Shown here piece after piece: positions 1 through 64,000 of a stretch of DNA of 64,000 nt (positions within the stretch are counted from its first letter, which is position 1; the number at the start of each line of letters is the position of its first letter). This DNA comes from Blepharisma stoltei ATCC 30299. Lineage: Eukaryota; Protista; Ciliophora. The DNA lies in NCBI GenBank assembly GCA_965603825.1, contig CBFDEM010000011.1, positions 496,001 to 560,000 on the forward strand, read 5' to 3'. Both the position numbers and the translations under genes were made by a program. The notes under the pieces are model-generated. The model did no database searches and was not told where the DNA came from. It saw nothing but the letters and a program-made list of their open reading frames with translations.

Positions 1-6
1 AGTATA

Positions 7-1023
7 TTATAGTCTGCTATATTCCTTAGATATGACAACTGTCCTCATCCTAGTTGGGTTCCAATTTGAATGTTCAGGCGCCACAATTTCAGAAGTCTGA
101 GGATTCACATCCACCCAAAGCTCAATCTCTGGGTCTGAAGAATATTTTCCACAGAACCCTGATTCCATACAAGCACGAACCGTAATCGAATATGCACAAT
201 TCACAAACTTTCCTTTAGTTGTCCACATCTCACCAATAGCGCTCTGCAAGGAATCCAAAGGAATTTCTACTTCGCTTTCCTCGTCTTCTAAAAGTGAGTG
301 TTTTATAGGCACTTTTGCCTGAAAGCTATGCAAGCTTTCTTTAAATACTCTTGTTTTTCCATTATCAGACTTCAATATAATAGTCCTATATAGCGTGATT
401 TCATAATTACTAACGCTAATTTTGCATCTCGAAGTATCGAGTTCTAATGTTAAATAAATAAGCCCATTGCATATATAGGACGTTCTGTTTGCGGTTGCTT
501 TCAAAAAAATAGCTCCTCTTGAAAACCAGCAAAATCCTGAAATTTTCATAAGAGCGCTTGAAGAGAGAGGGTCCACTTGGTGTCTATTTACCTGAACAAT
601 ATTTACAGGCAAAGTCACTGAATGTGGAGGGACAGTGGAGAGCGTGGCTTCAAGGGTGTATATTACTGATCCACTGCATGAGTCATTTTCTAAAATAAAA
701 GTCCCAGGGAGATCTTCGGGAAGATGGATAGAAAAGGGGTAAATATACTCGCCTTTTCGAGCTTGATTCGGCCATGTGTATAAGTTAAATTCCTTTTGGA
801 TTATGATGCTACTTCCGTTGTGAGATTCTGATGGGCTGCTTTGTGATTTAGAAGGAGAGTTTTCTTTTCAGGAGCAGGCTTCTTTTCCAAGAAATGTGAG
901 GTTTATGTCTCTGCATTCAATGTTTCGAGGGATTCTGAGCCAGACTTCACCTTGCAGGAATCCACCTGATAAAAATGTTGTCTGTTTGGTTTTAATATAA
1001 AGAATAATGTCTTTACTTGACAT
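7..1023 (-). CDS. Arrestin-fold (alpha-arrestin-like) protein
   Basis: ATG at 1023 opens MSSKDIILYIKTKQTTFLSGGFLQGEVWLRI...LTFLGKEACS-W(TGA 868-870)...GEYIYPFSIHLPEDLPGTF...YTLEA, which is the Arrestin_N pattern; in frame with the 7..618 ORF. Confidence 0.8.
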
Positions 1024-1408
1024 TTATATGTATTTTGTAGCCTAGAGCTAGTAAAATTATAGTTAATACTCTTTTCTTATTTAAGTGAATACGCTAATAA
1101 CAATATGCTTCAATTCATGACTAGATCGATCTATTAAGATTCATATTTTATAATAATTATGAATATCAATAATGTTTGTATTCCAAAAAAGTAAGCTATT
1201 TTTTGAAACTATTATAGCCAATACACAAGATCGCACTTCCTGCTCAGTGCTTTTACTGGAATGTCATAATGTATTCATCTTTCATAGATTTGATTTTATA
1301 AGTCGTTTTCTAGAACTCCTCTTCCTATTCTTATCCCCATATTTTTGAATTTAAAATTAAATGTACCCTCAAAAAGCCAACCCTGCCATTTTCTTATAAT
1401 AATAATAA

Positions 1409-1993
1409 ATGGAAACCATTAAACAATCCTCCAGTGAAAATGAAGGATCATTGCGATTATCCAAACGAATCCGAAAGCCGACTGTTCACTTCACTCTTGA
1501 CACAGCTCCTTCAAAAAAAACACCTGAAAACGCCTCAGTTAAAATGACTTACAACAAGCCCAAACTGCCACCTATCCACACAAGTTTCATATCTCCTACA
1601 AGCATAAAGCTGGATACTGTTCTCGCAAAAGGCCTAAAACAGTTAAAAATCAGCATATCGGATGACTATATTGTCGTTTACTATTCCAGAGAAGAAAGGA
1701 GTAATTATTATATAGGATGGAAACATATAAAAAACTTTGAAAATATAGATATAGGCATGACCTACAGACTGCGTGTATATAAGAAACCTGAGAAGAAGGT
1801 AGAAGTCAAAGCTGTTGAAGCTCCAAAAGTGGCTCTGCCAGTGGAAGAGAGCCAGAAGAATGCTATGGCTAGTAAAACTCCTGGGCAGACCAGAGAGATG
1901 ATGCAGCTGTACGGGTTTTACTGTTACTGGTATTATATGATGTCGATGAGAGGGTATCAGGTACCGAACTTTTCTCATTATGGTCAGAATTAG
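1409..1993 (+). CDS. Hypothetical protein (194 aa)
   Basis: Uninterrupted ATG..TAG ORF with AT-rich flanks; no recognised domain. Confidence 0.7.
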   Translation: METIKQSSSENEGSLRLSKRIRKPTVHFTLDTAPSKKTPENASVKMTYNKPKLPPIHTSFISPTSIKLDTVLAKGLKQLKISISDDYIVVYYSREERSNYYIGWKHIKNFENIDIGMTYRLRVYKKPEKKVEVKAVEAPKVALPVEESQKNAMASKTPGQTREMMQLYGFYCYWYYMMSMRGYQVPNFSHYGQN

Positions 1994-2297
1994 AATAGCT
2001 GGAGAAGAAAGGGAAAATGATTAAAAATTAAGCATGTTAATAACCATTTAAATTGTTATTTTCAGTCTTTTTTATGTGATGATATTAGATCTTTGGAAGC
2101 AAAATGTGACTCGATTAGCGAATAGGGGGCGATATAAATGGCTTGTAATTAATTATTTGCATGAATGCCAGAATTTGCTGAAGAGTGCCAGGTAATAAGA
2201 TTTTGAATTTCCTTAAACTCTCATATGTAGTATTCCTTAAAACCTCTCAGTTTTATTTTTTATTTTTATTTCATTTAAGTCTCTAAGTTATTATCGT

Positions 2298-2705
2298 TTA
2301 AACTGCTTTTTCCAAGAAAAGCCTATCAATAGCTTGATCAAACCCTTCAATCCTAATCTGTTGGTCAGTCTCATAAAATGGATTCTTTAAGACATAATCA
2401 GAGTAGTGCTGATATGCTTTTTTACAAAGCGATTCCATGTCTTGGCTATTAGGATCACTCACCAAGCAAAACATGACCCCAGTTGTTGTTTGATAACAAA
2501 ATAGCTTAAAAGTCTTAGTGTTCAGCACTTTTAATCCAGTCTTTCTTAGGTTTGGAGGCGTGATTTGTGCAGAGATCAGGTGAACTGAGTTTAGGGTCGA
2601 TGAAAACCTAATCATGTCATTTGCTGAGAGTTTGGCTGTGCCTTGGTAGTATCTATCATAAATAATAAGTCCGATTTTGTTGACAATAAAGAAGTGATAA
2701 TGCAT
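2298..2705 (-). CDS. TRAPPC4: TRAPP complex small subunit (sybindin/Trs23 family)
   Basis: Motifs FIVNKIGLIIY, LSANDMIRFSSTLNSVHLIS, TFKLFCYQTTTGVMF and YSDYVLKNPFY. Confidence 0.85.
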   Translation of the reverse strand: MHYHFFIVNKIGLIIYDRYYQGTAKLSANDMIRFSSTLNSVHLISAQITPPNLRKTGLKVLNTKTFKLFCYQTTTGVMFCLVSDPNSQDMESLCKKAYQHYSDYVLKNPFYETDQQIRIEGFDQAIDRLFLEKAV

Positions 2706-2869
2706 TTTATTAAATTTATAATCAACATTGCAATTTAATTGATATAATTTCGTTACTTGGTCATTGAATATACTTCGCCCAGTAATTCATATATCTATTT
2801 GAATATTGCTGTAAATGAAGCTTATTTAAAAATATATTTTCCAAAGTTATATTATAAAAAGCAATTTAT

Positions 2870-4120
2870 CTAACTGTGCAGCTGACTTATGGTATCTTGC
2901 ATTTCGCTCTCAATCCTTCTGCTATTTATCATCTTGTCAGTTGCCATAATTCTGTTCTGATAAATTTGTTGTCTTGTTATTGACTGTTCTAAATATGTAA
3001 ACATATGCGAATTTATAAACATCGGATAATACTGGTTCAGCAAAGTGCTGTAAGTATGGGCCTGGATCACTCTAACCGATTCCCTGTCAGGGATATTTAG
3101 CTCCATTGCCTGCTTTTTGATTTCCTTTTCTGTCTCATCTGAAGGAATATGATTATAATATTCGCATTTCAGCCACAAATGAATAAACTCAGGCCCTTTG
3201 TCATCATCTGGATATTCTGTTATTGCTTGCTCAAAAGCGTCTAAAGTCACTCTGCACCTTAAAATTAAATCGAGCGACTGTAGCATTTCTATTGTCAAGC
3301 TTTCTGAGAAGTCTTCCTTATGAAAAGTCCTGAATAATGGGAAAAGTGAAGTTGCTATCATTGCGACATTGTCTCGAATTAAGAAAGCCCATCTCCAAGC
3401 ATTTTTTATATAAACAGTATATTTTGTATCTAATGAATTTATTGTGAAAAATCCACCGACAAACCAAAGAAAGCAGACAAAAGTCAGTTCTTTTTGCATT
3501 TGGAAATCGTCATTTACATTTCGTAAAAAGTAAACGAGGAAAATAAAAATAAGTTCTTCGAAAAATGAGGTAATTACATAAGCCATTAAAGTGTAGAGAT
3601 CGATATCTTGCCCTCGGGCGTTGCAGTAGCTTGATGGGTAATATTCGTGAATCTGAGGAACAAGGTTTAAAAGTGCAATTACGATGAATGGGAGCATTAA
3701 ATAGCAAAATACCTTAAGCAGCCATTCTTGGTGCGTTCTGTGTATATTGTTTCTGAAATGTTGGTCTTTGCTGTCATTTTTGTCTCAGTTTTTATCTAAG
3801 TGAAAAATAAAGTAAACTCTATATCCTCTTAAAACATAGCTTAAGAATAAGCAATATCTAGAAAGAACTGATAGCGTTTGATAAATATATTGCAAATAGC
3901 TTTCATCATTATCAGGATGGCAGTCATGACTAAAGTAAAGAGCAAAAAGGTAAACATTAGTTTCTATATAGTTTCCCCAATGTGACAAGTGAACTAAGCA
4001 CGGACTCATATTCTTGATAGGCACTTTTGATGACCTGAACATCAGTAGAATTCCTACTGGAATGTAAATCAATGCTTCTAAGCATAGTCATATTATGCTC
4101 ACAAACCTCACTGTTTCCAT
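2870..4120 (-). CDS. Multi-pass (about 7TM) membrane protein with C-terminal RGS domain
   Basis: One frame from ATG 4120 through TGA=W at 4088-4090 and 3785-3787. Hydrophobic helices are followed by RGS-like SLDLILRCRVTLDAFEQ...EFIHLWLKCEYY...LLNQYYPMFINSHMF. Confidence 0.75.
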
Positions 4121-4438
4121 TATTCTCTACTCTTATTAATGAACAATCAACGTATTGTGGGCTTCATTCGATTTCTAACAACAAAAACCCGAAATAAACC
4201 AAAAGATCATAACGTGCGTTAGAGGAAAATGAATCATTAAACGCTGAATTCAAGAAAAGGGTTGAATGGCTATTTATAAAATTAATATACAATAAGGAAA
4301 TTCAATAGAAAAATTGCAAACAAAAGAAGGAAATCAATAGCTCTGCTTTGTAAATTAGCGTATAAACATTAATTCGCCTTTGCTGAAAAGTTACTTTGAA
4401 CAATTATTATTTTAATTTTTTTAAATTAAATTTATCCA

Positions 4439-5739
4439 TTATGCCTCAACCCCAGCATTAATATATTCTTGCTCGATTTGTGCCATAGATTCACAAGCTT
4501 CAGCAAACTCGTCCGACTCCATTCCTTCCACAACGAACCAGTGAATATAAGCCCTCTTAGCATAGAGTAGCTCAAACTTACAGTTTAATCTTGCAAAGAC
4601 CCCAGCAATTGCCGTGCTATTACTGATCATGCAAGCCGATTTTGCCACCCTTCAGATATCATCATTAGAAAATGCTAAAGCTTTCTGAGCATTAATTCCC
4701 CATTTCACTTCATCTGGGCATCAGTCATTAATTCTAAAGGTATGCGTCGCTCTCAGATCTGCAAAAGAAGATATCACTTCTTCCTGCACAATATCTCCTC
4801 GGTACATTAAAGTGCCGGCTAAGCACCTTCCCTGCCTTGGGTCACACTTTGCTATTGAATTAGCTTGGCCGAATACTTCATTAGTTATATCTGAACTATT
4901 TTCATTATTTTCTTTTGGAATTATTGGTGCATATGATGGAAACATAAAATGAAGATTTTGAGTTGGCACCAGATTGGTCTTAAATTCGTTTAGACTTGCA
5001 TTTAAATCTCCATTAAATCGCATTGATGCCGTCATCGAAGAAATTACTTGCGAAATAAGTCTATTTAAATTTGTAAAGGTTGGCCTCCTAATGTTTAGGT
5101 GATTTTGGCAGATTTCGTAAACGGCTTCGTTATCAAGAACAACGACAGCATCTGATGACCCAATCAAAGATCTCATTGAGAGAATAGTGTTATAAGGCTC
5201 AACAACAGAAACAGCGTTTTTAGAACCTGGATAAATAGAAAAATTTATTCTTGTCTGTTCTCCGTATTCCATAACAAGATTTTCAAGTATCAATGATCCT
5301 AATCCAGAACCAGTTCCGCCTCCTAATGAGTGGAAAAGCAGGAACCCTTCAAGATCTGAGCAGTTTTCAACCATTTTCCTTATAACTTCAAGACTTTTAT
5401 CAATTATTTCTCGTCCAAGTGTATAATGTCCTCTGCTATAGCAGCAGCATCTTCTTTACCTGAAATAAACAAGCCAGGATCATATAGCTCGCGATATGGT
5501 CCATACATGATGTCATTAATAATCAGAGGCTCTAGATCAAAAAAAGCTGCTCTTGGAGTATACTTGCCTTTTTCGGTTTCTGAAAAAAGTGTGCCAAGAT
5601 TTTCATCATAAGAGATTGGCTTTACACTTGAGAATTGGCCATTTGGTGTAATTCCTTGCTCGAGGCAGAATAATTCCCAACAAGCACTGCCAAGCTGTGT
5701 GCCAGCTTGTCCGATATAAATAGACAATATTTCCCTCAT
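4439..5739 (-). pseudogene. Divergent alpha-tubulin-like gene with one frameshift (pseudogene or assembly error)
   Basis: Motifs MREILSIYIGQAG, GGGTGSG, VVEPYN, NEFKTNL, D-W(TGA 4721)-CP and LYAKRAYIHWFVVEGME. The frame breaks at about 5441, between KEDAA and YSRGHYT. Confidence 0.8.
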
Positions 5740-5766
5740 ATTAAAATTATTTTAAACAAATATATA

Positions 5767-6978
5767 ATGGCCGATAAGGAAGAGTTTTTCAGATTTGAAA
5801 CAAATCGAGATGTAACTCTAATAGAAAGTTTTGAGGAAATTCAATTAATAGACCCCTTACGTTTAGCCCTAAATGAGGAAGGTATAACTGAGCCTCTGCC
5901 TATCCTGAAGCAATGCTATCGTGCCTTCAATGATGAATCTAATTTGATAATTTTCCTCCCTCCAGCATCTGGCAAAAATATTCTCATATCCTTATCTATT
6001 TTAGGATCTATAAATTATAGCGACCCATATCCTCAAGTCATTATTGTCGAGCCTAGGATTTATTTAATTCCCGAAATGCTTAATACTCTTACTCATTATG
6101 CCAAATATTTACAGCCTACCTTTCTAATTACATCAAGAGAGACAAAAATCGCTGATGATATAAAAAAGCTTCCAGAATCTCAAATAATTATAGGAACTTC
6201 TAAAAGAATTAACAGCATGATTAAATCACGCAAAAAATTTTTTTCACATGTGGGCCTCCTAATAATTGATGCAGGCGGTGGAATTTATGAGAAAAAAACT
6301 ACTGAAGATTCAAAAGAATCAGAAGAATGAAAAGACCAAGGAGAAACCTTGCATGAAATAATTAAAAAACTTGGCAGGAATGTCAGAAAACGGTGGGTTT
6401 CAGGAAACATGCATGAGGATTTCTTTATTAAAAGAGTCTCAGAATATACTCCTGACCCTTTAATCATTAAATCTTGTTTCCAAGTTGCAGTCGCAGGGGG
6501 ACAAATCCATTATAAAATCGAGTGCACTGATGAAGATGATAAATTGGAAAAATTGAAACATTTGATGAGCCAAAACCCAGATACCCAAAAAATCATTTTT
6601 TGTAAATTTCAAAACTTAGAGAGGCTCACACAGGAGATTAAGCAAGGATTCGAAAGAGTTCTAGAAATAATGAACTTAATTGCAAGAGATCAGCTGCATG
6701 AGGCTTATAGCAATTTTAAAGAAAAACAATATATGGCATGCATTTGCCAGTCAAAAGGCTATTTGATAAGGCAATTGTATACGACACAGCAGGTAGAAAT
6801 TTATAATTACGACATGGGGAAATCGAAGAAAAAATATTTAAAAAGAATCAGGAGGAATGGACTCTATAAGCAGGGAGATAAAATATTTAATTTTCTAATT
6901 ACAGACGAGGAAAAACAAAAATTAGCAAGAATAGAAGAAAAATATGGCTATATAATGCAGAATAGCAGCTTTAATTAA
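5767..6978 (+). CDS. Highly degenerate eIF4A-like DEAD-box (SF2) helicase, probably inactive
   Basis: One frame through TGA=W at 6328-6330. Q-motif-like SFEEIQL..PL, Walker A remnant PPASGKN, IIIGTSKRI (GTPGR), IIDAGG in place of DEAD, IYNYDM..KYLKRIRRNG (motif VI). Confidence 0.65.
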
Positions 6979-7146
6979 AATAAATTAATTTTAAGAGATG
7001 CTGTATTTATAAGGTTGATTACTTTTTTGCAAATTCATAAATTATAATTTAAAATATAAGTCGAGGCTGCATGGCCAGGAGGCTATGCCCAGACTAAAAC
7101 GTCATACTTTACTTATGACAGCCAAAACGACATTTCTACAAAAAAT

Positions 7147-8709
7147 ATGCAGGCATCAAGCTGCTTTAACTTGGGCTGTGGAAAAATAGCAAAGTTTAAG
7201 TGTAAATGCACATCAAAAGGATCATTCATGTGCGAAGACCATAAAAATCAGCACTTAGCTTCCCTTTTAGCTCACAATATCGAGAAAAATTGTGAAGCAA
7301 AAGAAGAAGAATTTTTGTCTTATTTAATAAACGAAGGAAATCAACTAGAGCAGCTCTTGCAAAAATCAATAAAAAGTTTAGAAATTCTGTCCCCAAGCAC
7401 AAACAAGTTTATACTTCGAGAGCTGAAATATTGTAAACGCCTAGAAAAAGAAATAAACCAAAATGCAAAAGACAATAATCTTTTTATATTTATGACATAC
7501 AAGAATCAAATGCTAAAACAAAATCTTAGTTTTGTTTCTAAAATTTCAAGTGTAAAGCTAAGCGATTTGCCAAGAGATAATTTTATAACGCTATTGCTGA
7601 AAATAGATAATAAAGACTTCGATATCAATACTATTTTAGGCACTGAGAAGGCTAGTAAGTCTTTAGCTTCTACTATCCTAATATTAAAAAGTGCAGCAAG
7701 AGGATACCTCGCAAGAAAAAAGTGAAAGCAGCAAAAAGCTAGCCAGCTTGCATTTAATCTTGATTTTGATTTAGCCACCTATTATCAAGATAATTTAACA
7801 ATTCCTCGAGTTTCTTTCAAAAATCCAGCCACAATCCATAATGTGCCAGCAAGTAGTACTGGAAATGCAATTAAATTGCAAAGCGTGGCAAGGGGATATT
7901 TAGCAAGACAATTACTAAAACAACGGGAAAAAGCAGAAGAATGAAAACATTCAGATTCAGTTTCTTTGGAAAATAAAACCATAAGCCAAGTTGCTTTGGT
8001 AAGTAACACTATAAATGCAATAAAACTGCAGAGCATTGCAAGGGGATATTTAGCAAGACAACGACAAAAAAATAAAGAAAATGGAGAGGAATGTTTAATT
8101 TCAGATCCGATTTCAGCTGTGTCGTCTACAATTACTACCGAAAATACTACATTAAATGAAACCAAAGATCTACCAAATATATTATGTGAAACAAAGGATC
8201 AAGCAAATAATCTACAATCACAATTAGGGGTGAAGTCTTTTTCAAACGAAAAAAGTAGCAAATTAAGTTCTTCTTTGGTAGAGGAAAACTCTTATACAGG
8301 GGAGAGGAATGCTGATGGCCAAAGGCATGGCTTTGGCGTCCAGATATGGCCGAATGGTTCATCATATGTTGGATACTGAAAAAATGATAAAAGGTTAAAT
8401 GGAAAACATTCTGATCAAAGCTTAACTGTCTATGATGGAGAATGGGAAAATGATACATACCATGGTAAAGGAAATCTCTTTAAGTTAAAGCCTAATAGAA
8501 GTGAGGAGGAATTTGAAACAAAATATGAAGGATCGTTTTACTGTGGGCAAATGCAAGGATATGGAAAATACACTTGGGAAGATGGAAGCTCTTATGAAGG
8601 GGAATTTTTGGGTAATCAAATGAATGGGAACGGTGCTTTTAAGGATCGCAATGGAATAATAATACTCAAGGGGATGTGGAAAAATGGGATTTTAGTGAAG
8701 AAATCTTAA
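7147..8709 (+). CDS. Zn-finger + 3 IQ motifs + MORN repeat protein
   Basis: One frame through TGA at 7723, 7942 and 8377. Cys/His-rich N-terminus, three IKLQSxARGYLAR-type IQ motifs, MORN repeats (YVGY-W-KNDK, YDGEWEND.YHGKG, YEGEF.GNQMNG.G); TAA at 8707-8709. Confidence 0.85.
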
Positions 8710-8938
8710 TGGAAAATAAGCACGCTAGTTTTAAGGATACTCTTTATTGTTAATATGGATATTATCCTAATCACAATCTCAAAATGTGATTAAGAATAAA
8801 TTGATTCTGCTTAGAATTTTCAATCCATAAGATTAGAAATAAAGCCCAGCTAGTTTATATATGCTGAGTATTTAAATGCATAAAGTATAAAATTTTCTAC
8901 TATTACTAATATACATAAATAAAAATCAATTTTTTCTT

Positions 8939-10207
8939 ATGTTCCATCTAAGAAAAGAAGATCCACCCCCTCGAATTCAAAAAGAAACCCTTTCTCGAAC
9001 CAATCAATACTACATTGCCCAGGTCAGCCAAATGGAAATCAAAATTAGCGAGTTAAAAGCTCAACTCGAAGCCAAAAACAAAGAAATTCAATATCTTACT
9101 AATAAACTTGAAAGAGCTGAAGAACAAGCTCAATCACGTTTGCGAGATGCAATTTCTGCTTCTAGCCGCACCGTAAAAGAGCTGGAAACCAAAATTGCCA
9201 AATTAGAAGAAGAAAATCGGCAGCTAAAGCGTCAGGTAAATCACAATCACGATTCAGCTGACATCAAAATTGAGCTTGAATATGCCCTAAGAATGAAACA
9301 AATTTTTGAAGAAAAATACCGCGAAGCCAAATCTCAGCAGCTGCGAGCTGATATGAAGCGAGAAACCCAAAGCCAAGAGCCACGGCCAAGTGTAAATAAA
9401 AGCCAAGTTTTTGATTTACAGCAAGAGCTTGAAAATGCACATCAAGAAAAAGAAAAGGCACAACGACATGCAAGCTTGACTGACGAAGAAAATAAAAAAC
9501 TTCACAAAAAAGTTGAAGAGCTTGATAAGTCGAATGCGGAATTAAATAGAAAATATATCACATCTCTGCTTAAAATAAGGGATCTTGAAAATAAATCCTC
9601 TCAAGATTCGAGCCAGCATGAAGATTCGCATGTAAAATCTCTAGGGAGCAAGGCAAAATCACGAGCTCAAGGAGAAATTGCGCCGACAATAACAAAGAAA
9701 ATTGTACTACCGAGTTCTACTGTATCCTCAGCTCCAAAAGCAGCGAATCTAATTAAAACCTCAAAAGATATTTCTTTCTCAAGACCAGTAAAGACTATAA
9801 AAGAAAGAAGAGAAACTGGACACCACCAAACCAACCAGCCTACTTCTGAGCCCCCAAAGGCATCCTCCATTTACGCTCAAGCTATCAGCAAAGGCTTAAC
9901 CATTTTCCAAATCCCTAAGCCACTAACGAGCAGCACTAAATCCATCACACACAAAAAAACTGTTAAATTCCCTGATATGATAAATGAGCCCAGAATCGAC
10001 ATTTCCCTGCACAAGCGAAATCCAGATTCTCAAAACTCATCACCCAAAACCAGCATTTTTGGAAGCCCAAGCAACCAAGGAATCTTAAAAAATAAGCAAG
10101 GCAGCTTTCAGAAAACAGTCCCAAACTTTACTATTGCCCTAGACAAATCTTCAAGTAACGACACATTTGGGGACGAATTCCCTGACGAAGACGAGTTAAA
10201 TACTTAA
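8939..10207 (+). CDS. Coiled-coil protein
   Basis: 422-aa ORF with an E/K/Q-rich heptad N-half and a Ser/Pro/Lys-rich tail. Confidence 0.8.
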   Translation: MFHLRKEDPPPRIQKETLSRTNQYYIAQVSQMEIKISELKAQLEAKNKEIQYLTNKLERAEEQAQSRLRDAISASSRTVKELETKIAKLEEENRQLKRQVNHNHDSADIKIELEYALRMKQIFEEKYREAKSQQLRADMKRETQSQEPRPSVNKSQVFDLQQELENAHQEKEKAQRHASLTDEENKKLHKKVEELDKSNAELNRKYITSLLKIRDLENKSSQDSSQHEDSHVKSLGSKAKSRAQGEIAPTITKKIVLPSSTVSSAPKAANLIKTSKDISFSRPVKTIKERRETGHHQTNQPTSEPPKASSIYAQAISKGLTIFQIPKPLTSSTKSITHKKTVKFPDMINEPRIDISLHKRNPDSQNSSPKTSIFGSPSNQGILKNKQGSFQKTVPNFTIALDKSSSNDTFGDEFPDEDELNT

Positions 10208-10215
10208 AATTGTCA

Positions 10216-10794
10216 TTAATTTTTTATATTTACGATTAAACCTCTCAGTCGAGGCCTTGATTTTAAAGTTTCTCTGACTCGCAATAAAGGGTTTCCTTCA
10301 GTTTTCATCCGAAATGGAGTTGTACTGGATAGCATAGGCCGAGGGGAGCCTGAGATTGAGAATGGGTTATAAGAGTTTGAATTGTCAATTCCATCAAGCA
10401 AATATGCATGAGAATTTGATTTTCTAGGGTGGAACATTGAGAGTTTCAATTTTTGAGGGGTGTAAGGAGCCTTTTTACGCGTTTTCAGCTTTATTTCAGG
10501 TTCCAAAGTGATTTTGTGAGCTTTGACGTTTTTAGGCAGGTCAGGACAAGAGCACAGGTCATTGTTGCTATTTTCTTTGCTTTTTCGAGAAGTGGATTTT
10601 GAATATTTTAAATAGTGAGATGCCGTTTTTGGCTCTTTAGAAGCGAACAAAGCATCCAAGTCCAATGTTTTTTTATTCAGCTTAGGCTGATGCTCGAGGG
10701 TAAGTCTGTTTTTCTTCTTATTTTTCAGCTTGATTAGGCTATAAATGTCATAAGCATAGATTCCTTGTTTCTGTCCGAAAGAGTAATTAGCCAT
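10216..10794 (-). CDS. Hypothetical basic protein
   Basis: ATG at 10794 (MANYSFG...) lies just downstream of the kinesin stop; the longer ORF-track start overlaps the kinesin gene. Confidence 0.65.
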   Translation of the reverse strand: MANYSFGQKQGIYAYDIYSLIKLKNKKKNRLTLEHQPKLNKKTLDLDALFASKEPKTASHYLKYSKSTSRKSKENSNNDLCSCPDLPKNVKAHKITLEPEIKLKTRKKAPYTPQKLKLSMFHPRKSNSHAYLLDGIDNSNSYNPFSISGSPRPMLSSTTPFRMKTEGNPLLRVRETLKSRPRLRGLIVNIKN

Positions 10795-10834
10795 CTTATT
10801 AGATTTCTCGTAATTATTTATAAAAATACCTTTA

Positions 10835-12481
10835 TTAGATGTCTTGTAAGAGATCATCGTCATGTGAGCCTAAATCAAAAACATCAATTGGAGCTCTCCT
10901 AGAACTGAAGGCTTTTGCCATGGCTTCTTCCATCCTTAAATGCCCGTTGAAATTTTTCAGCTGAGACCTGAATCCTCTAATCATGTCTTCTTTCATAGCC
11001 AAAATTTTATCGAGCTCTCCTACATACAGTTCGACGTCACTTCCTGGCTTATCGACCTCCCCAAGTAATGCCATCTGCACCTTAATGGCATCAACCATGT
11101 CATCGATCATTTTTCTGTGTGTGTTGATAAGTCTTTCTTCTTCAGCCAAAATTACACCTATCAAATTTTCATGCCCTGCAGTTAATTCTTCAATGTCCAT
11201 GTTTTCGATTTCTTCGTAGTCATGAGCTGCTCTCTGTGGGATTTGATTTTTGGGGGATATATAACTGGTCTTATTTGGGGTATTTTTTAGCATGCTTTGT
11301 TTTATATTGGTATTTTGCTTGAGAATAGGTCGCTCATACTCATTTGTGGTGTTTTTAGTGGCCATTTTGAGATATGGGGTGTCTTCCTGCTCTTCTTCCT
11401 CTTGCTTGATGTATCGCACGACGTTGTTATTTTGCCTTGGAAGCATAAGGGCATTTGCAAGCTGATCTTGGCCTTTCGAGCCGCTTCCGCCACCTTTTTT
11501 GAGCTCTTTTACTCTGTCAGCGTATCTGAGAGAATTGAGGGTATGCTCGCAGCTGTTAATTCCAGGAGAAACATTTGCGATCATGACTGTTCTGCAGTTG
11601 CCTACAAAGGAATCTTTAAGCACCAATGTAAGTTTGCTGCCTCTGAAAGGAGTATGCTTCTTATCTTGATCTAAAGCGCGGATGCACTCTTTGAGAGCGA
11701 GTAAAGATTTATTAATTTCAGCGCCATCAAAACGGGTCTTTGCATCAGAGTTGCTGACATCAGCTCCTCTTTCACTTCCAGCAAGATCGATAAAAGTAAC
11801 TTTGCCTTTTACTGCCCTTCCTTCTCTTAGAGAAATTTCAAGGACTCCATGTGATCTTGAGGAATCATCATTTGCTCCTGTCTGTCCTGTCGTTCTTGCA
11901 GCCATACCGTAGCTAATGATATTCATTAGAGTTTCAACGCCATCCACTGGCTTATACTGCAACCCAACAATATTCACATTTTGTTTAGCATCTTCTCTGA
12001 CATGGAGGATATGGCGATCATTGAGCAAATCATGAAGTTTTCCACAATAAATTTCATAAAAAGCAACTGTCAGCTGGATTTTTGGATAATACTGATCTCT
12101 ATAATAAAAGAGATCATTTGCAGCTTGCAGATAGAGACCGGGTGTGCTAGCTTCTCCCATCATAGTGTAGGTTTTCCCACTGCCTGTCTGGCCATATGCA
12201 AAACATGTAACTTTTGCCCCTTGGAAAGCAGCTTGTACAATAGGCTGTACCGTCGCTCTATAAAGTTGTTCGTTATTGACATCTTCATTATAAACCCCAT
12301 CAAATGTGAAATAGTGCTCTTCTATGTAGCGAGTCAGATCTACTTTGACTTTTTCTTCCTTGACTATTAACGTGTTTGGGGACCTTTGAATTAGGATATC
12401 GGACTCTCCGCGCTGGCGTTCTTTCGAATTTAACGGTCTTTTGCGAACTATAACTTGAATTCTTTGATCTTTATCCGCCAT
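10835..12481 (-). CDS. Kinesin-13 (KIF2/MCAK family microtubule depolymerase)
   Basis: KVD loop (KVKVDLTRY), P-loop GQTGSGKT, NDDSSRSH, DLAGSERGAD and KECIRAL. Confidence 0.95.
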   Translation of the reverse strand: MADKDQRIQVIVRKRPLNSKERQRGESDILIQRSPNTLIVKEEKVKVDLTRYIEEHYFTFDGVYNEDVNNEQLYRATVQPIVQAAFQGAKVTCFAYGQTGSGKTYTMMGEASTPGLYLQAANDLFYYRDQYYPKIQLTVAFYEIYCGKLHDLLNDRHILHVREDAKQNVNIVGLQYKPVDGVETLMNIISYGMAARTTGQTGANDDSSRSHGVLEISLREGRAVKGKVTFIDLAGSERGADVSNSDAKTRFDGAEINKSLLALKECIRALDQDKKHTPFRGSKLTLVLKDSFVGNCRTVMIANVSPGINSCEHTLNSLRYADRVKELKKGGGSGSKGQDQLANALMLPRQNNNVVRYIKQEEEEQEDTPYLKMATKNTTNEYERPILKQNTNIKQSMLKNTPNKTSYISPKNQIPQRAAHDYEEIENMDIEELTAGHENLIGVILAEEERLINTHRKMIDDMVDAIKVQMALLGEVDKPGSDVELYVGELDKILAMKEDMIRGFRSQLKNFNGHLRMEEAMAKAFSSRRAPIDVFDLGSHDDDLLQDI

Positions 12482-13079
12482 TTTAAATATTCTTAGGATC
12501 GAAGAATAGATATTTTAAGTGTTTGTAGGAGAGAAATTGATAGGAGATTAAAAAAATAAGTTTATCAAGCTCTAAGTAAGTCTCTTGCAAGCTGCTTTTG
12601 TGAGCAAACAATTGCCCAATTTTTAAAATTTTCAAATTAAATGAAAATTCGTTAACTTTTATCATTTCTGCTCACTTGAAATAAATATGAGAGGATAAGA
12701 AAAAGATAATAAAAGATAAGGTAGATGTCAAAATGTGATTTCGCAATTGAATAAACTACTAATAAAGAATAAAATAGATTTTTATTAGTTTGTTTTAAGG
12801 ATTAATTGATATTTATTATCTTTTTAGTCGATAGTTTTGCTTATAACTTCTTTTAATCAGAAATGCAAGGATTATCTAATTTTGGGGTTTTCATAGAAAT
12901 TGCTCCTTTTAATTAGTTAAATTTTTAAGTTGAATAGGCTTATATGCTTACCTGAGAAGCAATATTGATAACTGAATACTTAACTTAACTTTTTCACGCT
13001 AATTAAACTATCAGAATTCAATCTAACTAGCTAGAAAGCTCATAGTGATATATAAATGAGGAAACTATTTATTTAAATA

Positions 13080-14592
13080 CTAATTATTAGAAAAATGCTT
13101 TTCCTTGAGCATTGCAGTCATCATTTTTTCGAACTCTAGAAAGTCGATTTCTCCATCTCCATTTAAATCAACCTCCTCTAAGATTTCTTTCCATATATAA
13201 TCAGTATCTTCATCCCCATCATCCAAAAGCCACTTCAACTCATTCACAGTGATTTTTCCACTATGATCTTTATCATAGCTCTCAAAAGCTGCCAGGAGCC
13301 TTTGCTTGGAAAGTGACTGTTCTCAGTTCAAAGTGACAGTGATAAATTCGTTATAATCTATAAACCCATTGCCATCAATATCACACCTTTCCATGAGCTC
13401 ATCAATCTGTATAGGTATTTTTATTTCTATTTGACTAAATCCATTGATGACTTCATCTTTACTGAGCCTTCCATCGTTATTCACGTCAAGTTGCTTAAAC
13501 GATTTTGCCAAGCTTTGGGTTTCTTTATAAGTCACTAGCTGTGAACTGATATAGAATAAGGTTGCTTTTTGGAGCCTATATTGAGATTGGAAGCCGGCTA
13601 AGTTATTTAAGGCTTGGTTCGCTAAAGGGATATCTAGCTGTTCTTTGGCAAGACTCATTCATGGGTGTTCCAAAACCTCTTTGGTGCCATATCGTCTGTT
13701 TACATCTCGGTCTATCATATGCTTGATCAAATCAATTGCATCTCTTGATATGCAGTTCCAATGCCTCTCAGGAAACTCCAAAGGTCCAGATTGTACAAGC
13801 TTCAGCAAGTCTCTTTTACTTTTAGAGTGAAAAGGAGGTCTCCCAGAGAGCATCACATACAAAATCACTCCACAGCTTCATATGTCGCACTTTTCATTAT
13901 ATTCACCAGAAAGTACCTCTGGAGCTACATAATAAGGCCTAATTAAATCTTACTGTCCCCACAGGCTTGTCTATAATTTTGTTGCTGTCCATCAAAATTG
14001 CACAGCCAAAGTCACAAATTTTTAAATCAGAGCTTTCTTCATTAGGAAACATTATATTTTCAGGCTTTAAGTCTCTATGAGCGACTCCATTGCTGTGGCA
14101 ATAGGATAAAGCTTGAATTAAGTCCTCCATATATTTCGCAGCAACGCCTTCTGTCAGCTTTTTTGATTTTACTATCCGATCAAAGAGCTCGCCTCCTGTG
14201 CAAAGCTCCATAACGATATGGAGAATTGACGGCTGCTCAATAACTTCAATAACTTTTACTATGTTGGGGTGGTCAAGCTGCCTGAGAATTTCGATCTCGT
14301 GGGCGGTTTGTGGGATAACTTTGCTTTTGCTGACTGATTTAATGGCTCTATCAAGCTGTGTGGACTTTTGTCAAGCAAGATAAACGTTTCCGAATTTGCC
14401 ATGTCCAATTTCTTTCACAATTGTATATTTTTCTAATAGGCTGCCATAGAAGAATTTGATAAAATTTGCTTTTTGAAAGAACTGTCCAGTTGACGACCTA
14501 ATTGAGAGCAAAGATGTGGAGGTTTTTGTTGTGAGTTGGGGTTGAGTTGGCTTTCTAGGACGATCTATACCACTATTTAGACAGCAACCCAT
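13080..14592 (-). CDS. Calcium-dependent protein kinase (kinase + 4 EF-hands, MGCC acylation site)
   Basis: GHGKFG, HRDLKPEN, DFG, APE, DI-W(TGA 13878)-SCGV; EF-hands DVNNDG, DIDGNG, DKDHSG, DLNGDG. Several TGA=W codons and one tiny intron at about 13938-13953. Confidence 0.9.
13938..13953 (-). other. Tiny intron in CDPK (15-nt GT-AG or 16-nt GT-GG)
   Basis: GTAAGATTTAATTAG|G interrupts GT^PYYVAPE; only removal of 16 nt restores the frame. Confidence 0.75.
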
Positions 14593-15455
14593 TTATATCT
14601 CATTAAATCTATACATGAGCTTAAAAATTGACAGGTGAAATAATAAAATTAATGAGGAATTTTGAAAACATTACTTACTATTTGTTCACTGAAAAATTTT
14701 TGATTTGAAATTACTATTAAAAAACTTAACAGATTTTTGGTCCAGATGTATTCCTTGAAGACATTTTCTTAGCACTGTTCGCTCAAATTTTGATAAGAAA
14801 TGCTCTTTCGAGCAATGCCTTATGGGAAAAGAGGAAATTGCTTGTGCGGAAAATATCGGTGAAGAAAAATCATAAAGCCTTAAGAAGAAATAATTGCGAA
14901 TAAAAAATATTATTAATGAGCTATTTAATCTTTGAATTTTTAAGAATTGATAATAAGATCCGTTATATGAATATGATAAGAATGCAGCTATATTTCATAT
15001 AATCCAAAGAATGAATAATACTCTCAGCTTTGCTAAGGAATTTAATCTCAATGACAGAGCTAATATTTTTATAGAAGCAACCATAATACCAAATTCTGGA
15101 AAATAAATTATGGCAAATAGAAACACATATCAATTTCAGAAAACAATAATTCCAATAATTATATTATTAACTCTTAAAATAATTGGGCTTATAAAATACT
15201 CCCAATCTTATCTAATATTTATAGTGCAGGGACACTTTAGCTCGCCCTTACATTTAAAGCTGTTATGCAACTTGGAGATTGACTCGCTATCTCCAAAACT
15301 AGGCTGGAAAAACTAGACCCTCTAATTGAAGGTGATAAGCCAAATCTCCAAATTGCTGCAAAGGTGCAAGCTTAAGGGCACACTCTGTGATGCCCATGCT
15401 GTATTATATAACATATTACTATTTCTGCCTGATAATCGTCATAAAATCAACTAAA

Positions 15456-18332
15456 ATGGAGCCAGCTGCAAAGCGTAGATTTATCAGCCAGATTGTTGAG
15501 AACTCAGGCAAGAGTCTTGAGGACATTTCAAAAGAACGAGAGCTCCTAGCTCAAAATAAGCCAGTTCTCCTCAAATATATTGCAGATTCAGTAATCGGCG
15601 ACCGCATGCTGTTCCCCACTCCGTATGGGGACCGACCTCTTGTATACGCCGATTACACCGCATCTGGCCGTTCTCTTTCCTTCATTGAAGATTATATTCG
15701 TGAAGTCATCTTAACCAATTATTCAAACACCCACACCTATACCTCCTGGGTAGGCCTGCAAACTCAATTTTTCAGACACGAATCGAGATCTATCATCCAT
15801 CGATGTGTCAATGCATCTGAAGACGACGTTGTTCTCTTTGCAGGAAGTGGCTGCACAGGCGCTGCCAATAAGATTGTTGAAATCATGAAAAGAACCAACT
15901 GGGGTCACGAAAGCTGCAATTACCAGCAAAATCGTTGGGGATCAATAGACTGCAAAACTTGTTCTCTTGCCTTTTCAACACAAGGGACTTTTCATAAGCA
16001 CTTGCAGTCAGTCTTGCACAAGACTAACACACAAAACGCTGATGGACATGCCCAAGTAGAAAACTCACAGCCTATAATTTTCTTGTCAATTTATGAGCAC
16101 CACTCAAATTTGCTGCCGTGGAGAGAAGCTGGCGCAAATATAGTGACAATTGGGGAAAACCCTGACGGGACACTTAACTTAGAGCAGCTTGAAGAAGAGC
16201 TCAAAAAATACCAAAACCACCCTCATAAAATAGGCTCATTTTCAGCAGCGTCAAATATAACTGGAATTCTAACAAATGTGGAAGCCATAAGCAAGCTGCT
16301 TCATAGCTATGACGCTCTTGCATTTTTCGATTATGCAGCTGCAGCTCCATATGTAAGAATCAATATGAACCCTTCCAAAGATGCAGCAATTGACGCAATA
16401 TTTTTATCACCTCATAAATTCCCAGGAGGGCCTGGAACTCCTGGTATTTTAGTCGTCAAGAAAAAATTGCTGGGCAATGAAGTCCCTACAAATGTAGGAG
16501 GCGGGACTGTATTTTTTGTGACCGCCCAAGACCATACATATTTTATTAATCCTGAAGAAAGAGAAGAAGGCGGAACTCCTGACATTGTAGGAGCCATTAG
16601 GGCTGGGCTAGCATTTCAGCTTAAAGAAGCTGTTGGAGAAGAAACAATTGAGGAAAGAGAAAACGAGCTAGCAAACAGAGCAAAGTCAAGACTGGAGAGA
16701 AACCCAAATATAGTGATCTTAAGCAATGGAACTGCTCCAAGACTACCAATTTTCTCGTTTTTAATCAGATGTGGAAACAGATTTTTCCATCACAGCTATA
16801 TCGCAGCACTTCTAAATGATTTATTCGGAATCGAATGCAGGGCAGGCTGTGCCTGTGCAAACCCTTATGGGCTCAACTTGATGGGAATTGATTATAATTT
16901 ATCGAAGGATTTGCAAAATATGCTAAATGAAGGCTTTGACTTGTTCAGGCCAGGGTTTGTGAGGATCAATCTTAATTATTTCTTCAGTGATGACACTGTG
17001 GAATATATTTTGAAAGCAGTTGAGTTTATAGCTGACAATGCCTTATGGTTCTTGCCACAGTATAAATTTGACATGGACAAGGCTGCTTTTGCCCATCGTG
17101 CCTTTAGCACCAAAGCTGGGAGACACCAAGTGAGAAAATGGCTAGGAGAAATTTCATATGCGCCTGGCTCAATAACATACCCGAACTATCTTCCGAAAAA
17201 AGAGGAAAATTTGATTATATATATAGAAAAAGCTGAAGAACTTGCAAGAGAAATACAGCAAAATAGGTATGCTCATAAAAACCTATCTGACCACAGAGTA
17301 GAAATCCCAGCAGAGTTTGAGCACTTGCGCTGGTTTATTTTACCTTCAGAAGCTCTAGGATTTATTCAAAGCAAAGGAATCAACTTCCAGAGTGCCACTT
17401 CTCCGTTTTACCCGAAAAATTATGCAGGAATAGTCCAGCCAGAAGCAGTTCTCCCTAATGCTCTGCCACCTATGAAAGTACACAGAAGAGATAAAAAACA
17501 GCCCCCTTTATGGCCAAAAGTTCCGAAGAAGATCATGAGAAATGTAACAAAGGCGATTGTAGATTTTGATATGATTAAGGATGGCGACAAAGTAATAGTT
17601 TGTATTTCTGGAGGAAAGGACTCTTTGACTTTGCTGCATGCTCTGAAACAAATGCAAAGGGTTTCTAAAAAGAACTTTGAGATTGCTGCTGCTACCGTGG
17701 ATCCTCAAACTCCTGAATATGACCCATCTCCATTAAAAGACTATTTAGCGACTTTACAAGTTCCTTATTTCTATGAATCTCAGCCAATTATTGAACTGGC
17801 AGCCCAAAAAATGACCAAAAAGATTTCTCTCTGTGCATTCTGCTCAAGACTCAAGAGAGGGATTCTTTATTCTTGTGCCAGGAGAGAAGGATATAACGTC
17901 CTTGCCTTAGGCCAGCATTTGGACGACCTAGCAGAAAGTTTTGTCATGTCAGCATTCCACAATGGTCTATTAAGAACCATGAAAGCAAGCTATGTGAACG
18001 ACAAAGGCGATTTAAGAGTCATCAGGCCACTTGTATATGTCAGAGAAAAACTAACAAAAGAATTCGCTGAATTCGCCAAACTCCCAATCATCACTGAGAA
18101 CTGTCCTGGCTGTTTTGCTGCGCCAACTGAAAGACATAGGACAAAATTGCTGTTGGCTTCTCAAGAGCAGATTATTCCTGATCTGTATAGTAGCTTATTA
18201 AATACAATGAAGCCCATTATGAGAGGAAATCTTGACGACTTGCTAGGAAAAAGACCTAGAGAAGAAGACGAAGAAAATGAAAAAGAGGAATGTGAAGAAG
18301 AATGCGAGCAGTGCGTTTTCAACCCAGTTTAA
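15456..18332 (+). CDS. Fusion of cysteine desulfurase-like (class V aminotransferase) domain, inserted C2H2 Zn finger and TtcA-like PP-loop tRNA thiolase
   Basis: Desulfurase part: YADYTASGR, EHHSN, DYAAA, SPHKF (PLP Lys), GGTP, RAGCACA (catalytic Cys). Zn finger: CKTC-x12-H-x5-H. TtcA part: SGGKDS, CAFCSRLKRG, GQHLDD, IRPL, NCPGC. Confidence 0.9.
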   Translation: MEPAAKRRFISQIVENSGKSLEDISKERELLAQNKPVLLKYIADSVIGDRMLFPTPYGDRPLVYADYTASGRSLSFIEDYIREVILTNYSNTHTYTSWVGLQTQFFRHESRSIIHRCVNASEDDVVLFAGSGCTGAANKIVEIMKRTNWGHESCNYQQNRWGSIDCKTCSLAFSTQGTFHKHLQSVLHKTNTQNADGHAQVENSQPIIFLSIYEHHSNLLPWREAGANIVTIGENPDGTLNLEQLEEELKKYQNHPHKIGSFSAASNITGILTNVEAISKLLHSYDALAFFDYAAAAPYVRINMNPSKDAAIDAIFLSPHKFPGGPGTPGILVVKKKLLGNEVPTNVGGGTVFFVTAQDHTYFINPEEREEGGTPDIVGAIRAGLAFQLKEAVGEETIEERENELANRAKSRLERNPNIVILSNGTAPRLPIFSFLIRCGNRFFHHSYIAALLNDLFGIECRAGCACANPYGLNLMGIDYNLSKDLQNMLNEGFDLFRPGFVRINLNYFFSDDTVEYILKAVEFIADNALWFLPQYKFDMDKAAFAHRAFSTKAGRHQVRKWLGEISYAPGSITYPNYLPKKEENLIIYIEKAEELAREIQQNRYAHKNLSDHRVEIPAEFEHLRWFILPSEALGFIQSKGINFQSATSPFYPKNYAGIVQPEAVLPNALPPMKVHRRDKKQPPLWPKVPKKIMRNVTKAIVDFDMIKDGDKVIVCISGGKDSLTLLHALKQMQRVSKKNFEIAAATVDPQTPEYDPSPLKDYLATLQVPYFYESQPIIELAAQKMTKKISLCAFCSRLKRGILYSCARREGYNVLALGQHLDDLAESFVMSAFHNGLLRTMKASYVNDKGDLRVIRPLVYVREKLTKEFAEFAKLPIITENCPGCFAAPTERHRTKLLLASQEQIIPDLYSSLLNTMKPIMRGNLDDLLGKRPREEDEENEKEECEEECEQCVFNPV

Positions 18333-18365
18333 ATTGAAGCCAATTAATTATTCATAAGATAAAAT

Positions 18366-19577
18366 ATGAAAACAAATAGTCTTCAGGTCTCTGGGTATGG
18401 ACTCAAAACAGATTTTTCTGATAAAATCTCAATTGATCCAAACTTAGCAATACTCAGACATCCAAATTTGGATTTCAACCCGACATTCATTTTTCTAAAA
18501 GAAGAACTTCAAAAGTTTTATAGAGACAGAAGAAGGCCGTTTGATAGACAAATAATGCATCGGACGCATTCAAGTAACTGGAAGGAAAGGTTTTTCACGT
18601 CTTTGCAAACGCTGCTAAGCGAGCTTACTTTTACAGAGGACTTAGAACTGCAAAGTAAGATGCTAGAGAAAGTCGAAAATTGATACAACAATAAAATTGT
18701 GAGAGAAGAGTCAATAGAAGAAGAAATAAACCTTGAACCTAAAACACCAGTTTTAAGAGTCAAACCTAAATTGGAGACAAGTCTGCTGGTACCTTTAAGA
18801 AGTGAGTCAATGAGTCCACAAAGAAAGTCAACTGTGCCTTACATCCCTAAAAAGCTGCCGAGTTTAATAAAATCGTATGAGAAGCCTCTTGAATTCAAAA
18901 AAAGGCTGCAAACTAGTTTCAAAAACACAAGAAATGAGAAAAAAGAAGCACTTCTTCCTACTGAAATCAAAGCTCTGAATGGAGATGAAACAGTTTCAAC
19001 AAAAATAGAAAGGATAGCAAGACTTCGGCCTGCTACACAACAAGAAAGGCCTTTTACTGAAACTTCACCTCTTGTCATGACTTCTAGAGGGGAATTTGTT
19101 ATGACTAAATCAAATAAAGCAAATGTTTTTGACTTCAGGGCAACTGACAAAACGAGGTCAACGGTAGCTAGTCCTGAGCAAAGTCCTTTGGGCTCTTCAG
19201 TAAATAAAGCTAGGGTTTCTGCATTTTCCTTTAGAGAAATGGACTCAGTCTTCAAAACTCAAATTGTCAGTCCTTCTATTAATGATGAAGAAATTGCTAA
19301 TAGTTATCAACCGATCAGTCCTTTAAACAAGTCTGTAATTGAGCAGCTTGGGGAAATTCTACATGTTAAAAATCGACTGGCTGCAAGAAAAGTGTCATGC
19401 CCTTATCGGGTTCTTGAGCGTGCTCTTTATGACAGAGAGTTAGACTTTAATAAATCTTTTGATCCTTCACAATTACCTAAAGGTAATGAACGATTGCTGA
19501 AAAATCCAGCATATAAGGAAGAAAAGCCCAAGAAGAAAGGAAAGAAAAAAGGTAAAAAGAAGAAGTCTGGAAGCTAG
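18366..19577 (+). CDS. Hypothetical protein with Lys-rich C-terminus
   Basis: Two ORF-track pieces joined in frame by TGA=W at 18681-18683. Confidence 0.75.
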
Positions 19578-19808
19578 TGGCCAATTAAAGACAATAAATG
19601 TTTCATTTATTTATGATAAATTTGAATTAAATTATTTATTCAAACTCCCTCAATCGAAAATTAGGTAAAGGCTGAGTTTTGCATTTAATTTGATTTTTCA
19701 AATAGCCGAAATATTTATTTTCTATTCTACCCAAAAATTTCCAATTAAAAATATTTTAATTTGATAATAAAAATAGAGCACTCCTTATTAAATTTTTTTA
19801 ATAAGAAA

Positions 19809-21017
19809 ATGAAGCAAAAGATAGAAGGAAAGTGAGCTCACTTAACTCTTTTCAGTTTTGCTGTCCCTGAAGATAATAAAAACCCAAAAATTTCTACAGC
19901 AAGTCCAAAGCCTGCATGCAAACTTGCATCTCAAGCAAAACACACTTCTATGATTACCCCAGGGCTCAAGTATCAAACTTTAACTACAGAGCTTAGCATT
20001 ATGCCTTATATAAGAGTTAAAGATCTAATGAAAACAGAAAAAGAAGAAAACGAACAAGAAATTAATACAGAAAAGCCTATTAGTGCAATTGCAAAGAAAA
20101 GTAACGACGAATTCAAAATTAAGGCTGATTATATGCTGAATAAAGCCAAAACCGCTACAAGGCCACAAAGCGCAAGGGTTGAGCAGGGAAAACTTAAAAA
20201 AATTGCCCCAAACCACCCTCAGCCTGTTGTCAGAAAATCATATCAAGCAGAAGAGCTCTCTGAAGATGGCAATGAGATGACGCTGAAAGAAGTCTTATTT
20301 GATGGGAAAATCCAAAAACCGGCAAAAAACATGGAAATAAATCCTTTAGCAATGCTAAGTGAGTATTCAGCAAAAAACAAAAATAGTTCTAGCCGCCCAT
20401 TTAGTGCTGTAATCAAAAAAGGCAATAACGCTGACCTTTATAATGCAAAATCAGCAAAAACATTATGGGAAGTAAGAACTCAAGACAAGTACAAGCCTAA
20501 AGCAAAGTCAATTGTTGCTGATTTAATGAGCCAAGCTGAACAAGCAAGAGAAAAAAATAATAAAATTGTAGAGAGAAATATAAATCGATTTAAGGAGTCC
20601 GAAAGCAAACTAAATGGTGAATTTAACAGATTAATGAAAAAGGTTCAAGACACAAGGCTGCTTAATGAGCTTTCTATGCAGATGTTGAAAGACAGTATGA
20701 AGGAGACGGAAGCTGATATCGATATCTCAAAAGTCAGCAATGATATTAAAAAATCAGATGATGTCTTCACTAAAATCAATGATCACTTTGCGCTAAATAA
20801 GAATGGCAAAAAAATCGAACAAATTCCCACTTTTAGCTTAGAAGAAGTATACGAAACACAAACATGAAACACAAATCAGAAATGAAACGTGAGTAGCAAA
20901 GAAATGACAAAAGAATTATCGAAAGATAAAGGCACTATATCAATGCCTTATGCCAGTAGCCCACCAAAAAACATTTCATCTGACGACTGGGAAAAGTTTT
21001 CAGAGGAAGACTGGTAA
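19809..21017 (+). CDS. Hypothetical protein
   Basis: ATG 19809 to TAA 21015-21017 in one frame, with three internal TGA=W codons. Confidence 0.7.
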
Positions 21018-21101
21018 ACAATATTATTTATTTTCCAATTCACAACCAATTTAATTTCTTTAAAAATTCTAACTCGTAAAACCGCTAGCTATATATTTAA
21101 A

Positions 21102-22490
21102 ATGTCAGATGTTCAAGAAATCAGGTCTCTTCTGCATTCTGCACGTGGGGAAAAAGGCAAGAGTGTCATGGATCTCTTAGTCCAGATCTTTGCCCAAACG
21201 ATTTACGATAACCCCAGAGATCCTCTCGCCAACTTCGAACTGGTTTCCCAAGAAGTTAAAGAAAATTCCTTCCGTTACTTTATAGACTCCAAAAAAGAGA
21301 AGCACGGAGGCAATCTAGAAGAACTCATAAAATACTCTGCAGAGGCGCAAACTCTCATAGGTAGACCTAAAGAAGAAAATGAAGAAGGCGTCCTTGTAGA
21401 TGTCGCTCCAGAGCCTCTTGCCCACATCCCAGACCTTTTAGAAGAACGAGAACTGCTCAGGTGGGCTGGAATTGATTTAGGCGAAGAGGAAGCTTTGCGA
21501 CTTCAAAACTCGCTTAAAAAGCTCATGAAAGATAAAGGTGCCAAAGATATCAGACTGTGGGGCAAAATTTCAGGCACTGAAAAGGATTATTATATCGTTG
21601 AAGGGAATGGCGAAGGTGCTGAAGAAGAAATTGAGCGTCCTAATGACTTTGAAAAAAGAGGAGAAGGGATTAATACTTTTACATACTGGGTAGCTGATGG
21701 CGCTTTTGGGGCCTGAACTGAATTGCCAGACATAAACCCAGCTCATATAAAAGCTGCCAGAGAAATCAGAAAACTGTTCACTGGAAGACTTGATGCCCCT
21801 GTCATATCTAACCCTCATTTCCCAGGGCTCGAAAAAGAACTTTTACGTGCCCAAATCGCTAGGATCACCCATTCAACTGTCCTAATTCAAAAAGGACTTT
21901 TTAAAACTGTAGAAGATTCACCAGCAGAAATTGAAGCTGAAGAAGAGTCAGTCACTTTGAGCACTGAGCAGCTAAAATCCCTTGGAAACTGGGTACACCA
22001 ACACCCTAACATTCTAAAATGTGGCAGAGTTTCTCATATGGAGCCTGAGCCAGTTGACGAAGAAATTGACGTTGAAATCTTGAAGGCCCAAATTTTGGAA
22101 GCAGACCCACTTGAAGAAAGGCTGAAGCCGCTAGAAAAAGATGCGCCTCTGGCTGGGTTTGAGGCAGCTTGGATAAGCAGATATCTTGGAGATCAGCAGG
22201 AATATGAAATGACATTTCCAGTTAAAGGCAAAGTCACTTATGCTGTCAACTTAATCAAGTCTTTGTGGTGGCCTGGAGCTGTCATACTTCAGCAGAACGG
22301 GAAAATGATCCATTTCTATATGGGAGATGGTCTGAAATCAGCCACAAGAAGATATTACCCAGTCACCCCGCCTTTTATTGTGGAAGACCCGGTAGACAGA
22401 CAGGAAGAAAAAGATCCTTATCCAGAAAAGCAGCCTGAAGAGCCGAAAGCAGAAGGAGAAGACGTGAACCCAGGAGACGAAGAAGATTAA
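21102..22490 (+). CDS. Radial spoke head protein 4/6 family
   Basis: IRLWGKISGTEKDYYIVEG, GINTFTYWV, W(TGA 21714)TELPDINP, FPGLEKELLRAQIARITHST and KSLWWPGA. Confidence 0.92.
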
Positions 22491-22504
22491 ATAAAATTAT
22501 TCAG

Positions 22505-23362
22505 TTAAATGTGGTAAGATTTTAGTGTTCGGTCTAAAGACCCTGTTAGGATTTCTGAGCCTGTGAATAGCAAGCTTCTGATTTGGTCTTTGTGAAGAGC
22601 TGTTGAGGTTTGCAGTTGGGAGTTTCCATAATCGTAAAGAAGCAAATCGCCTTGTTGGGTCCCAATTGCAAAGCTGCTTCCTATGACTTCAATGCTTGAG
22701 AGAAGATGATCAACATTCTATATAGGCTTTACCCACTGATTAATGCAATTTTCACTCCTAAGATCAATCTGCAGTATAAGTCCATCTTCCTGGGCAATAA
22801 ACAAACTACTATCCACCAGTCTCATATCTACTGCATTTCCACTTAAATTTAAAATGGCTTTTGATTCCTTACTTCTTATATCCCATATCCTCACGTCATT
22901 TCCTATACTCAGTATAGAATGATTGTCATACAATTTTAAGTGGCTTGTGTCTGCATTTTGCATGCTGAACTGAAAATTCATGCTCTGGTCCCATACAATG
23001 ATTCTGCTTATTTCTTACTCGTAGCTGTCTGCTGATACTATATTTTGTCCTTTTTTATCAATGCTCGCTACTGAGTCATTGTGCAATGAAGCCTTAGCTG
23101 CTATGCTCAAATCCTGGTTAAAGCAATAAACATCTCCATTATCTGCTCCCACATAGAGTTTCCCTCCATGCCAAGCTCCACATCTCATTCCACTCTCAAA
23201 TCGATTTGCTGCAACTTGGTGGTACTGATTTTCCCCATAATTTATTATGCTCACCCACCCATCCCACACATTTCCTGTCAGCTTGCTCCCAATGACAGCT
23301 AAATTTTCCCTTTGCTTAGCTAAACATTCAATTTCCCAATCAAACTTATAAATAAGCTTCAT
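22505..23362 (-). CDS. WD40 protein (MEP50/WDR77-like), two tiny introns
   Basis: SKLTGNVWDG, HNDSVASI, IIVWD, VRIWDIRS, HKDQIRSL..LTGSLDRT; introns at 23004-23018 and 22718-22732. Confidence 0.75.
22718..22732 (-). other. 15-nt spliceosomal intron
   Basis: GTAAAGCCTATATAG; contains an in-frame TAG and has A at position 10. Confidence 0.85.
23004..23018 (-). other. 15-nt spliceosomal intron
   Basis: GTAAGAAATAAGCAG; contains an in-frame TAA, and removal gives SYEIIVWD. Confidence 0.85.
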
Positions 23363-23400
23363 TATTTAATCTAGCCATAAATAGACCTCAATATATTAAA

Positions 23401-23785
23401 TTAGAAGTCAGTGAAATGCAATTCTACTTCAACGCCTGGGTCGATGTTGAAATCTGTGACCTTCTTGATAAAATCAGTTGGGCAAATTAGCGTGACAACT
23501 CTCTTGTGGATTCTCATTTCTAAACGGTCAAAGGTGGAGGTTCCGTTGCCGCAAGGACTCTTCCTTACAGTGATGCGGAGGATCTTCGTTGGAAGCCTCA
23601 CTGGTCCGTAAGTCTTGAGGTTTTCTTTTTTGGCTGAGGAAATGAGCTTAGAAGTCACTGAATTGGAAAATACTGTTTTCTAAAACTTGCAGCTTTGTGG
23701 AGGTAAGGGTGAAACGGATTTTTTGGGGCTTTGATTCAGATTCAACTCCTTTGCCTTTTCCTTTCTCAAACGCTGGATCTTCCAT
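23401..23785 (-). CDS. RPS20: 40S ribosomal protein uS10, one 16-nt intron
   Basis: KIRFTLTST...GPVRLPTKILRITVRKSPCGNGTSTFDRLEMRIHKR; 385 nt minus the 16-nt intron gives 123 codons. Confidence 0.93.
23658..23673 (-). other. 16-nt spliceosomal intron
   Basis: GTATTTTCCAATTCAG; removal restores LENMTSKLI. Confidence 0.88.
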
Positions 23786-24032
23786 CTTAGCCACTCTTTA
23801 TTACTATGGCTTAAACGCAAATAAGTTCTTATGGGATTTCTGAGTTTTTGGCAAAGCTCAAAAAGGTTATTATCAATCCAACAGAGATTTTATTTTATAA
23901 GAATCTGAATATATAATGGCAAATATTTTAGATTTTCCTTTAAAATATGCCGATCCTTATTAGAGTTAGTTTTTGTCTATTCAATATTTTTCTATAAAGA
24001 CGCTAATTACATTAACTGATATTTTCTATGGT

Positions 24033-25115
24033 TTAATTGAGATTTTCTCCAGTCAGGGTCAAGTGAGACACTGCACTATCTATATCTTCTTCAGGCGCCT
24101 CTCTATTCGGGCCAACCTCTTTCCAAGGCATCCTATCTAACTCTTCTAGTCCGCTGACAATCTTGTTCCCCAACTCAGTTGGATTTTCCAAATACAAATG
24201 ATGCCCTGAATTTGAAACGATTTCACATATCACTGGCGCAGCATTGACAATCGCATTCTGGCGTGCTCCTTCAGGATCCATCCAATCCTTATCTCCATAC
24301 AAGTATATTGCAGGAGTTGCAAGAATTCTGTCACACAGTGGTGCATGAGCCCATGCTCCAGCTTTTAAAATTTTGCTTAACCCAAACTCTCCACTTCCCG
24401 GGAACAAGTTGACTTGCTCCAGGACCACTTTTAGGTTGTTGAGCTCTTCCTCCGGGAGTCCTTTGATTCTCCTCCTCAAGTACATTTTTACAAGTTTTCC
24501 GGAAAGCGGGCCTGACTTTCTAAGTAGAGAAGCAGGCGTCGTTCCCTTTTTGAACATGCAATTAGCGACTTTGAACAGAACTCTGAAGGTCCATTTCTTT
24601 TTCTTCAAGGCTTTCTCAAAATCATAGTCATCAGGAGGTTTCACAACGCCAACAGCTGAGATGAAGACTACTTTTTCTACTCTTTCTGGGAATTTTTCAG
24701 TGTAGCACCCAGCTATGTATCCTCCGAATGAATGTCCTGCTAATATCATTTTTTCTAGGCCCAAAGCATTTCTGCAAGCTTCAATTGGTGACACAAAAAA
24801 GTCTTCGGTTTCTTCTCGAGATTCTAAAGTGAAAAGAGGCCGGCTTGACCTGCCCATTCCCAGAAGATCGAGACAATAAACTCTGTAGTGGAGAGATAGA
24901 CTTTGGAGAAGCTTGTAGAAAATTATGCTTGTACCTAAAAATCCATGAAGCAATATTAGAGGAGGCTTAGAGACATCGCCGCAGCTCAAGCCAAAAATTG
25001 AACGACTTTCATCGATATCGATCCTGAAAGATTCTATGTTAAGTCCTGATATGCTGATAAGCGATTTTTCTGCCTCGTCTAAAGCTTCATGGGAAATTCT
25101 ACACCATTTGACCAT
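24033..25115 (-). CDS. Alpha/beta hydrolase, ABHD4/ABHD5 (CGI-58)-like
   Basis: LLHGF, DLLGMGRSSRP, GHSFGG nucleophile elbow, YGDKDWMD and SGHHLYLENP. Confidence 0.9.
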   Translation of the reverse strand: MVKWCRISHEALDEAEKSLISISGLNIESFRIDIDESRSIFGLSCGDVSKPPLILLHGFLGTSIIFYKLLQSLSLHYRVYCLDLLGMGRSSRPLFTLESREETEDFFVSPIEACRNALGLEKMILAGHSFGGYIAGCYTEKFPERVEKVVFISAVGVVKPPDDYDFEKALKKKKWTFRVLFKVANCMFKKGTTPASLLRKSGPLSGKLVKMYLRRRIKGLPEEELNNLKVVLEQVNLFPGSGEFGLSKILKAGAWAHAPLCDRILATPAIYLYGDKDWMDPEGARQNAIVNAAPVICEIVSNSGHHLYLENPTELGNKIVSGLEELDRMPWKEVGPNREAPEEDIDSAVSHLTLTGENLN

Positions 25116-25249
25116 TTTTTTGTAAAAGACGATATCAGAACATTTTTCATCTTAGGCGAAAGGGTTTCTTTTAAATTATAGCGTAAATATTTATTTAAAT
25201 GATGTATAATATTAATCGCCAATAAAATACTATGCAAAATCGCTGCATA

Positions 25250-25361
25250 TAAACTGCTAAAACAATGTCACAAACTGTTCAAAAAAATCCATTCTCAAGC
25301 TTTATGGTGCCTTTGAAATTCAATGAAAAGGTATCTGAGAAGCTAGATAAAAGCGAAAATA
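25250..25361 (-). pseudogene. Decayed fragment paralogous to the TM region of the neighbouring receptor (about 26735-26845)
   Basis: Shares GTCACAAACTG, TCAAGCTTTATG, AAATTCAA and GAAGCTAGATAAAAGCGAAAATA in the same order and spacing. Confidence 0.7.
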
Positions 25362-25901
25362 GCCAATCACATTTCTTACCGTTAAAGCGAGCATCAAAAA
25401 GACTTTGAAAAATTCAAATTTTAAATCTTTACATGAAAAAAGTACATAGATATTTTTATTAATGGCATGTGAAAAAAGTGTAAAGAATAAAAATATTCTA
25501 TAATTGATAAAGAAAAAGTTAATAAATAAAGTTACAGCTGCGCTTGGTTTAAATGCAAACAATCTCTTAAAAATGAATGCTAATGTTAGTGAATTTAGTA
25601 GAGTAGTAATTTTTTTGCTAGTATATATATACTAGAATATTTTTATCTGATCTACTCCTTAGGTTTTATTTGGTGCTGTGGAGTGTATTGCAGGATTTGC
25701 TGAAAAAAATCACTGTGAGGGAAAAATTTTTTTTTCACTCACGAGCGGGCTAAAAAAATATGTGGGTAAAAGATTCTGTCTCACTGAGGTTAGAGCTTAG
25801 GCAATAAGGATATGTTTTTCTATTATTAATAGCAAATATTAAACTATAAAATAGCTATCTCGAATAAATTTCTTAAATTAAAATTTTATATACATAAATT
25901 T

Positions 25902-28900
25902 TTAATAGATTTCAATGCCTGGCGAAATCCTTGATGAGGATTGCAAATTCAAACTTTTCCCGCTGATTTTTGATGTTGATTTTCGAAACGAAAATGCGAA
26001 TTGAAATAAAGCGCTTGTATCATGCCCTTTAGCCTTAAAAAGAAGGCTTGGGTACTTTTTCCTCATGATTAAGAAACCATAAGCTCCAATGGCTAGCCAT
26101 CCAGCAAGAAGAGTCATAATTCATCCGTAGGAGGAACCATTAATTTCTGCATTTATAGTGGCTAGTATTGAAAGTCAAATAACTGCTATTAGACTTATAA
26201 ACTCTCACCAACTGTATCTTTGATAATTGTAAGGTTTATATTTATGCACAAATATCACATAGCATATAAGCACTGCCACAAATAAAACTGCATGAACTGT
26301 TGATTGAGCCCTTTTAATCGTTTTATTCATCACTACTAAGGATACTTGAACGACAGTTTTGACCATCAAAAACAAGGGCAAAGTCTTGACATGTAGCTGA
26401 ATCTGAAATTCTTGCCATAAAGGCCTACAAAACACAGCCAGGGGTTCATAAGTGAGCAGTGCAAGAATAGCCAAAATCACATATATTATATGGGTTCTTT
26501 GCCAGCAAAACTGATAGCAGTCAGTTGCCAAAAAACTTTCTGTGAAGTTATTTCCAATCGCTTCATCACACACAAAAATATCCAGCAGCACTGATACAAA
26601 AGGAATAAAACATAAATTTCCTAAAATTGGCATTAAAAAGTCTCCGAGCTCATCTAGATACTGAAATATTACAAAATTCGACCTTTCATTCAGTCTCAGC
26701 AAAATTGTTGCACATAGACTATTTCACAGCAAGCAGCATGCCAAAACTAGGTCACAAACTGCCCAGAAAATACCGTTTTCAAGCTTTATGACACTTGCTA
26801 AATTCAAAGATATAGCATCTGCGAAGCTAGATAAAAGCGAAAATATTTTTTTGAAGTCAGGACCCATAGCAATTATTTGTAAAAATTCGACCCCTATAGA
26901 AATGCCGACTACAAAATCTTGAACAGAAATTTCTTGTTTTTGATTCAAGGTCTCGATTTTCACATCTCACCATTTTTTCCAAATATAGTAAGTAATGATT
27001 GCAGTTATTAGTGCAATAGCAAAGCCAATGCAAAATATAACAATCCTTCCCTTTGAAAAAGTGATTATTTTAGAATCGGGAAATGGGCAATCACTAGCAG
27101 AATTTCTAAATTCGGAAGGCTGAACTATAGAATTGTCACCATATATAAATGGCTGATCTATAGTCAATAGCTTTGAACCAAGTGGATTAAACAATCCTAT
27201 GTGATATACAGATAGTGTGCCATTGCTTATTTGATTAGCATCAATGGTAACTGTATTAAACTCATTATCATTGCTACCATGAGCTATTGACGTAGTCCCC
27301 AAGCACCCAACCATTTTTATGCTTCTTATTGTTGAGTTTAACTTGTACGGGTCTGTATAATCGAGACCCCTATTAATCATACTGCTAATTGCATTTGAAA
27401 GGAGATAGGTCGAGTCAAAGAAATTGCACTGATAATCACTCGGCGTCACCTTATATTTAGCTTTAAGGTTATTATAAATCTTTTTCCCAAATGTTCCAAC
27501 CCATATTGAGCCTTGAAAAGTCATCATTGGTACTCCGACCTCATATCGCTTATATAAATATTCATCTTTAAATCCAATTTCGACCATAATTCCGCCTGCT
27601 GTAGTCAAAAAAACTAGATCACCTTTTCGAGCTCCTAAATCGTAAAAACGCTCTAAAATGTAACCAAATGTTGTGCCTGAGTACAAAAATATGAGAATGA
27701 GTCGTGCATTTGAGTCATATACTCCTTTAAGAGAGTTTATATAATTAGTTGATTCTTCTCTTGTTAACTCTGGTGGAATCACTCTTGATCATTCAGGATT
27801 CACAATATTAAGAGCATTTTTCTCTGCGTATTTTTTAAATCACAAATAGCATGAAATTCCATAAGTTTCGTTGCCATAAAGAACTGCAACTGAGCTTCAA
27901 CCCAAGCTTTTGATTAAAGGAGCCATATCTGAAGCCAATATAGAGTCAGAGAGTTGGACTCTTGTATACCAAGGATATAGCTCAGTCGAGTTCAATCCTG
28001 GAGCTGAATTGCAAGATCCGACTATAGGAAGAGTCAAGTTTAATAGTTTAAAAGTTTGTATTGTTCCTATTGCCACGGATGACGGAAAAGATGCAATATG
28101 GCCTAAACCAAACTTATCTATGCCCTTTGAGAAGCATGATAGTCCATAAGCAGAATCATAAGAAGTTGCTCCACAGTCAAAAAAGAATAAACTTAATTGG
28201 AAATTTTCAAGAATATCGAGCAAGCCTTCGTTTACCATTGAAATCACTAATGAAGCACCTCGAGCATAAATGGGCACATTTAAATCAGATGCACTGCCAT
28301 AGTTTGTTGAGCCAGCATTTATGCTTATAGGTAAAGTCTTTTTCGCTGAAACTGGGACAGCTGATGAATTTCCTAGAAAAATGATTGGCTTTGTGATATA
28401 GATGTTTGAGGAACTAAAACTTCCAACAATAATTCTTTCCCCATATTGAACATTTATTAAAGAAAACTGAGCTTTGCAGTAATGTGAGGTGCATGAAGTA
28501 TCGAGGACTTTCTTCATATCAAAGGAGTTTGCTATTGAGGGGCCATCAAGCATTGAAATGACAAAGTCTATTGCGTTGATGATAAAATCTTCATCGGATT
28601 TTGAATATTCTTGCCCTTGTTCAACAATGGCTAAGGCTCCATTTATAATTATGTTATAGTAACTTTCCTTTCCTAACAATATTCCATTTCCTGATATTAT
28701 CAGCTTACTTGAAATAAGGGCTTCCTGCAAGACTACAGAGTCATTAGAATCTGTAAATAAATAAAACAAACTTTTTCCAGATGGGGCTACAATATAAGAT
28801 ATAATCTTATTTATACTTGAGTTCTCTTCAATTATGGCACTAGTAAAATTGCTTGAAAGATTGAGAATGAACTCTTGAAGAAATGAATTCTTTTTTGAAT

Positions 28901-29333
28901 TAAAAACAAAACCTTCGCTTCAGTTGAAAAAATTAAGAATATTATATAGCGAGCTTTCGTAACTATTTCTTGAAGAGATGGCTGAGTATGTTCAAGATTT
29001 ATAATATTTTAAATTGTCTTCAATTACGATATGAGGAACTTTGAGCTCTTCACATTCCCTTGAGAGCATATAATGGTCAGCTATATTATCAGCTAAGTCA
29101 ATCAAAATTTTCGGGTCTTCTAGACTAGAAAGAAAATATATTGTTTCTTGTCTATTATATGTGAATCGAGGTGTAACTAATTCAGGGATTAAAATATTAT
29201 TCTCTCAAGCCTCCTTAAATGATAATGTCTGAGTAAAAATTATTACATCGAGAGAATAAGATGAGATTAGCAGCATAAAGAGCAAAAACACTGAATTTGA
29301 GCTTAGACGAAGTAAAACTTTGATTTCTCTCAT
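25902..29333 (-). CDS. 1143-aa receptor-like protein: signal peptide, two Venus-flytrap/periplasmic-binding-like modules, multi-TM C-terminus
   Basis: All ORF-track pieces share one frame joined by TGA=W. Motifs LNFFN-W-SEGFVF, LNSTELYPWYTRV, LIKSLG-W-SSVAVLYGNETYG, NARLILIF and FFDSTYLLSNAI, followed by about 9 hydrophobic segments. Confidence 0.8.
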
Positions 29334-29804
29334 TAATTATTAGTCTAAATTTCTAAAATACTTTTTTATTATTTAAATAATACAAATCATTAATTTAATG
29401 CAAATGAATAGCACATTTTAATAAATCTAAATATCAGGCTTAACAATTTTAATTTATCAAAATATCTAAGCATAATTTAACCCGAATTACAAAATTTGTT
29501 TAATGAAGTGCCTTTAATATGCTAAGGATAATTATTTATTATAGATTGATAAAATTTTAATTGCTTTTTATAATATTGACCGTGCAATAGTTAAATTTCT
29601 ATTAAATTAATAAGAAATTTTAATTAAAATTAATTTTTAGGCAAAAAGACTAACTTCAATAGCTAATAGATCAAGTTAAAAATTTATAATATGCTTTCTC
29701 CTTTTTTCTCTAGTAATGTCATAATAAAAATTATTGCCTTAAACTTATTTTACAAAAGATAATTAAATAAAATAGCTTGAAAAAACGTGCAAAGAGGAAT
29801 AGGT

Positions 29805-30160
29805 ATAAGATTCCTCCTTTATTATAAGAGAGCAACACACTTGATTGAAAATATTAAGAATTCCCGATTTCGCTATTTGTTTCCATGCATATCCATCTTC
29901 AACAGATTAAGGCATTAAATTCAATTAAATACAGCCTGTCAATATTAATCAGAAATTTTCTTGTGCTTTCTGCAAATTGAAAAGGAATTATTGAGAAAGA
30001 GTCAATGCCAACTAATAAAGCAAAAATCTTTTGTTAAAAAATCTAGAAATCGAAAATTTTTCATTAGGCATTGAATTGTGGTTTTAGTAATCAGCTTCAA
30101 GCATTGGAGCTAATTTAATTCATCGATTTTAATCCAAAAAGAATCTAAGAGATCAAGCAA
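29805..30160 (-). pseudogene. Decayed tandem copy of the 3' end of the 30446-32146 gene
   Basis: Collinear blocks ATTCCTCCTTTATTATA, CAACACACTTGAT, AAATACAG, GAGAAAGAGTCAAT and AATCAGCTT..GCATTGGA match 30500-30860; indels and stops present. Confidence 0.75.
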
Positions 30161-30445
30161 TAGAAATTTCATTGCAGATACTTCTTATATAGTTAAATCC
30201 TCTGAAACAATAGACATTTCTATTGAATACATATTGGACTTTGAGTTAATAGTGTAAATAAATGCTAAGATCCTGCAGATAGCTTTCAATTTTTTGTAAC
30301 ATCATAAAGATTACTAAATAAAATGAGAGCGAGTTAGATGATTACTGAAAGAAAATATGTAGAAACATTTGAAGAAGTTACATTTATTTTAAGAATTAAA
30401 AAATCCTCAATATTATTTCAAAAGTATTAATTATTAATTCTTAAT

Positions 30446-32146
30446 TTAGTCAATCTTCTTTTTTTTGAAATCAAACTTGAAGTAGCCAATATCTGTCCCA
30501 ATGCATATTCCTCCTTTATTATATAAACAACACACTTGATCAGGATTGCACTTAATTTTTGATTTTCTAATTCGTCTCCAATTCGAGTAGCTTCCAATTT
30601 CGCTTTCGTAGATTGATCCATAGCATTCAATCAAATACAGTCTCTCTGCGTTTATCAGGACCTTTCTTTTAAAATCTTCAAACTCATAAGGAATTGTCGA
30701 GAAAGAGTCAATATCAATTGAGTATAACCAAAGATTTCTGTTTTCATATCCAGAAATCAAAATATTTCCATTAAATATTATACTATTGCATCCAAAATCA
30801 GCTTGTGGCATTGGAATTAATTGAATTCATTGATTTCGATCGAAATCGAATCTGCTAGATAGAGTTAAAGCATTATAATATTCATCGTATCCTCCAAAGC
30901 AATAGACACTGTTGTTGAAATAGATACATGATGAGAATTTGCATGAAGTTCCAGATGGCAGCACTTCGACTCCACCATTCACATCAATCAGCACTGTAAT
31001 TCCATAAAGTCAACAATTACCAAAACAGAATAGCTTGCCATTTGGAAGTTGAGTTATGCAAGTTGTCTCGTCTAGTGGTTCTGGAGTCTGCAAGATTTTG
31101 AATTCCTCTGCTTCAGTTTCAGTGTTATAAATATGCAAATTAGTTCTGTTGTTATCTCTTATAATATTATAAAGAGATGTCTTTTGTTGATAAGCATTAA
31201 GATAGTCTTGGTAAGCTTGCTTTAGTGGTGGATCATAAAGATTAGAATTGGTCCGAATTGCTGAGGAAGTTGCTCTGAAATCTATCTCTAATTCTGGATT
31301 GTTTGATTCACTCAAAATCTTAGCTGTTTTATTTCTTAAGGTGTCTATAGCGTTTAAAGCGCTTTCTATTTCCTTGGGCTTACTGTTGAGATCATTAGAA
31401 ACAGTGCTTATTTGAGAATTAAGCAAACTTGCCTCGTTTTCTGTTTTTAGTTTTATTGGCTCTTTTACGTTTTTACGATGGAATAAAAATAACGTATCTG
31501 ATGAAGTTAAAATGCTTTCTGACTCACTATTTGTTAGGGTTATAGCTTTACTGTGCTCTTCTTGCATGTATTCAATTTTCGAAGGTCTTTTGTCTATATG
31601 AACTTCAAACTTGTCTTTAATGAAGCTTTCAATCATATTGCCCATTTTTTCGCTGAATCCGCAAAACAACTTTGCGCTTTCGTACCAATCTGAGTTGGCT
31701 GGGATCATCATTTTTACTTTTTCAACAGCCTCGCTAGGTTGCAAACTCAACAATTCTAAAATCGGGTCTTGCATAGGCATAGATATCGTTTTAGCTCCCT
31801 CAATTTTTAAGCAGTAATTAGTAATTAAATCTGATGAAGAGTTCAAATTTTTTATAAGCTCTTTTATATAATTTTCTGACTTCAGTAGATGCTGGCTGAA
31901 AGATGCTAAGGTATTTCTCTTCAACTTATTATTCTCTAGCTTTTCTTTTGTAAGAAATCCGAGAATCGCTTCTTTTGTTCCTTCGTAAGGGTCTATAGAA
32001 ATGAATTCAAGTGCAAGAGTTTTATTAGGCAGCTCTATATATTTTCCGGTATGCTGCTTGCAGGAATATGTTCAAGGAGAAGTGTATTTGCACACATACT
32101 CAGCCTCAAACTCGCAGTCTGGCTCAGAGCACCGCTTAATGTCCAT
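30446..32146 (-). CDS. Cys/His-finger + coiled-coil + Kelch-like repeat protein (lineage-expanded type)
   Basis: ATG 32146 (MDIKRCSEPDCEFEAEYVC...CKQH), one frame via TGA=W; C-terminal QLPNGKLFCFG, IYFNNSVYCFGG and W.QLIPMP. Confidence 0.75.
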
Positions 32147-33834
32147 TATTATAATCCTCCATTTTTATTTTGCCAACACTCCAAATCGGAATTGGAAAGA
32201 ACAAGATATAACTTATGTGGATTATTATAAGAGGCTAAACACCGAGCAGACAATCTTTGCCAACTTTTAAATAAATCTACTATAGAAGAGGCAGAAAGAA
32301 ATAAAACTGATCGCTGAATTGTGCAATATAACTGATATTCCTGATAATATGAAAAACTCAAGAGATCCCACAGCACAAGACCAGTGATAGTGACCACCAC
32401 AGCGAAGTTTCATTACCAAGAAATGCAAGAGTCAAACTTAAATATCGAAGACAAAGATTAGATTTTGGAAGAATATTAATCATGCATCGCAAGAATGATA
32501 CACATCCTTTCACCATCTTAACTTCGATAATCTCTGAAACTTCATCAATCACAGAAGATACCGTGATCGGAATCGGTAGAAACTCTTACATTTTGATTGA
32601 ATACACATTAACAAAATATCAGAGGCCAATTTGAGAACTGCTGTTGCTTTGATGCTCCCCTCCCTATTTTTATCAGCTTGCCTCTGACGGCCATCTTAAT
32701 TTTCAAACTTTAGTATTTCATATCAGAAGCCACTTCGCAAATTCCACTTAAATTCACACAGCCTCCCTACAGGTTACTCAGGTTATTAATTTGGAAAAGG
32801 TATGCCCAAAAGCTCATTTACCTCTGCTAAAGCTCGAGACGATACAGGATTTCTCACGCTGACATAGTAAAAATAAGCAATCATAATTGTTCTCAATCTC
32901 AAATCCATTACCTAATAAAAGCCCTGAAATATCCCTAAAATTCAAACTCCAAAATCTTTCAGAGTATAATTTAAATGCTAAACTGTACTTAATAATCGAT
33001 CTGTTCTTTAATTTCTTGATATATTCCGTTAGCGATTTCTAATAGCCTGCAAATTCTATTCTCGTTTTTTCGTGCTCTAAGTTCAGCATAATTTCTGCTT
33101 TTTTCTTGTTTTGTGTATGCTTTTAGATATTCGCTTCTCATTTTATATACATTTTTTCTGGCTTTAGTTAGTTTGTGTGCAGCTTTTTTACCTTTTTCGA
33201 TCAATGAATAATGATGCAATGAAAAACATTCTTTAAAAGCTCTTGGAGGGCAAGAAGGATAGTCTTAATTTTAGATAAAAATAATATTACTTTTACCCGT
33301 TCCGAGTAACTGATATCTCAAATATTGATCTATCTCTAGCACATGCATCATAATGAGTAGAAACAGATTTAGGCATTTACAGACGACTCAAAAATCATTA
33401 TAGTTAACAAAGCATCCTAATAGAAATGCATGTGAGGAATCTATTATAATTAAAATGGATGCATATCTCATTAAAATGGGCTGCATGCAGCCAACAGATA
33501 GTGGATTTTAAGGCTGGAAGGAAGTTTAGCCTGAATATTTTGAAGAAACTAAGAAGCCAAAATATAAGAGTTCCAGATAATTATTCAATCACTGAAATAT
33601 TCAATTTGATTTTACAAGTGAAGTGCTCCAGGATATTGTATCATATACAAACCAAACATTGAAAGCAAAAGAATAGCGGAAAACTTAGGGAAAGAGATCA
33701 ATATTAGCATGAATTGAGTGAAATTGAATTACTCAAATAATTGATTATCATAATGATGTGGAACAATGCTGATTTAATAAGGTTAAGGTTGCCTTATCAA
33801 TTTTTTTTAAAAATTCATAATGTAGGAATTTAAT

Positions 33835-34727
33835 ATGAAAAGATTTTTGCTATATTTAGGCGCAGGAACTCTTGCAGCATTTTCATATGACCCAATTTAC
33901 TATGCTTATAAGTGGAACTATAAAGAGCCTATAGATCTCAAAAAGAATTATGGAAGTGGCAGCTATGCTCTAATTACAGGTGCAAGTGATGGAATCGGAA
34001 AAGCCTTTAGCCGAGCAATTGCAGCACAAGGACTTAACGTAATCCTTGTAGGGAGAAATTCAGAAAAGCTCAGAACAGTCCAAGCAGAAATCGAGCACGA
34101 ATTTAATGTAAAAGTAGTGACTATGACTGTAAATTTAGAAGAAATCCATGAAAATCTAGAAAATATAGAGAAATCCAAAGCCAGCTTCAGCAATATGACA
34201 TCTCTATTTTGGTAAATAACGTTGGACAGATTGTCAGAAAAACAATTGGAGCTATGGCTCCTGAAGAAATCAACAGATTAAATGGAGTAAACTGTTATCC
34301 AATGGCCTATTTCACGAACATTCTTCTAAACCAATTCGCTCACAGAGGAACTAGGAGTGCAGTTATAAACGTCTCCAGCATTTTGGGCAAGTATCCTTTG
34401 TGTGGAGCAACTGTTTATAACGCCACGAAATGCTATAACTATGGATTTTCAATGGCTATGGCACATGAGTATAAAGATATTGCAGATGTATTAACAGTAT
34501 GTCCTGGGAGAGTCAAGACTAATATGAATGTTAATGAGAAAATTGGCTTCTTTTGTCCTCTTCCTGATAAAGTAGCTGAAGGGGCACTTAGGGATTTAGG
34601 CACAAGAAAATTATCATATGGAGCGCCAGGCCATGATCTAACTGGATGGAGTCTTGAGTTTTTGCCAGAGAGCTTTAGAATAGGTCTTTCAAGGTTTTTG
34701 ATTAAAAAAGGTCTCTTTAATCCATAA
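33835..34727 (+). CDS. SDR, very-long-chain 3-ketoacyl-CoA reductase / 17beta-HSD12-like, with a 1-nt frameshift near 34170
   Basis: ALITGASDGIGK, ILVGRNSEKL, DISILVNNVG, INVSS and YNATK (YxxxK); the two halves lie in different frames. Confidence 0.8.
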
Positions 34728-34785
34728 TAAACAGTCAAAAACATTATCTAAAAATCAATTATTATGACTATTCAAAAATAAATTA

Positions 34786-37092
34786 TTAACAATTAGGCTT
34801 GATTCTCTTTATTCCTGAATCATCTATAGCTGGTTTCCTCTTTAATTCAACTGATTCGAAATCGACAGCTTCTAGGTCTATTTCAAACTCATATCGTTGC
34901 TCAATCCCATTTATTTTTTTGAAATGCTTGATTTCTTGACTAATTTCCGCTGGATAGTTTCCGCAGTTTTCTGGCAGATCTCTGCATAGCCGATCTAAGC
35001 TTTGCTCAGAAATAATTTCATCTGGACCGACTCCTTGCTGCTTTGAAAGTCTCTTCAAAGTCATAGTAAGTCTGCTTTTAATTTCTTCAAAGGTTTCTTT
35101 TTGCTGACATTTCCCATATTTTCTGCTTTCTTCATCTTCTTCATTATTTACTGGTATTTTGATTTCCTCAGTTTTATTTTCAATTTTTACATCATTTTTC
35201 AGCTTTTTGGCTAATTCTAAACCTTTGATTTCTACAGAAATTGCTATTTTAATTTGATTTCTCCTTAATTTAAGCACATTAGACCCGGTTTCAATATAAG
35301 CAAAAGTCCCAGTATATGCAGATGAGACGGCTTTTTCTTGGAGAACTCCTTCTAAAAGCATTTTCTTTAGAATTTTAGAAATGGTATCAGGGTTTTGCTT
35401 CTGCAGCAGCCCAAAATGTTCCATCAAGCTATGATTATTCGTTTTTTCTTTTTTCCCAAGCAGAAAGTTTGTAAGTTGTATAAGTGTGTTTATCCCATTT
35501 CTTGGTCCTTCTAGTACTTCAATAATTTTCTTTGCTTCTTCTGTGAAGTCTTTTTCTTCGCCAAATCTTTTTGCCTTACAATTATCGCACATATTATTGC
35601 AATTTTCTGCTTGGAAATCTTCCCCAAAGTAGCCAAGCAACAGAGTTCTTCTGCAGGCAAGCCGATTTTCGCAATAATCAATCATCTTTGAAAGCTCATT
35701 ATAATCTTTTTGAGTGCTTCCTTGAAAGTTAGATCCAATGAGAAATCCATGCCTACTTTTATCATTAGCCGCATAATAAAGAATGCAATCAGCTGGATTC
35801 CCGTCTCTTCCTGCTCTCCCTGTTTCTTGATAATAAGAGTCCAGTGACTTCGGAAAGGAGCAATGAATGACAAATCTGACATCTGCCTTGTCAATTCCCA
35901 TCCCAAATGCGACGGTTGCAACAATAATCTGCAGATCCCCTCTTTTCCATTTTTCGTGGATCTCAGTTTTTTGGGAAGCGTCAATATCTGAGTGGTAAGC
36001 TTCAACTTTAAATTTGTACGTCCTTTTGAGTACTTTAGCTAAATGAGAGCATTCTTCTTTAGATAAACAATAAATCAAGCCAGAAGAATTAGGGTGGTTT
36101 TCTTTAATAAAATGTGCGATTTCTTCATTAACATTTGTTCCTTTTTTGAAAACTCCGTAAAATAGGTTGTGCCGATTAAAGCTGCTAAGGAAAAGCTGAG
36201 GATTTTTCATTCCAAGCAAGGTAATTATATCTTTTCTAATCATTTCTGTCGCAGAAGCAGTCAGAGTCATAATCGGTACATTCGGATATTCACTTCTCAG
36301 ACATCCCAGCTTCAAATAATCAGCCCTGAAATCTCTTCCCCATTTACTTATACAATGCGCTTCATCAATTGCAAACCTTACTAGTCTCTTTCTCCTATAA
36401 AGATCCGCAAATAAATTATTAATCCTGTCACTTTGAGATATTTTTTCAGGAGTCACAAACAGCAATTTAATGCTTTCATCTTCTTCAATTTCTCAAAAAA
36501 TCCTGTCCTGCTCAGCAAGGGACTGCATTGAGTTGAATACTCTCGAGTTTATGCCAAGCTTCTGGAGATGGACACTTTGGTCATGAATTAAAGATATAAG
36601 CGGCATTACTACAACGGTAATTCCTTCTGATACGACTGCGGGCAGCTGAAAAGTAAGAGATTTCCCTGCACCTGTAGGCAAGCATACAAAGATGTCGTTT
36701 CCTTTTAAAGCTGACTCAATTATCTCCCGCTGAGATGGGAGGAAATTGGTATTGCTAAATATCGTCTGGTTGGCTTTATCAATGTCGAGCTTTATCTCTG
36801 ATTTCCGGCTTGGACTAACTAAGAGGGAAGGGAGCTGCTTAAGCTGAGGCTTCTTCTGAGGAGTGGCATTAAATTGTTCTGGGGGCATATCTTCTGATGA
36901 TTTTGGTTTTAGCAATAAGGAGGGAAGAGAATCATTAAGTTTGATATTTGTGGGATTCAACTCTTTACTTGCGTCTGCTCGTCTTTTAATTAATTTTGCT
37001 AAGCTTCCATCTCCTTTTTGATTGTTTCCACTATTGGATTTTGAGGGCCTGTAAAATTTTTTAAAGGCAGAATATGGAGTGCTTGGCTTCAT
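34786..37092 (-). CDS. RecQ-family DNA helicase (BLM/Sgs1-like)
   Basis: LPTGAGKSL, IDEAHCISKWGRDFR, LTASAT, ATVAFGMGIDKADVR, YYQETGRAGRDG and RQC cysteines (CRR..CNNMCDNC); joined by TGA=W at 36493. Confidence 0.95.
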
Positions 37093-37180
37093 TTTATAAT
37101 TATTATGCCCTCCAAATTGATTATAAGTTTATAAATTATTATAATAAGCCTTCAAAAAGGATTCATAATGCAAAAAATAA

Positions 37181-38182
37181 TTACAATGATACAGGAGAAT
37201 TTCCTCTTATTTCAAGCTCATATGCACTTCATTTGAGCCTTATTGATTCTGGAGAGCACTTGAATTTTGAAGATAATATACTATGAACTTTTTCAAAGTT
37301 AAAAAAATGGGTTACAAGCAGCTGCTCCAGTTCCTCAATACTCAGCTCTGAAATCGGTAATTTCTCAAACTTAACTTCAGAGTCAGAACTCTGCTCATGA
37401 TCATTTTCCTCTCCTTTTTCCTCTTCAGCCACTTCTACAGTCACATCTTCAATTTTTCTCGATCACAATTCCTCTAAACTTTTCGAGCTTTGGCTTGCCC
37501 ACCACGTCTCTGAATTCAGCCTTTCCCTTTCAGAAATAGGCCTTTCATTCAAATAATTCAAATTTTTTAACTTTACAATCAAAATCTTCCTATAATTTTC
37601 AATGCCCCTAATCCACTCGATTTCTTTTACATACAAGCAAGCCAAATTTGGCAGAGATTCAAGCACTGGTAATACATGCACGTTGTCTTCAAGCTCATTG
37701 CTGCTAATATCTAAGGTCATCAATGACGGAACATCGGCCAGTCCATACAGACTTTCTGAGCTTGTGATTTTATTATGCGAAATATGTAAATCTTCAAGTG
37801 AAACCAGCCTTTCCAAGCCCTCAATTTTGGAAATTCTGTTATAAGAGACATTAAAATTCACCAACTCAGTCAGCGAATCGAGATTTTCAAGTTTCTCTAG
37901 TTGATTATTCTGTAAATAAAGGCAGCGTAAGTTAACCAAAGCGTTTAGTCCTTCAATCTTCCGAATCCAGTTATTTTCAAGCCATAAAGCTCTTAAATTG
38001 GTGTACTCATCTAAGTTTCGAATATCAACAAACCCCTGAAAATGCAAAAAAAGTCTTTTATTTAATCTGGGGGTATCAAAAAACCCTTGCTGCTCACACA
38101 GGCTTTTAATAAACCGTACCGTAATTATCCTGCTCCCATGCTCATCTTTTTCTGGCTCTGTCATTGGCTTCAAACTTGACAT
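37181..38182 (-). CDS. LRR protein, dynein axonemal assembly factor 1 (ODA7/LRRC50)-like
   Basis: FFDTPRLNKRLFLHFQGF..I.NLDEYTNLRALWLENN, SDS22-type LRRs and NYRK.LI..L.NL.YL..RPI; extended through TGA=W at 37463 and 37229 to TAA at 37181. Confidence 0.8.
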
Positions 38183-38221
38183 TTTGCTATTAAAATTTTC
38201 ACATCTATAATCTCAATATAA

Positions 38222-38896
38222 ATGGCAAGACAAGTGCAAAGAATTCGAACAGCTCTGGATGGCACCGATAACTGGGACCAAAGGATCTGCAAAATGTTTT
38301 TCTCAGGAAACTGCGAAGCTGGATCATCTTGCCCTCTGAAGCACACATTCCCGATCCGTGAAGTAGTTTGCAGGTATCTTCTCATGAGCAATACATGCTC
38401 TAAAGGCTCACTCTGTCCTTTTCTCCACGAAATAATTGAAGACAAGATCCCTGAGTGCAGAAAATTTATGTCTGAAGGTGCCTGCAACATCCCAACCTGC
38501 AAATTCAAGCACAGTTCTGATAAGAGAGAACAAAAGGAATGCACATGATATAACATGGGCTTCTGTGAAAATGGAAAAAAGTGCAAATACAAGCATGCGA
38601 AAAAAGAACTGTGTATTCCGTTTATAGAAACTGGAAAATGCACCTTAGGGGAGACTTGTCCAAAAGCGCATATTGAAAGTGTAGACGAGGCGTTTCTAGA
38701 GGAAGCTTATTACAAATTTCATCCTAATGCAGCAGTGGTGAGCTATTCCCAGTTTTTTGAGTACTGTTTCCGATGCAATTGTTTTGGACACTTGCCAGTT
38801 CAGTGTCCGTCCCCTGATGATTCGAAAACAAAAGATATCAGATGCTTCCGCTGTTGTGCGTTTGGGCATAAGTCGAACAACTGTTTATACTCATAA
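38222..38896 (+). CDS. CPSF30/Yth1-like protein (5 CCCH fingers + CCHC zinc knuckles)
   Basis: VVCRYLL..TCSKG..CPFLHE, KIPEC, KECT-W(TGA 38546)-YNMGFC and two CFRC..FGH....C knuckles. Confidence 0.85.
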
Positions 38897-39012
38897 TTCT
38901 GATGTCTCAATGATTGGATATGCGGCTTTGCATGATTTTTATATAAATTGGTTATATTAAACAGATAAATTACATAATAAGATAAAACTCCTATTATTAT
39001 AAATAGGAAAAA

Positions 39013-39582
39013 TTATGAGAATGATTTTAAGTACTGATATACATTGGAACAGTTGTACTGGAGCGCTAAATCTAGTGCTCTTTTGTTGGATTTATTTATC
39101 AATTTCGGATCCGCTCCTCTGGCAATCAAAGCTTTGACAGCTTCCAGCTTCCCATTCAGAGCAGCTACCATCAAAGGCGTTCAGTCCTCGCTTTCTTCTC
39201 TTACATCTATTGAAGCACCCAGGTCAAGAATAAGCTGCAAAAGGGCCAAGTCGCCTGTTTGTGCTGCAACATGTAAAAGAGTCCATCCTGATTCGTTTAG
39301 AGTATGGTCAATAGGAAATCCAGAGTTAATAAACTCAAGGACAGCGTCAGGGTTTCCCATGTAAGCAGCGATCAGCACCTTATTTCTTGATATTCCAGCT
39401 GAAGTGGAGTCTATTGATGTCCGACAAGAATTCGCACTGTCATTTCTCCCTTTCGAGCCAAAACTGGTGCTTCGTCACTGTGAAAGACCATTTTCTCTTA
39501 CGTTTTCGTTTTGGCCTGATGTGGAGAATCTGGATGAAGTTCTGGGGGATGAATCTTGGTCTTTTGAGCACGCTTTTCCCAT
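39013..39582 (-). CDS. Ankyrin-repeat protein with N-terminal MGKACS acylation-like motif
   Basis: GWTLLHVAAQTG, D-W(TGA 39181)-TPLMVAALNG, GADP and ALDLA. Confidence 0.85.
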
Positions 39583-39794
39583 AATTGATTAATGTTAAGC
39601 AGCCATATAAGAAATAAATAAAATATTTTTTAATTTAAACTGCTTAGCCTGAATGAGTATTCCAAGTTTATTAGATTAGATAGCAAATTAAAAATATAGT
39701 CTCAAAATATTATAATAATGAATAGCCCGGTGTATAGAACTTATCATAATTAGCACGGAGCTCCTATTGCAAAGAAAATAACGAACTGTCAAGG

Positions 39795-39947
39795 CACAGA
39801 CTGCAAATATGAAAAGAATTTGCCTCAGATATTAATAGGCACTTAAAGATGCAAAATGCATATATAAAAATAGCTTGCCTCAGATATTAATACATACTTA
39901 AAGTTGCAGACTGAAAATATCAAAAGAGTTTGCATCAGATATAAATT
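39795..39947. repeat. Degenerate 55-bp tandem repeat, about 2.7 copies
   Basis: The core TGCCTCAGATAT(T)AAT starts at 39821, 39876 and 39931. Confidence 0.8.
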
Positions 39948-40989
39948 TGAGGTCATCGCTTAGCTTCAGCCAATTTTTTATTTATCTTGATTAATTAAGC
40001 ACAATATTTTAATAGACTATATGGCTTCCTATATTATTAAACCAATAACAAAATTAGAGTTATATTATATATTTGTGGATTTATAGTATAGATAATTCAT
40101 TTAAGAATTTTGGGTAACACTTCCTATGTAAATTTGCATTCGCAACGATAAATAAACTTTCAAAGAATGTCTGCCTCAACTTATTCTGAAACCATAAATC
40201 AGTAAATTGGCATTTTAAACTATAGCTTAATGATAAAATCTTAAAACATCCTGAAAATTCTTGCCATTTATCCCATAAAATTAAATTCAGTCTTATTAGT
40301 GATTTTCTACTTTCCCAACCAAATTATCATTTAGCATTTAAACTTAAGTCTGCTGAGCTAATTTTTATATCGAAAATTCTCTCCATTCTCCAGGAGCGAC
40401 TTAAATTCATCGAAAATTCATTGTAGCTCTCATCTCTAAATTTAACATTAATGATATCCGCCATTCTTTATATTATATTTAATCTTAATAAATTTAATTT
40501 AGTTTATTTACTTAATTAAAGTTTAAACATTAAGACTTTAAATTTTAAAAGTTTCTTTCATACATGAGACTGATGTATTTTGCGATTTAGTCAAAAAAAA
40601 ATGTAGAAGATTCCATAATTTTTATTATGAATTTTATAACAAATTTAATCCAATAATATAGATGCTTCATTACGTCTTTCTGAATTATAAAATAAAACCT
40701 ATAAATCAGCAATTTAAGAAGAAAGTTATCTTTCAAGCTCAAACTTGGAGCAATTCGAAAAAGACCAAATCTAATCAAAAATTTTATAAACATATCTGCA
40801 ATATCGCTGATTGACTATCCTTTTAAATTTTAACCTAAACAAATTTATATTGATTATATAGTGAATAATGATGACTGGCCCATACGGGCACGATTTTAGC
40901 TAATCCCCAAGATGCGTATCTCTCAAGAATATTTTTGATATATGATTCTATATTCAAGCTCGATTTCGCTCTATCGACTGAGAGTTTTA

Positions 40990-41966
40990 GTTGAATAAGC
41001 AAATTTCTTTCAATTTGATTCTAAATATTGATTTAATATTTTTTATGACTCTTTTAACAATAGGGAATTGTGGTGATTCGGCTGCACCAAGAATTATTTT
41101 GCTATAAAATTCATGATTTTCATATTGCGAATGAACTCTTTAGTTATCTAGAAAAAATTATGTTTTGTTTCTAATATTACTATCTGAAGACTCAAGATTA
41201 TTTATGAAACTGAAAAGAAAGTGGTTGAAGGTTTTACTGTTATTTTTGGATCTAATTACTCTCCATGCCATGATTCCTCTGACATGCGATACAGCGAGAA
41301 TCACAGTAAGACTTCATGTTGAAACCTTAGCTAATTTAACTCGCTATAACGCACTCTTTGTCTTTTTCGATCAGCCATAAATTCGGCTAATATCCTGAAT
41401 GTGAAACTCGTCAATATTAATAATGTCTACGCCGGCATCAAATAACACAAGAAATATGCAAAAAAGCTTTTTTTATTTGTATTTTCAATAGAACTCCTTT
41501 GAATAGGCTGATATTTGAATTTTTTATAGCTAATTTTTTAATTTTCGAAATACATAATACACATTGTGTTTAGCTATTATTGGGCCACCTCTGTTTTTGT
41601 GGTTATTTAAAATATCAGCAATTTCTGCTCATGTTAATGTGCATCATGACTTTGAACCAGATGCACTATTTTCTGGCATTGCTAAGAGCTTATTTTTAAT
41701 TTATGACCTCTTTTATCTTTGAGATTTTCAAGATTGTTTCTATTCATGAAAACTTTAGCTTCTTGACTGTTTCTTACTCAAAACAACTTAGAGATAAAGG
41801 TATTGTGTAGATGACGAGTTATGTAGTCTAAAATTCTTAATTTATCATCGTATTTGATTTTACAACGCTTTATGCTTCGCTTGATCTTAAAATTTTGTGC
41901 GTCAGGTGTTGAAGACTCTTCAAGAGTATTAGTTTTTAATAGGTGAGACCTTGGGAGAGCTGGCAA
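40990..41966 (-). mobile_element. Decayed IS630/Tc1-mariner (DDE_3-type) transposase
   Basis: With frameshifts and stops it reads KIKYDDKLRILDY...TLTWAEIADIL...VFRKLK/ISYKK..QPIQRS...IINIDEFHI..IYGWSK...LTVILAVS..GIMAW...F*FLDN*RVH...SPQF-PIV. Confidence 0.75.
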
Positions 41967-43097
41967 TAAAACAAAATAGATTCATGTTTCCTTTTGAATA
42001 TGCAGTGATTTTTGTTTTCACTTGGTAAAGGAAACATATGCCCATATAATTTGCATCAAGATTAAGATGCTCTTATCTGGCAAAGGTCAACTTCATACTC
42101 TTGCAAGTGTGGGCTATTCTGAGATGCTTTGCAGCATCTCTGAGTAATTAATATTTAGGAGATTAGGAAAGGCGTATCTAAAAATTATCGTTTATAATTA
42201 TGAACCCTCAAACGACTTGTTTTCCAAAGGTACAAATGTCAGCTGTGCATCAAATTCAATTGAATCTTCTGGAGCAGCCATCCAAATTCCCAGTTTCTGC
42301 TGTGATTTGGATGGGCTAAAATGGGTGCCCTTATGAGCGCAGATAGTGCAAGTCACTATTGGTCTTCTCAGCCACTCTGTAGAGTTTACAGAACTTATAG
42401 GAGTTTAATGACTTTAACTTGCAAGCGATTAAGAATATAACTATAGCGATGCTATTTGCTTGTGCAAAACTTGCTTCAGCTTTTTATAAATAGAGAGTTA
42501 AAGAGTTCGAACTAAAATAATTGAGCATTTTAAATTTAGGTACATTAAGAAACTAAATTAGGCTACAACAAACTTAAAGTAATCACCCAAGATCCTCTTT
42601 CCTAAAATATTTTAATTTACTTATCTCCAAAGAATATCTAAAACGTACACCGGCGACAGATTTATGTATTTTGAAAAAATATAAATACCACTTTATAAGA
42701 TGATTATCGAATGCCTCAATTATATAAAAATGACCTTTTATTGCTTTATTTATAACTTTGCATTTGCCGATCTAAATTTTCTTTTCATAAAAAAGCCAAA
42801 ATAACAAAAATCTCCTCATTGTGCTGCAATATGCAATACACATCCTGACTTCTAAATTTAGTCAATCAAGAACTTTGAATAATAAATCCAAGATTTTATT
42901 AGAATTATGTCTTTTTCTTTGGATTTAATTTTTCCTATAATTGATTATACTAAAAGGAGATAAGGATTTTTTCTACTTTTCATTCAGGAATTATGTCGTT
43001 TTAAATTAAATAGTGCATGAAATTGCTATTGATTTATTAAAAATGTAAATTTAAAACAAGTTCACTTTTCAAAAATTAAATTATAGCTCTAATATAA

Positions 43098-43706
43098 TTA
43101 TTCCAGTAGTATCTTTAAAGAAGACCTTAGCACAGATTTCGACTGCCGGGCTTGGTTTAAGTCTTGGCTTGCTTTGCTTTGAGAAGGCTGCAGTCTATTT
43201 ATATACAATTTTCTTCTTTCTTCCTTTTCCTTATATGCTTTTCAAACTTCAGTACCTGTAGATGGCCCTAAGCTTCCAAGCATATAATATCCCTCCGGTT
43301 TTATATTTGTATAGTCTTTTAAAGTATATGGGGTAAAAGTCCCTGTTTTTCCTTGTTTAATTAGTTCCTTATATGAAACCTGAACTATTTTACTTCTTAA
43401 GGGAGTTAAATTAATAGCTCTCCTTGAAACCTCCATTGGACTCTCAGCATAGGAGGGGCCGAAAGCATCTGAATCGCATGGAATTGCTAATTGCGATTTT
43501 ACAGCACAAGGCTTTGAAAGATCTGCATATGATCCTGACCCACCGTTTAAGGTGTGCAAGGCCTGTTTCGATGCTGAACTAAAAATCGGCGACTGCTGGA
43601 TAGGAGATTTCAATATGCTGCTTGACGGCGAAATTTGCATTTCCCCATACTTTCCCAATACTTGTGATCTATTCTTGAATCTCTCATTGAATTGAGATGA
43701 CGCCAT
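43098..43706 (-). CDS. Jhy-like ciliary protein
   Basis: FTPYTLKDYTNIK..YYMLGSLGP motif; extended through TGA=W at 43242. The 3' end is uncertain. Confidence 0.55.
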
Positions 43707-43820
43707 TTAGAAAATATAAACAGAAAAAAAAGATTTTAAGAGTTTTGAATTTTGAAAAATTCCATTTCCACTTGCTAATATCTTTATTAATGACTGCAGT
43801 TATATGTGATTTTCATAAAT

Positions 43821-44993
43821 ATGAGTGGAGTACATAAAGATTACATTCAAAACGTGCTCAATCCTGTTCTCCAAGACATGGTCTCAGCCCTTCTTATATC
43901 CAAGCCTGATGACCCCATTCCTTTTATGGTCGACTGGATGAAGCAACGGCTCAATGTCCAAGATCGGCCATCTGAAAAAGAAGAGCTGAGGATCCTTAGA
44001 CAAGAGGTCGCAAGGCTCAAGGCAAATAAAAACGCTGGCTCAGAAGAAGAACAGAGCGACGAATCTGAAGGAGAATTTGAAGAGGAAGACCTTCAAGCTA
44101 AGCGAGAGAAAAAATCTCATCGGGCTGCTGTTTCTGCTGAAGCTTATGGGGACTGGAACAAAAAAGAAGACTTCCGCCCCAGAGTTATCCCCAAAAGTCA
44201 AGACCAAAAGGAAAGAATTGCAGAAAGGCTCAGCAAGGCGTTCATGTTTAGCGCTCTTGATGAACATGAGAAAGAAATCGTGATTAATGCCATGGAAGAG
44301 AGGATTATTGGGAGAGGACAGACTGTTATCAGACAAGGCGATGATGGTGCTGAGCTATTTGTGGTGGATTCAGGGACTTTGCAGTGCTTTAAAGTCATTA
44401 ATGGGCAAAACAAGTATTTAAAGGACTATAACCCTGGGGAAGCTTTTGGAGAACTAGCTATGCTTTATAATGCGCCAAGGGCGGCTACCATTACAGCTTC
44501 GTCTGACTGTGCTTTATGGTCTTTAGATAGAGAATGCTTTAACCACATCGTAAAAGGCTCAGCAATCAGAAAAAGAGAAAGATATGACCAGTTCTTGTCA
44601 AAAGTAAAACTTTTAGAAAGCATGGACCCATATGAGAGATCTCAACTCTCAGATGCTTTTGCTAATGTTGTATTTAATGATGGGGAGTATGTAATCAGAG
44701 AAGGGGAAGAAGGAAACGAGTTTTTCATTATTGAAGAAGGTACTGCTGTTGCTACTAAAACAATTCATCAAGGACATCCTCCAGAAGAGGTGCTAAGATA
44801 TTCAGCTGGAGATTACTTTGGAGAACTTGCTCTTATTAAGAATGAACCAAGAGCTGCAAATGTTATTGCGACCTCTCGCTTGAAGTGTGTCAGTCTGGAT
44901 AGGCACTCGTTTAAGAGATTGCTGGGGCCAGTGGAAGACATTTTGAAGAGAAACGCAAGAAATTATGAAGAAATCATTGCAAAGAAAAAATAA
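43821..44993 (+). CDS. cAMP-dependent protein kinase regulatory subunit
   Basis: N-terminal docking helix (KPDDPIPFM), RAAVSAE pseudosubstrate, and two cNMP domains FGELAMLYNAPRAAT and FGELALIKNEPRAAN. Confidence 0.95.
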   Translation: MSGVHKDYIQNVLNPVLQDMVSALLISKPDDPIPFMVDWMKQRLNVQDRPSEKEELRILRQEVARLKANKNAGSEEEQSDESEGEFEEEDLQAKREKKSHRAAVSAEAYGDWNKKEDFRPRVIPKSQDQKERIAERLSKAFMFSALDEHEKEIVINAMEERIIGRGQTVIRQGDDGAELFVVDSGTLQCFKVINGQNKYLKDYNPGEAFGELAMLYNAPRAATITASSDCALWSLDRECFNHIVKGSAIRKRERYDQFLSKVKLLESMDPYERSQLSDAFANVVFNDGEYVIREGEEGNEFFIIEEGTAVATKTIHQGHPPEEVLRYSAGDYFGELALIKNEPRAANVIATSRLKCVSLDRHSFKRLLGPVEDILKRNARNYEEIIAKKK

Positions 44994-45287
44994 GTATGAT
45001 ATAAATGATTTAAATAAACAATATTAGGATAAATTAAAGACAAGCAGAGAGTTTATGTATTGCTATTAATAAATTTGTAATAAAGAGGCAGTTATTCAGG
45101 ATATATTTTAAATAACTTAATTTAGTTTTTTTGCAATGAGGCTGGATTTCATTCAAGAAATTAATTAAAATTATTAAATTAAAATTTGTGTTCCCCATTT
45201 TAATTTTATTTCCTTTATATAAGCTTAGTCGTCCCCAATTTGTGCAGGACAATTTCGGGGGCTAAAAAGTCGTTAATTTTTTTTTCA

Positions 45288-46040
45288 ATGTTCAGTTGCA
45301 TGAATTTTCAAGCATTCGACGAAGAATTCTCAGAACTCACAATTGAAGACGAAATCCCAGAAGAAAGCTCTACACAGCCTTTTTGCTCTCACATCTAGCA
45401 TCACCAACTTAAAGAAAAAACAAACCTCAAAAGACTTGCAAGCTTAGAAGTAAGCTCCATAGAATCTGAGCTTGAAGCCAAAGAGAAATCATCAAAGCTC
45501 AAGAAGAAAAAACCAGAAGCCAAGAAATTGCAATTTCAAATTCAAGCATCAATTCCAAGAAAAATATAAAAGCTCTGAAGATCTGGAGGCAGAAAATTTC
45601 ATGCTCAATCATAAATTCCAAAACTCCATCAAGCATTACAAGAGCTCTAGAAAAAAATAGAAAATTACGAAAACTCACAAAAGGAACCTACTTCTTTTAC
45701 CATTAGTCAGCTTTCTTGCATTATGCTTTCTAAAAATGACCTCTCAAATCACCTGTCTTCTAAAAGAAAATTGAAGAGACTCTTTCTTTAGGCTCAAAGA
45801 CCTTAAAGAACAGAATCAAAAGGCTCCAGAGATAGTTCAAATTGAAATCTTTGAATGCAAAATTCTGAAAAAAAGCTCATTTCTGGAGATAAAGGCTTCC
45901 TTAGTATGCTTAAGTTAGTGGAGATTGGAGAAGATGATGCAGCGGAGAGTGTATTAAGAAACTCATATCCTCAGAGCACGAGCTCAAGAAAAAAGAAAAA
46001 GGCTTCATGTATAAAGATGACTTCAGCCAAGCTGTAAATA
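45288..46040 (+). pseudogene. Possible decayed coiled-coil gene
   Basis: ATG 45288 begins an E/K-rich, coding-like frame that is interrupted by TAG/TAA and frameshifts. Confidence 0.35.
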
Positions 46041-47770
46041 AGAATGAATCCTTTTGATAAATTCAGCTCAATCAATCTGGCTTCTGACGGAAAATTTCAG
46101 GGAGCAATATTTGGAATAGAGAAATTTATAAAAAATTAAGCGAGAAAACCTAGATGTGAAGAAGCCATCGAAAAGCTTAAAAAGTGTTAGAGGTCAGTCT
46201 AAACTTTAGCAATCGGATATTTACTGAGAAAAAATAAAATATAAATTGCAATTTTTAATAAAAATCTCGTTATACAATTTGTAATGCTCTTGCAATTGCA
46301 TCTTTAACGCAATTATTATGAAAGCTATTAAGCACCAACCTTTCTTCCTTTCCTTTAGAGCTTTTGATAATAAGCATTTTTGACTGTTTTAAAGATAATT
46401 TTTTGGCTTCCACTTGTTCTTCGAATGTTTTATGATTTATTATTTGTATTTGAATTTTATCATATAATTGATAAGCTGTATCATGATATAATAATGGATT
46501 ATAGCCTGGTTCTTTATATTTCCATTTGGAAGGGCAATATTTGTTTCTAGACCATCATAAATGCATTTCCCATCACTTGTATCGATATTTGTTTTTTACT
46601 CTTGGCTTTGAGTTTTTTGTTTTCAGCTTCTTTTTGCTCTTCATCGGCTTTTTTATCTGACAAAGGTCATTTTGACAGATAATATAAGATGATGCCATTT
46701 ACAAAGTATAAATAATTTAAATTTTAAAAATACAGGATCTCAATCTATGGGCTCTAAATTAAGATTAGACACAAAAAATCACGAAAGACTTACTTTCACC
46801 TCAAGATTGAAGAAAACTTCACACCCTCTATAATGTGTCTTAGCACGATTATTTTCTAGTTTATTAAAATCATCAATTTTAGTTCAACTTGAATTTATTC
46901 ATATAGATTATAAGCCGTTTCATGATATAATAAATATTTATTTACCTTTATATAACAAGCAAAATATTTTAAATCTTTAAATAGTTTTTTTCTCTCTTGA
47001 CTTTGGGTTTTTATTTTCAGCTTATTTAGAATAGCTATTAGATAATAGTTTGTTAGATAATTAGATGCTTGGTTGAACTGAACCACCAGTTCAGCTAGGC
47101 CTTGAAATCAGGTTTGCATTTCTCAAGGTTACACTACCTGTCTGCCAAATCCCGGATATTTTGGGGTCTTCGCTTCGTCAAGCAGAGCTTACTCCAGGAT
47201 TGAGCCATCGAAATGACCTCATAGCATTTAGAAGGTGGGACAAAAACACCCAGCGGTGAAAAACCCAGCGGCTGCTCGACTTTCTACGGATTTAGCATGG
47301 ACTTCTCTTCGCCATCCCACAGACAATTTAGGCGACCTTTTTCCGGGTCCACAACCTTACCCATGATCTCTAACAGGTCGCTAATCTCGCTACCAGACTG
47401 TTTTCGGGCTCTCTTTGTGACTCTAGCATTTTTTCTCCAGCCATAGCCTATAATTCACCTTGTCATTTTAATTGTGAATAGCTAGAATAGCTAATTCATC
47501 TTTTGAAAAAGGTTTTTTGACTGTTTCTATAAGAAGAAGCCATTTACAAAATAAAAATTATTTAAATCTTAACGATCATAAGACTTATATAAAATATGTT
47601 CTAGAACTCTTAACCAGCACGTAATAAATCAGAATAATCTACTTATTTTCACAATAATTGATATATAATTCTTTATTAAGCAGCACCCATCCCTAACTCT
47701 CCTTTATTTTCACAATGCGTTTTAACCCATCCTAATTATTTGTTTAGAATTTTAGATACGTTATTCTTCA

Positions 47771-48667
47771 ATGAAGATGGAAAACCCAGACTACAATTCT
47801 GATAGTCAGAGCACCTTCGAAGAAGGCTCAAAAAAGTCGCTAACTCGGAACAAACGACTCTGGACAGCTCAAGAAGATGAAAAGCTTCGCGAGCTTGTGA
47901 AAACTCACGGCGCTAAGAATTGAAAAGCCATTGCTCGGTACTTTGATGGCCGCACAGACGTCCAATGCTTGCACAGGTGGCAGAAGGTCCTCAATCCAGA
48001 TCTGGTAAAAGGCCCTTGGACCAAAGAAGAGGACGAGATCGTTGTAAGGCTCGTAAAAAAGTACGGGCCCAGGTATTGGAGCACAATTGCCAGCAACCTG
48101 CCAGGGAGGATTGGCAAACAGTGCAGAGAGAGGTGGCACAACCACTTGAACCCCAATATAAAGCGTGACGAATGGACCACAGAAGAAGACATCGCCATAA
48201 TCCAAGCACACAAGGAGCTGGGAAACCGTTGGGCTGAAATTGCAAAGAGGCTGCCAGGCCGAACTGACAATGCGATCAAGAACCACTGGAACTCCACGCT
48301 CAAGCGCAAAATCAAGCTGTCCAAGAAAGAGTTTTTGGCCGAGGCCGCGAATCCAGCCAAGAAGAAGACAAGCCCTGACGACCCACTGACGGCCTTTTTA
48401 AAGCTCCAAATGGAAGAAAATGGCCTGAAGCGTGAGGCTGTGCAGGCTGAAGAAAAAGAAGAACAGCCAGTGGCGATGACTCCTGAGCCGAGGGAGGCAG
48501 AAATCTCTTATGAGATGTGGACTCCTGAAAAGCAGCCAGTTCAAGTGCTATACTACGTGTCACCTGATTATCGAGACATGACAGTTAATCATTCGATTAC
48601 CTCGAGGACGATCATTCAGAGCATTGAAGAGCAAGCTAAATGCTTGGATTCCTGCTCAACTAGGTAA
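47771..48667 (+). CDS. 3R-MYB transcription factor
   Basis: [15 protein letters not shown](TGA 47921)-[59 protein letters not shown]. Confidence 0.95.
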
Positions 48668-48746
48668 CAAGTTAAGCATTTGCAAGTAAATTAAATCGTA
48701 ATTTACAAGAGTCATTAAATGTTTCTCGTAAAAATATTTGCAAGTA

Positions 48747-49493
48747 ATGAACGAGGGGTCAAAACTGCTGCAGAGGTCGCTCCAGGCCAAGTTTACCATG
48801 TGGGTAATCTCATTTATCATTCTCTGTGACATCATAGCGATGCTGGTAGCTTCTTACAAGCTTGGGATCCATGATAAGATTGAACCCATTCAGATTGTAT
48901 AAGATATACAGGCAATTTGGAATTTTCTGCTGCAAATTTTTGGCCTTTATGCTGTATTTACGAGGTATAAAACCAGGATTTTGTTCTTCGTGATGCTGTA
49001 AGTGATATATAGCTCAATGTCGTATGCCATTGTTCTTATCATAAGGGAAGGATTAGATGATCTTCAGTACATTCGTCATCCTGATACTGTAGAAAATGAC
49101 CATTTTGCTATCAGACTTTTGAGGATTTCTTTAGCACTACTGGTTGCGCTCTCAGGGATGCTGGGATATATTGTGAGGGACTCAAGCTTGGTCGCTGATA
49201 ATGCGCATTTGAACCAGCTGAACCAAGGAGGAATTGAGAAAGTGGAAGCAATCCAAAAGCAAATCATTTATGAAGACTCAGACAAAAACCCAAAGATGTA
49301 TAAGGCGCCGATTTGCTCGAACTGTAAGGCAAATAATCCGCAGGTGAAGGAGAGAAGAGTAACGATAACAGAAAATTCTGAAAAATGCGAATTCTGTGGA
49401 CAAGATATAAAGGAAGAGAAATCGTATCAGTATATAGATGAGTGGTTTGCTACACCTATTGCTTCAGTCCACTCGAATGATGTGAATGCTTAG
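48747..49493 (+). CDS. Small multi-pass membrane protein with C-terminal CxxC..CxxC zinc ribbon; two tiny introns
   Basis: ATG 48747; removing the 15-nt introns at 48897-48911 and 48998-49012 gives a continuous frame with about 4 TM segments, then CSNC...CEFC. Confidence 0.75.
48897..48911 (+). other. 15-nt spliceosomal intron
   Basis: GTATAAGATATACAG, containing an in-frame TAA. Confidence 0.8.
48998..49012 (+). other. 15-nt spliceosomal intron
   Basis: GTAAGTGATATATAG, containing an in-frame TAA. Confidence 0.8.
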
Positions 49494-49815
49494 CTTGAAT
49501 TAATATAATACAAATTGAGAATTTGAATTTATATGGGCGTTTGGACTGATTTTTAAATTTAATTTATTGATTGAGATCTAGCATGGACTCTCCTAAAATA
49601 TATTTCCTAAGCTAGCCCAGTTTGCAGACAATTGATGTAATAATATTAATTTTCATGTTAAGCATCAATTTGCTAATTTTTCTTAGTGAAATCATGCTAG
49701 TACTTCTGAAAAATCGCAGGAAGATGATTAAGGTCTTAGAATTGGTTCGAATTTACAATAACGCTGTAATGCAGTTTAATTTATTTTTTCTGATCATTAA
49801 TTTTCTAACAAAATT

Positions 49816-50436
49816 ATGAATAGTGTTTATCACTTATATAACGCTGAGGCAAAAAGAAACAAAGAAAATAAGTTGAGGATGATAGCTGATGTGATTGAAT
49901 CTGATAGAGAGCCTTACAAGCAACCCAGCAGAAGTGCTTATCTAGAAGGAGACGATGTCTACACAGAAGACAAAGACCTTAAATCAGACGGTGATGCTCG
50001 ATCAGAGCCCTCGTCCGCGAAAACTAAACAAATTACAAATATCAACGACCCCTTGATCCAGACAACTCCTCTTTCTGTATCTTTTACTTAGAAACCTGAG
50101 CCTTTATTTAAAAGAAAAATGGTGTCTATAATACAAAATAATTCTGACACCAAAGAGAGAATTTCAGGTTCCCCACAAGACTGCAATGGGGAATGCCTTT
50201 CAAGAGTCATCAGCAAGATGAGCGAGTTTTTACTGCTAAAAGTAATGGCAAAGTAGTTCCAAGAAACACTAAATATTGAAAAAACAGTTATGTCAGAGCT
50301 GATAAGCAATGGCATCAGTAAAGATGACTTACTTTTAAAGCTTACCAATAAGGCAGAGGAGTTGAATAGAGAAAACGCCATTTTAAAGCTTGAAAATAAG
50401 GGATTAAAAAGTATGCTGGACTCTTGGCATAAGTAA
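49816..50436 (+). CDS. Hypothetical protein with C-terminal coiled coil; one 15-nt intron
   Basis: The intron GTATCTTTTACTTAG at 50077-50091 removes the TAG, and the frame continues to TAA at 50434-50436. Confidence 0.75.
50077..50091 (+). other. 15-nt spliceosomal intron
   Basis: GTATCTTTTACTTAG, with A at position 10. Confidence 0.8.
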
Positions 50437-50565
50437 AATAATTCTGAAATGTCTAGAAGCCAGAATGTAAGCCCGCATTTTCACTTCATAATAAATCTCA
50501 ATGGTTCACGTTTTATCCATTTATGCATGATTTCTATTAATTTTTGGAATTTCTATTATTTAAGC

Positions 50566-51081
50566 TTAGCTTCTGTCCCGAATGCAGTTCAGAAGTTTCT
50601 CAGTAGGCTCCCATTGGCACTGTCCTCTAATAAACGAACAATTTCCGAATTCTGAGTAGCAGGAATACGAGTCTTTCCATTCACATGTAGAAGTGCCATC
50701 TTCGTGAGAACCGACACAGAGCTGTCCAGAGCAGCCTGCAACTATGCAATCTTGCTGAGGCATCTGAAATTCGCAGTGATTGTTTCGACATATGTAAAAT
50801 GGACAAGGAGCTCTAATGCAATTGAGCACTGGACAGTCTTGGTCTATTATGCATTCTTCTTTTGGCATATTTAGTATGCAGTGCTCGTTTCGGCATACGT
50901 AGGTCGGGCACGGAGCTCTGATGCAGTTTATCACTGGACAGTCCTGGTCGACGCTGCAATTATTTTGAAACTCATTTGTTTGACGATCGTAGACTGGCTC
51001 TTCTGACGGGTTGTTAGCGGGTGGAATGGTGTATGCTTGGACTGATAAGGTTAAAAATATCGCCACAAGGATTTTATTCAT
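50566..51081 (-). CDS. Secreted Cys-rich protein: two CIRAPC repeats + eight-cysteine-cluster-like domain
   Basis: Signal peptide MNKILVAIFLTLSVQA, two C..DQDCPV.NCIRAPCP.Y.CRN.HC repeats, then GCSGQLC..STCEW..SYSCY..C..GQCQW. Confidence 0.85.
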   Translation of the reverse strand: MNKILVAIFLTLSVQAYTIPPANNPSEEPVYDRQTNEFQNNCSVDQDCPVINCIRAPCPTYVCRNEHCILNMPKEECIIDQDCPVLNCIRAPCPFYICRNNHCEFQMPQQDCIVAGCSGQLCVGSHEDGTSTCEWKDSYSCYSEFGNCSFIRGQCQWEPTEKLLNCIRDRS

Positions 51082-51886
51082 TATTAGACTTGCCCATTTT
51101 CAATTGAAATCTTATGCTTATAGAGAGCCAATGCTATTTTGCCTTGATATTAAAATTTTGATATATTTATAAAGCTATATAGATTACTGTTAAGAAGTCA
51201 GCAGGTTTGAGGTGCTAACACTTATTTTTAAAAAATATTTAGGGGCATTTCATGTGCACAATGCCTAATAATGTAGAACAAATAATTAAAATTAGAATTA
51301 TTATTTAATTATAAACAATTTCTATTGAAATTTTATTAGCTATAAAAATATAAATCCTATCTAAAATCTTTGATCGGTACAATGCGATCAGCTGTTACAA
51401 AATTTAATAATATTTAAATATACTATGAATAGCGGACCGTATTATCAGCCTAAAGTCTAAAGGATAATTTTAGTAAACGTAAAAGCAACCGCATTTCAGC
51501 TTATCTAGATAATTTTCATAAAGAAATTGTGATTTTAAAGCTTTAAAATAGAAATTTTGTAGTTTTAGTTAATAATCTGTACTTTAATCATACAGGGAAA
51601 ATTCTCATCACACACCTGCTTGGTTTTAAATGAACTTATTGATACCTTAAGATAGCTAAGGACAAGCTTGTTAAAATTTCAATTCATGAATTTTTATATT
51701 AATGAATCTTTGCATATGAACTTTTTTCACATTGTTGCATAAACCAGAGAGAAAAAGCCCAACTGAGGTTCGTCTAGAGCCAAAACCCTCTACATTTGAT
51801 CGAGAAAACTAAAAAATCAAAGAAATAATAAAACTGCCCTAACTAAGCATCATACTTTCTGCTTATAAGTAATTTTATAATTTAAT

Positions 51887-54730
51887 ATGGAAGCATCTTC
51901 ATCAACTGTTCCTACAGTAAAGCTCCAGTCCTTGCTTGCGAAGGTCAAAGAACCTCTCAGTCAGGTGAACCTCGAAGTAGAAGTCTTTGGACTCTTTTCT
52001 CTTCCCGATGTCTGGAAACCTGCAGATCAAGAACTCGTCGAATACACTTATCAAGTAACTGTAGCCGGCATCCAAATTTCAAACGGCAAGACCAGACGCA
52101 GAGAACTCACCGAAGAAGAGATCAAGGCCGCTGAAGAAGCCAAAACCAAAAAAAAAGAGCCTCCAAAGAAGAAAGGCCAAGACGAGCCTACCCCTGAAGA
52201 GCTCGAAGAATTAGAAAGGCAGAGAAAGATAAAAGAAGAAGAAAAGCGCAGAAAAGAAGAAGAATGAAACAAACTAGATGAAGAAACCAAGTTTTATAGA
52301 ACTTGTGAAGATATTTATAAAAGCCCTTGTGTGGCTTGGGAAATAGAGAACCATGAAGATCCGAGACATATTAAGAGCTACCCAGTTTCAGCAGTCAAGG
52401 AAAATGATGAACTTGTGGAGCTAGAAGAATTCGTAGAGATCGATGAAGGCTGTTGGCTTGAATTTGGCCGCCTTCCAAAAGTCAATGAAGAAGATACCAA
52501 AAAGAAGCCAGCTAAAGGAAAAGCAGCTCTTGAAGAAGCAAAACCTACATTTGCCCGGGCTTGGATTAACCTGAAAGGACTCCAAGAAATCGGAAGTAAT
52601 GAGCTTTATCTTCGTCCAAAGCTTCAAGATCCTGAAGGAGCTGAAATTCCATTCTTTACAGAGGCAAATTCAACTTATATTTACTTAAGAATTAAGGTAG
52701 ATCCTCCAATCACTCCTCTATCTGCTGCTGAGCCAAGCCCAGCTCCTCAAGACCTAATCCCTCCAAAGCCGCCAGTTCCCAAATTCCTCCCATCCAAAGA
52801 TGCAACCCATGACTTCCGGCGACAAATAAAGCTTGCCACAAAAGCCATCGCTGCCGAATATCATCACATGTTTTCTGACCAGCTCGGTGACAACAACCAG
52901 CGCAAGCTAGCAGTTGCGCGTCAAAAAGAGCTCCGAGAGTCCCGCAAAGAAACTTTTCTCTACGATTTCAACTTATCAGGAAAAGCCCAAATCCTGAAAA
53001 CCAAGCTTAAAAAAAGCATTGTAAAAATCGCCAGAGAAAAATTCAAAAAAGTGATGAGCCTTAAAGGGCTAAGTTTTACTGATAAAGACAGGTTTTTCTC
53101 TGAATTATATGCATATTTGACTGACCAAATGCAATTAACTGTAGATGAGGTGATTAGCGAAAATAAAAACCAGCTGCATGAAGATATTGTGATTCCTAGA
53201 GAACTCGTAGCAAGAGAAAAAGAGACACTTTTAGCAACCACTATGCATGAGACTACAGATGAAAGGCTAAACAGACTTGCCTTTGAAAGCGAAATTAATA
53301 GGCTGATTGAGAGAGCCAGCACTTATCATAAAGAAAGAGCATGCAGGGATCAGAGGAATATTTCGATTTGGATGGACTATTCAAGGTTTTGTCTGAGGAA
53401 TGGAGATATTGCAAGAGGAGAAGAAGCGCTGAGAGAAGTAATTTCAATATCAGGAAATGATGCATCTATTGACCATATAATACTGCTTGGAGCCTTGTAT
53501 CTTCAAAGGAGAAGGTTCCATGAAGCTGCTTTATTACTGCATGGAGCATTAGATAAAGATTTTTACCATGTCATTGCTAACCTCATTACTTCTCTTATGT
53601 ATAAACTCTCTGATAAGCCAGGTCTTGAAAAGAAATACTCAGCAATTGCAAAGAGGCTTTGCATGAGACATCTAGGTCTTCTCCCCAAAAAAGGAAGCAA
53701 GTCAGGTGTAAACCCAAGCTTAGAAGGCACTAGCTTTAGGGTAGAAACAGCCCCAGGCGAGTATACTAAGAACTTGACTGTTGCCCAAGTTGACGATATG
53801 TATTATGTCCTCGTCGACTACTGTCTAAAAGAAAAACTAATTGAGCTTGCAAGTAGAGCATTAGAAGAAATCACTGACAAAGAAAGCTCAATAGCAAGGT
53901 TTACCTTCTGCAATGCCCAAATCCTCTTTTGGAAAGGAGAGTACCAAGAATGCTCAGAAGTTCTTTCACAGCTGCTCCAATTCGAGCCAAGACACGAGCA
54001 AGGCTGGATCTTGCGTGGGCATGCCCTTTTCTATTTGAATTCTGCCTTTGACGCTGAAGAAAGCTACCTAAAAGCAATCAGATATTCCTCAAAAGCTCCA
54101 AAGGCATTCATTAAAGCAAATGCATATGGAGAATCCCTTATTTTATTAAGACTTGGACAAATTTATATAAAGCGAAGGGCATGGAGTGACGCTAAAATTG
54201 TGTTCTCCAGATGCTGTGAAGAGACAGCCACCGCTTTATCTTGGGAAGGTCTAGGTCTTGCCTGTCTTCACCTAGGAGAACTAAATGAAGCTGAAGACGC
54301 CTTAACCCAAGCAAATATGATGAATGATAAAAACGCTTATACATGGGCTGCTTTAGCTTTATTATGCCTCAAAAGGAGTGAATTCCCTCCAGGACGTTAT
54401 GTCCAGTTCAGACAGTGCTTAAAAGAAGCTTTTGAGCTGAAGCTAGACGACTCTTATTTATTAATGAATATCGGCCATGAGTACGTCAAAAAGTTTTATT
54501 TAGACGGATCAGGAACTCATGCCCAGAAACTTGACCACAGTGAACCTCTGATGTGCTACCAAAGAGCATGCGAAATTCTAAAGCAGCAAAACAAGCCTAT
54601 AGATGACTTGCGGAGAACAATTGCTGACGCTTTTGACTCTTTGAAAACTAGGGGCAATAATAAGCTGGACGTAAAACTGATTGATTCAATTCAGAGATCA
54701 AAAGAAGAAGTTTTAAGTAATATAAAGTAG
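51887..54730 (+). CDS. TPR protein, CFAP70 (TTC18)-like
   Basis: Joined by TGA=W at 52265. Central FLYDFNLSGK..ILK.KLKKSIVKIAREKF...SELYAYL segment, followed by multiple TPRs. Confidence 0.75.
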
Positions 54731-54758
54731 ATAGAATATGAAATAATAATCAAAGAAA

Positions 54759-55457
54759 ATGATGATTTTGAAGAGAGCAAATAGGGCTGCTTTTTGCTTA
54801 TCATCGTCTTTCAAGTGATTTAGTATATATAACCCTAGCACCTCCAATATTATTGAAACTTTTGAGAATATGATCAAGCAGCAAAGATTTCAAGATGTGG
54901 CAGACAGGTTTAAAGAGCTCTCAAGGCATGAAAAAGTACTTATTCAAAGCCTTTTTCAGTTAATTTGCAAAGATGTATTCAAGAATAAGGAAAAGTGGGA
55001 TATAAATGCTATTGCTGATATCGCAAACACAATTTCCCTTACAGAACATTTAAACTCAGCCGAGAAGTTTTATCCAGTGCTGCATGAGAGATTTGAGGAG
55101 CTAAATGACGATAGTCTCGTAAAGCTTATACATTTGTTGACAAAAATCCCAGAAAACGGGAAAAAATTCCATCGTCTTTATTATCAAAAAATTGTACCGC
55201 TGCTTACCAATCAGAAGAACAATCCCAAGTCATTTTCAGTCGCTTTGATAGCGTTTTTGCATTTGTATGATACTTATACACAAGCTCAAATAGACTGTAT
55301 ATGCCGTATGGTTTCTCATTACAGGTGGTCATTAGTTCCGAAGCATTGTGTGAATATTCTAACATATTCGAAGCCTCCATTACAGAGCAGATTGATGGAA
55401 GTTTTAATGGAAAATATTAGCTTCTATGCAAAATATGATCTTTTAATTACAAATTAA
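54759..55457 (+). CDS. Hypothetical helical protein, possible mitochondrial presequence
   Basis: ATG 54759 (MMILKRANRAAFCLSSSFK-W-FS) is in frame with ORF 54870..55457. Confidence 0.65.
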
Positions 55458-55972
55458 GCAACTTTCTCCTCTTATAACATTTTATTTAAATTTTCCCCAT
55501 TATATCCTTCTGAGGAGCTCTCCCAAAAGGATGGCGAATATTATTTTATTTTTAAGCAGCTTATTGGAGAAAACAGCAAAAAATAGCCTAGGAATAATTA
55601 TTTGGAAAATATAAATTAAAGTAAAGCATATACCTGCGCTCCTGCATTCACTCATTTTTTCTTCATGTATTTCTCGTCTTTTCATTTAATACTGATAGAA
55701 GAAGATACTTTTAATAAAGCTAGCCTTTCTCAAAATCTCTAGACACCAGTTTTATTTTGTCTTATTCCTTAATATTAAATTCAACATTATTGCTTAATTG
55801 CTCAGCCGCTGACGACATTTTCCAAATTTCACCATCGATATTCTTAAAATATGTTAACCAGAATTTAAATTTATTCGCTAATTCTCTTTGTGCGTCTTTT
55901 CGATTTAAATTTTATGCCTGAGGAAAGCCATTTCTTTTTGACTTGGAACCAATTATATATTAAAATAAGCCA

Positions 55973-56818
55973 ATGTCATGGAATAGTGCTTTGGAGCGTG
56001 CAAGTGATCACTGGGATATGGGACTGCCCAACCTTGACTTTTCTGTCCCTTCTGATTTAGAAGAATTTGATTGTCCAAATGAAACGATAAGCTGCAGTTT
56101 TCAACTGAACCCTTTGGCTCTCTCGCCTGAGCCCATATATAATGAAGTAAGAGATGTCGAACTCTCCACCCAGTGCTCGCAGTCTCGCAGAGGAAAAACG
56201 GTCTGGACTCCAGAAGAGGATGAACTACTAAGCCAACTTACAAAAAAATACAAGAAGCGCTGGGACATTATCAGTAACTATTTTCCCGATAAAAATGCTC
56301 AGGCAGTCCAGCGAAGATGGGCAAATAAGCATGACCCGAACGTAATTAAAACTAGGTGGACGCCAGAGGAAGACGAGCTTATATTAAAATTGTATAAAAA
56401 CTACGGTGGAAACTGGAAAAAGATAACCGCTTGTTTAAAAGGCAGACCTGCTGATGCCGTGAAAAACAGGTTTTATGGAACCATCAAAAAAAAGATCCAG
56501 AAACAAAATGAGCCAGTCAACGAAAAGGCGTCTGATGTCGCAGCTCCGGATAAACCTGAGCCAGTGACTGAGAAAATTTGGAAGGAAGAACAGATTATTG
56601 ATAGTTTTCTTATAGAACCGAGCAAGGCCAAGGCCAAGCCTAAAGAAGAAGCGCTGTCGCTGGAAAAGCTTGCTGTTGCAGCGAAAGAAATGTCGGCGCT
56701 GTCAGAAGAAGAGAAGAGGCTAAAAATAAAGGACCTGTATGAGAAAATGATGACTCTTCAAGAGCACCTTAAGCATACCAAAGACCAAATCAAGAGCTTG
56801 GAGTTCAAGAAGATTTAG
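55973..56818 (+). CDS. R2R3-type Myb domain protein
   Basis: WTPEEDELL..KRWDIIS..VQRRW; KTRWTPEEDELI..GGNWKKI..GRPADAVKNRFY. Confidence 0.9.
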   Translation: MSWNSALERASDHWDMGLPNLDFSVPSDLEEFDCPNETISCSFQLNPLALSPEPIYNEVRDVELSTQCSQSRRGKTVWTPEEDELLSQLTKKYKKRWDIISNYFPDKNAQAVQRRWANKHDPNVIKTRWTPEEDELILKLYKNYGGNWKKITACLKGRPADAVKNRFYGTIKKKIQKQNEPVNEKASDVAAPDKPEPVTEKIWKEEQIIDSFLIEPSKAKAKPKEEALSLEKLAVAAKEMSALSEEEKRLKIKDLYEKMMTLQEHLKHTKDQIKSLEFKKI

Positions 56819-57302
56819 TTTGGTATGATTTATTCTTAACTAAATAGATGTTGAAATAGGCAATAAGTCGCAGGTAAAATTTTTTGAAACGAAAATCCTC
56901 ACTTTTTTTTGGGTATGGTTTTGCGGTAGTAGTGAGTCTAGGAGTTTCAGGATGTTAGGTGGGGTGGGAATATGTGGATAGCTCTATCATGCCTTATGAA
57001 AATTTGGCGCTTGAATAAAAGGCAGTGTAATTCATTTATATATTAGTAATTCAAAAAGCGTTTTAAAAATTTAAATATGCCATGAATTTAGGAGCCAAAA
57101 GCGATTTAGAAGTACTAATTTAAAGTAAATCATTTAAAATGTTAATTTGTTCTGTTTATAGATAAGAAAAGCATAACTTCTGTTTTGTAAACAAGTGCAG
57201 TTATAGCGCTTTTTAATATCTAGATATGATCTAGGTTGCGATTATCTTAATTCAGTTTATTTATAACCTTAGTGAGCAGGCTATCTCTGATTAATTTTTA
57301 AT

Positions 57303-58157
57303 TTAACAAATTTGTAATCCTCGACTTTTATTTGCTTTAATAGCAATTTCGACAAGCTTATCATTGACACTGAAATCTGTAAAAATGATATTCACCTTAT
57401 CCCATCACTCATTTTCAAGCCAATCCTCCAAATAAGGCCTCAAATAATTAGCTAAATACAGATTATGTGCAATCCTTTGTGTAGACAATATGCATTGAAA
57501 TAGCCTAAGCCGATTCGTCTCCCTACACATTTGTTTTTGTATAAACTTTTTTAAAATTTCCGGTCTATCAGTATTCGGCCACTCATCATAATGATTGATC
57601 GATTTCGCATACTCCCCATTCCCAAACCTCGCATCGCTGCTCAATACCACAATTCTCCTATTTGTTTTCAAATTTTCGCCTATCGTATTTTTAAGAAAAT
57701 CCTTCGTAATCACCATTTCTTTTATTTTTTCAAATCTCAAGTTCAGCTCTACATATGCGCTGTCAGTAAACTTTCTGAAGTGGCTGAAATCCAAAATGAT
57801 TATTTCCTTGTTGTGGAGGCTTAAAAAATTTTCTATAGATTCAAACAGATCGAGCACGCATACATCGCATACCCAACTTTCGTGAGAAAACTTAAAAGGG
57901 TCGTAAGAGTCTTTAGGAATGTATCTCAGTCGGCAGTCAAAGTATCGGATGCCTCGTTCTAGCTGCTCGTAGAAGTCAGCTGATTGGTTTCGGACCCATG
58001 GAGCAGCTATGCAGCATGAGTATCGGTAAGTTCCTGAATTGTGAGAGCCAGGGATTAAAATTTCGTGGAGACATTTGTCCTTGATATAGGGAATGCATTC
58101 TTCCATTCAGCTAGAAGTAGTCGGCTCCATTGAGGTGAACTCGAAGTTGATTTCCAT
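57303..58157 (-). CDS. PI-PLC X-domain-containing protein (PLCXD-like)
   Basis: S-W(TGA 58107)-M..ILIPGSHNSG, NQS..FYEQLERGIRYFDCR, FSH, EIIILDFSH and W(TGA 57405)DKVNIIFTDF. Confidence 0.88.
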
Positions 58158-58217
58158 TTATCTAATAGTGAAACCTTTCCGATTAATTTAAAATTCTTCT
58201 ATTATTTTATATGTTTA

Positions 58218-58463
58218 TTAGAGTTTCTGGTATTCCCCTGCTGCTGCTGCTTCTTCGCTTGCTTTTTTCTTTTTTTCAAGCTTTCTGGCTTCTTTTTCGC
58301 TGATATTTTTTTCAGCGAGAGCGATCATTGCTTTGATGTAGTCGTCTCGAAGGGATTCGTGTGTGGGAAGCGGGGGGTAGAGATAGCTTGGAGCTAGCAT
58401 AATTAAAATGAGGATAAGACCTATTAAGATTCCGTACCAAGGAGAATTGTCATCAGTTTCCAT
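58218..58463 (-). CDS. Small single-pass membrane protein
   Basis: 81-aa ORF with an N-terminal hydrophobic helix and a charged tail. Confidence 0.65.
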   Translation of the reverse strand: METDDNSPWYGILIGLILILIMLAPSYLYPPLPTHESLRDDYIKAMIALAEKNISEKEARKLEKKKKASEEAAAAGEYQKL

Positions 58464-58728
58464 TATTGATTTGGTAAAATTTAATAATTTAGAAAATAAA
58501 TAATTATTTCTTTTATATAAAGTTTTATAATAATTTTAAGAAATTTTGTATGCTTTTATTTATGTCAAAGCCTTTTTTTCTGAAAATTTAAAAAAATATT
58601 AACTACTTTGAAATTATTCTTAAGGCCATTTTCTATCTTAAAAATGTTTATCGCCCTTGCAGTCTTTTTCACTGGATATTTGATGTGGCTAAAATTAGTG
58701 GCCATAATTGCTTATAATAATTTTTGGC

Positions 58729-61161
58729 ATGGCAACCCAGAAGATCAGAGTAGCGAACCCTGTTGCAGAGCTTGATGGGGATGAAATGACCAGAATCATT
58801 TGGCAGCTGATTAAAGACAAGCTGATTTTCCCATACCTCGACCTTCCAATTCAATACTTCGACCTTTCCATCCAAAACCGTGATGCCACAAACGATCAGG
58901 TCACGCTAGACTCTGCTAGAGCTATTCTTGACTGCAAAGTTGGAATTAAATGTGCCACAATCACTCCAGATGAAGCCAGAGTAGAAGAGTTCAACCTCAA
59001 AAAGATGTGGAAATCTCCTAATGGAACTATCAGAAATGAGCTTAGAGGAACTGTCTTCAGAGAGCCAATTATTTGCAAGAATGTCCCAAGAATTGTCCCA
59101 GGCTGGAGCAAGCCAATCATCATTGGAAGACACGCCCATGCTGACCAATACAGAGCTACTGATTTCACAGTAGACCGATCTGGAAAATTCGAAGTCGTTT
59201 TCAATCCTAATGACGGCTCAGAAGGCCAAAGATATGAAGTCTTTGCTTTCCAAGGAGCTGGAATTGGGCTAGCAATGTACAACACTGACGAATCAATTGA
59301 AGAGTTCGCAAGATCTTCCTTTGAATACTCCTTAAACAGAGGCTACCCACTCTTCTTATCCACAAAAAACACCATTCTTAAGAAATATGACGGAAGATTC
59401 AAAGACATTTTCCAAGGGATTTATGACAGAGAATATAAGCAAAAATTCCAAGAAAAAGGGATTTATTATGAACACAGACTTATTGACGATATGGTCGCTC
59501 AAGCTATCAAAAGTAACGGCGGGTTTGTATGGGCTTGCAAGAACTATGACGGGGACGTTCAAAGTGACGTTGTAGCTCAAGGATATGGCTCTTTAGGACT
59601 TATGACTAGTGTTTTGGTATCCCCTTCAGGCGCTATTGAAGCTGAAGCTGCTCATGGCACTGTTACAAGACATTATCGACAATGGCAAAAAGGAGAAGAA
59701 ACATCAACAAACCCAGTTGCTTCCATTTTTGCTTGGACTCGTGGACTATTACACAGAGCAAAACTTGATGGGAATGAAGAACTTAAACATTTCTGTGAAA
59801 CCTTAGAAGCCGCAACTATAAAGACAATAGAACTTGGGTTCATGACTAAAGATTTGGCTTTATGCGTCCACGGAAACCAAATGAGAAGAGAGCACTGGCT
59901 TAACACTGAAGAATTTTTCAATAAATTAGCTGAAGTGTTGGCTGCTGAACTAGCAAAGCCTTGCTGTTCTGAAGAAACCAAAGAATGCTGTGAAAAATCC
60001 TGTGAACAGTTTTGCAAAGAGTTCTGTAAGAAGTGCTGTGATGAATACTGTCAAAGCCACAGCAAAGAAGGAAAAGAAGTTTGCCAAGAAGCCTGCTTAA
60101 AGCATTGCTTAGAATCTTGCTTAGAAAGGTGTTGCCAAGAATGCGTGAAGAGTTGTGAAGAATCTGGCAAAGAATCTGGCAAAGAATGCTGTAGAGAAGT
60201 ATGCGAACAAAAATGCAGAGAATGGTGCCAGCAAGTCTGCCAAGAGAATTGTTGCAAGGAAAAAAAGGAATGCTGTGAGAAATCTTGTGAAGAGATTTGC
60301 AAAGAGTTCTGTAGGAAATGTTGTGATGAATTCTGTCAGAGCCACAGCAAAGAAGGAAAAGAAGTTTGCAAAGAAGCCTGCTTAAAGCATTGCTTAGAAT
60401 CTTGCTTAGAAAGGTGCTGCCAAGAATGCGTAAAGAGTTGTGAAGAATCTGGCAAAGAATTCTGCAGAGAAGTATGCGAACAAAAATGCAGAGAATGGTG
60501 TCAGCAAGTCTGCCAAGAGAGGTGTTGTGAGGAAACCAAAGAATGCTGCGAGAAATCCTGTGAAGAGATTTGCAAAGAGTTCTGTAGGAAATGCTGTGAT
60601 GAATTCTGCCAAAGCCACAGCACAGAAGGAAAAGAAGTTTGCAAAGAAGCCTGTTTAAAGCATTGCTTAGAATCTTGTTTAGAAAGATGCTGCCAAGAAT
60701 GCGTAAAGAGTTGTGAAGAATCTGGCAAAGAATTCTGCAGAGAAGTATGCGAACAGAAATGCAGAGAATGGTGTCAACAAGTCTGCCAAGAGAGGTGTTG
60801 TGAGGAAACCAAAGAATGCTGCGAGAAATCCTGTGAAGAGATTTGCAAAGAGTTCTGTAGGAAATGTTGTGATGAATTCTGCCAAAGCCACAGCAAAGAA
60901 GGAAAAGAAGCTTGTCAAGAAGCCTGCTTAAAGCACTGCTTAGAATCTTGCTTAGAAAGATGCTGCCAAGAATGCGTAAAGAGTTGTGAAGAATCTGGAA
61001 AAGAATTCTGCAGAGAAGTATGCGAACAGAAATGCAGAGAATGGTGTCAACAAGTCTGTCAAGAGAATTGTTGCAAGCAAAGAAAGGAATGCAGCGAAGA
61101 AAGTAAAGGAGGCAGCGAAGAAAGCAAAGGATGCTGCGGAGGAAGAAAAGGGTGCTGCTAG
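58729..61161 (+). CDS. IDH: NADP-dependent isocitrate dehydrogenase (IDH1/2 type) with a 399-aa Cys/Glu-rich repeat extension
   Basis: [50 protein letters not shown] and [11 protein letters not shown]; no stop codon before the repeats. Confidence 0.95.
59962..61068 (+). repeat. Coding tandem repeat: one 288-bp and three 273-bp units (96 and 91 aa, 23-24 Cys each)
   Basis: Units start at 59962, 60250, 60523 and 60796; many differences between units are synonymous. Confidence 0.95.
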
Positions 61162-61236
61162 AAAGGCTTTTAATTAAGGAAAGCAGTTAAATTCTTTAAA
61201 AATGGGTATTTAAGAGGAGGATATGTAGGGATATCA

Positions 61237-61309
61237 GCCCGTCTAGCTCAGTCGGTAGAGCGCCAGCCTTTTAAGCTGGTGGTCGGGGGTTCGAGCCCCC
61301 CGGTGGGCG
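61237..61309 (+). tRNA. tRNA-Lys(UUU)
   Basis: Cloverleaf with acceptor GCCCGTC/GGTGGGC, D-arm AGCTCAGTCGGTAGAGC, anticodon arm CCAGC-CTTTTAA-GCTGG and TTCGAG T-loop; followed by a T6 Pol III terminator. Confidence 0.97.
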
Positions 61310-61367
61310 TTTTTTATGCAAAGGAAGAGAGATGGGGTATTTATTGAGCTACAAAGGAGAAAGTGTA

Positions 61368-61440
61368 GCCCGTTTAGCTCAGTCGGTAGAGCGCCAGCCT
61401 CTTAAGCTGGTGGTCGGGGGTTCGAGCCCCCCAGTGGGCG
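61368..61440 (+). tRNA. tRNA-Lys(CUU)
   Basis: Same cloverleaf with anticodon loop CTCTTAA; followed by T6. Confidence 0.97.
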
Positions 61441-61928
61441 TTTTTTAGTTTTGCATTGTTTTAATGAAGATAAGTAAAAAAGATCTCTGTTTCTATTTAA
61501 TTTTTAATTGAATTAACGGTAAGATGCAAAAAATTTTTAGAAGTCATTTAAATTTTTTTATGTTCTAAGTTTTTATTACAAGCAATTATTTTATAATTTA
61601 TATTAAATAAATTATAATCCTTGAGCTAATTTAGGCAATGAATAAGTATCAGTTAAGAATCATGCAAACAAATTTCATTTTAAAGTGATTATTTTTTATA
61701 TTTTATTTAAGAACACATTTTGCGTTTAGAAAATGATCCTTGAACTCTTTAGATATTCAAACTCAATAAATCTCAAAACCTTGATTCTTAACCTATTTTA
61801 ATACCTCGTAAATCATCATTTTATAAAAAAATGCCACAAAAAAACCAAATTCTTTTCATAAAATAAAATCTAGAAATACCAAGTTTATAAAAAATCCTAT
61901 AAACATAAAATTTTAAGATTATTAAATC

Positions 61929-63365
61929 TTATTTGCAAGCAAGCCCTTTCAACTGACTATAGACTTGCTGGATAACGTCAAGGAATATCATGACTACTCC
62001 ATTCCTAAGTTTGAAATCTACAACAAACGACCCCTCGTGCCTGTAAATGTCTGCTCGCATTTTCAGGTCTTTCCTAGCATCAACTGACTTGACATTCAGA
62101 CTAAAGGCTGATGTGGACTTTCACTCCAGGCCAGCATCACGAAGCGCTAATTGGAGGTTCAACAAAAACTGAGAAGGTGCAAGGGTTGATTTTATCCCAA
62201 ACGCCCAGTTATTCGGATCCTCAACTGCTGGCACGATCTCGGAGGAGTCGCACCTTGACGATGCGATCGTGGACAACTCAGCAGTGGAAACTTCGCACGG
62301 CTCTTGTTTAAATAGAGGGGTATGATTAGCAGTAATATTATACTTTGAGGTACTACCTGATAGCTTTTGGTCTAACAAAATTTCGTAGCATACAACGATG
62401 CTGTCACTTTTTCGCTTCAAAATTCTGTCGCGGGCAAATTTCTTGTCCATCCCTTGTTTGCGAGTTAGGACCAGGGCTTGTTGGAGGATTTCTTCATCTA
62501 TAAGTGGTTCTGAAATTTTATATTTTCTTTTAATGTACACATTTGAACTGAGGTGTTTTGGCACCTTATGAGTCAGCCACGGGTGGCTTTGTATCTGTTG
62601 TATAGTTATTCTAGCAATTGGGTCTGGGTTCAGCATCCTCATAATCAAGTCTTTCACAGGCTCTGAAAAATGATAAGGCATCACGAAGTTCCCACTCTTA
62701 ATCTTTGTGAACAGCGCAGGGATAGACACATCATCAAACGGCAAACTCCCTGCCAACAAGGCAAACAAGACAACGCCAGTACTCCAGACATCGGCTTCAG
62801 GTCCACAATACCGATACCCCGAAATGACTTCAGGCGCAACATAATTGGGTGTTCCACAGGACGTTTTCAAGAAATTCCCGTCAGGCATCAGGTTTGCCAG
62901 TCCAAAGTCAGCTATTTTAACGTTTCCATGAATATCAAGCAGGAGGTTTTCTGGCTTTATATCTCTGTGGGCCACTCTGTGAGAGTGACAATAAGCAAGT
63001 CCAGAAAGGATCTGCTGAATATAGTTGCGTGCCTGCTCTTCATGGAGTTTCCCATACCGATCTATCAAATTGTAAAGCTCACCTCCTGGGAGATACTCGA
63101 GAACTAGGACAAGGCTTTTTGGAGTTTCTATCACTTCATAGAGTCGGATTATATGAGGATGATGGAACAACTTGAGTACTTGAATTTCCCGTTTTACCTT
63201 GGAGACCATATTTTTCTCGAGGATGGCTCGCTTCTTGAGGACCTTGATAGCGACGTTTGTGGAACTCGAAAGATGCTCGGCAACTATTTAGATTTTACGC
63301 TTAACCTGGCCATAAGTACCGTGACCCAAATGGCCTAAGATTCGATAGTTATCGATAGCTGACAT
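61929..63365 (-). CDS. SNF1/AMPK alpha-like kinase, one 15-nt intron
   Basis: LGHGTYGQVKL, REIQVLKLFHHPHIIRLYEVI, HRDIKPEN, DFGLANLMPDGNFLKTSCGTPNY, YCGPEADVWS and a C-terminal WAFGI..W(TGA 62121)K domain. Confidence 0.92.
63284..63298 (-). other. 15-nt spliceosomal intron
   Basis: GTAAAATCTAAATAG; removal gives GQVKLAEHL. Confidence 0.9.
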
Positions 63366-64000
63366 TTATATAATTATAAAGTTTTAATAGATTGAAAGAG
63401 ATTAACAGTTCGTGGGCCTTTCGAGGCCACAAATTGTGGCTAGGAAGAAGATTTAGGGATGAATTAGGGATTTAGGAGAGAAGAAGGCATGGGGTGGAAT
63501 TTGGGTTCAAAATTTGAAGGTTAAAGAAAATTGCGTTTAAAAGAATGATAACATTTGGAGAAGCAAGGTTTTTTGAGGAAAAACGAAAGGAGGTGTTTTA
63601 GAAGGAATTGAGGATTTTAGGAGATTTAAATGCGAGGTTTCAGTTAAAAAATTAGGGATTTTTGAGGGAAATTGCTTTTAGGTGAAATTTAGGTTTCAAA
63701 CTGAATAAATTGCAGATTTCAGAGGAAACAGAGAAGTTGGGCAGATAAAAACTTCTAATTGTTAATTTTTATTTTTTCAAATAAAATATTTTTTTTGCAT
63801 TTTTGAAATTAAAATGTCCAGATCAGTCATTAGACCCAAATTTAGCTTTTCGTCTCGTTTGCTTGCGTGAGAGGGCTTCAGAATGAATTGAGCTACTTAA
63901 GCAGCTGCAAGAAAATTATTAAATATGGCTTGGCTTCGTCGTCACAAAGTGGGAAAATGGCTTGCTTCTGATGACTTTTATTTTTATGATAAAATAAATT

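What the first reader, a model, noticed from the sequence alone, without database searches (positions are those of the whole stretch)
15456..18332. One-polypeptide sulfur relay: cysteine desulfurase + TtcA-type tRNA thiolase in a eukaryote
Seen: an intact PLP desulfurase-like domain (SPHK, RAGCACA) is fused to a PP-loop domain (SGGKDS, CAFCSRLKRG, GQHLDD, IRPL, NCPGC). Established: bacterial TtcA has just two CxxC motifs, uses an Fe-S cluster and depends on IscS-derived sulfur to make s2C32, whereas eukaryotic Ncs6/CTU1 has extra flanking zinc fingers and uses the Urm1 relay for s2U34. To my knowledge s2C is not an established eukaryotic cytosolic tRNA modification. This domain has the TtcA layout. 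Inference: a self-sufficient, Urm1-independent RNA thiolation enzyme, implying s2C or another thio-nucleoside in ciliate RNA. Similar fusions may exist in other eukaryotes, so the novelty is probably functional rather than architectural.
Basis: partly seen in the sequence, partly recalled or inferred. Interest (0 to 1): 0.8.

Follow-up and report, generated by a model that had tools for sequence, protein, structure and literature searches.

The report
Ciliate desulfurase–TtcA fusion enzyme gene
This Blepharisma gene encodes one expressed protein that joins a sulfur-releasing enzyme to a bacterial-type tRNA-thiolating enzyme. It is the ciliate member of a fusion family found across eukaryotes and recently linked, in a sea slug, to the first 2-thiocytidine seen in a eukaryotic tRNA.

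Summary
Window 15456-18332 (+) is one uninterrupted 958-codon ORF ending in TAA. Transcript-like contigs from four runs each cover it in one gap-free piece.

Residues 34-535 have a SufS/CsdA-type cysteine desulfurase fold. The PLP lysine is K321, and C467 aligns with the SufS catalytic cysteine. Residues about 690-925 are TtcA-like, with a PP-loop and cluster cysteines C793, C796 and C886. They are not Ncs6, TtuA or TilS.

The genome is Blepharisma stoltei. It also carries canonical Ncs6, Urm1 and NFS1, so the fusion is an extra system.

The architecture is not new. 113 of the 120 best database hits share it, across ciliates, oomycetes, Heterolobosea and many invertebrates, and their C-domains form one clade. 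A September 2026 preprint describes the mollusc orthologue next to the first eukaryotic s2C32.

New here:
- the catalytic cysteine assignment
- a conserved roughly 105-residue extension
- a ciliate-only C2H2 finger insert
- closest relatives that are short gammaproteobacterial TtcA-like proteins scoring below the curated TtcA cut-off

Function in the ciliate remains untested. Other scan notes flagged the C2H2 insert elsewhere in this genome.

The parts
15451..18376 (+). Transcribed unit: short 5' UTR (about 5 nt), intronless CDS, about 44-nt 3' UTR
   Evidence: Contig pieces in four runs lie on 15451/15455/15477 to 18303/18339/18373/18376, with no joints or gaps and zero depth on 14568-15450
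15456..18332 (+). CDS, 958 codons plus TAA stop
15555..17060 (+). SufS/CsdA-type (class II) cysteine desulfurase fold, residues 34-535
   Evidence: AF2 model, mean pLDDT 82. VIA-align Z about 32, rmsd 2.4 over about 400 residues against SufS chains, model range 34-535. Pfam Aminotran_5
15903..16064 (+). Ciliate-specific insert (residues about 150-203) holding a C2H2 finger: C166, C169, H182, H188 with spacing CX2CX12HX5H
   Evidence: The insert is present only in the ciliate-clade rows of alignment A1. zf-C2H2_jaz scores 21 bits, just under the 22.6 cut-off. The model shows a beta-beta-alpha element, E164-166, E171-173, H176-183
16095..16103 (+). E214-H215-H216, matching the SufS 'EHHAN' motif
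   Evidence: phmmer alignment to SufS. H215 and H216 are invariant in 35 homologues
16416..16418 (+). K321, predicted PLP Schiff-base lysine (in SPHK)
   Evidence: Aligns with the SufS 'SGHK' lysine. H320 and K321 are invariant
16839..16859 (+). R462-A-G-C465-A-C467-A loop; C467 is the predicted persulfide-forming cysteine
   Evidence: Aligns with SufS 'RAGHHCA', placing C467 on the catalytic Cys. R462, G464, C465 and C467 are invariant in 35 homologues
17061..17375 (+). Conserved extension of the desulfurase module, residues 536-640 (motifs LPQY, RKWLG-ISY, LRWF-LPSEA); no cysteine
   Evidence: The 520-640 segment spanning it has constant length (101-125 aa) in 35 homologues. It is also present in the stand-alone paralogue. 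No Pfam family. No PDB fold, Z 2.4 or less. The Atlas structure search finds the same piece in 601-aa actinobacterial and 667-aa cnidarian desulfurase clusters
17376..17522 (+). Variable linker, residues 641-689
   Evidence: The 640-700 segment spanning it is poorly conserved and runs 53-464 aa in the other homologues. The model has no secondary structure at 638-690 and low pLDDT at 676-681
17523..18230 (+). TtcA-like PP-loop ATP-pyrophosphatase domain, residues 690-925
   Evidence: NCBIfam NF007972 226-230 bits over residues 683-929. 34% identity to E. coli TtcA and 58% to a 257-aa Thermithiobacillus homologue
17607..17624 (+). PP-loop SGGKDS (718-723), ATP binding and adenylation
   Evidence: G719, G720 and S723 are invariant
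17832..17843 (+). C793-x-x-C796, equivalent to E. coli TtcA C122 and C125 ([4Fe-4S] ligands)
   Evidence: BLASTP alignment; mutant data in PMC4081106
18102..18113 (+). C883-x-x-C886. C886 corresponds to E. coli native C213 (the essential 'C222' of the paper); C883 corresponds to the dispensable 'C219'
   Evidence: C883 invariant, C886 in at least 90% of rows
18231..18329 (+). Unconserved acidic tail containing three cysteines (C946, C950, C953)
   Evidence: Conservation 0.1-0.33; pLDDT under 50 at 930-958

Best explanation
The gene is the Blepharisma stoltei orthologue of a eukaryote-wide fusion protein. It joins a class II (SufS/CsdA-like) PLP cysteine desulfurase module to a TtcA-like PP-loop RNA sulfurtransferase domain, and is made from one intronless mRNA. 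Proposed mechanism (inferred): K321-PLP converts free cysteine to alanine and leaves a persulfide on C467. The C-terminal domain holds a [4Fe-4S] cluster on C793, C796 and C886, with one free iron site. It adenylates the C2 oxygen of a tRNA cytidine, most likely C32, using ATP bound at the PP-loop. Sulfur from the tethered desulfurase, reduced on or captured by the cluster, displaces AMP to give 2-thiocytidine. The fusion therefore replaces the bacterial IscS-to-TtcA hand-off by an intramolecular or intradimer transfer. It works beside the cell's Urm1/Ncs6 s2U34 pathway, not instead of it. It still depends on the cell's Fe-S assembly machinery for its cluster. In ciliates a matrin/JAZ-type C2H2 finger inserted in the desulfurase may add an RNA-helix contact.
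For: Shown:
- One ORF and one gap-free transcript contig in four runs.
- SufS fold with Z about 32. K321 and C467 align with the SufS PLP lysine and catalytic cysteine. EHH, K321, R462, C465 and C467 are invariant in 35 homologues.
- The C-domain's best family is TtcA (226-230 bits), far above TilS, TtuA and NcsA.
- The three cysteines essential in E. coli TtcA are conserved.
- It is the only TtcA-like gene in the genome apart from a canonical Ncs6. Urm1 and NFS1 are also present.
- 113 of the 120 best hits have the same two-domain architecture.
- The C-domains of 34 eukaryotic fusions form one clade (97/97) whose branching broadly follows organismal groups.
- A close relative keeps the same single frame.

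From the literature:
- E. coli TtcA needs a [4Fe-4S] cluster, ATP, and a cysteine/IscS sulfur source (PMC4081106).
- s2C32 was detected in Aplysia tRNA-Lys-UUU, and the only Aplysia TtcA homologue is the orthologous fusion (bioRxiv 10.64898/2026.09.27.754811).
Against: - There is no biochemical or genetic test for any member of the family. The Aplysia link is a correlation.
- The C-domain scores under the curated TtcA equivalog cut-off (226-230 against 272 bits).
- Its nearest relatives are a short bacterial subfamily that also scores under the cut-off and that NCBI mostly labels only 'ATP-binding protein'. E. coli TtcA is a very long branch relative to them. Substrate position is therefore not secured.
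- Class II desulfurases normally need an acceptor such as SufE or SufU. None was found, and the extension has no cysteine. Direct transfer to the TtcA domain is therefore assumed, not shown.
- The monomer model gives no reliable inter-domain geometry; pTM is 0.67 and no PAE was available.
Confidence: 0.6

Rival explanations
1. The C-terminal domain is a TtcA-like paralogue with a different target: another position, another nucleoside, or another RNA class. It would not be a C32 thiolase.
For: It is below the TtcA equivalog cut-off. It is 58% identical to a short bacterial subfamily but only 34% to E. coli TtcA, which sits on a very long branch. The function of that short subfamily is not documented in anything I could read.
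Against: TtcA is still by far the best-scoring family. The cluster cysteines and PP-loop match. In Aplysia the orthologue is the only TtcA homologue in a genome whose tRNA carries s2C32 (preprint).
Confidence: 0.2
2. The desulfurase module does not feed sulfur into the nucleoside. Instead it builds or repairs the [4Fe-4S] cluster of its own TtcA domain, or serves as a general cytosolic sulfur or selenium mobiliser, while the nucleoside sulfur comes from elsewhere.
For: A stand-alone paralogue with the same module but no TtcA domain exists in this genome and in Aplysia (preprint), so the module has at least one TtcA-independent role. SufS-type enzymes are Fe-S assembly enzymes and also cleave selenocysteine (PDB titles).
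Against: The fusion is retained across ciliates, oomycetes, Heterolobosea and Metazoa, which argues for tight functional coupling. In vitro, cysteine plus a desulfurase is the sulfur source for TtcA (PMC4081106). The two roles are not mutually exclusive.
Confidence: 0.13
3. The polypeptide is cleaved in the linker, and the halves act as separate proteins, as the Aplysia preprint suggests for the long animal linker.
For: The linker is poorly conserved and varies from 53 to 464 residues.
Against: In ciliates the linker is only about 55-60 residues. No data show cleavage. Persistent fusion over very deep divergences is easier to explain by tethering.
Confidence: 0.05
4. Annotation artefact: two adjacent genes, a pseudogene, or a mis-assembled join.
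For: In a close relative, gene callers split the orthologue into 561-aa and 394-aa products.
Against: That split sits at a single in-frame TGA aligned with the nearly invariant W562, and UGA encodes Trp in Blepharisma (PMC9942806). The window ORF has no stop, and one contig per run spans it.
Confidence: 0.02

Closest known systems
Aplysia californica 'IscS-TtcA' fused protein LOC101861551 and its mollusc orthologues (bioRxiv 10.64898/2026.09.27.754811)
   Same: Same domain order (CsdA/SufS-like, then TtcA-like). Conserved PLP lysine, conserved C-x-C pair (Aplysia C448/C450, here C465/C467), SGGKDS, and two CxxC motifs. Mollusc fusions (Haliotis, Littorina, Mya, Octopus) fall in the same clade as the window protein.
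   Different: The ciliate protein is shorter (958 against 1177 aa), with a linker of about 50 residues in place of about 400. It carries a C2H2 finger insert absent from animals. The Aplysia sequence itself was not at hand, so the comparison is through other molluscs. No tRNA chemistry exists for the ciliate.
Bacterial TtcA, tRNA-cytidine(32) 2-sulfurtransferase (E. coli b1344; PMC4081106)
   Same: PP-loop, both CxxC motifs, and no flanking zinc fingers. 34% identity over 242 residues. Best-scoring NCBIfam model.
   Different: Below the curated cut-off. Fused to its own desulfurase instead of relying on IscS in trans. Lacks the E. coli C-terminal tail. Much closer (55-62%) to 250-260-aa gammaproteobacterial 'TtcA family / ATP-binding' proteins.
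SufS/CsdA class II cysteine desulfurases (e.g. PDB 5db5, 5xt5, 8kg1)
   Same: Whole fold (Z about 32). EHH motif, SxHK lysine, and an R-x-G-x-x-C-A catalytic loop.
   Different: About 25% identity, and far below the SufS family cut-off (145 against 475 bits). A second invariant cysteine two residues upstream (C465). A roughly 105-residue C-terminal extension. A C2H2 insert in ciliates. No SufE found in the genome.
Ncs6/CTU1-Urm1 pathway (s2U34) and TtuA
   Same: Same PP-loop superfamily and a [4Fe-4S]-dependent thiolation chemistry.
   Different: The genome has its own Ncs6 with N- and C-terminal CxxC fingers, scoring 189.5 bits on NcsA. The fusion domain scores 33-38 bits on NcsA and has no flanking fingers.

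Membership tests
TtcA (NCBIfam NF007972 equivalog) | PP-loop SGGxDS | tested here: met
   SGGKDS at 718-723; conserved in 35 homologues
TtcA (NCBIfam NF007972 equivalog) | Three cysteines essential for the [4Fe-4S] cluster (E. coli C122, C125 and native C213, called 'C222' in the paper) | tested here: met
   C793, C796 and C886 align with them
TtcA (NCBIfam NF007972 equivalog) | Score at or above the curated cut-off (272 bits) | tested here: not met
   226 bits for the whole protein and 230 bits for the domain alone. The nearest bacterial relatives also score 201-238 bits
TtcA (NCBIfam NF007972 equivalog) | Forms s2C at position 32 of tRNA; binds a [4Fe-4S] cluster | not testable with these tools
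   Needs tRNA mass spectrometry and biochemistry
Class II cysteine desulfurase (SufS/CsdA) | Fold type I PLP fold with the SufS topology | tested here: met
   Z 32-33, rmsd 2.3-2.5, about 400 aligned residues
Class II cysteine desulfurase (SufS/CsdA) | PLP lysine and catalytic cysteine in an R-x-G-x-x-C-A loop | tested here: met
   K321 and C467 align with the SufS lysine and catalytic cysteine; both invariant
Class II cysteine desulfurase (SufS/CsdA) | Score at or above the SufS subfamily cut-off (TIGR01979, 475 bits) | tested here: not met
   144.8 bits. It is a distinct branch of the superfamily, not SufS proper
Class II cysteine desulfurase (SufS/CsdA) | Dedicated sulfur acceptor (SufE, SufU or CsdE) | tested here: inconclusive
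   No SufE (PF02657) match in the genome, while 5 control genomes gave matches. A six-frame search for a small domain can miss a gene
Eukaryotic desulfurase-TtcA fusion family | Both domains in this order in one polypeptide, and placement inside the eukaryotic clade | tested here: met
   Full-length matches to 113 two-domain proteins among the 120 best. Eukaryote clade 97/97, ciliate subclade 100/98
Ncs6/CTU1/NcsA | N- and C-terminal zinc-finger CxxC pairs, and the best score on the NcsA model | tested here: not met
   No cysteine between 690 and 715, and none from 887 to 945. NcsA scores 33-38 bits, against 189.5 for the genome's own Ncs6
TilS | TilS N-domain score at or above 93.6 bits, plus TilS C-terminal domains | tested here: not met
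   61-64 bits. The protein ends about 70 residues after the second CxxC

The most novel reading that the evidence does not exclude
The fusion is an ancient cytosolic route to s2C32 that does not use Urm1. It was probably acquired once, early in eukaryote evolution, from a proteobacterial-type TtcA-like gene and welded to a long SufS-like desulfurase. It would deliver persulfide sulfur intramolecularly to an Fe-S cluster. That would make s2C32 a widespread but overlooked eukaryotic tRNA modification (ciliates, oomycetes, Heterolobosea, most invertebrate phyla). Ciliates would have added a dsRNA-type zinc finger to the desulfurase for RNA capture.
Probability: 0.4. Interest if true: 0.65.

Novelty: new member of a known kind. 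Interest (0 to 1): 0.4.

Why it matters
If the family does what its parts suggest, eukaryotes outside the usual models have a second tRNA thiolation system that does not use Urm1, and a cysteine desulfurase acting outside the mitochondrial NFS1 route. The ciliate member has a short linker, no introns, and a Stentor orthologue (SteCoe_17341). I recall from my own knowledge that RNAi works in Stentor. This makes it a compact construct for testing intramolecular sulfur transfer. It also offers a protist test of whether the s2C32 just reported in Aplysia is general. By itself the gene is an ordinary member of an already catalogued, partly annotated family.

Tried and rejected
- **Start codon.** The upstream in-frame ATGs at 15390 and 15396 were rejected, because transcript contigs begin at 15451-15477.
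- **Hidden introns.** In-frame 15-nt introns were rejected; there are no joints or indels in four runs.
- **First tree.** The quick tree with TilS and Ncs6 as outgroups was discarded. Their branches of 10 changes per column rooted the tree inside the animals. I rebuilt it without them and without the long-branch row P0016.
- **Operon context.** The Thermithiobacillus homologue has no neighbouring desulfurase; its neighbours are PBP1 and Hsp33.
- **The 536-640 extension.** No Pfam family. No PDB fold, Z 2.4 or less, and the isolated model has pTM 0.45, so it probably packs on the desulfurase body. A profile word search found only two eukaryotic fragments. Atlas feature hits scored under 0.9 and are leads only.
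- **Large representative-protein search.** Not used.
- **Read-through translation.** The relative's gene in L017 was displayed through its TGA with the translate tool only. It was not passed to any search.
Full report
**What is in the sequence**

Window 15456-18332 (+) is a single open frame of 958 codons ending in TAA. The nearest upstream in-frame stop is TAA at 15336-15338. There is no in-frame TGA.

| Motif | Residues |
|---|---|
| SPHK | 318-321 |
| RAGCACA | 462-468 |
| SGGKDS | 718-723 |
| CAFC | 793-796 |
| GQHLDD | 819-824 |
| IRPL | 856-859 |
| NCPGC | 882-886 |

Pfam finds Aminotran_5 (residues 208-471, 8e-43) and the PP-loop family ATP_bind_3 (712-878, 1e-14).

**Organism**

The window lies in a 41.46-Mb, 64-contig assembly. 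A paralogous ORF elsewhere in that assembly is letter-identical to a protein NCBI assigns to Blepharisma stoltei. The published B. stoltei macronuclear genome is 41 Mbp. It has tiny introns and short UTRs, and UGA is reassigned to tryptophan (PMC9942806).

**Expression as one unit**

Four public runs from one study hold the stretch as assembled contigs. Laid on 14300-19800, each run gives one contig that starts at 15451, 15455 or 15477 and ends between 18303 and 18376. These contigs have no mismatches, indels or joints.

- Depth is zero over the upstream intergenic DNA (14568-15450) and beyond 19620.
- The neighbouring genes lie on separate contigs with different depths.

The runs are labelled RNA only by guess. 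This gene-shaped coverage, and total contig sizes of 21-26 Mb against a 41-Mb genome, are what transcript assemblies look like, so I treat them as RNA by inference.

Three conclusions follow:
- The gene has no introns.
- Both halves sit on one transcript.
- The 5' end lies about 5 nt before ATG 15456, so the upstream in-frame ATGs at 15390 and 15396 cannot be the start.

An additional internal transcript cannot be excluded from contigs alone.

**N-terminal module**

- Best sequence matches in the PDB are SufS/CsdB-type desulfurases (about 1e-26).
- In the phmmer alignment to SufS, 'EHHSN' lies on 'EHHAN', 'SPHK' on 'SGHK', and 'RAGCACA' on 'RAGHHCA'. K321 is therefore the PLP lysine, and C467 sits on the SufS catalytic cysteine.
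- An AlphaFold2 model built on 35 homologues has mean pLDDT 82.
- Residues 34-535 of the model superpose on whole SufS chains with Z about 32 and rmsd 2.4 over about 400 residues.
- H215, H216, H320, K321, R462, G464, C465 and C467 are invariant across the 35 aligned proteins.

The Aplysia preprint aligned its protein to IscS, a class I enzyme. It could not find the catalytic cysteine and noted only that C448 and C450 are conserved. The alignment to class II enzymes here resolves this. The second cysteine of that pair is the SufS-equivalent nucleophile.

The module is not SufS proper. It scores 145 bits against a cut-off of 475.

**Two additions to the desulfurase fold**

*A C2H2 finger insert, only in the ciliate clade.* Residues about 150-203 are an insert found only in the ciliate-clade rows of the alignment. 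It is absent from animals, oomycetes and Acrasis; Willaertia has only a short unrelated insert there without the finger.
- It holds a finger with spacing CX2CX12HX5H (C166, C169, H182, H188).
- It scores 21 bits on zf-C2H2_jaz, just under the 22.6-bit threshold. The precomputed Pfam lists carry that family for the paralogue and one relative.
- Other first-stage notes on this genome flagged the same kind of insert on another contig.

*A conserved extension, in all homologues.* Residues 536-640 follow the last SufS helix.
- The 520-640 segment that spans the extension keeps a constant length of 101-125 residues in all 35 proteins.
- It carries conserved motifs and contains no cysteine.
- It is also present in the stand-alone paralogue.
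- It has no Pfam family and no solved structural relative, Z 2.4 or less.
- The Atlas structure search finds it again in a 667-aa cnidarian and a 601-aa actinobacterial 'cysteine desulfurase' cluster. This is a lead only.

The truly variable linker is the next stretch. The 640-700 segment spanning it is 53-464 residues in other species and only 60 here.

**C-terminal domain**

Scores on curated models:

| Protein | TtcA | TilS N-domain | TtuA | NcsA |
|---|---|---|---|---|
| Fusion C-domain | 226-230 bits (cut-off 272) | 61-64 | 53-57 | 33-38 |
| Genome's own Ncs6 (contig 1) | 96.5 | 68.1 | 144 | 189.5 |

The Ncs6 gene is a 304-aa ORF with N- and C-terminal CxxC fingers. No other TtcA-like gene was found in the genome.

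Against E. coli TtcA the identity is 34% over 242 residues. C793 and C796 lie on C122 and C125, and C883 and C886 lie on the second CxxC. Bouvier et al. showed that C122, C125 and 'C222' are essential and probably ligate the [4Fe-4S] cluster, while 'C219' is dispensable (PMC4081106). In the native K-12 sequence that second motif is C210/C213. The paper's numbering is therefore shifted by nine at that motif.

The refutation condition 'groups with Ncs6 or TilS' is not met.

**A caveat on 'TtcA'**

The closest stand-alone relatives are not E. coli-type TtcAs.
- They are proteins of about 250-260 residues from Gammaproteobacteria and Acidithiobacillia, 55-62% identical to the ciliate domain.
- They too score under the TtcA cut-off, at 201-238 bits.
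- NCBI names them variously 'ATP-binding protein' or 'TtcA family protein'.
- In the careful tree, E. coli TtcA is a very long branch attached to this bacterial group.
- In Thermithiobacillus the gene has no desulfurase neighbour.

I could not test whether such bacteria also carry a canonical TtcA. Whether this subfamily is an orthologous or a paralogous form of TtcA stays open.

**Distribution and descent**

Of the 120 best full-length hits, 113 carry both Pfam domains. They come from:
- ciliates (Stentor)
- oomycetes
- Heterolobosea (Acrasis, Willaertia)
- Trichoplax, sponges and cnidarians
- hemichordates, amphioxus and echinoderms
- molluscs, brachiopods and annelids
- chelicerates

Several are already annotated 'tRNA 2-thiocytidine biosynthesis protein TtcA'.

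In a maximum-likelihood tree of the C-domain (row P0016 left out as a long branch), all 34 eukaryotic sequences form one clade against 13 bacterial ones (97/97). Ciliates, oomycetes, Heterolobosea and Metazoa are each recovered as groups, and the window protein falls with Stentor at 100/98. This fits one origin of the eukaryotic domain followed by mostly vertical descent.

Some apparent split versions are artefacts. In a close relative, gene callers produced 561-aa and 394-aa products. The DNA there is one frame with a single TGA, which falls exactly on the nearly invariant W562.

**Genomic setting of sulfur metabolism**

The genome also has NFS1/IscS (657 bits, over its cut-off), Urm1 (94 bits) and Ncs6. 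The fusion is therefore an addition to the canonical s2U34 route. No SufE was found. That result is inconclusive for a small domain searched in six frames.

**Comparison with the literature**

A preprint of 28 September 2026 (bioRxiv 10.64898/2026.09.27.754811) reports the following:
- The only Aplysia TtcA homologue is a 1177-aa 'IscS-TtcA' fusion, conserved in 28 mollusc species.
- A stand-alone desulfurase paralogue is also present.

The authors propose the fusion as a dedicated s2C enzyme. They give no genetic or enzymatic test. Its premise that s2C is unknown in eukaryotes is now out of date.

**Mechanism**

| Shown | Inferred |
|---|---|
| An intact class II desulfurase active site | Persulfide formation on C467 |
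| An intact PP-loop | Transfer of that sulfur to the free iron of a three-cysteine [4Fe-4S] cluster |
| The three cluster cysteines | Adenylation of C32 |
| One polypeptide from one mRNA | Displacement of AMP to give s2C |

'Self-sufficient' overstates the case, because the cluster must come from the cell's Fe-S machinery. Independence from Urm1 is plausible, since TtcA-type enzymes do not use it, but it is untested.

The rival readings are listed with their tests in the Rival explanations section:
- a different RNA target
- a desulfurase that serves cluster assembly or general sulfur supply
- post-translational cleavage

**Verdict**

This is a real, expressed and intact gene. It is a new ciliate member of a known and recently described eukaryotic fusion family, with a lineage-specific zinc-finger insert. 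It is moderately interesting as a test system. It is not a new kind of system.

Noticed in passing
L002:1489-3519 (-), genome contig 13: A 676-aa stand-alone paralogue, 60% identical. It has the same desulfurase fold, C2H2 insert and 536-640 extension but no TtcA domain. It ends in TAA with no PP-loop remnant downstream. Because it shares the ciliate-only insert, the duplication probably happened within ciliates. Its sulfur acceptor is unknown.
   Followed up: partly
window 18366-19577 (+), TGA at 18681-18683: The two downstream ORFs (105 aa and 292 aa) are in one frame, separated by a single TGA. Transcript-like contigs run across it without a gap. It is one roughly 403-codon gene with a UGA sense codon.
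   Followed up: partly
L017:1785-4688 (+), TGA at about 3468-3470: In a close Blepharisma-like relative, the orthologue has one in-frame TGA at the position of the nearly invariant Trp W562. Gene callers therefore split it into P0017 and P0121. Some 'stand-alone' database hits for this family in heterotrichs are code artefacts.
   Followed up: yes
window 18366-18376: The fusion gene's transcript contigs end at up to 18376, while the next gene's ATG is at 18366 and its contigs begin at 18374-18403. Neighbouring transcripts abut or overlap by a few bases.
   Followed up: no
P0220, P0239, P0191, P0152 (bacterial proteins); L006-L008: A family of 250-300-aa TtcA-like proteins in Gammaproteobacteria and Acidithiobacillia scores 201-238 bits on the NCBIfam TtcA model, under its 272-bit cut-off. 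It is much closer to the eukaryotic fusion domain than to E. coli TtcA. Whether it co-occurs with canonical TtcA is untested.
   Followed up: partly
window 18291-18314 (residues 946-953): The unconserved acidic C-terminal tail carries three cysteines spaced as CxxxCxxC. A similar tail is present in the close relative but not in other lineages.
   Followed up: no
L009:4014-4949 (-), E. coli ttcA: The cysteine numbering in Bouvier et al. 2014 (C46, C200, C219, C222) does not match the native K-12 protein (C45, C191, C210, C213), whereas C122 and C125 do match. Take care when transferring residue numbers.
   Followed up: yes

Follow-up and report, generated by a model that had tools for sequence, protein, structure and literature searches.

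A transcribed NADP-dependent isocitrate dehydrogenase gene of Blepharisma stoltei with a C-terminal module of one hundred cysteines

Gene structure and contig support

The window analysed, a stretch of 64,000 nucleotides of Blepharisma stoltei ATCC 30299 (contig CBFDEM010000011.1, positions 496,001 to 560,000), also carries genes of TPR, Myb and kinase proteins and tRNA genes as neighbours of the gene described here. The latter is a single open reading frame of the forward strand, which starts with the ATG at 58729 and ends with the TAG at 61159-61161 (Table 1). A preliminary description of this DNA, made from the letters alone, had claimed that an isocitrate dehydrogenase (IDH) runs without stop or spacer into an array of cysteine-rich repeats, and one open frame does cross the junction; counting likewise returned the unit lengths, the cysteine numbers per unit and the seven-cysteine tail given there. 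The module as a whole (residues 412-810) contains exactly 100 Cys in 399 residues. Tandem Repeats Finder (TRF) describes the array as 4.1 copies of a 273-bp period with 91% matches, and the extra Ser-Gly-Lys-Glu of the first unit is the product of the 12-bp duplication at 60158..60187.

Table 1. Features of the fused gene and of its downstream flank (window positions)
Feature	Position	Strand	Details and basis
Whole coding sequence	58729..61161	+	810 codons and TAG stop, ~93 kDa; intron-free; in-frame TGA absent
NADP-dependent isocitrate dehydrogenase domain (IDH1/2 type)	58729..59961	+	aa 1-411; Pfam PF00180, PDB matches, dN/dS against paralog
Cys repeat unit 1	59962..60249	+	aa 412-507, 96 aa, 24 Cys; begins immediately 3' of Pro411; unit alignment
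Perfect 12-bp tandem duplication inside unit 1	60158..60187	+	TRF: period 12, 2.5 copies, 100% matches; unit alignment
Cys repeat unit 2	60250..60522	+	aa 508-598, 91 aa, 23 Cys; unit alignment
Cys repeat unit 3	60523..60795	+	aa 599-689, 91 aa, 23 Cys; unit alignment, AlphaFold unit model
Cys repeat unit 4	60796..61068	+	aa 690-780, 91 aa, 23 Cys; unit alignment
C-terminal tail	61069..61158	+	30 aa, 7 Cys, last residues Gly-Cys-Cys; degenerate 21-bp repeat, predicted disordered
Short 3' flank	61162..61236	+	aligns with the sequence right behind the stop of the tail-less paralog
tRNA-Lys(UUU) 61237-61309 and tRNA-Lys(CUU) 61368-61440	61237..61440	+	synteny markers, also at the paralogous IDH locus (contig C14)

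The integrity of the junction could be followed in contigs of independent origin. Position 59960 is crossed by DNA contigs of two studies and by RNA-like contigs of a third one, with no difference, joint or indel: a DNA contig of 17,956 nt and contigs of the second study span it without difference, and so do RNA-like contigs of two runs. The bridging contigs include the DNA contig X1 rec1 (58400-60115) and the RNA-like contigs X8 rec28 (59893-60074) and X10 rec13 (59914-60080). Within the array, the boundary of units 1 and 2 is covered by unit-specific contigs at 60198-60315 and 60200-60290 (DNA and RNA), unit 3 by contigs at 60564-60708 (DNA) and 60624-60708 (RNA-like), and unit 4 by contigs at 60852-60981 (DNA) and 60792-60866 (RNA-like). 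Coverage by RNA-like contigs is confined to 58712-61207, with zero depth beyond ~61207, in either flank and across the tRNA genes; inside the gene it amounts to ~2000-2700 from the IDH through the junction and the unique pieces of the repeats and drops only over the tail, contig depths being unfit to rank parts of one gene.

The protein sequence of the repeats is constrained as well. Among the 91 codon columns aligned between the units, 21 vary synonymously only and 12 alter the residue, so that synonymous-only variation takes 21 of the 33 variable columns, against a neutral expectation of 15-25% (P <= 2e-6). All 23 Cys positions are kept in the four units. Pairwise dN/dS between units is 0.04-0.11 at dS of 0.2-0.7; differences between units are mostly synonymous and the repeat protein is therefore under selection, as had been proposed from inspection of the codons. 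One argument offered for that proposal has to be dropped, namely that no TGY codon has become TGA: because TGA codes for Trp in B. stoltei (PMC9942806), this observation is no evidence for stop avoidance, although the conservation of the Cys codons as such stands.

It is hardly credible, and already close to refuted, that the fusion is an artefact, produced either by an assembly mis-join or by reading an IDH and a Cys-rich protein of two separate genes or transcripts as one. Such a reading could appeal to the length of the whole 1.1-kb array, too great for any short-read contig, to the lack of the exact 810-aa protein in the public protein collection, where its paralogs are present, and to loose ends at 59887 and 60083 in two single RNA contigs. 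However, DNA and RNA-like contigs pass the junction cleanly, each unit boundary is confirmed by unit-specific contigs with no joints reported, and the frame is open and under selection throughout the junction. As to the loose ends, each belongs to a single contig from a single run. Of these two contigs, one maps to C43, a different contig of the genome, and the other nowhere in it; we treat them as chimeric unitigs. No mis-join was thus seen at ~59960, and the fusion postulated across 59900-60050 holds: this is a real, transcribed and selectively maintained gene of B. stoltei, encoding a cytosolic-type NADP-IDH with a lineage-specific C-terminal module of 399 residues.

The dehydrogenase domain and the origin of the module

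The preliminary description regarded the N-terminal part as a complete enzyme of the IDH1/2 type, and both profile and structure-based comparisons agree with this. Residues 1-411 match Pfam Iso_dh (PF00180) with E 1.5e-60 and 205.7 bits (cut-off 27) over profile positions 2-344 of 348. Solved structures of IDH2 and IDH1 are matched with E values from 1e-193 to 1e-188, human IDH1 being aligned over its residues 8-411 of 414. Motifs taken to serve substrate, metal and NADP binding are kept in the alignment to a solved IDH2, in one segment of 46 residues and another of 10. The domain is 91% identical to the paralog CAG9315993.1 (dN/dS 0.03) and ~70% identical to animal IDH1/2; judged by these comparisons, it is intact and constrained. 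Inspection of the sequence revealed neither a signal peptide nor an N-terminal presequence, for which reason the fusion should reside in the reducing cytosol.

What sets the fusion apart from an ordinary cytosolic NADP-IDH, such as human IDH1 or CAG9315993.1, is not the catalytic domain, which is full-length in all of them and shares the active-site motifs, but its end: the ordinary enzymes compared terminate within three residues of the junction, whereas the B. stoltei fusion continues for 399 aa. The tail-less paralog, on another contig, stops three residues past the junction (...AAPASS), and the Blepharisma japonicum ortholog and the IDH of Stentor also stop within three residues, which bears out the earlier remark that IDHs normally finish at this point. 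No comparable Cys tail was present in the best 120 listed of ~2,400 longer IDH homologs scored. Searches with the IDH part only and with the full-length protein returned B. japonicum and Stentor IDHs that are all tail-less and none closer than 92%. Among the B. japonicum transcriptome proteins, the ortholog of the tail-less paralog is present and that of the fused copy is absent, the absence from B. japonicum and Stentor being a weak negative, as transcriptome assemblies break at repeats.

The paralogous locus also provides grounds to propose how the fusion arose. Because the 91%-identical paralog ends near the junction and is followed by a homologous 3' flank and the same pair of tRNA-Lys genes, the 1.2-kb Cys module is best read as having been inserted, in frame, into one of the old IDH copies. 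The insertion point would lie three codons ahead of the ancestral stop, in one of two old IDH paralogs, and the alignment of the 3' flank with the paralog marks the downstream edge. The module seems to derive from a 12-bp repeat coding for Cys-x-x-x: a 12-bp element (Cys-x-x-hydrophobic) would have given rise to the 273-bp unit, and this in turn would have been quadruplicated. The 12-bp duplication in unit 1 seems to show this four-codon mode of growth at work.

An origin of this kind raises the question of whether the array is a functionless coding minisatellite, tolerated as it expanded because the IDH gene, at whose 3' end it lies, had been duplicated and was hence redundant. The 12-bp substructure and the perfect 12-bp duplication are still discernible, the domain is an orphan found at one locus only, the tail-less paralog is available to cover the IDH function, and the B. 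japonicum data lack an ortholog of the fused copy, all of which would fit. We nevertheless consider this explanation very unlikely, as the amino acids are under strong purifying selection despite appreciable synonymous divergence, 23 of 23 Cys positions are retained across the four units, and the depth of RNA contigs is undiminished from the IDH over the junction through the four units.

Composition, predicted fold and comparison with known cysteine-rich systems

Within the collections covered here the module appears to be an orphan, and its fused form is known from one strain. Among 1.84 billion representative proteins, the exhaustive HMMER search met with look-alikes of low complexity or of period 4 and with nothing else (best E 3.5e-16, none below 1e-30), and a word-indexed search with residues 412-810 returned the protein P0018 alone (E 4.9e-4). 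No homolog was retrieved by the scan of metagenome loci, no usable match by features or by shape (TM <= 0.25) in the ESM Atlas, and no duplicate of the tail elsewhere in the B. stoltei genome. Pfam and NCBIfam produced sub-threshold chance matches only, among them FAM25, COG4_C and HxsD. Literature searches retrieved no paper connecting a Blepharisma IDH to a Cys-rich domain, or any IDH to a metallothionein-like fusion. Since there is no homolog, no function can be transferred to the module.

Cysteine makes up 25% of the module and occurs in 56 CxxxC spacings as well as in 20 CC pairs; CxC (spacing 2) does not occur. Pro is absent, Gly is confined to loops and the tail, the net charge is -23, and the 46-kDa module includes 24 F/W/Y/H residues. 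AlphaFold predicts 12 helices, three per unit as had been anticipated, with pLDDT of 79 for the complete domain and of 81 for a single unit (unit 3), although single-sequence models of idealised repeats may be over-confident; for the tail (domain residues 376-399) pLDDT is below 50. The period of the cysteines is 3.95-4.0, with zero power at 3.5-3.67, that is, with no heptad signal of a coiled coil. With this period the thiols would follow a path round each helix and would hardly all point into a core, as those of the copper storage proteins (Csp) do. Projection on an ideal helix spreads the cysteines round it (resultant 0.16-0.30 for the long helices), which speaks against a single inward face. 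Each unit is modelled as a generic acidic three-helix bundle in which a Cys stripe, flanked by a hydrophobic stripe, winds round every helix; with such stripes some thiols would be buried and many exposed. Foldseek with the whole-domain model found no match at E <= 0.001. In the VIA-align comparison with PDB representatives the best match, the cytoplasmic helices of VIT1, falls short, at Z 9.2, of the noise level given for helical bundles, and generic three-helix bundles reach Z 6.9-9.2.

The preliminary description had likened the cysteine stripes to those of the Csp family. In Csp3, CxxxC pairs within one helix have indeed been documented as ligands of Cu(I), which is held between two thiolates (PMC5171941). 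The likeness extends to the many Cys on alpha-helices of Csp1 and Csp3 and to the cytosolic location of Csp3, which the fusion appears to share. However, Csps have roughly 14% Cys in a four-helix bundle, facing one core, as compared to 25% Cys in a modelled three-helix unit whose stripe of period 4.0 would wind round the helix, and the B. stoltei module is tandemly repeated, eukaryotic and joined to an enzyme. Taken as membership of the family, the analogy did not survive: the predicted models give three helices per unit and not a four-helix bundle, DUF326 (PF03860) has no match at E <= 1 on the tail and none in the genome, and no Csp chain of the PDB is retrieved with the unit profile (E <= 10). 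VIA-align of the unit model with Csp chains yields Z 3.1-3.6 at rmsd 6.5-7.6 A. Csp structures do rank first among the Foldseek matches of the unit model in the PDB, but non-significantly, and with E of 0.4-5 and TM of 0.26-0.31 this rank reflects a shared Cys-on-helix composition and not a shared fold. We rejected membership on sequence and modelled fold, and the Cys period argues in the same direction.

Metallothioneins are small, non-helical proteins with many CxC and CCC motifs and few aromatic residues, which fold only around metal; long modular forms exist in Tetrahymena. The module resembles them in its very high Cys content, CC doublets, cytosolic location, modular growth by repeats and possible dual buffering of metals and oxidants. 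It differs in being predicted helical, dominated by CxxxC, supplied with F, W, Y and H, and enzyme-joined. No metallothionein family of Pfam matches the module, and assignment to this class was rejected: the 25% Cys and the 20 CC pairs fit it, but the missing CxC, the 24 F/W/Y/H, the size of 46 kDa and the all-helical prediction do not.

The same strict period-4 pattern of cysteines is known from prokaryotic and viral Cys-Xaa-Xaa-Xaa repeat proteins, the targets of radical-SAM enzymes, in which Cys residues are cross-linked by thioethers, and the only non-trivial sequence matches of the module (P0007, P0016 and P0018) belong there and adjoin radical SAM/SPASM maturases. That the module is their eukaryotic counterpart is nonetheless extremely improbable. 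The strength of these matches is low (E 1e-8 to 5e-4), and composition drives them; TIGR04117 matches the three proteins but not the tail (E <= 0.1), nor anything in the genome, where, however, the controls of the search were silent; and the 41.5-Mb genome has no maturase of the TIGR04115 type. Proteins of TIGR04117 and PF27846 share with the module the long runs of every-fourth-residue Cys on an acidic polar background, but they are encoded next to maturase genes and end in a CFI box or a membrane anchor, while for the Blepharisma tail there is neither family match nor maturase; the resemblance is probably convergent. Our literature search for the Cxxx repeat together with radical SAM found no paper. 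Two further systems serve as leads only, since they also carry Cys on packed antiparallel helices: designed three-helix bundles with Cys3 sites, where trigonal thiolates bind Cd, Hg, Pb or As, and the twin-Cx3C helical hairpins of small Tim proteins, whose helices are stapled by disulfides at i/i+4 spacing. They have one to few such sites per protein, in contrast to 23 Cys per bundle here.

Possible functions of the module

We tentatively favour, as a reading just short of probable, that the module is a putative thiolate sink of high capacity, which would take up metals or oxidants and be kept in the reduced state by NADPH from a local source; the NADPH-fed metal or thiol store put forward in the preliminary description is thus still the most plausible of the proposed functions. 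In this case the CxxxC and CC pairs would serve as ligands of soft metals (Cu(I), Cd, Zn), and/or the thiols would take up oxidising equivalents as disulfides. The IDH domain would make NADPH on site, as the reductant for glutathione and thioredoxin reductases, and these enzymes would keep the ~100 thiols of each chain reduced; because IDH1/2 enzymes are dimers, the number would be ~200 per enzyme. A bolder version is possible but on balance doubtful: a new, convergent eukaryotic poly-thiolate "capacitor" of tandem three-helix bundles with ~100 Cys in each chain and no relationship to either metallothioneins or Csps. It would serve as a store of Cu(I), Cd or Zn, or of oxidising equivalents, and be recharged with NADPH by the fused IDH. 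Such a capacitor might be tied to surviving the photo-oxidative stress caused by Blepharisma's own pigment.

A structural or localising role is rather unlikely in our opinion, but deserves attention. The four three-helix bundles could form a spectrin-like rod that tethers or polymerises the IDH at the cortex, membrane or pigment granules through disulfides of surface Cys, metal bridges or heavy S-acylation; a variant could be a redox-triggered assembly switch. The model is indeed a string of generic three-helix bundles, the period-4 stripe puts many Cys on the surface, and the tail, predicted to be disordered, ends in Gly-Cys-Cys. Ciliates also offer a precedent for a TCA-cycle enzyme recruited as a filament protein, the citrate synthase of Tetrahymena, which forms 14-nm filaments. 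On the other hand, neither a membrane segment nor the heptad signal of a coiled coil occurs in the module, it resembles no family of cytoskeletal proteins, and a rod has no need for 25% Cys conserved at every position.

Should the tail bind metal or buffer oxidants, it would represent a third independent structural route to high-capacity thiolate storage, after the disordered metallothioneins and the four-helix Csps, and the first natural case of an NADPH-generating metabolic enzyme fused to a store of metal or redox equivalents. Its units are attractive for work on metal binding and protein design on account of their small size (91 aa), their idealised character and their predicted stability. 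If the tail is a device for localisation or assembly instead, a core metabolic enzyme would have been re-purposed in a giant single cell. As to its origin, the gene offers a clean, datable case in which a 12-bp coding repeat, at the end of a housekeeping gene that had been duplicated, would have given birth to a new domain, which selection would then have fixed.

A transcribed IDH-Cys fusion under selection

The genome under study comprises 41.46 Mb in 64 contigs (the window is C11:496001-560000), and in the published macronuclear assembly of Blepharisma stoltei TGA codes for tryptophan and introns are tiny (PMC9942806). Residues 1-411 of the fused product constitute a complete IDH1/2-type NADP-isocitrate dehydrogenase (Pfam Iso_dh, E 1.5e-60; solved IDH2 and IDH1 structures, E 1e-193 to 1e-188), which covers residues 8-411 of the 414 of human IDH1 and keeps the active-site segments; it has no N-terminal extension, so that the enzyme looks cytosolic. 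The reading frame runs on directly after Pro411 for 399 more residues, exactly 100 of them Cys, arranged in four units of 96, 91, 91 and 91 aa (24, 23, 23 and 23 Cys) and a 30-aa tail with 7 Cys (TRF: period 273 bp, 4.1 copies, 91% matches). ORF and repeat count thus bear out every unit and Cys number of the preliminary description of a complete IDH joined to Cys repeats. The Gly-Cys-Cys at the end of the tail superficially resembles lipidation motifs. The neighbouring genes (see the table) look unrelated.

Features of the fused gene, its flanks and the other loci discussed
Feature	Position	Strand	Remark
Fused IDH-Cys coding sequence	58729-61161	+	Single unbroken 810-codon ORF, stop TAG
C-terminal tail	61079-61155		Degenerate 21-bp (7-aa) repeat, 3.7 copies
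3' flank with tRNA-Lys(UUU)/tRNA-Lys(CUU) pair after the fused gene	61162-61440		
Same tRNA pair after the C14 paralog	L003 (G000:C14) 1100-1490		
Neighbouring genes	52331-58106; 62121-63209		TPR-repeat protein, Myb-domain protein, two ORFs without Pfam match, downstream minus-strand protein kinase
C51 IDH paralog	L004 1480-2868		462 aa; N-terminal extension of ~48 aa; C-terminus Pro-Lys-Leu
C10 IDH paralog	L005		61% identical; two in-frame TGA codons
Cys-x-x-x proteins on JGI metagenome contigs	L006 8001-12109; L007 1546-5654		Virus-like or prokaryotic contigs; two adjacent proteins

The fusion is real, expressed and under selection. Contigs of four public runs were aligned to 58400-61500. 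Two DNA-type runs, each from a different study, cover all of it; a 17,956-nt DNA contig extends from the upstream flank to 60115 with zero differences, and contigs specific to individual units bear out the U1/U2 boundary, U3, U4 and the passage from the tail to the tRNA flank. The two runs labelled 'RNA?' behave as RNA, since their depth is zero at 58504-58711 and past 61208, both tRNA genes included. Within the gene their word depth of ~2,000-2,700 is unbroken from the IDH across the junction to the unique pieces of the four units and falls only over the tail, contig depths being unsuited to ranking parts of the gene. As for a mis-join or break near 59960, DNA and RNA-like contigs (the latter at 59893-60074 and 59914-60080) cross the junction unbroken, and no joint, indel or intron was reported in contigs of the four runs over 58400-61500, these short contigs being too short to span the whole array. 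Two single loose contig ends (59887 and 60083, one run each), one placed on contig C43 and one nowhere in the genome, are read as chimeric unitigs; we consider it very improbable that the fusion is an artefact. Base differences at 59865-59867, 60483 and 60822 are confined to single contigs of the RNA-like runs and always lie exactly 31-33 nt from where a contig ends; artefacts of unitig ends or minor alleles are the probable cause, rather than editing.

Selection on the repeat protein, proposed earlier, is upheld by unit-to-unit dN/dS of 0.04-0.11 (dS 0.20-0.70, dN 0.015-0.046) and by 21 of 33 variable codon columns being synonymous-only, against 15-25% expected under neutrality (P <= 2e-6, even at a transition bias of 4). 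All four units keep the Cys columns, and dN/dS of the IDH part against its closest paralog is 0.03. Since TGA is read as a sense codon in this organism, the further argument from the lack of TGY-to-TGA changes falls away. These data contradict the view that the module is a functionless, tolerated expansion, which we regard as improbable.

Origin of the module

The genome contains four IDH genes. The nearest paralog, on contig C14 (414 aa, 91% identical), stops 3 residues past the point where the Cys module starts; the DNA downstream of it aligns with the DNA after the module, and both loci share a short 3' flank followed by tRNA-Lys(UUU) and tRNA-Lys(CUU). Because this tail-less paralog has a homologous 3' flank and tRNA pair, the 1.2-kb module appears to have been inserted in frame into one of the copies that a segmental duplication had produced; precise loss from the C14 copy would be less parsimonious. 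The duplication is old (dS ~1.6). Tails are likewise missing from the Stentor IDH and from the ortholog of the C14 copy in the B. japonicum transcriptome; searches reaching these IDHs found no ortholog of the fused copy, which is weak negative evidence. Within the module, Cys recurs at every fourth residue nearly unbroken from helix 2 through helix 3 to helix 1 of the next unit, with just one register shift per unit; this near-continuity, a 12-bp sub-periodicity and a perfect 12-bp duplication, both still visible, indicate that the module arose from a coding minisatellite of four codons.

A GGGTATTTA-type motif ~40-70 nt upstream of each tRNA, conserved despite the coding divergence of the paralogs, may serve as an upstream promoter element for the tRNAs. 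Organelle targeting of the C51 paralog is possible judging by its sequence, and the TGA codons of the C10 paralog are consistent with TGA = Trp. The exact 810-aa product is absent from a 15-billion-protein public collection, where the B. stoltei C14 (CAG9315993.1) and C51 ('unnamed protein product') paralogs are present; public annotation may model the fused gene differently or omit it.

Predicted structure and resemblance to known families

The module (C100, E88, K50, S30, Q28, Pro absent; pI 5.1, net charge -23) contains 56 CxxxC spacings and 20 CC pairs. AlphaFold predicts 12 helices and a disordered tail for the whole module with no alignment (pLDDT 79, pTM 0.59), and three helices for a single unit with the four-unit alignment (pLDDT 81). 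Unit models match only generic three-helix bundles, with a top Z of 9.2 lying under the quoted noise level for helical bundles, and the ESM Atlas gave no match to the module. Fourier analysis peaks at 3.95-4.0 residues, for Cys and likewise for Cys plus apolar residues, with no power at 3.5-3.67, so that a Cys stripe and an adjoining hydrophobic stripe would wind around a regular helix, some thiols being buried and many exposed.

The parallel drawn earlier with bacterial copper storage proteins (Csp) holds for chemistry only: in Csp3, CxxxC pairs on helices bind Cu(I) between a pair of thiolates (PMC5171941), and CxxxC lies on (predicted) helices here as well. Membership is rejected, as DUF326 matches neither the Cys-rich tail nor anything across the genome, a search with the unit profile recovers no Csp chain, and geometry alone gives Z 3.1-3.6. 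In Foldseek with the unit model, ranks 1, 2 and 4-12 go to Csp structures, at E 0.4-5, TM 0.26-0.31 and rmsd >10 A, their 20-24% identity being due to Cys. High Cys content also fits metallothioneins, from which the module differs in being large and predicted to be helical, with aromatics and without CxC.

The few sequence matches with period-4 Cys (P0007, P0016, P0018) are prokaryotic or viral Cxxx-repeat radical-SAM targets adjoining radical SAM/SPASM maturase genes. The Blepharisma tail fails the model of this target family and the genome has no Cxxx-type maturase; we treat the likeness as convergence, and that the module is itself such a target is scarcely conceivable. The metagenomic proteins of L006 and L007 combine beta-rich domains with long acidic arrays of Cys-x-x-x and a C-terminal CFI-box domain, and a radical SAM/SPASM maturase resembling PapB/SCIFF comes after them; together they form a sizeable Cxxx-repeat system that lies beyond substrates of peptide size. 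Homologs of the module were found neither among 1.84 billion representative proteins nor by word-indexed search or in metagenome contigs; there is no second copy elsewhere in the B. stoltei genome, and we found no paper describing it.

Possible function

The idea of an NADPH-fed metal or thiol store is plausible. We tentatively favour a role of the conserved 100 thiols per chain as a thiolate sink in the reducing cytosol, which would bind soft metals by way of its CxxxC and CC pairs or take up oxidants by forming disulfides, while NADPH from the fused IDH would feed thiol reductases. A structural or localising rod, with surface Cys serving for cross-links or acylation, seems rather unlikely. 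With an intact NADP-IDH joined to an orphan repeat module that is 25% Cys and predicted to be helical, the fusion is a single-lineage novelty with a clean evolutionary anatomy.
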